Below are positions 1-25,965 of a stretch of DNA of 25,965 nt, piece by piece. Numbering within the stretch: the first letter of the stretch is position 1; every line of letters starts with the position of its first letter. The position numbers and the translations under genes were made by a program. Origin of the DNA: a virus (Duplodnaviria; Caudoviricetes); the IMG/VR virus record IMGVR_UViG_3300020045_002660, positions 1 to 25,965 of that record; one strand, 5' to 3'. The notes beneath the pieces are model-generated. The model was not told the origin of the DNA, did not search any database, and saw only the letters and a program-made list of their open reading frames with translations.

Positions 1-106
1 TTGCGCAAACAACGCCAAAGATAGCAACTGCAATTGAAGTCACAGGCGCGAACACAGCAACTAAAAGCGCCATAAGTCCGATTGATTTTAAGGATAATTT
101 TTTCAT
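1..106 (-). CDS. Partial CDS running off the window edge; N-terminus identical to the major capsid leader (MKKLSLKSIGLMALLVAVFAPVTSIAVAIFGVVCA...)
   Basis: ATG at 106-104; DNA 1-121 is identical to 2040-2160; preceded by an A-rich leader and a TATATTTG box at 173-166. Confidence 0.65.
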   Translation of the reverse strand, partial: MKKLSLKSIGLMALLVAVFAPVTSIAVAIFGVVCA

Positions 107-121
107 TGTGTTTTTGTTTTT
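1..121. repeat. Exact direct repeat, copy A (at least 121 bp, truncated by the window edge)
   Basis: Base-by-base match to 2040-2160; diverges at 122 (t) vs 2161 (g). Confidence 0.95.
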
Positions 122-165
122 TCCGTCAATAAAACGGCCGAAATTCTTTCCTGTAAATTCATAAA

Positions 166-173
166 CAAATATA
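166..173 (-). promoter_or_regulatory. Bacteroidota sigma-A -7 box (TATATTTG), no clear -33 box
   Basis: Matches TAnnTTTG, directly after the terminator and ~60 nt upstream of the ATG at 106. Confidence 0.55.
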
Positions 174-174
174 T

Positions 175-211
175 AAAAAATCCCAATACATTGAACGCAT
201 TGGGATTTTTT
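175..211 (-). terminator. Intrinsic (potentially bidirectional) terminator after the capsid/tube genes
   Basis: AAAAAATCCCAAT (175-187) / ATTGGGATTTTTT (199-211) inverted repeat with A/T tracts on both sides. Confidence 0.85.
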
Positions 212-236
212 GTATATGAAATAAAATTATTTATTT

Positions 237-866
237 TTACAATAAACCTTCGACAATTGCTTTTGTCGTTGCGTAGTCAGTTAAGAACAATGTTTTCGGC
301 ATGTGTGGTTCTGGCGAAAGGTCAGAAGTTTTCAATATAATATCGAAAGCCCCTTGCGTATCTGAAGAATTCACGTCGCGAATCATTTGTGTAACAACTA
401 AGCCAGCGTCAGCGCCATAAATTTCATACGCTGCATCGCCTGAAGCGCCTTTGTATTTGTTTGATACAATAGCAACAAAGCGTCCTTTTGCTTTCTTTTC
501 AAGTTGCGCTTTTGCCGCTGCATTCACTCCAAAAACTTTGTAGTTTAATTCGTGATTGTAAACTTCAGCGAAAGGCTGCTTGATCATTTCAAACTTAGGA
601 GCGATCGAATTGTTTTTTCCGTCCATTGTGTAAGCCACAATTCCAGAAGACAAAATGATATTTTCAACAATCTGCGGATTCAAAGAATTCAACGTCAACG
701 AAGCGTCTAACCAGTCTTCCCAGTTGATTAACGTCAAAGTGTCTTCCGATCCCGCTTGCAACGGATTGTCGCAATTGATCGTTTGATTTGCGGAAATTTT
801 CCCGCATAGCGTCCCGAACATTGAAACGATCGCAACGCCTGTAAAACTTTTTTTTCTGTTTAACAT
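237..866 (-). CDS. Virion structural protein, probable major tail tube protein
   Basis: Follows the MCP; ~209 aa; C..I.....C.NP...G.E....LIN and G.FVAIV..K pattern recalled from Bacteroidota phage structural proteins; ATG at 866 preceded by A-rich tttaatttaaaaaaa, preferred over 908. Confidence 0.55.
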   Translation of the reverse strand: MLNRKKSFTGVAIVSMFGTLCGKISANQTINCDNPLQAGSEDTLTLINWEDWLDASLTLNSLNPQIVENIILSSGIVAYTMDGKNNSIAPKFEMIKQPFAEVYNHELNYKVFGVNAAAKAQLEKKAKGRFVAIVSNKYKGASGDAAYEIYGADAGLVVTQMIRDVNSSDTQGAFDIILKTSDLSPEPHMPKTLFLTDYATTKAIVEGLL

Positions 867-893
867 TTTTTTTAAATTAAAATATTTATTTAA

Positions 894-917
894 GCGGGCG
901 ACGATCAAGCCGCCCGC
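894..917 (-). promoter_or_regulatory. GC-rich hairpin between MCP and tube gene (mRNA stabiliser or weak terminator)
   Basis: GCGGGCG (894-900) / CGCCCGC (911-917); no true U-tract follows on the - strand. Confidence 0.6.
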
Positions 918-927
918 GTTTATTTTT

Positions 928-2145
928 TTAGTATGCTACCATTACTAACTCGTCCTGAACTAACTTCGCGTCCAATGTATATTCAACGTCAATGAAGTTC
1001 TTTTTCGATTTCTTATCATAGAACACGTCAACGCCGTTGAACGAATTGTTATCTTCTAAACCGATTTGAATATTGTCAGTAGTCGTCAAAACGATTCTGT
1101 GCGGATCGTAGTATTTTGTACCATTGCTAAAGTTTGTGCGGATAAGACGATCCCATAAATTCCAGCCAATCACTTGAATTCCGCCAGACTTTAACAAAGT
1201 CATTCCGTTTTCAAGACGTTCAGTTGTATAGGCAACGTTAGCGCTTGACAATTCTTTTTCGTATTGATCGGCAACCGATTGCGTACAAATATAAACTAAG
1301 TTAGCTTTCTCGCGCAATCTGTAATCTGCGCCGAATCTCATTGCTTGTAAGTAACCAGAAACAACCTTATTTGTCACGTCAGTTGCGTCAAATGCTTGAT
1401 TCGCAAAAGTTGATTGTGCGTTTCTTGAAATTGCAATTTTCTTTGTTGCGTCAGCCGCTACGATTGTGTAGATTTGATTCCAGATTCCGTTAATGTGATT
1501 GAACAACGTCACGTCTGTTCCTGCTGTTAAAATACCCGCTGGCGAATCCGTAACAGTTGCATGATCAACGTCAGCGAACCAAGCAATGCGGAACAATGCT
1601 TCAAGGTTAGCAAATTTTAAACGCTCCTGAACGAAAACTAAGAAGTCAGTCGATGTCAAGTCTGCTTTTTCAACTCCGTTGTTTGTGCCCCAAACAAAGA
1701 AAGTATTCAAAAGATCGTCGCCGCAAGCCTCCAAACGAATTGAATTTTTTTCAGGCTCCCAGAACTTTTCTGACATTCCGATTGATACATTGTCGCTCGC
1801 TGGATCGCAAGTCTTACCAGATTTTCCAACCATTCCAAGCAATCCCAAAAGCGCGATTTGCTTTTTAGCTTTAATAGCTGGGACGATTTTATGGAATTTA
1901 TTAATTTCAGGGTTCGAATAAACATCTTCGAACGTTGCTTCTTGCAAGGTTTTAATTTCTTCGCCGTTGAAGGTTAAGTCAGAAGGCGTTAGAATCGCAA
2001 ATAATGAATTTGTTGCGTTTAAATTTCCGCTCATTAACGTTGCGCAAACAACGCCAAAGATAGCAACTGCAATTGAAGTCACAGGCGCGAACACAGCAAC
2101 TAAAAGCGCCATAAGTCCGATTGATTTTAAGGATAATTTTTTCAT
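928..2145 (-). CDS. Major capsid protein with N-terminal hydrophobic extension
   Basis: 405 aa, directly downstream of the ClpP protease/scaffold; LTFNGEEI..., EKFWEP, RIAWFAD and C-terminal strand pattern fit Bacteroidota phage MCPs (recalled, not searched). Confidence 0.8.
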   Translation of the reverse strand: MKKLSLKSIGLMALLVAVFAPVTSIAVAIFGVVCATLMSGNLNATNSLFAILTPSDLTFNGEEIKTLQEATFEDVYSNPEINKFHKIVPAIKAKKQIALLGLLGMVGKSGKTCDPASDNVSIGMSEKFWEPEKNSIRLEACGDDLLNTFFVWGTNNGVEKADLTSTDFLVFVQERLKFANLEALFRIAWFADVDHATVTDSPAGILTAGTDVTLFNHINGIWNQIYTIVAADATKKIAISRNAQSTFANQAFDATDVTNKVVSGYLQAMRFGADYRLREKANLVYICTQSVADQYEKELSSANVAYTTERLENGMTLLKSGGIQVIGWNLWDRLIRTNFSNGTKYYDPHRIVLTTTDNIQIGLEDNNSFNGVDVFYDKKSKKNFIDVEYTLDAKLVQDELVMVAY

Positions 2146-2160
2146 TGTGTTTTTGTTTTT
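2040..2160. repeat. Exact direct repeat, copy B (15 nt of 5' UTR plus first 35 codons of MCP)
   Basis: Identical to 1-121. Confidence 0.95.
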
Positions 2161-2199
2161 GTGATTGTTTTTTATTGTTTTAGTTGTGTTATTTTTAGA

Positions 2200-3351
2200 T
2201 TACTTTTTTTTATATACTTCTTTTCTTTCTGCGATTTTTTCTTTCACAGATTTTTCAATAACTTGGCCGATCTTTTTCCCGGCTACGAATTTTTTAACTT
2301 CGCCTTTTGGAACATACGCCGAACCGATTTCGCCTTTCAACTTCGTTAATTCTTCATTCATTTGCGCTTCGAAATCTGCAAAGATTGTTTCTTTTTCAGT
2401 TTCTAACTGTGCGATTTTTTCTTTCAATTGTGCGATTTCCATTTCTGGCGTCATTTCATTTTTCGGAGCAACAGAAACGATTTTTCCGCCTTCGATTTTG
2501 ATAATGTCTTCGCCTAATTCGATTTCAACGTCAGTCATTGGAACTGTCATTGCTTCGTCAGAGAATGCAAGAACTTCGACTGTATTGTCTGCGACAAAGT
2601 CAGCAAGCGGCTTATTAAGATAGATCGTTGTTGATCCGTCAGTACTTGTCAAAACTTCTGCTTTTGCTTCTGCTGGCGCTGCAGCAACTTTGATTCCAAG
2701 TTCTTTTCGTAGATTTGTTAATCCGATAGCGACTAATTCTTTAACAGTTTTTTTCATTTGTTCGATTATTTGATTTGTATTTGTTTGCTTTTCTATAAAT
2801 GCGACCGCTTTCAATTGTGAACGCGGGATTATTTCCGAAACGAAATTGAATTGCTTGCATTGTTCGTCAGTCAAAGAAGTTTCAAGCGCCATTAATCCCT
2901 CCAAAGCCGTCTTATCTAAATTCGTAGCGTTTGCATACATTGATAACATTTCTTTTTCGAATGTCTTTATGTATTCGCTTGCGTCGCTTAATTCGCTTGC
3001 GTTTCCAGTAACACCAACAAGCATTGGATTGTGTATAACATATTGCGTCCCCGCAATCATTTTTCTGCGCGCTAAAGGTACGGACAAGTGTATTTCTGTG
3101 CCCATTGAAGCGCAAAGAGTGTCGGCGATTGTGTAAGCGTTTTCGAAAGACGAAATGTATTTTGATATTGCGCGGCCTATTTCAATTGATCCGCCTTGCG
3201 AATTAATGTAAACATTCACAATGTCGGCGTCTTTGTTGCCGTTCATTTGCAAAACAACGTCAGCCAATTCAACGCCCTTGATTCGAACGGTTCCGTCTTC
3301 ATTCAAAGTGTTTCCGATTTGGCCTGTGATGTATATGTTTGCAATTTTCAT
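2200..3351 (-). CDS. ClpP-like (S14) prohead maturation protease fused to a C-terminal coiled-coil scaffold
   Basis: IYITGQIG, INSQGGS, CASMG (catalytic Ser), IHNP (catalytic His); C-terminal EIAQLKEKIAQLETEK coiled coil; immediately upstream of the MCP. Confidence 0.9.
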   Translation of the reverse strand: MKIANIYITGQIGNTLNEDGTVRIKGVELADVVLQMNGNKDADIVNVYINSQGGSIEIGRAISKYISSFENAYTIADTLCASMGTEIHLSVPLARRKMIAGTQYVIHNPMLVGVTGNASELSDASEYIKTFEKEMLSMYANATNLDKTALEGLMALETSLTDEQCKQFNFVSEIIPRSQLKAVAFIEKQTNTNQIIEQMKKTVKELVAIGLTNLRKELGIKVAAAPAEAKAEVLTSTDGSTTIYLNKPLADFVADNTVEVLAFSDEAMTVPMTDVEIELGEDIIKIEGGKIVSVAPKNEMTPEMEIAQLKEKIAQLETEKETIFADFEAQMNEELTKLKGEIGSAYVPKGEVKKFVAGKKIGQVIEKSVKEKIAERKEVYKKK

Positions 3352-3375
3352 TTCTGCGTCGTTAATTAATTACAA

Positions 3376-3383
3376 CAAATTTA
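3376..3383 (-). promoter_or_regulatory. -7 box (TAAATTTG) of the head operon promoter
   Basis: TAnnTTTG ~25 nt upstream of the ClpP ATG; no TTTG at the -33 position. Confidence 0.65.
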
Positions 3384-3403
3384 TAATTGATTTGCGTCTT
3401 TCG

Positions 3404-3434
3404 TTTGACAATTGTTTGTCAATTCATATATTTG
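3404..3434 (+). promoter_or_regulatory. Consensus Bacteroidota promoter TTTG-N19-TATATTTG, apparently leaderless
   Basis: TTTG 3404-3407, 19-nt spacer, TATATTTG 3427-3434, ATG at 3439. Confidence 0.8.
3405..3422. promoter_or_regulatory. Palindromic candidate operator TTGACAA-N4-TTGTCAA
   Basis: Perfect 7-bp inverted repeat between the divergent promoters. Confidence 0.55.
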
Positions 3435-3438
3435 TAGA

Positions 3439-3954
3439 ATGAAAATAATCGTTTTAGGGCTTGGCGAATCTATCGTGAATTATTCGCCTTCAAACATTGA
3501 AACCATTGGCGTAAATGATATTTATAAACATTACAGTACTGATCACGTTGTTTGTATAGATCCGCCGAATCGTTTTGACAATATTCGGATAAGAACTATT
3601 TCAGAAAGTAGGCCGAAAACATTTTTTTCGCAATTGGATATCTGGAAACCGCTTGTCCATAATTTCAAAAAAATAGACTTTGCAATAGGACGCGGAAAGT
3701 TTGACGAACTCGATTCGGATCGCGTATGCTACGGCTGTTCGTCGCCGCTTGTTGCTACTGTGATAGCCTACAAAATGGGCGCAAAAGAAATTGAACTTTT
3801 CGGCGTTGACTTTAACACGCACCCTAATTTTGTAGGAAGAACGCTTGAAAGATCTGTCAACGAATTTATTCTTCTGAAAAAGGAATTGAACAAACGCGGC
3901 GTTGTTTTAAAAACGCAACCGCAATCAATTTTATTCGGGCACTTTTGCCCATAA
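3439..3954 (+). CDS. Maf/DUF115/MptE-like or sialyltransferase-like (CstII/GT29-type fold) glycosyltransferase
   Basis: IIVLGLGESI, TIGVND, SSPLVA..IAYKMGAKEIELFGVDF motifs of this superfamily; start set to the ATG at 3439 after the promoter. Confidence 0.7.
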   Translation: MKIIVLGLGESIVNYSPSNIETIGVNDIYKHYSTDHVVCIDPPNRFDNIRIRTISESRPKTFFSQLDIWKPLVHNFKKIDFAIGRGKFDELDSDRVCYGCSSPLVATVIAYKMGAKEIELFGVDFNTHPNFVGRTLERSVNEFILLKKELNKRGVVLKTQPQSILFGHFCP

Positions 3955-4545
3955 TTTTGGGTGAAATTCTTTTGGATTAAGCGCCCTTGTTCCGCGCTCC
4001 AAGTGCAAGACGCGGCCTTCTAAGTCGAAGTTTTTTAAATGATAACGCCCTTTTTGTTTTATAGATTTCATTGTCACTATAAACGGCGCCCCGTGATGTA
4101 TAATAGGATCATGCGTCAGGTATGCGTTTTTGTCTATTACACAGAAATACGGGTGCAAATAATCTAATCCGTCGTCGTTGTTTATTCCTGCGTCGTTTAC
4201 CTTTATAACGCGGCCGACGCCGAATGTATTTTTTTCAAACATAGAAATCATTGATTCTAAAACAGGCGCTTTTAAAATAGTGTCCGAATCAATCAATGCA
4301 ACGAATCTTGTTTTTGAAATTCCGATTCCTAACTTCATTCCGTTTCCGTGTCCTATGTTATATTCTACGCATTTAGCAATAGTATGAACGTCGTTCAATG
4401 TTTTTGCATACTCATAGCAAGGCGACTTCCTTTGCGATCCGTCGATTATAACAAGCGGCATTTCTGGATAAATTGATCGAATTGATTCGACGCATTGTTT
4501 TAATAAATCTTTTTGATTGTATGATACTATTACGCCTGTTATCAT
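3931..4545 (-). CDS. Glycosyltransferase family 2 (GT-A)
   Basis: VIVSYN, IIDGS, NIGHG.G, LIDSD (DxD). Confidence 0.88.
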   Translation of the reverse strand: MITGVIVSYNQKDLLKQCVESIRSIYPEMPLVIIDGSQRKSPCYEYAKTLNDVHTIAKCVEYNIGHGNGMKLGIGISKTRFVALIDSDTILKAPVLESMISMFEKNTFGVGRVIKVNDAGINNDDGLDYLHPYFCVIDKNAYLTHDPIIHHGAPFIVTMKSIKQKGRYHLKNFDLEGRVLHLERGTRALNPKEFHPKLWAKVPE

Positions 4546-5069
4546 TTTGCTACAATGAAAATTCTTTCGTTAATACCTTCTTTTATTTGCCCGAACTGTC
4601 CAATGTTTTCGACTGAATATCCAGAATTCAAAAACAACTCCGACAGCGTATTCAAGTTATAATGTTTAAAAACTGTTTTGTCTGGAATGTAGTTTGGGTT
4701 CTCGTTTAATTTTAGCCAGTCAGCGTTTGGCGTTATTGCTATAATCTTGCCGCCTTTGTTCAGGTTCTTTTTTAATCTTGAAAGAAGCGTTTCAATATAC
4801 TGAACATGCGCGATCGAATGCATAAAATAAATAATGTCGTACTGTGCGATATTGTCAATATATGTGAAATCTTCATTCCATTTTGTTTCGTCATATCCGA
4901 AAACTACATGTTCCGTGAATGCATTAAGTTTTTCTACATTCGATCCGATCCCGCACCCGTAGTCAAGAATAGTTTTAGGCTTTGCGCCGATAAGCGATTT
5001 TAAAAACTTGTATTCAATTTTATACTTTTCAGTGCTATTGAATTTTTGTAATTTGATTTTATAGTCCAT
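4542..5069 (-). CDS. Class I SAM-dependent methyltransferase
   Basis: ILDYGCGIG motif I, YDIIYFMHSIAHV, LNKGGKII.ITPN. Confidence 0.92.
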   Translation of the reverse strand: MDYKIKLQKFNSTEKYKIEYKFLKSLIGAKPKTILDYGCGIGSNVEKLNAFTEHVVFGYDETKWNEDFTYIDNIAQYDIIYFMHSIAHVQYIETLLSRLKKNLNKGGKIIAITPNADWLKLNENPNYIPDKTVFKHYNLNTLSELFLNSGYSVENIGQFGQIKEGINERIFIVAK

Positions 5070-5961
5070 AAATCTGCGTTATTTTTTTAGCTGTTTTTGA
5101 AAATGAATGAAATTCTTCTGCCCAGACGCGGGACTTTATTTGGTTTATTTGCACGTTTTTAATTGCTGCGGCAAATGCTTTTTTGAATTCAGAATCTGTG
5201 TTGTATTTAAAAAATGGCGTGTTCACTCCGTAGCTTTCAAAGTAGATTCGTTCGCCTATGTTTTGTGTCAAAACAACTTTTCCCATTGCAGCGCATTCAA
5301 GCGCCGTCACTCCAAAAGATCCGTATTTTTTGCCGTTCTGTTCTGGATTAAACAATTCAATATAAACATCGCAAGAATTCATTCTTTCAAGTTGCTGTTC
5401 GTAATCGACAATAGATTCGCTGAATTTATATTCGAAGTCGAATTCGCTTTTCAATTCACTTATAAGTGAATTTATTCTTTCGGTTCCTTTGACTTTTGGA
5501 TTTGAAGGAAAATGTCCGACAGCAACCTTCTTTCCTATTCTGTTTTGATACGGTTTTGTTTTTACAGTGTCGATCGCTCCGACTACATACTTTTCGTTTT
5601 TTGCTCCCTGTCCAATAAATTCAGGAAGTGCACAGATTGAAAGTTCGACAAAAGGATTGAATAGCGAATTGAAATAGCTTGATCGCTGGCGATATCTTGT
5701 CCCAGTATGAAACACGACAGTTCTTTTTCCTGTTGTGTATTTCAATGCGAAGTCTTCTGAATGGAAAATTTCAACGATGTCAGCGTCTTTTATTATTTCA
5801 GGAATTTCAGATTCGGAAACGACCTTTGATTGCGAATCGTATCTAAAAATATGGCTTTGCAATTTTATATCCACGCAATTAACGCCAATCGACCGCAATG
5901 CGTTCGCGTGGTTATGCATGAAATTTGCGTGATCGTCATTGCAAATGCTTACTATTTTCAT
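5059..5961 (-). CDS. Glycosyltransferase family 4-like (GT-B)
   Basis: GHFPSNPKVKGT, CDVYI, SFGVTALECAAMGKVV nucleotide-sugar-binding motif. Confidence 0.85.
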   Translation of the reverse strand: MKIVSICNDDHANFMHNHANALRSIGVNCVDIKLQSHIFRYDSQSKVVSESEIPEIIKDADIVEIFHSEDFALKYTTGKRTVVFHTGTRYRQRSSYFNSLFNPFVELSICALPEFIGQGAKNEKYVVGAIDTVKTKPYQNRIGKKVAVGHFPSNPKVKGTERINSLISELKSEFDFEYKFSESIVDYEQQLERMNSCDVYIELFNPEQNGKKYGSFGVTALECAAMGKVVLTQNIGERIYFESYGVNTPFFKYNTDSEFKKAFAAAIKNVQINQIKSRVWAEEFHSFSKTAKKITQIYGL

Positions 5962-6463
5962 TCTTTAAATCTTTTACAAAGTCAGGAAGCCAAGTCATTT
6001 TCCCTGTCACATTCATTTCGTGTTTCCCTTTTTCCTTTATCAATCCGAACCAGTGATTCAATTCTTCTTTCGTGTGGAAATAGCGATAGACGTTTCTTAT
6101 TTCGCAATCGCCAGTTTGTTGTATTTTCGTTTTAATGTAGTTGTAAATAGTATTAGGATTGTCGCCCCATGTTATTGATCCGATCCGAAAAATGCAATAG
6201 TTTTCGAATGTTTCCTTGACGATTCTTTCACAGTTCAATTTGTGTTCCGTGTATTCGGTTCGTCTTTCTGCTTCAGGATAATAGATATTTAGTCCGCTTA
6301 TATAAACGAACATTTTGTCGCGATCGCAATTTAGAATTCGATTGATTTCTTTCTGCTTTCTTTCTTCGGTAAGTTCGAATCGGTTCGATTCTCCGCAAGC
6401 AAAAAAAATGAATCCTTCTTTGTCTGTGATCACGCTGGCGATCGCTCCGCGTCCTAAGATCAT
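5936..6463 (-). CDS. Short NAD-dependent epimerase/dehydratase/reductase (SDR-like)
   Basis: MILGRGAIA glycine motif, IFFACGESN, FVYIS, catalytic YTEHK (YxxxK), IFRI. Confidence 0.75.
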   Translation of the reverse strand: MILGRGAIASVITDKEGFIFFACGESNRFELTEERKQKEINRILNCDRDKMFVYISGLNIYYPEAERRTEYTEHKLNCERIVKETFENYCIFRIGSITWGDNPNTIYNYIKTKIQQTGDCEIRNVYRYFHTKEELNHWFGLIKEKGKHEMNVTGKMTWLPDFVKDLKNENSKHLQ

Positions 6464-7161
6464 TTGTATATTTGTTTTAGTTTATTACGCATTGATAATT
6501 CTTCGATATCATTCATTTTTTCGCGTCTGCATTTGTTTGATTCTTGGCCTTGATGTACTGTGTATTTCATAACTGCGTCAGAAACAAAATCGACGTTTAA
6601 TTCTTTCAAGCATCTAATTTTAAAAAGCCAATCGAAGTAATATCGCAAATCTGGATCAAATCTGAACGGCAAGTTCGAACGATACATTAAGGTAGTGAAA
6701 TTTATGTATTCGTCGACAAGAATTCTTTCTTTGTCTGGAATAGCTGCAGGAATGAAATTCAAAAATTCGCCTTTTATATTTTGCGTAAACACTCCGCCAT
6801 AAACGACGTCTGTTTTTTTGTTTTTTAAAAATCTTTCAGCGCGAATCGAAATGCTTGATTCCGTTAATTCGTCGTCGTCATGTAGCTGGCAAATAAGATC
6901 CGCGCTTGATTTTTCCCAGATTAAATTCCAGTTATTCGGCGGCCTGTTATTATTCAATGAACTATGAATCAAAATTCTTTCGTGTCCTTTGTAGTGCTTC
7001 AATATTTCTGGCGTTCCGTCTGTTGAAGCGTCGTCCAGAATTATAAGTCTGCTTTTTTTGTAATCGTTTTTTATGAACGATTCAATAGCACGTTCGACAA
7101 GCGTTGTTTCTCCTATCTTTTGGCCTCTGTTAAAAGTCGCCATTAAAACGTCAACATTCAT
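6460..7161 (-). CDS. Glycosyltransferase family 2 (GT-A)
   Basis: VLMATFNR, ILDDASTDGT, LHDDD, DWLFKIR; ATG at 7161 overlaps the upstream stop (ATGA). Confidence 0.92.
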   Translation of the reverse strand: MNVDVLMATFNRGQKIGETTLVERAIESFIKNDYKKSRLIILDDASTDGTPEILKHYKGHERILIHSSLNNNRPPNNWNLIWEKSSADLICQLHDDDELTESSISIRAERFLKNKKTDVVYGGVFTQNIKGEFLNFIPAAIPDKERILVDEYINFTTLMYRSNLPFRFDPDLRYYFDWLFKIRCLKELNVDFVSDAVMKYTVHQGQESNKCRREKMNDIEELSMRNKLKQIYK

Positions 7162-7316
7162 AGCGCTGCGTAAATTAAAAATGACCAGATTGAAATTGTA
7201 AACAAAACAATAAGAAGCCAAACAATTTTCGCCTGTCTTTTGTCCCTTACTTTTTTTTGTTCGTTAAGGACATGCGTTCTGTAACCTCTGCCGAAATATT
7301 TATCTTGATTGATCAT
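7158..7316 (-). CDS. 52-aa single-pass membrane protein, not in the ORF track
   Basis: MINQDKYFGRGYRTHVLNEQKKVRDKRQAKIVWLLIVLFTISIWSFLIYAAL; ATGA overlaps at both ends fill the gap exactly. Confidence 0.8.
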   Translation of the reverse strand: MINQDKYFGRGYRTHVLNEQKKVRDKRQAKIVWLLIVLFTISIWSFLIYAAL

Positions 7317-7906
7317 TCCTTCGCCCCCCTTGAAACTTTTCCAGTTTCCGACATTTGTTTGTCGTACCAGTAGACTGTCGGGTTTGATTTCATTACTTCG
7401 TTAATAAAGTAAAAGTCGCCCATTCTTTCTTGACCAAAATGTTCGATATATTTTTTATACAATTCAGTCTTAACAGCAAAGCAAGATCCGCCAATTGATC
7501 CAGCGATCATTTTATTATTACGCCATTGATTAGGCGTCGGATAAAGACAATTGTTTTTATTCCTTATATGCATTTTAAAGAAAATAACATCGGGATTCAT
7601 TAACTCTGAAATGGATTCCAACTGCAATACGATTAACGGATTCGTGATAAAGTCGTCGTCGTCAAGTAAAAAAACATACTTCCCGTCAATTTCTGACAGT
7701 ACTTCAGGAAGCGAAAAAGACTTGTTCGCGTTTAACATTCCATGTCCGACTGAATCTATTATGAAGATCTGTTCGAAGTTGTTTCCGATTATAGCGTTTA
7801 CGGATTTGACATTCTTTTCAAATCCATTCGGGCGCAAATACTTTCTTGTTATTATCGAAAGAAAAGGCGAATCGCTGTGCTTTATTTTCTCTATTTTGTA
7901 AACCAT
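7313..7906 (-). CDS. GT-A fold glycosyltransferase (GT2-like)
   Basis: FLSIITR..RP, EQIFIID, GKYVFLLDDDD, GDFYFI. Confidence 0.82.
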   Translation of the reverse strand: MVYKIEKIKHSDSPFLSIITRKYLRPNGFEKNVKSVNAIIGNNFEQIFIIDSVGHGMLNANKSFSLPEVLSEIDGKYVFLLDDDDFITNPLIVLQLESISELMNPDVIFFKMHIRNKNNCLYPTPNQWRNNKMIAGSIGGSCFAVKTELYKKYIEHFGQERMGDFYFINEVMKSNPTVYWYDKQMSETGKVSRGAKE

Positions 7907-8535
7907 TTAGAATAAAAATTGAATGATCTTTCGTCGATTAAAGTTTTCAAATATACATGATTTTCGTCAGTTCCGTGAAATTTTGTCCAGTTTATATCGT
8001 GGCCACCTCCGCCGCATAATCCGACGCCGTGTTTTATTCCGACGCAAATTTTCCCTAAATCGGTTGCAAGTTTTGATTTTTCTTGTTGCCAGATAATCAT
8101 ATCGGTATAGGAATAAGAATCGTCGCCCCAGTTTATTTTCGCGTTCTTCGAAATCATTGTTGACATCATTGACGCTCTGTTCGGGTGCACAAGATCCGCA
8201 AACTTAGAATTCACAATGTTATAGTAAATAGTTTTGTTAAGTCCGAAAATATTCGGACGCCCATTTGCAAGCCAAGCGCGACACATTATTTCAATGTATC
8301 TTCTTGAATAATAGTCGTCGTCTTCGCAAAACAAAACAACGTCGCATCCTTTTTCGAATAGTCGCTGCGTCCCTATCCTATATCTATACGTTATGTCTGG
8401 ACTGTCAGAAATAGGCTTGTCGTCTACTATTTCGTGAAAGTCAGGGCGAACAGTTTGCGCCTTTATCATTGATCTGCAATGATCAACAAATTCAGGGCGA
8501 TCGCCCCGCGTGATTGTTAAAACTCCTATTTTCAT
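7891..8535 (-). CDS. GT-A fold glycosyltransferase (GT2-like)
   Basis: TITRGDRP, QTVRP..HEIVDD, DVVLFCEDDDYY. Confidence 0.82.
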   Translation of the reverse strand: MKIGVLTITRGDRPEFVDHCRSMIKAQTVRPDFHEIVDDKPISDSPDITYRYRIGTQRLFEKGCDVVLFCEDDDYYSRRYIEIMCRAWLANGRPNIFGLNKTIYYNIVNSKFADLVHPNRASMMSTMISKNAKINWGDDSYSYTDMIIWQQEKSKLATDLGKICVGIKHGVGLCGGGGHDINWTKFHGTDENHVYLKTLIDERSFNFYSKWFTK

Positions 8536-8762
8536 TCCATTATTTTAATAGCGCGATACACTGAACGCGAATCGCATTTGAATTCAATCGCAACCGTTTC
8601 GATCGCTTCCCAGTCATACTTAACAGACGTCGCCTTGTCTTTGTTTTTTAAGTAGTTCGTAAACATGTCATACTTCATGCGAACGCTTGTCGAAATCAAT
8701 CCAGATTTTTCAAGCGATTTCAAGTCGCCGCTTTTAATTAGTTTTTGAATTACTTCGTGCAT
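8532..8762 (-). CDS. Small HTH DNA-binding protein (Mor/late-regulator-like)
   Basis: C-terminal AIETVAIEFKCDSRSVYRAIK helix-turn-helix pattern. Confidence 0.6.
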   Translation of the reverse strand: MHEVIQKLIKSGDLKSLEKSGLISTSVRMKYDMFTNYLKNKDKATSVKYDWEAIETVAIEFKCDSRSVYRAIKIME

Positions 8763-8767
8763 ATTTT

Positions 8768-11383
8768 TTATATTGTTGACATGACTTCGACTTTTAAAAC
8801 GTCGTTTGTTTTCTCTGCTATTTCCTGAACAAATACAACAGGATTAGGCATGTTCATAATTGCTAACTCTAACTGTTTTTGTGCGTTGATCTGATTTTCA
8901 ACAGGCGAAGAAATTGTTCTTGTAACCAGTCCGCCGTCAGCAAATCCACGAACGCCAATTCTTTGAAATGTTTCTGCGCCTCCTAACATTTTTTGTTGAT
9001 GTTCGTTCAATATCACTTCGCCGCTTTTCACAGACGCGATCATGTTATCGCCATTCGAAAACGCCATTGTTCGGCCGTGTGACAATTCTATTTTCTGTCC
9101 CGACAAAACTTTCCCGCCTTCAGCAAACTGCTGAATGTTCGGCTGACGTGGCGAGCCAGTTATTAACTGTTTAGCCTTCGCAACGTTTCCGATAACTGTC
9201 GCAATTCCAGTAGCAACACGCAACGCGTATGTGTACGGATCGCCTTCGGTAGACATTGCAACAACTCCCGAAATCGCTTTTGCCGTATCTAACGCAATAG
9301 TGAACAATGTCATTGTCTTGGCAAAGTCAGACATTTGCGCTTGATTCGCTCCGAATATATAAATTAAATCGTTAAGAGCCGACAAAAATATCTTAGAAAT
9401 TTCAATCTGTTTTTCAAAATCTTGACTTCTTTTTTCTATCGAATCCCTGTGAATTTGATCAATAGCCGCAGCCTTCGCCTTTTCGTCGTCGATTTCCTTT
9501 TGATTATATTCTTGATTAATTAAATCTTTTTGTTCATGAAGATTCTGGATTCGGATCAATTCAGATTCAGTGAATGCATCGCCGGCCATTTTTCTGGCTT
9601 CGAAAGCCATTAATTCGCCGTCAAGCGAAGCGATCTTCATTTCGCGTTCTTTGTTATAGATCTGCTGCGTCAAATCTGAAGCACGCTGAACAACTTCGAT
9701 TCTTAGATCTTCAGCAAGTTTTTGATTTGAAATCGCATCCATGTAAGACTGTTTCGACATTTCCAGTCGCTTCAGTTCTATTTCTCCGCGTTCATTCAAT
9801 GCGTCTGACAGATCCGCATTTCTTTTGTCGTTTCCAGTCTTGTTGATTTGCGTCAATTCGGCTTCGAAGACAAGTTGCTGTTCTGCAAGCGCCTTTTGTT
9901 TTATTTGCGCGTTAGCCTTCGACTTGTTTATTTCGTCGATCGCTCTTTGATTGTTTAGAACAGCCTTTGCGAAGTTTCTTAATTCTTCGTTCTTGATCAA
10001 TTCGATTTCTTGATCTTCAATCTTTTTAAGCATTTCGCGATTCGCGTTTGCACGTTCGTCGTTTAAAGCCTTTTGCTTTTCATTAGACTGCGCTGTTTTT
10101 TCAATTTGCGCATCTTGATAGCGCGCCCAAGCGTCAGACGTTTCGCGATATGATTCAGAAAGTTGCTTCGACAACTCCGTCGACTGCTCTATTTCTTCGG
10201 CTGTTAATTTCGTTCCGTTTTTTTCTCTCTCTTTTAATGCATCTAAAGAAGACTGCAATGTTTTTTGAATCGCCTTTTGCTTTTCAAGTTCCGCAAAAAC
10301 AGTTTCTTTGTGTGCTCTTTGCAGCGCCCTTATTTCGCCGTCGTATCGTTCATTTATTGAAGCAAGCGCCTTTTCGTTGTTTTCCATTATCGACTTATTC
10401 ATTTTTTCAAATGCAAAAGTTGATAGCCCCAAAGCGTCCGTAAGTGCTTGAAACTTTTCGACGATCCAGTCAACAGCGTCGCCGATCATTTCAAAAAGTT
10501 TGCTTATAGGCTTGATCGAATCTTTTAATTTATAAAACGCAACGCCTATTCCGATAATCATTGCGGGAATCAAAAACAACGGATTCAATAGAATTGCTTT
10601 TCCTAATTGGCCAATGGATTTTCCGAATCCGCCAAGTCCGCTGATCGCTTGCTTGAATGTCATTTCGCGCGATATCTTGACGATTGATCCTATTTGCGCC
10701 GAAGCGCCTTTGAAGTCGCCAGCCTTTATTTTATCGCTTAACAATCCGAATGATCCTGACAATTTTTCGATCGGTTCGCCAGTCAAAGCCTTTGTGCTTT
10801 CGCTTACGTCCTGAATCTTGTCGTTCAATTCTCCTGCTCTTTTTTGCGCTTCCTTGAATTCGTTTGAATCTTCGCCAAGCGTATCGGCAAGCACGACCAT
10901 TTCGTCCTTAGCAAGTTTCAATTCGGCTTTTAATTCCTTCAGTGCGCCAGCATAATTTCCGACATTCCTTCTGTTGTCGCCGACAGCCGATTCGTTCGCT
11001 TTTAAAGTTTCGGTAAGTGACGCGACTTGTTGTTGCATCTCTTTTCCGCGCGTTGAATTTTCGCGTTCTTCCTTTGATAAGTTATTGTATTGATGCGTAA
11101 GGACAGATAATTGCGCGCGCAATTGTTCGTTCGATCCAGCGTTCGCCTTGTTCGCTCTCGTTACGTCGTCAATGACTTTGTTTGTTGACGAAAGTTCTTT
11201 TGTTAATCTTTTTAGTATTTCCGCATTGCGCTGAAATTCTAATCCAGTGTCGGCGCCAGATTTTTTTAAGTCGCTTTGTTGCGCTTTCAATTCCTTGATT
11301 TGTTTGTTCAAGTCAATGGCCTTCGATGTATATTCGTTTGTGTCTAATTCTAAGCGAATGACAACAATTTTTTCGTCTGACAT
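8768..11383 (-). CDS. Tail tape measure protein
   Basis: 871 aa, mostly coiled coil; GDNRRNVGNY; hydrophobic segment LLNPLFLIPAMIIGIGVAF; C-terminal FAEGG/FADGG and GEVILN. Confidence 0.88.
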   Translation of the reverse strand: MSDEKIVVIRLELDTNEYTSKAIDLNKQIKELKAQQSDLKKSGADTGLEFQRNAEILKRLTKELSSTNKVIDDVTRANKANAGSNEQLRAQLSVLTHQYNNLSKEERENSTRGKEMQQQVASLTETLKANESAVGDNRRNVGNYAGALKELKAELKLAKDEMVVLADTLGEDSNEFKEAQKRAGELNDKIQDVSESTKALTGEPIEKLSGSFGLLSDKIKAGDFKGASAQIGSIVKISREMTFKQAISGLGGFGKSIGQLGKAILLNPLFLIPAMIIGIGVAFYKLKDSIKPISKLFEMIGDAVDWIVEKFQALTDALGLSTFAFEKMNKSIMENNEKALASINERYDGEIRALQRAHKETVFAELEKQKAIQKTLQSSLDALKEREKNGTKLTAEEIEQSTELSKQLSESYRETSDAWARYQDAQIEKTAQSNEKQKALNDERANANREMLKKIEDQEIELIKNEELRNFAKAVLNNQRAIDEINKSKANAQIKQKALAEQQLVFEAELTQINKTGNDKRNADLSDALNERGEIELKRLEMSKQSYMDAISNQKLAEDLRIEVVQRASDLTQQIYNKEREMKIASLDGELMAFEARKMAGDAFTESELIRIQNLHEQKDLINQEYNQKEIDDEKAKAAAIDQIHRDSIEKRSQDFEKQIEISKIFLSALNDLIYIFGANQAQMSDFAKTMTLFTIALDTAKAISGVVAMSTEGDPYTYALRVATGIATVIGNVAKAKQLITGSPRQPNIQQFAEGGKVLSGQKIELSHGRTMAFSNGDNMIASVKSGEVILNEHQQKMLGGAETFQRIGVRGFADGGLVTRTISSPVENQINAQKQLELAIMNMPNPVVFVQEIAEKTNDVLKVEVMSTI

Positions 11384-12102
11384 TATAGAATTTTATAAGT
11401 GAAATTAAAAAAATGCTCGTGATTTCCAGCGTCGTTGTCGTCGCCTACTAACTTCGCTCTATTGTTTGTGACGTCCGCCTTAACATACATTACGTCAGTC
11501 GGACTGCTAACGCCTACGCCTATTCCAACGCATTCGCCGTCAGAAGAAAAGTCAGACGCTATCGGAAGCGAAATTCCAAGTTCGTAGGCTCCATTAGAAG
11601 AAAGATCTATTGCTACCTTTCCAGATACATGAACGACTTTTCCATTTCTTAAAACAAAGCATTCAAAGGCCGTAGACGCCGCAATGTTAAGATCTGAAGA
11701 AAGCGTCGGCGTGTATGTGAAAGAAGGCCTATATTCAAACAACTTATCGAATGAAAATCCGTCAAAATGAAGTCCAGTCGCATCGCCTTTTTTATATAGA
11801 ATCACAGAAGATTCGCCGTCAATTTTCGCCGATCCATAAGGAACAATTATAACACGGCCAGCCCCGTCGTCAGACTTTTTTATTGTTATTTGTTTCCCTA
11901 TTACAATAGGATAAATAACTTGTCCTTTCATAGCCTGAACCGATTCAAGCGCTAATTCTGGATTAACATATCGAAGTGAAATTGTAACGTCAGAAGCGCC
12001 AGTCGATACCTTGATCGTCCCGTCAAATTCGGAAACGTCATAGTCGGCGTCAACTGTTTTTATTGATGCATAAGGCGGAAATATATTTTTCGCTTGCGTC
12101 AC
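11383..12102 (-). CDS. Tail fibre/receptor-binding-like structural protein
   Basis: TIKV....VTISL, G.QITIKK, IDG.....L....LHFDG small beta-domain pattern; C-terminal RNGKVVHVSG..SLP head-like domain; GTG at 12102 overlaps the upstream TGA. Confidence 0.55.
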   Translation of the reverse strand: MTQAKNIFPPYASIKTVDADYDVSEFDGTIKVSTGASDVTISLRYVNPELALESVQAMKGQVIYPIVIGKQITIKKSDDGAGRVIIVPYGSAKIDGESSVILYKKGDATGLHFDGFSFDKLFEYRPSFTYTPTLSSDLNIAASTAFECFVLRNGKVVHVSGKVAIDLSSNGAYELGISLPIASDFSSDGECVGIGVGVSSPTDVMYVKADVTNNRAKLVGDDNDAGNHEHFFNFTYKIL

Positions 12103-12365
12103 TTGCAAATAGTTTGTTTTAAAACATATTGGTTCAATGAATCGACAAAGATCGTTTGCGATCCGTTTATTGCATTCAGTCTTTCGTCATTACACAAAAC
12201 GACTTCAGTTGAATCGTAAGTCACTGCGCCTGTTGTTTGGTTCTTGTACGAAACTATGCATGTTTGACAAACGTCTGGCGCTGCTTCTTTCTTGCATCCG
12301 TAAGTACAAAACACAATCGCCGCAATGGCTAAAAATAATAAAAATAATCTGGAATAAGTTTTCAT
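12099..12365 (-). CDS. Small Cys-containing lipoprotein
   Basis: Basic n-region, hydrophobic h-region, lipobox-like TYG-C followed by KKE; CQTC motif. Confidence 0.8.
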   Translation of the reverse strand: MKTYSRLFLLFLAIAAIVFCTYGCKKEAAPDVCQTCIVSYKNQTTGAVTYDSTEVVLCNDERLNAINGSQTIFVDSLNQYVLKQTICK

Positions 12366-12366
12366 T

Positions 12367-14373
12367 TTATAGGCGTATTAATTCGACTTTTGTTGACTTT
12401 CCTTTTTGATAGTTTTCAACTCTGTTTATATAAAAGTATCCGTTCACATGAATTTTAGGCGTGTGCTTATCTATGAAAACAGGGATCGTGAAATCAAGTT
12501 CGGAAATATCCTTTTCGTTGAAATCTGCGTTCAAATATAAAACAATTTTTTTATACTTCTGCATGATTCCAGAAATAGCGTCGTAGTTGTCAAGTAAAGA
12601 ATCGTTGAAAGAAAGATTATCGCTTTTCCCAGACTTAACAAAATAACACATAGGAATATCGTCAACAACTGTCGTGTTTGTTGTTCCGTCAGAATAAAGA
12701 ACGGAATCGACGCCGTTTTGAATATCCAAAAGCAAGACGCGCTGCTGAACTTCTTCGACGCTATAATTCGAATTCATACACTTGATATGCGGAACTTGTT
12801 CGTCGACCATTTTCAGAATCGTTTCTGTTCCTGCAAAATCAAGTTTGACAAGCGTTTTTTCGGCGTCAAGGTTTTCGTCTTCAATCAAGATTTCTCCGTC
12901 AGTGAATGTGTCTTCGAATGAATTTGTTTCGTCGACTTCGTACTTAAAAAGATTGCTTTTTGCATAGTTGTCGTCACGGAAAGAAACAGTGACGCCGAAC
13001 TTTTCATCGATCTTATTTGTCCAGTTCTTAGCGATCGGAATATTATTCAGAATGTCATTGAAAAAATTGAAGCTAATCGTCTTCGTGTATTCGTTTACTT
13101 GCGGAATAACGCAATACATGTTCATAAACTGTTTCATGAATTCGCTTTGCTTGTAATTTTTTACAAGTTTGCCGACTTCGATTTGCGATCCGAATGCATA
13201 TTCTTGATCTGCCTTGAATGAAAACGTCGTTCCGTTTAGCGTTGAGTATCTAAACACAGACAATCCCATATTCGAATTTTCCTTCAATATGATACGCGCT
13301 TGATAAGTATGTCCAGAAGTAAACAGCATTCGGCCAGTACTTAACCCCTTGTTTAAAACTTTAACGCCTACGCCTGTTGTGATTGCTGCCCATTCAGAGA
13401 AAGAAATGTCGTCGCAAATATCCGAAGACGATGTCACGATCTGTCCAGTCGTCACGTCAACGATATCAAGATAAAAGTCTTGTATTTGAAACGTAGCCGA
13501 TCCAAGTAAGCCGACACGCAATTGCGCTGAAATGATCAATTCGCCATAAATATTGTCTGGCGCCGTGAACGTTGCTATTCCAGCGTTAGAAAAATAAGTG
13601 TCGGTTCCCATTCCCGTAAAATTGTCGACGCGAGTTGTGAACGAAATCCCGTTTGTTGTGTATTGAATATTGTTTTCTGTTACAAGCAATTGATCGCCTG
13701 AAGTTTCTTCGATCCAGTCGCCCGTATGTCCGAATACTTTCGGCGGCAAAATTAGCCTATTGTATTGATCCGAATTCACGAATGTTCCGTTCTGGCTATA
13801 TCCAGATTCAAAAACAATTCTTTCCCAGATCGTTTTCATAAAAACACAACACAATAAACGATAAGAAAGCGCCGCACGCTCCGAAAGAAATAGTGCGCTA
13901 TACAAAAATGAATCGAAGTAAGTTTCGATTAACGGGTAAATGTAGCCGTCCGAATTGCTTCTTGACGCCACTACGTTCGTGTGATTCCAAGTGTGATTGT
14001 GTTGCGTAAGATCTAAATCATGAATGTTTTTTGTATTAACCAAGTCGAAGAAACTTGTATTTCCTGCCATTACTTGAATGTTATAGTGTTCGTCGCAATC
14101 TTCGACGATAGCTATTCCTTCGGCTACAATTTCAATTCCGTTTTGAATTACACGCGCTTTTAACTTTGAATAAGGGATATTCGAATTCGAATTGATATTG
14201 TCGCAATTTTCGAAAATGACTTGATTCTTTTGCGTTTTCTTCAACTTGAATTTGTTCGAAAAGTTTCCCTGTCTATTCGAAAGCGATCCGATTGCGTTTG
14301 CTTGAAACGTCAATCCTATTGCTGTTGAACCAGAAAGATCAACGCTATTGTTTTCGATTATTATTTCAAGCAT
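12367..14373 (-). CDS. Tail tip/baseplate hub protein
   Basis: 668 aa; N-terminal VDL....LTFQ...NFSNKFKL..T.KN and C-terminal FYINRVENY....TKVELIRL typical of siphovirus hub proteins; located in the tail module. Confidence 0.65.
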   Translation of the reverse strand: MLEIIIENNSVDLSGSTAIGLTFQANAIGSLSNRQGNFSNKFKLKKTQKNQVIFENCDNINSNSNIPYSKLKARVIQNGIEIVAEGIAIVEDCDEHYNIQVMAGNTSFFDLVNTKNIHDLDLTQHNHTWNHTNVVASRSNSDGYIYPLIETYFDSFLYSALFLSERAALSYRLLCCVFMKTIWERIVFESGYSQNGTFVNSDQYNRLILPPKVFGHTGDWIEETSGDQLLVTENNIQYTTNGISFTTRVDNFTGMGTDTYFSNAGIATFTAPDNIYGELIISAQLRVGLLGSATFQIQDFYLDIVDVTTGQIVTSSSDICDDISFSEWAAITTGVGVKVLNKGLSTGRMLFTSGHTYQARIILKENSNMGLSVFRYSTLNGTTFSFKADQEYAFGSQIEVGKLVKNYKQSEFMKQFMNMYCVIPQVNEYTKTISFNFFNDILNNIPIAKNWTNKIDEKFGVTVSFRDDNYAKSNLFKYEVDETNSFEDTFTDGEILIEDENLDAEKTLVKLDFAGTETILKMVDEQVPHIKCMNSNYSVEEVQQRVLLLDIQNGVDSVLYSDGTTNTTVVDDIPMCYFVKSGKSDNLSFNDSLLDNYDAISGIMQKYKKIVLYLNADFNEKDISELDFTIPVFIDKHTPKIHVNGYFYINRVENYQKGKSTKVELIRL

Positions 14374-14375
14374 TT

Positions 14376-14849
14376 TTATTCAGATTGAATGTTAATTTTC
14401 GGCAACAACAATACAAGTTCGATTTGACTTCTTGTTTCTGAAGTCTTCAAAATCAAGAACGATCCTACTTGAATTCTAACGCGAACCCATTTCGCGCCCT
14501 CTGTCGTCCATGTTTCTGGATTTGTAAGCATTAAAACTTTCGGCGACATTAGCATTCCCTTGATCCCGTCCATTTTGTCGATCGGCAAATTTGCGCCTAT
14601 TACCATTTGCGGCTGTGCGTCTTTTGACATGTATTCTTCGGCTCCGATAGAATTTTCCAAATCGTCGTCAATCAAAGTTTCGTATTCTCCATTTACGGCC
14701 GTTTGAATGATATCCGTTTGCATTCTTCCGAATAGCCATTGAGAAAATCCGCCAGAAGTATTTAGCCATTTTAAATAGATCGGATTGTCAACGCATGTAG
14801 CGTCAACGTCGATTTCTTTTATTTCTGTTATTCTTTCGCTTGCTGCCAT
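14376..14849 (-). CDS. Tail structural protein (distal-tail-like domain)
   Basis: YLKWLN..GG...WLF and L.SP.V motifs; immediately upstream of the hub gene. Confidence 0.55.
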   Translation of the reverse strand: MAASERITEIKEIDVDATCVDNPIYLKWLNTSGGFSQWLFGRMQTDIIQTAVNGEYETLIDDDLENSIGAEEYMSKDAQPQMVIGANLPIDKMDGIKGMLMSPKVLMLTNPETWTTEGAKWVRVRIQVGSFLILKTSETRSQIELVLLLPKINIQSE

Positions 14850-14853
14850 GTTT

Positions 14854-15927
14854 TTATTTTCCTGCTGTTATTACTGAAGGAATCACAACGTCTGGCGTTG
14901 TAGATTCTTCGTCTATGTAGTCCGAAACAACGAAGTCGGAAAGAACATAATCAAGCAATAACAATGTTTGATCTGTTTCAAGCCACATTTGAATTTTCTT
15001 GCAATTGGACGGATAGGATTCATTTAGCATTAATCTATTAACGCCCAAGCATTGTTCGCCGTCCAGTTGATCGTTAGTCGTTGTTATTTCGTTTCCGTTT
15101 TGATCAATTTGCTTTTCAAACTTCTTAACTACTACATTCGCTATTGATTCCGAATAAATGAATTCTGTCGAAAAAGGAAAGCCGACAAAGTAAGTCGGAC
15201 GCTTAAAGTCGCACATGAATTTAGCAAGCGTTGTTTCTCCGTCGTAATCTTTGAACACAACAAATTCGCCCATGTTTGAGCCGTAAAGATCGCGGACTTG
15301 TCTTGTTGAATTTGTAAAGTAAAACAGTTCTGACGCTGAAGGTTCTGAAAATACGCCGTCGGTTCCTGTCCAGAATTCTGCAAACACAATGTTAAAACGT
15401 CCGCCTAAATTACTGTCGCGCCAGTTCAATTGATCATAGTCGAATTCGTCAGTGTAGCCGATAAGCGACTTTAACCACGAAGAACAATCGACCTTCATTA
15501 ACCCTGTTTCGTCTGGCTTGTTGTATGATTCGCCTACTATGTAGTATTGGTTCGAAGCGTCAACGCCTAAAACGCGTGTGATGCAATAGTAATTCTTACG
15601 CGCCGTTACGTTGTAATATCCGCCAGACTGAACGATTGTCGAAGCGTTACTGAACGAACATTCAAACGAATTGTTTGCAACGATGCTTGTCACAACTCCG
15701 ACGCCTTTATTTGCACCAGAAGAAATGTAAACAGACGCGCCGACTGTCACTTCTGACGTGTTTCCTGTATAAACAACAAGGCCGCCCGTAATATTTGCCG
15801 ACGCAACTATTTCAAAATCGCGTCTTTGAATATTGAATTTTATAGGGTGGTGCACAGCCGACCAGCGCGATTGTGTCGCTGAATTTGAATTCACGTCCGC
15901 TGTTGGATATTTAGTGACTGCGATCAT
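14854..15927 (-). CDS. Tail-associated structural protein
   Basis: 357 aa, beta-rich, in the tail module. Confidence 0.5.
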   Translation of the reverse strand: MIAVTKYPTADVNSNSATQSRWSAVHHPIKFNIQRRDFEIVASANITGGLVVYTGNTSEVTVGASVYISSGANKGVGVVTSIVANNSFECSFSNASTIVQSGGYYNVTARKNYYCITRVLGVDASNQYYIVGESYNKPDETGLMKVDCSSWLKSLIGYTDEFDYDQLNWRDSNLGGRFNIVFAEFWTGTDGVFSEPSASELFYFTNSTRQVRDLYGSNMGEFVVFKDYDGETTLAKFMCDFKRPTYFVGFPFSTEFIYSESIANVVVKKFEKQIDQNGNEITTTNDQLDGEQCLGVNRLMLNESYPSNCKKIQMWLETDQTLLLLDYVLSDFVVSDYIDEESTTPDVVIPSVITAGK

Positions 15928-16094
15928 TCTATTTTTATTTTTGTATTGCTATAATGTACTACTTTAATGTTCGGATATTGCAGCCTAAACCATTTTTCAA
16001 ACTCTTTTGTTTCGAAGCCTTTCTGCTCTATTCCGTTTGCTTTTCTATACTCTTTGAATTCGGCGATCAATTCACTTTCTTTTTTTACGATCAT
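15924..16094 (-). CDS. 56-aa hypothetical protein, not in the ORF track
   Basis: MIVKKESELIAEFKEYRKANGIEQKGFETKEFEKWFRLQYPNIKVVHYSNTKIKIE; ATGA overlaps at both ends. Confidence 0.75.
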   Translation of the reverse strand: MIVKKESELIAEFKEYRKANGIEQKGFETKEFEKWFRLQYPNIKVVHYSNTKIKIE

Positions 16095-16546
16095 TTTAAT
16101 TCGCCGATAACTTTGTCGCCTAATTCCTTTCCGAACTGATCAACGATCAACGTTGAAACTGCTTCGATTCTGTTGTTTGTCAAGATCAATTCAAAAATGT
16201 TTTGCTTTCCGCCTTGTTGGTATAACTTAGTCCCGTATTTATGAATACTTTTTGACATCGCCCAGCTAAGCGCAACGTCCGAAACATTCGACTGTTTCGG
16301 CTTGATATTGTTTCTTTTTATCCATGACAACAAAGTTTCTTGCAAAGTCGGATTCCCTTTTTTTGCTCCGAACTTAGTCGGCGCACGCCCTTTCCATAAC
16401 GTAGGAATGTACTTGTCGGCTAAGATCGTGATCGAGTTGTCGTCTACCTTCAACTCCATAGAAGGCGCAAATCCTTTTGAAACGGACTTTGCTTCTATAA
16501 ACAATTGCTGGCCTAAACCTTCAAGTATGTCACGCGTTGCCGACAT
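16091..16546 (-). CDS. Neck/tail completion protein (HK97 gp10-like)
   Basis: GR.P....P....L..WIK and WA.SKSI.K.GTK pattern. Confidence 0.55.
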   Translation of the reverse strand: MSATRDILEGLGQQLFIEAKSVSKGFAPSMELKVDDNSITILADKYIPTLWKGRAPTKFGAKKGNPTLQETLLSWIKRNNIKPKQSNVSDVALSWAMSKSIHKYGTKLYQQGGKQNIFELILTNNRIEAVSTLIVDQFGKELGDKVIGELK

Positions 16547-16845
16547 TATGCAATGAACTTTAACTTAAATCCTTTTGCGTTTAATTTTTTAATAGCCGCT
16601 TTCTTTGTTGCCGAAGAAACATAAACGCAATTTTTTTTCATGTCGACGCGCTTTCTTCCTGTGATCAAATCACGTTTCAATTCAACGACTTCTAACTTTC
16701 TTTCAATCCAGTTGTATTGAAAAAGTTTGTGCCCAGCATGAACCGAACGCGTGTCGATCAACTTGATTTCGATCTTGTCGATATTACTTTTCTTCTTGAA
16801 AAACGCAATCGCTTTTTTGATTGCTGCGGCTATTACTCTAAGCAT
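16546..16845 (-). CDS. Basic hypothetical protein
   Basis: 99 aa, coupled to neighbouring genes. Confidence 0.6.
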   Translation of the reverse strand: MLRVIAAAIKKAIAFFKKKSNIDKIEIKLIDTRSVHAGHKLFQYNWIERKLEVVELKRDLITGRKRVDMKKNCVYVSSATKKAAIKKLNAKGFKLKFIA

Positions 16846-17285
16846 AATGTATTTGTATAATTTAATTTTACAGTGATTGAAAGAACGATTCCAGAAACAT
16901 TGACGTCGAATAGGTTAATGAATTCTACTTCAGACGCATTTCGAACCGATTGAACGTTTGTATTTTCTTGTAATCTTGTTATAAATTGATTAACCAGCAA
17001 TCGCGCTGGCTGAATGCATTTTTGATCATGCTGAAGCGGCGTCCAGTCTGGCTGCGACTTGAACATAAAATAAACGCGGATCGGGTATTCTCTTTCGATT
17101 AATCCGCTTTGAGCCATTAACAAATTAGCCTGAATAGGGCTATCAAGAAACATTGCTGAATCGACAAAACTTTGTTCGTCCAGAACTTTATTTTGAAACG
17201 ACTTTTGCCCGTACATTAAAGAAGGAAGCGACTTTCCTTCATATTTCATTGCGCTAACTACTGCGCTGCAAACTGTTATGATCAT
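16833..17285 (-). CDS. Probable tail terminator/neck protein
   Basis: 150 aa; size, position and C-terminal F...FD.NVSG..L.I.V strand pattern. Confidence 0.45.
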   Translation of the reverse strand: MIITVCSAVVSAMKYEGKSLPSLMYGQKSFQNKVLDEQSFVDSAMFLDSPIQANLLMAQSGLIEREYPIRVYFMFKSQPDWTPLQHDQKCIQPARLLVNQFITRLQENTNVQSVRNASEVEFINLFDVNVSGIVLSITVKLNYTNTLCLE

Positions 17286-18052
17286 GCTGGCTTCGGCGTT
17301 AAGATTTGCTTATAGTTTTCTTGGTAAATAGATTCGACAAGCGATTTTCGTAGCTTCAAAAATACGACGTTATATTCTAAATTCAAAATATCTTCGTACT
17401 TTAATACGTCGCCGCCAGCAAGCGTGTCGACAATGTTCATAACTCCGAATTCATTGAACATGTCAATTCCTGCGCGCAATTGTTCTTGCGTCGGCTTCTT
17501 CTTCAATTGTGTTGCTTCTGTTTCAAGTATGTCAAACAATTGCTTTGTGTAATTCTGTTGGATTGCGAAAGCGTCAGGCAAATTGATAGCCCGTGCAATC
17601 ATATACTTGTGAGCCTCTGACAAATCTGGATCGTATGGCTTTGAAGTTAAAATAGGCTGGAAATATATTTCAATCGTTGTTAGTATCTTTTGAATAATGT
17701 CAATATCTTTTTCGCTTAAAAAGGAATGCAATTCGATTTTCTGCCCGAATGTTTTTGTTTTTATGTCGATTCTTGGATCTATCGAAGTGTAATTCACTTT
17801 TACTTTTTCAGGAATGATCCATTCAGAAGGATCGAAATTTCGCTGGATAAAAGAGCACGTCGAAACAATCAAGTTTCTTGAACCGACGTCAAGTTTTTCG
17901 ACTTCCGATTCAGTTAATCCAGTTAGTAAAGACAATATTTTTGTTTGATTGTCGCTGTTTTTTAATACTTCAGAGTATGTATAGACGCTTATGTCTGACC
18001 AGACATTCGGAATGTTCAAAGATTTTCCGCTGTTTGTTTTCGCTTTTATCAT
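17282..18052 (-). CDS. Morphogenesis protein, possibly tail assembly chaperone
   Basis: True start probably ATG 18052 (ATGA overlap with terL stop); IPNVWSDIS..Y and C-terminal FG...IVD.LAGGD..KYE.IL. Confidence 0.45.
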   Translation of the reverse strand: MIKAKTNSGKSLNIPNVWSDISVYTYSEVLKNSDNQTKILSLLTGLTESEVEKLDVGSRNLIVSTCSFIQRNFDPSEWIIPEKVKVNYTSIDPRIDIKTKTFGQKIELHSFLSEKDIDIIQKILTTIEIYFQPILTSKPYDPDLSEAHKYMIARAINLPDAFAIQQNYTKQLFDILETEATQLKKKPTQEQLRAGIDMFNEFGVMNIVDTLAGGDVLKYEDILNLEYNVVFLKLRKSLVESIYQENYKQILTPKPA

Positions 18053-19236
18053 TTGATTAGTGTTGCACGCGCTCCGCCTTTTGGCGCGCTTAGTTTGTAT
18101 TTTGCTACATATCGAATCCCGTCGATTGCGTGGTTTAAATAGTCGACAGGCACATTCAAAAGTTTGTTTGTTGCTGCGTCCTTCTTCCATGAATAGCCGC
18201 GCCATTCTTTTATTAGATCAAGCGAATGATTAACAATGCAATATTCGTAACGCTTCATTAAGTCGATCCCGTTCTTGATGCTGTCGGCGCCTTTTACTGC
18301 TCCGCGAATATTCCAGCCAAGTCGTCGAAGATCTTCGATTGATTTTTGTTCGGCCGAATCTGCTATGATTTCGTTTCTTCCGACGCCCATTTGTTTCATT
18401 AGATTGTGAATCTCGATGTTCGTCAAGCCTGTTTGATAGATCATTTGTTCAAGATAGATTTTGCCTTCTTTGATTCCGACCTTAGTTAAGGCCGTAACGT
18501 CGTTAGAATATCCGAAGTCCAGCCCGTAGCATATCCATTTGCAGCCGTCAGGAAACGACGGAACAGGCGTAAACGATCCAAAGATCACGCCTTCAAGACT
18601 TCCGATCTGTCCAAGTCCGTAAACTTTCCACCAGTTAGCCCAGTAAGCGTCGCCCGCATCGCCTTTTACTTTTGCTTTCTCTATTTCCTTAATGATTGAT
18701 TCGCCCAGCCCTTCATTATCCTTGTAAGTCAAGGTTATAAAGTCTGTGTCCTTGTCTGGAATTACTTCAGTATCAATCCAGAATTCGTGTGACGGGTTCC
18801 AATCCGCAAAGATTTCGTCCGAAGTCCTGATCGCTAATTGGTGGAATGTGTCAAAAGTTAAGTTGTTACACTCGTTCATATACAAGATATGTCGACGCAT
18901 ACCACGAACCGAAGATTCTTGTTCGGCCGAAAAGAATTCAATATAGGAGCCATTCGAAAAAGTATATTTCCTGTCTGTAATATTCCAGTGATCGTCAATG
19001 TAACGCCCCGTTATTTTCATTATTTTTAAGAAGTCCTTCATGGCTCCTTTCTTCAAATGCGGGACAGATTCCGAAACAACGGAAATTTCTTTCAATGGCG
19101 TTTTAGTTGCTCGATCAATTAGAACAGGAAGGATTCCGAATGTCTTTCCAGCGCTTGTTCCGCCCCTTATCGCCTTAACTCTCTTTTTTAGTTTTAGAAT
19201 CTTGTTGATTGCTGTCGTTCTTATAAATCCGTCCAT
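18049..19236 (-). CDS. terL: Terminase large subunit (PBSX family-like)
   Basis: Walker A GGTSAGKT, Walker B LYMNE, DWNP coupling motif, RNase-H-like nuclease GLDFG...ADSA...NHAIDGIRY. Confidence 0.95.
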   Translation of the reverse strand: MDGFIRTTAINKILKLKKRVKAIRGGTSAGKTFGILPVLIDRATKTPLKEISVVSESVPHLKKGAMKDFLKIMKITGRYIDDHWNITDRKYTFSNGSYIEFFSAEQESSVRGMRRHILYMNECNNLTFDTFHQLAIRTSDEIFADWNPSHEFWIDTEVIPDKDTDFITLTYKDNEGLGESIIKEIEKAKVKGDAGDAYWANWWKVYGLGQIGSLEGVIFGSFTPVPSFPDGCKWICYGLDFGYSNDVTALTKVGIKEGKIYLEQMIYQTGLTNIEIHNLMKQMGVGRNEIIADSAEQKSIEDLRRLGWNIRGAVKGADSIKNGIDLMKRYEYCIVNHSLDLIKEWRGYSWKKDAATNKLLNVPVDYLNHAIDGIRYVAKYKLSAPKGGARATLIK

Positions 19237-19320
19237 TTTTTAACTAATTGATTTTCATTTGTTTAGTCAACTTTTCCCACCGTAAAAACAAAACAGTTTT
19301 ACTTCTTATTTAGATTCGTT

Positions 19321-19848
19321 TTAAATAGCATCTGGAAACAGTGGCTGTTCTTTGATACTTACTTCTTTTTTATCCGTTAGGCCTAATTTACGCGCTATTA
19401 TGTTTGAATTATAGATCCCTGCTGTTGCGCCTTCGAATTGTTGTTTGAAGATAATCGCTTCAACACGCGTAATGATTTCGGAAAATTGTTCATAAAGTGG
19501 ATCTTCCTTCTTCAGCCCGTCTTTGAAATCCCAAAGATATTTCGTGTTTACTCCTAAGAATAAACATAGCCCCTCTATTGACATAGGGGACGGCGTCGGT
19601 ATTAATACGCGCTTTGCAAAGCCTCCGCGAAAGTCTACTTTATTAATGCTTCGCTTTGAATTGTATTCGAAATATTCGACACATGCATTCCAGAGTTCGT
19701 CAGGCGTTTCGAATATCTTCTTTCGTCCTGCTTTTGCCCTTACATTCCAGAAGTCGTCGACGTTTGATTTTTTCGGCTTTCTTGCTGCTTTCTTAGTTGT
19801 CTTCTTTGCCGTTTTACTTATCGGCTTTTTGTTTTTCTGTGTTGCCAT
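19321..19848 (-). CDS. terS: Terminase small subunit (P22 gp3-like)
   Basis: FW..R.K.GR..IFETPDELW.AC.EYFE, GLCLFLG, QQFEGA.AG.YN.NII.R.LGL.DK; directly upstream of terL. Confidence 0.9.
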   Translation of the reverse strand: MATQKNKKPISKTAKKTTKKAARKPKKSNVDDFWNVRAKAGRKKIFETPDELWNACVEYFEYNSKRSINKVDFRGGFAKRVLIPTPSPMSIEGLCLFLGVNTKYLWDFKDGLKKEDPLYEQFSEIITRVEAIIFKQQFEGATAGIYNSNIIARKLGLTDKKEVSIKEQPLFPDAI

Positions 19849-19996
19849 TTTTCAATTTATATACGGGGCGTTTGAATTTTCCGTATTTCCTTTTTAGTTC
19901 TGCGCCTTTTTCTGTGAACTTCATGTCAGAAGCGTTTATAAGAAAGATTTCTTCTGCTTCGTCTACGAAGGATCTGTCTATTTTCAGCGGCTTCAT
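19814..19996 (-). CDS. Hypothetical protein
   Basis: ATGA coupling with the upstream gene. Confidence 0.55.
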   Translation of the reverse strand: MKPLKIDRSFVDEAEEIFLINASDMKFTEKGAELKRKYGKFKRPVYKLKNGNTEKQKADK

Positions 19997-20352
19997 TCAG
20001 TTAGCTTTTGGATTGACATTTTCAATAGTTCGAACATTCTGTCGTTGCCCTGTTTTAGATCAACGATTCTTTCTTCTTTGCCGATCAACTTTCCTTTCGT
20101 CACGTCTTCGCGCTCTGTGTGTATTCCATTGTATTCGTTGTATTCGACAATTGCCTTAACGAATAGTTCAAATGTTTTGCGCGGCATTTCGATAAGCGGC
20201 TTCAGTTCAGTTGTTGAACAACCTTCCCAAGTTTCCGCGATCATTTTTCCTTCGCAGCCCATTGAATAATTAACGTTTTTCCCGCCAATTTCGTCGCGCA
20301 TCCAGATTCGGTATGACGCATTTACTTTGTAATCCTCTATAAATATTTCCAT
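19993..20352 (-). CDS. Hypothetical protein
   Basis: 119-aa ORF in the compact gene array. Confidence 0.7.
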   Translation of the reverse strand: MEIFIEDYKVNASYRIWMRDEIGGKNVNYSMGCEGKMIAETWEGCSTTELKPLIEMPRKTFELFVKAIVEYNEYNGIHTEREDVTKGKLIGKEERIVDLKQGNDRMFELLKMSIQKLTE

Positions 20353-20359
20353 GATATAG

Positions 20360-20611
20360 TTATTTGTTTTCGTTTATGCTTGTGCAAGGTTCGTCAAGAA
20401 AAAACGCCCTTTGAAAACAATGTCTTGAACAGTAATGTAAGTTAGCATCGTTTGCAATTGTCATTGCTGAACCTTCGATCCTGTTTTCTATCGCCTTTAC
20501 GGATAAAGAAATCCAGTTAAGCGGGACGTCCATTTTTGTAATGTCGCTAAACTCTGTGCGCTCTGTTTCCTTGCAACAGTTATCGCATACGAAGGCTAAT
20601 TTTTTAGACAT
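20360..20611 (-). CDS. Small zinc-binding hypothetical protein
   Basis: CDNC ... HYCSRHC. Confidence 0.65.
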   Translation of the reverse strand: MSKKLAFVCDNCCKETERTEFSDITKMDVPLNWISLSVKAIENRIEGSAMTIANDANLHYCSRHCFQRAFFLDEPCTSINENK

Positions 20612-20787
20612 TTTTTAATGTTTTCCTGTTTAACTAATTTGTGCCTAAATGCTGGCGTTATTTCTTTCGAACTTTCAACCGTGCTATAAGAATGTTCGAA
20701 TCCCTGCTTTTCAAATTTTCTTATCAACTTGTCGCCTTTCTTTTTGCTGTCGGTTTCTATAAGTATAGTTGTTATAACTCTCTCCAT
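20596..20787 (-). CDS. Hypothetical protein
   Basis: Fills the gap in the tightly packed array. Confidence 0.55.
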   Translation of the reverse strand: MERVITTILIETDSKKKGDKLIRKFEKQGFEHSYSTVESSKEITPAFRHKLVKQENIKKCLKN

Positions 20788-20790
20788 TTG

Positions 20791-21123
20791 CTACGGTTTT
20801 AAGTTCCCTGTTTCAATGATTTTTCCCAAAACGATAACGACGTCGCCCGCTTCGACTTCTACTTTTAGCCCGTTCGGATACTTGAAGCGATCTTCGGTTC
20901 TTGTAATAAAAAAGCGCTCAAATTCGCAAACAAAATAAGGCCTTTCCGCTCCGTATCCATTTACGAATTTAATGTGATCGTATTGCTTCGCGCGACCTTT
21001 CTTGTCTAATAATCGACTAAGGATCCATTTTGTCGGCTTTCTAAATTCAAAAACTTTTTCGCCAGTGACCATGATGTCGAACGGCTTCTTTTCTAACGAT
21101 AAAAATAGTGTTTTTTCTGACAT
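20791..21123 (-). CDS. ASCH domain protein
   Basis: L.L....FD....GEK..EFR...W..RL and FVNGY motifs. Confidence 0.85.
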   Translation of the reverse strand: MSEKTLFLSLEKKPFDIMVTGEKVFEFRKPTKWILSRLLDKKGRAKQYDHIKFVNGYGAERPYFVCEFERFFITRTEDRFKYPNGLKVEVEAGDVVIVLGKIIETGNLKP

Positions 21124-21474
21124 TTATGCTGTTTTTAGTTTTCTTAATCCTTCAGCGCATTTTAAGATAGAGTTTGCGCGCTCTGTTAATGACTTGATTT
21201 GCTTTTCTATTTCTTCGGCGTCGTTACTAACGTAATAACCTGAAGAAGTAGCAATCAAAGGAAGCAACGAATTCGATCGAATATAGTTGCATATCTTTCG
21301 CAATCTTGGTTCTGTTATCGTCTTGGGCTGCTTTTTATTGCACTGTTTTACGATTTCGCTGGCTTTGATCGGATTTTCTTTTCCGTACTTACCAAAGGCG
21401 CGAACAAAAACAGGAACAAGCGCCAGTTCTTTTTCTGTAAGTTCGACCGTTATTTCTTCAAAGTTTGTTATCAT
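21124..21474 (-). CDS. Winged-helix DNA-binding protein
   Basis: ITEPRLRKICNYIR helix followed by IATSSGYY wing. Confidence 0.7.
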   Translation of the reverse strand: MITNFEEITVELTEKELALVPVFVRAFGKYGKENPIKASEIVKQCNKKQPKTITEPRLRKICNYIRSNSLLPLIATSSGYYVSNDAEEIEKQIKSLTERANSILKCAEGLRKLKTA

Positions 21475-21489
21475 TCTTTGTCGTGTTTC

Positions 21490-21828
21490 TTATAAGTATG
21501 AATAGCTTCCGTAGTTAATTGAAACAGAATGCTTTCTGTCTAAAGACGGAGCGATTGAAGGATATTCAATTTCGTAACAATGTAAGAAAAAAGGATCGTT
21601 ATTAACAAAGTATGTTCGTTGCTTCGTGTCGACATTGTCTTCGCATCTACAATTCTTTTTTACAAACAATTCTAATTCTGCATTGTTGCTAAATTCGAAT
21701 CCTTTCATTTTTAATCCTTCGACTATTAATCTTTCTAACTTCCCATTAAGTTCACAAACAAGGCGTTCGCCAATTTGCGCCATTAAAGAGCCGTTGTCCT
21801 GCTCAAAATTAAACTTGATCTTTTCCAT
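21490..21828 (-). CDS. Hypothetical protein
   Basis: 112-aa ORF in the array. Confidence 0.65.
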   Translation of the reverse strand: MEKIKFNFEQDNGSLMAQIGERLVCELNGKLERLIVEGLKMKGFEFSNNAELELFVKKNCRCEDNVDTKQRTYFVNNDPFFLHCYEIEYPSIAPSLDRKHSVSINYGSYSYL

Positions 21829-21829
21829 T

Positions 21830-22294
21830 TTAACTGTTGATTATTTCTTTTAATTTCGATCCGTCTAAGCCTTTGAACGGAAGCGCATTAACAACGGCAA
21901 GAATTAAAGAAAGAAACGCCGTGAAATCCAGCAATCCGAAGTCTGTTGATTGATAGCTGATCCCGTTGAATAAGCAAAATAAATACGTTTCCATGAATTC
22001 AAAGTAATGGCCATTTAAAACAATGAATCCGAATGTCAGATTGAAAATGATTCCGCCCGACAAAACTAAGATCCATTTCCACAACTCCGCGTCTTTGTTT
22101 TCGAAATTGGTTGCGCCGCTCCATATCATCCAGCCGATGTTTATTTTTAAGCCGAAGATCCGAACCGACAGAACAGGCCTTTTGTTGTATAAAAATAATG
22201 TGATCGAATCTATTTTAAATCCGAATAGCTTTCCGAAGAAAATGTGTCCCGCTTCGTGGATAAGGATCACAAGTATAATTGACAGTATTACCAT
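21830..22294 (-). CDS. Peptidase M50 / site-2 protease family intramembrane metalloprotease
   Basis: HEAGH (HExxH) in TM1, GGIIFNL, NALPFKGLDG (NxLPxxxLDG with Zn-ligand Asp). Confidence 0.9.
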   Translation of the reverse strand: MVILSIILVILIHEAGHIFFGKLFGFKIDSITLFLYNKRPVLSVRIFGLKINIGWMIWSGATNFENKDAELWKWILVLSGGIIFNLTFGFIVLNGHYFEFMETYLFCLFNGISYQSTDFGLLDFTAFLSLILAVVNALPFKGLDGSKLKEIINS

Positions 22295-22584
22295 GTTTTT
22301 TTTATTTCATTAAATTGATATGCATTTCTTGTTTTTGGATTCTTTTTTGGCGTCCCGTCCTTTTTTAATTCTGTTCCGTGATACACACAAGACGGGTTCG
22401 AATGCGTCATTCTTGTATCAAATAGTATCTTTTCGATTTTTATTGATCCGATGTGATCCGTGAAATTGTCGCCTACCTTATATGTATTATTGGCTTGTAA
22501 GTAATCAACGATAAGGCTTCTCTTTTTTTCAGAAAATTCGATTTCAATTTCTACTATCTTTTTTTTAAGTTCGATAATGTCCAT
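22288..22584 (-). CDS. Hypothetical protein
   Basis: 98 aa; YKVGD and LKKDGTP motifs common in small phage proteins. Confidence 0.7.
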   Translation of the reverse strand: MDIIELKKKIVEIEIEFSEKKRSLIVDYLQANNTYKVGDNFTDHIGSIKIEKILFDTRMTHSNPSCVYHGTELKKDGTPKKNPKTRNAYQFNEIKKTW

Positions 22585-22588
22585 GCGC

Positions 22589-22852
22589 TTATTTTGTTTT
22601 TAAGTGACGCTTAACGCCTTTTGCTGTTAGTGGTTCTATAATTTTGCCAGCGTCGCAAATTTGATAGAAGATTGTTTGCTTTGATGTTACGCCTTGAATC
22701 CCTTTGTTTTTCTTTGTTACTGTGATAACTCTTTCCGATGCTGTTAAGAATTCCTTTGATTCGTTGTCTTTAAGTTGAAGCCTTTTGATTTCCTTGTATT
22801 TAAGCGGCTTGATTCTGACGTCGTTGTCGAATAGATTTGATTGTCTTTTCAT
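22589..22852 (-). CDS. Basic hypothetical protein (apparently leaderless)
   Basis: ATG 4 nt after a consensus -7 box. Confidence 0.65.
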   Translation of the reverse strand: MKRQSNLFDNDVRIKPLKYKEIKRLQLKDNESKEFLTASERVITVTKKNKGIQGVTSKQTIFYQICDAGKIIEPLTAKGVKRHLKTK

Positions 22853-22856
22853 AGTG

Positions 22857-22887
22857 CAAATGTATATTTATTTATTTAATTAACAAA
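22857..22887 (-). promoter_or_regulatory. Consensus Bacteroidota promoter TTTG-N19-TACATTTG
   Basis: caaa 22884-22887, 19-nt AT-rich spacer, caaatgta 22857-22864 (as read on +). Confidence 0.8.
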
Positions 22888-22892
22888 ATAAT

Positions 22893-23285
22893 TTAGCCTT
22901 TTTTGCCTAAGTGAATTTTCGAAAGTTGATATTTTTTTGATAATGCTGGATTGTTTTCTAATTCTTGATTGTGTTGAATGCAACACGGCGCAAAGAATCT
23001 TTCGTCAATTATCAAAGGAATATCGTTTTCGCGCGCCCATTTATCCGCATAGCCTTTCCGTCCTGCTCTGTGTTCGATCGTGTTTGCTTCCCTTCTGCAT
23101 CCTTCTATAAAACAGTTTTTGTTTTCAGGAAGCGACAAAAATATTTTCCTTTTTTTAGTTAGTTCCTTTATCAAGAAAGCGCCTTTATCGCTGGACTTTT
23201 TTATCGGCTTTTTTCCTTTCTTCTTTGATTTTTCTGGCTTCAGATCTTCAAATCCTGTCTTATGTATTTTTGCGAAGTATGTCAT
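22893..23285 (-). CDS. HNH/NinG-like zinc-binding nuclease-like protein
   Basis: C....C....IEH..GR ... CC..HN pattern; ATG at 23285 preferred over TTG at 23300. Confidence 0.5.
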   Translation of the reverse strand: MTYFAKIHKTGFEDLKPEKSKKKGKKPIKKSSDKGAFLIKELTKKRKIFLSLPENKNCFIEGCRREANTIEHRAGRKGYADKWARENDIPLIIDERFFAPCCIQHNQELENNPALSKKYQLSKIHLGKKG

Positions 23286-23451
23286 TTTTTGAATCTCCAA
23301 TCCAGAACATTTTTTCTATCTGGCTTATGCTTTTATATTTAATTTCCGTTAGAACTTTTCTTGCTATTCCGTTAGCGCCCATTAAAGAATTAATATCTTC
23401 CTTCAGAAGCCTGTTTTCTTCTTTTAGTTTTTGATATCCGCTTTTTTTCAT
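23260..23451 (-). CDS. Small coiled-coil hypothetical protein
   Basis: YQKLKEENRLLKEDI; ATGA coupling. Confidence 0.6.
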   Translation of the reverse strand: MKKSGYQKLKEENRLLKEDINSLMGANGIARKVLTEIKYKSISQIEKMFWIGDSKNDILRKNT

Positions 23452-23828
23452 TGCTTTAAATTTTCAAAATTGATATTTAATTCGAATCCTCTAATCGCAT
23501 AGAAAAGATTCTGTAATTTGTGTATGTACGGAATCGGCGTTCCTTTATAGTAAAAATTCCCGCTGTTACTTATTTCGATTCTTATTCCAAGAAGAACAAA
23601 CGCTTCGCTTATTCCAGAACGCGGCTTTGTTCTTTTGAATCCTAACGAAAGAAGCATTGCTTTTGTTATGTATATTCCAGAAGCGTGCGTCGCTTTGTAT
23701 GTGAATTTATTCCCGTTTTCAGTTTTTACCTGAAGTCCAGAATCCGAATCGTTTATTCCAAGTACGGCGTAATTGGTTTTTAATTCTGAACAAATAAAAT
23801 TTCCGATTCTTAATTCTGCTTTTTCCAT
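23448..23828 (-). CDS. Conserved-type Bacteroidota phage hypothetical protein
   Basis: ELRIGN start, L..LGF and Y.H.LQNLFYA..G.EL end. Confidence 0.7.
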   Translation of the reverse strand: MEKAELRIGNFICSELKTNYAVLGINDSDSGLQVKTENGNKFTYKATHASGIYITKAMLLSLGFKRTKPRSGISEAFVLLGIRIEISNSGNFYYKGTPIPYIHKLQNLFYAIRGFELNINFENLKQ

Positions 23829-23832
23829 GATC

Positions 23833-24087
23833 TTAATTGCTGTTATTAGTTAAAATATTTGCTGACAATCCTTTTGCTATATTATATGCACAATCTGGCA
23901 AGTGCTTTAAATCTTCCATGTTTGCCGTGCATCCATTAGAGTAATCAACTGCAAAGCAAAAAGGGCAAGTCACTTCGTCTGCTCCGTGTGAATTATAATA
24001 GTTGTTTGCACTGCAATTTATAACCTTGCTGCAAAGTTCTTGCACTTCCTTTTCTCTTTCTTCTGAATGTATTTCGTTTGGTTTCAT
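23833..24087 (-). CDS. Small zinc-binding hypothetical protein
   Basis: CPFC ... H..DC. Confidence 0.65.
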   Translation of the reverse strand: MKPNEIHSEEREKEVQELCSKVINCSANNYYNSHGADEVTCPFCFAVDYSNGCTANMEDLKHLPDCAYNIAKGLSANILTNNSN

Positions 24088-24113
24088 GTTATTTCGCTTT
24101 AATGATAATTAAA

Positions 24114-24338
24114 TTATGGCGGCGTTATCTCTGTCCAGTACTCAACGTTTACTATTTCATAGTCTTGTTCGTTGTAGAAGTCACAAAAGTCGCGTCCGTC
24201 TATACGTCCTTCGTACATTTCAGCCACATGCAACCTGCCTTCTATCGTGCAAACTAAAACTTTGTCGCTTCTTTTCCCGTCCCATAGGCCAGTTTTATAG
24301 GCCAATGGCTTTTTGTCTTTTATCTTATTCCAAAGCAT
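24114..24338 (-). CDS. DUF551-like protein
   Basis: W..I.D..P ... VLV ... V.YW..I.PP. Confidence 0.6.
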   Translation of the reverse strand: MLWNKIKDKKPLAYKTGLWDGKRSDKVLVCTIEGRLHVAEMYEGRIDGRDFCDFYNEQDYEIVNVEYWTEITPP

Positions 24339-24367
24339 TTTGTTTTAGTATTTGTATTAATGAATAA

Positions 24368-25186
24368 TTAAATCAATTCGTCGTTTATGTCGATGTCCAT
24401 GTCGACAAGATTTTTAAAATAATATCGTAATGCTTCGCGTCTACATTCAATGTTTATGGCAACGATTGTCACATTTTCTTCGATAGCCTTTTGCATTGTT
24501 TTTGATCCTTTGTTCTGGATCGCTTCGCTTCGAAGCCTGCCTTTTACCTCTTTGCTTATTCTTGATTTCACTTCGTCAGACAGAACAAGGATTCCTTTTT
24601 CCTTCAGGTAGTTATAAGAAACACTTCCAGCGTCAAGCAAAAGTCCGCCGCGCTTGTAGACGTTAAAGTTTTCAACTACTCCGCGTCTAATTCTTTGCAA
24701 TTTTTCTTCTTCCGACAATTCAGGTTCCGTCTTAGGCGAACGCTTCATGTTCTCAATTGATTTTCTTACGTTTAATCGCCTTTCGTCAACAGTCCAAGTG
24801 TTAATCCATTTCCAATAGGTTGAATTGTTTAGGCCTGTAAATTGTCCGAATTCGTGTTGATATCCTTTCTTAAACAGGATCGACATTTCTTCGAATGTAA
24901 TTGTCCCAGCATACGTTTGAAGATCCTTGACAAATTCGTCTATTGTCATTTCCAGCAAAGATTCGTCCAGTTTATATCCGCAATTCGCATGTGTCTGAAT
25001 AATCAACAGCGCTGCAAGTTTTCTAAGATCTTGCGCGTCGTATTCTTTGATACGTTTTCCTGTTAGCGCCTTTGCGATTTCTTTCTTTTCTGGCGAAAAC
25101 TCTTTAAACGTTTTGTGATCCTGAATCACTAAAAACAAATCGTTCGATTGCGCTTGTGTACTGATTAGACTTTGACTTTGTTCCAT
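24368..25186 (-). CDS. Hypothetical protein, possibly replication-associated (helicase-loader-like)
   Basis: 272 aa helical; ITFEE....F..G....FG.F.GLN..T...W pattern; early-region position. Confidence 0.45.
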   Translation of the reverse strand: MEQSQSLISTQAQSNDLFLVIQDHKTFKEFSPEKKEIAKALTGKRIKEYDAQDLRKLAALLIIQTHANCGYKLDESLLEMTIDEFVKDLQTYAGTITFEEMSILFKKGYQHEFGQFTGLNNSTYWKWINTWTVDERRLNVRKSIENMKRSPKTEPELSEEEKLQRIRRGVVENFNVYKRGGLLLDAGSVSYNYLKEKGILVLSDEVKSRISKEVKGRLRSEAIQNKGSKTMQKAIEENVTIVAINIECRREALRYYFKNLVDMDIDINDELI

Positions 25187-25475
25187 TCTTAATAGAATTT
25201 ATTATGTTAATTATGTTTGAATTTATCTGAATCAACTTCAATTGTTTTTTGTGGAAATCGTCCCATTTATCAAAATTAATAAAAATAAACTTGAAAGCGT
25301 TCACAGTGTTTTCGATAGTGACTTCCTTCTTTTGGTTTTGATGTATCCACTTAATAATTTTTTTGAGCGCCTGACCTTCAGCCGCTGTGAAATTCGGTTC
25401 AACTCCTGTCTTTTCTTTTACAAAGTTGAAGTATATTTCAACACAAAGTTTGTATTCTGGAATTATTTTTGACAT
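25104..25475 (-). CDS. Hypothetical protein, possibly replication-associated
   Basis: 123 aa helical; overlaps the downstream gene. Confidence 0.5.
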   Translation of the reverse strand: MSKIIPEYKLCVEIYFNFVKEKTGVEPNFTAAEGQALKKIIKWIHQNQKKEVTIENTVNAFKFIFINFDKWDDFHKKQLKLIQINSNIINIINSIKNGTKSKSNQYTSAIERFVFSDSGSQNV

Positions 25476-25486
25476 GCTATTTCTGT

Positions 25487-25876
25487 TTAATAAAACTTAA
25501 CGGGCTTTAGTTTTAACCTTGATTTTGCTGCGCGCCCTTCTCCGCAAAACTCAATCAATCCGCTTTGACAATTAGAAGAACATGTCTTCAGTTGTCTGTT
25601 TTTCCCGCCGTAGTTTGTCCAAACTGAAAAGAATAAATCATTCTGAAAATCGCATGAACATACGGGACATTTTATTAATTCAATAGGCTTTTCTCCCTTT
25701 CTAACGACAACTATTTGCGTTTCAATATGCTGAACGTCTACTTGATCGCCAATTCTTTTTAAGTCTTTTTGTCTTCCGTGTCCAGCAAGTAGCTTTTGTC
25801 TTAAAATTTGCGAAATTCTTTCGGCCTCCTGAATTGGCGTCATTCCGTCTTCGATTGTTATTTTTATTTTATTCAT
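25487..25876 (-). CDS. Zinc-finger hypothetical protein
   Basis: CPVC ... TCSSNC. Confidence 0.65.
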   Translation of the reverse strand: MNKIKITIEDGMTPIQEAERISQILRQKLLAGHGRQKDLKRIGDQVDVQHIETQIVVVRKGEKPIELIKCPVCSCDFQNDLFFSVWTNYGGKNRQLKTCSSNCQSGLIEFCGEGRAAKSRLKLKPVKFY

Positions 25877-25964
25877 GGCCTTCGTCTATTACATAACCTT
25901 TCATTTTCTTTGCGCATGTGTTACCGATTGGAAACGCGCCTTGACTGTCAGCGCCAGTCAATTG
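25869..25964 (-). CDS. C-terminal fragment of a gene starting beyond the window (...QLTGADSQGAFPIGNTCAKKMKGYVIDEGHE)
   Basis: Open frame from the window edge to TAA at 25871-25869, overlapping the next start. Confidence 0.6.
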   Translation of the reverse strand, partial: QLTGADSQGAFPIGNTCAKKMKGYVIDEGHE

Positions 25965-25965
25965 A

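Follow-up and report, generated by a model that had tools for sequence, protein, structure and literature searches.

Why would a tailed phage place some fifty largely hydrophobic residues in front of its major capsid protein? The common view is that the capsid and tube subunits of tailed phages are soluble and reside in the cytoplasm. The window analysed here is an entire virus record of 25,965 nt, with an estimated completeness of 75%, in which the capsid ORF (928-2145, minus strand, read from 2145 to 928) encodes 405 amino acids. The features that bear on the question are the following.

1..121, minus strand: chimeric join at the contig end, exactly repeating the 121 nt of 2040-2160
169..217, no strand: terminator-like hairpin past the tube gene
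237..866, minus strand: tail-tube-fold protein, likely the major tail protein, with a 17-residue extension at 816-866 (model, VIA-align, alignment)
928..1998, minus strand: 356-aa core of the HK97-fold major capsid protein, the predicted mature form (phrog_38780, E 1e-39; AlphaFold2 model; Foldseek)
1996..2001, minus strand: predicted cleavage junction Phe49/Ala50, codons TTT GCG, no start codon (alignment, junction counts, codons)
1999..2145, minus strand: capsid leader, residues 1-49, comprising a basic N-region, segment 1, a turn at Pro21, segment 2, a polar spacer and Phe49 (alignment, hydropathy)
2041..2073, minus strand: hydrophobic segment 2 (I25-A35), Kyte-Doolittle (KD) mean 2.90, low-confidence model helix at 27-37
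2089..2121, minus strand: hydrophobic segment 1 (I9-F19), KD mean 2.93, low-confidence model helix at 7-17
2146..2170, minus strand: A-rich translation-initiation region with A at -3 (sequence; adenine rule of Bacteroidia)
2200..3351, minus strand: ClpP-like prohead protease with a scaffold-like C-terminal part, candidate processing enzyme (Pfam CLP_protease, E 7e-19; PHROG head maturation protease)
3376..3383, minus strand: TAnnTTTG element ahead of the operon for protease, capsid and tube

The capsid gene and its leader

The original prediction that the ORF encodes a major capsid protein is borne out by modelling. The AlphaFold2 model, built on an alignment of 121 sequences, has a mean pLDDT of 82 and yields 347 Foldseek matches at E <= 0.001; against the PDB, the best match is the mature capsid of phiRSA1 (E 2e-11), and HK97 itself is among the matches. 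Judged by this model, the core of the ORF is an HK97-fold capsid protein. Pfam assigns no family to either the capsid or the tube protein. ESM Atlas matches to the capsid are phage clusters that align from residue 53 onward. The gene sits in a head module, with the ClpP-like gene upstream (its Ser82 and His107 motifs are both present) and terminase subunits inside the window; in relatives, the portal-like gene is found two genes past the tube gene.

The nearest isolated relative is Bacteroides phage BS-TP3 (PQ571276), which has the same order of ClpP, capsid, tube-family protein, small gene and portal. Its 355-aa capsid, 29% identical to that of the window, differs in aligning only from query residue 49 on, and is thus the leaderless form. 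The host of the window's phage is likely a Bacteroidota, because this phylum is named in the titles of 26 of the 32 genome loci with relatives, because BS-TP3 is the nearest isolate, and because of the TAnnTTTG element, the Bacteroidota -7 promoter consensus. Elsewhere in the window, a conserved gene ahead of the tail genes (17282-18205, minus strand) is listed with a 307-aa start that overlaps the terminase and is probably too early, since its relatives have about 233 aa. An 88-aa ORF between tail genes (12099-12365, minus strand) has a lipoprotein-like signal, a hydrophobic stretch followed by Cys.

The leader is charged only at K2, K3 and K7. It has no acidic residue, and residues 8-55 are devoid of Lys, Arg, Asp and Glu. 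Its best 19-residue hydropathy mean is 2.52, calculated like the other means with Kyte-Doolittle scale values. Pro21 lies centrally, between the two hydrophobic 11-mers. In the AlphaFold2 model, pLDDT is below 50 over residues 14-49. The capsid-like part starts at A50 (nt 1998), and alignment with capsid homologues, a check proposed along with the original prediction, places Met1 of the leaderless relatives at Phe49. A leader of about 50 residues resembling a signal peptide or transmembrane segment had been predicted. The leader is real, with the basic start, hydrophobic character and central Pro ascribed to it, but its form is that of a two-segment hairpin, not of a single signal peptide.

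Translation almost certainly begins at Met1. An internal start at Met38 (MSGNLN), which had been raised as a case against the leader, or at Met12 was rejected: Met38 is replaced by Leu in the 85%-identical relative P0004, and the start context is poor. The base at -3 is T at Met38, C at Met12 and A at Met1; it is A or G at 63 of 70 leaderless starts and at all 21 leader starts. In Bacteroidia, adenines upstream guide the choice of start, according to the accessible part of PMC13000457. A dual start at the junction was also discarded, the codon there being ATG in 4/21 genes, TTG in 2/21 and TTT in the window. Nor are the leaderless forms mis-called starts, as most of their loci have an in-frame stop a few codons 5' of the start.

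Capsid homologues fall into two length classes, of about 358 aa and about 400-420 aa. Among the matches listed, a like leader is present in 18 of 120 homologues and in 23 of 150 representatives of 50% clusters; four split-match rows out of 57, which are not leaders, were dropped from the count. In total, 49 distinct capsid leaders were collected. Hydrophobicity, whose absence from homologues would have told against the leader, is conserved. It is the architecture that is maintained and not the sequence: two 11-mers with KD means of at least 1.8 are found in 36 of the 44 full-length capsid leaders, and a Pro within the linker in 32 of them. Lengths form a continuum (21-60 aa on the capsid, 6-66 aa on the tube protein), the short leaders having a single hydrophobic segment. 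At loci L044, L008, L002, L036 and L196, capsid or tube proteins bear N-terminal extensions of 4-30 aa, mostly hydrophobic at the end, which are possibly a minimal form of the same tag. In all seven DNA pairs, which are drawn from relatives (four from one group, none including the window's own gene), leader pN/pS is 0.26-0.61, against 0.05-0.29 for the cores. Leaders in relatives are under purifying selection that is relaxed compared with the core.

The copy of the leader region at positions 1-121 is a chimeric join, and a second leader-bearing gene there is ruled out. The tube terminator normally precedes a conserved gene, of which the window has only a 19-residue stub starting at 162 (minus strand). 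Compared with the family profile, the stub outscores 500 of 500 shuffles; it breaks at an A-rich stretch resembling the capsid start region (microhomology). The chimeric end leaves the leader finding intact, because independent relatives reproduce the leader.

The tail-tube protein and the distribution of leaders

In other phages of the family, the same architecture is met on the product of the gene next to the capsid gene, which in the window is 237-866. The model of the window's protein (pLDDT 86.5) has no Foldseek match at E <= 0.001. The top VIA-align rows are tube, terminator and Dit-type folds with Z up to 8.0, each score being middling; the SPP1 tube gives Z 7.5, rmsd 4.1 and 130 aligned residues. 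The modelled fold is likely of the tail-tube type. Fold and position together point to the major tail protein, and position argues for a tube rather than a terminator or Dit protein. The window's tube protein has a 17-residue extension, basic then hydrophobic, with Phe at the position equivalent to Met1, and the closest relatives have it in common.

Among 184 loci with a tube gene (window included), 16 carry a hydrophobic leader of 34-63 residues on the tube protein and none on the capsid, while eight carry a capsid leader, four of these with a short tube extension and four without. Both long leaders at one locus were found in 0/8 capsid-leader loci and 0 of the 184, a set in which the capsid start is unknown at 11 loci and some contigs appear twice because two collections include them. 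This exclusivity is not significant, with fewer than one double case expected among cluster representatives. Tube hairpin leaders next to leaderless capsids occur at L011:11144-11872, L027, L063, L069, L101, L132, L174, L197 and others. When 5084 ORFs from 204 loci and the window were filtered for such an N-terminus, 27 were retained, and 22 of them are capsid or tube proteins. When profiles of capsid and tube leaders were tested against each other, the score exceeded those of all 20 composition shuffles in 16/39 and 15/18 cases. At the level of sequence, this shows a shared architecture, not shared ancestry.

Leaders are scattered over the capsid tree, which comprises 246 cores obtained by clustering 439 complete cores at 75%. 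Its 36 leader-bearing rows need 17 changes, of which at least 10 are forced by well-supported branches. A single leader clade is rejected (p-AU 1.5e-34) on a 40-row subset chosen after that tree was seen. Repeated gain and repeated loss fit the tree alike. The window's clade (P0001, P0006, P0008) is nested among leaderless forms that are about 60% identical, and near relatives occur in three states: with the leader on the capsid, on the tube protein or on neither.

Probable topology, predicted cut site and candidate processing enzyme

In 55 leaders (36 capsid, 19 tube), Lys and Arg outnumber Asp and Glu by 117 to 2 in the first eight residues and by 44 to 14 in the last 14, against 14 to 30 in the middle (Fisher p 1.6e-5, relatedness ignored). 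For the capsid leaders alone, the middle has 11 of each, or 3 versus 11 when helix-based windows are used. From sequence, the bias of the family is consistent with a hairpin whose two ends face the cytoplasm, a topology that would leave the shell domain at the site of DNA packaging. For the window's own leader, the topology rests on the family, because there is no charge past K7. Its hydrophobic stretch of about 30 residues cannot cross the membrane twice in full and would instead dip into it as a shallow re-entrant hairpin; long leaders can form two spans. Insertion of the leader into the membrane is very likely.

Leaderless forms start with Met followed by a small residue in 139 of 144 cases. 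At the position equivalent to this Met1, 28 of 46 anchored capsid leaders have Phe, Leu, Met or Tyr (background 16%); the figure rises to 36 of 46 with a one-residue shift, 18 of 46 have none of these residues at the exact site, and three further leaders could not be anchored. The same residues occupy the site in 18 of 23 long and 12 of 29 short tube leaders. Within one close group, the junction codon is variously ATG, TTA, TTG and TTT. It is therefore the residue class that is kept and not a start codon. A cut past Phe49 would yield the N-terminus that Met removal gives the leaderless relatives. We consider Phe49/Ala50 the probable cleavage site, and removal of the leader before the mature shell very likely.

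Which enzyme would make this cut? By default, suspicion falls on the ClpP-like protease of the phage, whose case we put at slightly worse than even. ClpP prefers hydrophobic P1 residues. The protease-scaffold family is encoded in 16/16 records compared, but it has no correlative weight, because it is also present in leaderless phages. In the leader-bearing L196, the upstream protein (L196:8608-9930) has no ClpP match. The tube protein would be out of reach of a protease that works only within the prohead; its cleavage would have to take place outside the head. A host protease is a possible alternative. L008 has an S78 prohead protease in the upstream position (L008:9047-9973), a protease swap.

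A comparison of gene content between 10 leader-bearing records, most of them incomplete, and six leaderless ones revealed no family both confined and common to the former. No dedicated small peptidase is shared by the 10, and 150 of the 186 candidate ORFs gave only sub-threshold matches to C92. This permuted papain-like family (L223:6963-7487, just below the Pfam cut-off) occurs in 3/4 tube-leader, 2/6 leaderless and 0/6 capsid-leader records. The window encodes a 154-aa, site-2-protease-like M50 peptidase (21830-22294, minus strand), which is absent from all five other leader-bearing records, one of them complete, and was rejected as the enzyme. Prp (PF04327) was found in 0/5 phage records (two at least 90% complete, the window at 75%). 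The control search detected it in B. subtilis, T. maritima and L. lactis but not in B. thetaiotaomicron.

A proposed membrane-anchored precursor and its alternatives

The reading that best accommodates these data is that of a membrane-anchoring propeptide cut at Phe49/Ala50, to which we assign a probability of roughly 0.55. The 49-residue leader would fold as a helical hairpin in the host inner membrane, both ends facing the cytoplasm. Anchoring would serve as a holding step for two high-copy, polymerising proteins, curbing premature polymerisation and concentrating monomers in two dimensions. A cut past Phe49, with the phage ClpP-like protease as the candidate enzyme, would then free the subunits before or as they join the shell. 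A closed shell with every subunit tethered is hard to reconcile with geometry, so release would have to come early. It had been proposed that whole proheads assemble tethered to the membrane and lose the leader at maturation. Tethering followed by cleavage is indeed what the sequences favour; tethering of a complete prohead is the doubtful element. Subunits freed ahead of assembly, or in its course, suit the data better, the main reason being that the leader can sit on the tube protein instead.

A hydrophobic propeptide that is cleaved without ever entering the membrane, acting as an intramolecular chaperone or an internal scaffold like the HK97 delta domain, seems unlikely. In its favour, capsid proteins are known to shed N-terminal propeptides (65 residues in T4 gp23; PMC9958956), and capsid and tube proteins both occur with short extensions that do not span a membrane yet have the same hydrophobic end. 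This does not explain 48 consecutive uncharged residues or a bias of the positive-inside type. A scaffold-like domain is, moreover, already fused to the protease, and an internal head scaffold would presumably be of no use to a tube protein. The presence of the leader on either of two unrelated high-copy genes, never in full on both (0/8 capsid-leader loci), and a patchiness like that of accessory modules would also suit a freed hairpin with its own function in the inner membrane (lysis timing, superinfection exclusion), fused to a top-expressed late gene for dosage. We find this quite improbable given the low sequence conservation and the relaxed selection compared with the core, and given that the numbers are too small for the exclusivity to be significant. 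Among proteins below 222 aa, a search whose reach is limited to close relatives revealed no free-standing copy.

Still less can be said for a Sec signal peptide cut by signal peptidase I, which would export part of the protein or leave segment 2 as an anchor. The likeness lies in the n-region and h-region (MKK, then a hydrophobic core), in Ala-x-Ala at residues 26-28 and in the single hydrophobic segment of a few leaders. The loose (-3,-1) rule is satisfied in 24 of 46 leaders one residue past the Met-equivalent site, but in just 11 of 46 at that site. In most leaders, basic residues come after a second segment, and there is no conserved Ala-x-Ala at the domain junction. Among 150 of the 186 candidate ORFs from leader-bearing records, none matches a signal-peptidase family. 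The passenger is cytoplasmic, and phage heads must be in the cytoplasm for DNA packaging. A leader that is retained, with particles assembling around lipid or staying bound to it, has in its favour that cleavage is a prediction and that no dedicated peptidase was found. It is nevertheless hardly credible, because close relatives, with cores about 60% identical, form their shells with no leader at all, and the hydrophobic residue conserved at the Met1 position points to a cut site there.

It had also been suggested that the leader recruits modifying enzymes. The island at 3439-8535, which adjoins the operon on the opposite strand, between the tape measure and protease genes, and is variable in relatives, encodes GT2-type glycosyltransferases, a methyltransferase and an MptE-like protein; glycosylation of the virion or of a surface is a possible function. 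Across 42 cluster-by-state rows whose sequence covers the interval, and with similarity to the window's own enzymes as the sole means of detecting islands, it is present in 5/7 capsid-leader, 2/5 tube-leader, 6/23 leaderless and 1/7 unknown-state rows. The leader thus tracks the island in a nominal excess (capsid leader versus the rest, 5/7 vs 9/35, Fisher p 0.031), but any leader versus none gives p 0.079, and three of the five island-positive capsid-leader clusters are one clade. The island is missing from two of seven capsid-leader and three of five tube-leader clusters, among them the complete leader-bearing record L036. It is neither needed nor sufficient for the leader, and the proposal that the leader is a recognition tag for these enzymes, leading to glycosylated virions, is weak and most improbable. 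In L036, genes for QueC, PTPS and GTP cyclohydrolase I (L207:3399-5617) suggest 7-deazaguanine DNA modification.

The HK97 delta domain is a capsid propeptide cleaved by the prohead protease; like the propeptide of T4 gp23, it is a soluble, charged, scaffold-type piece and not a membrane segment. The window's leader, with three Lys, no acidic residue and a KD mean of 2.52, does not match this type, and neither of those propeptides is known to move to the tail tube as the leader does in the window's family. As described in the part of PMC9958956 that is accessible, the T4 prohead forms on the inner membrane via the portal gp20 and is freed after cleavage, when gp23 loses its N-terminal piece. 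The likeness proposed for the window lies in an N-terminal capsid piece, removed in T4 by the prohead protease, and in head assembly tied to the inner membrane; the difference is that the tether in T4 is the portal, whereas here it would be the capsid's own leader. In the Staphylococcus phage 80alpha, N-terminal extensions of capsid and scaffold are cut at Phe/Ala by the host Prp and are needed for capsid incorporation (PMC9405229, accessible text). Those extensions, too, are on structural proteins and end in Phe/Ala, but they are soluble tags of 13-14 residues with an L27-like motif, not a 49-residue hydrophobic hairpin. Of the motif Lxx(D/N)LQ(F/L)F followed by Ala given there, only the Phe/Ala end is common to the window's leader. 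By analogy, the leader would act like a cleaved propeptide while belonging to neither the 80alpha nor the T4 gp23 type.

The hankyphage capsid, considered as another carrier, has no leader, and the accessible text of the hankyphage paper (PMC12135933) does not mention a transmembrane segment or signal peptide. That text and those of PMC8143477 and PMC11445458, as far as accessible, contain nothing on such leaders. No description of such capsid or tube leaders was found in the open-access literature; supplementary virion proteomics could bear on them.

Capsid and tail-tube proteins trigger the defence systems Avs7, Avs8, Avs10 and Avs16 (PMC12803255, accessible part). The leader may hide free capsid and tube monomers from these sensors. 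This idea is speculation, because the same systems sense many other proteins, which are leaderless here.

The wider proposal is that, in a widespread group of tailed phages of Bacteroidota, the capsid or the tube protein is made as a membrane-anchored precursor, by means of a swappable hairpin propeptide that is repeatedly gained or lost, and is released by proteolysis at the membrane face. We advance it tentatively, as a little less than an even bet. If true, tailed phages would have a protease-gated, membrane-templated assembly route. The anchored precursor would add a step to assembly, one that gives either the ClpP-like maturation proteases or a host enzyme a new role. Because near relatives occur in three natural states, the reason for head assembly at membranes is testable by simple swaps. 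For annotators there is a warning, in that a call of 'signal peptide' or 'membrane protein' can mask capsid and tube genes.
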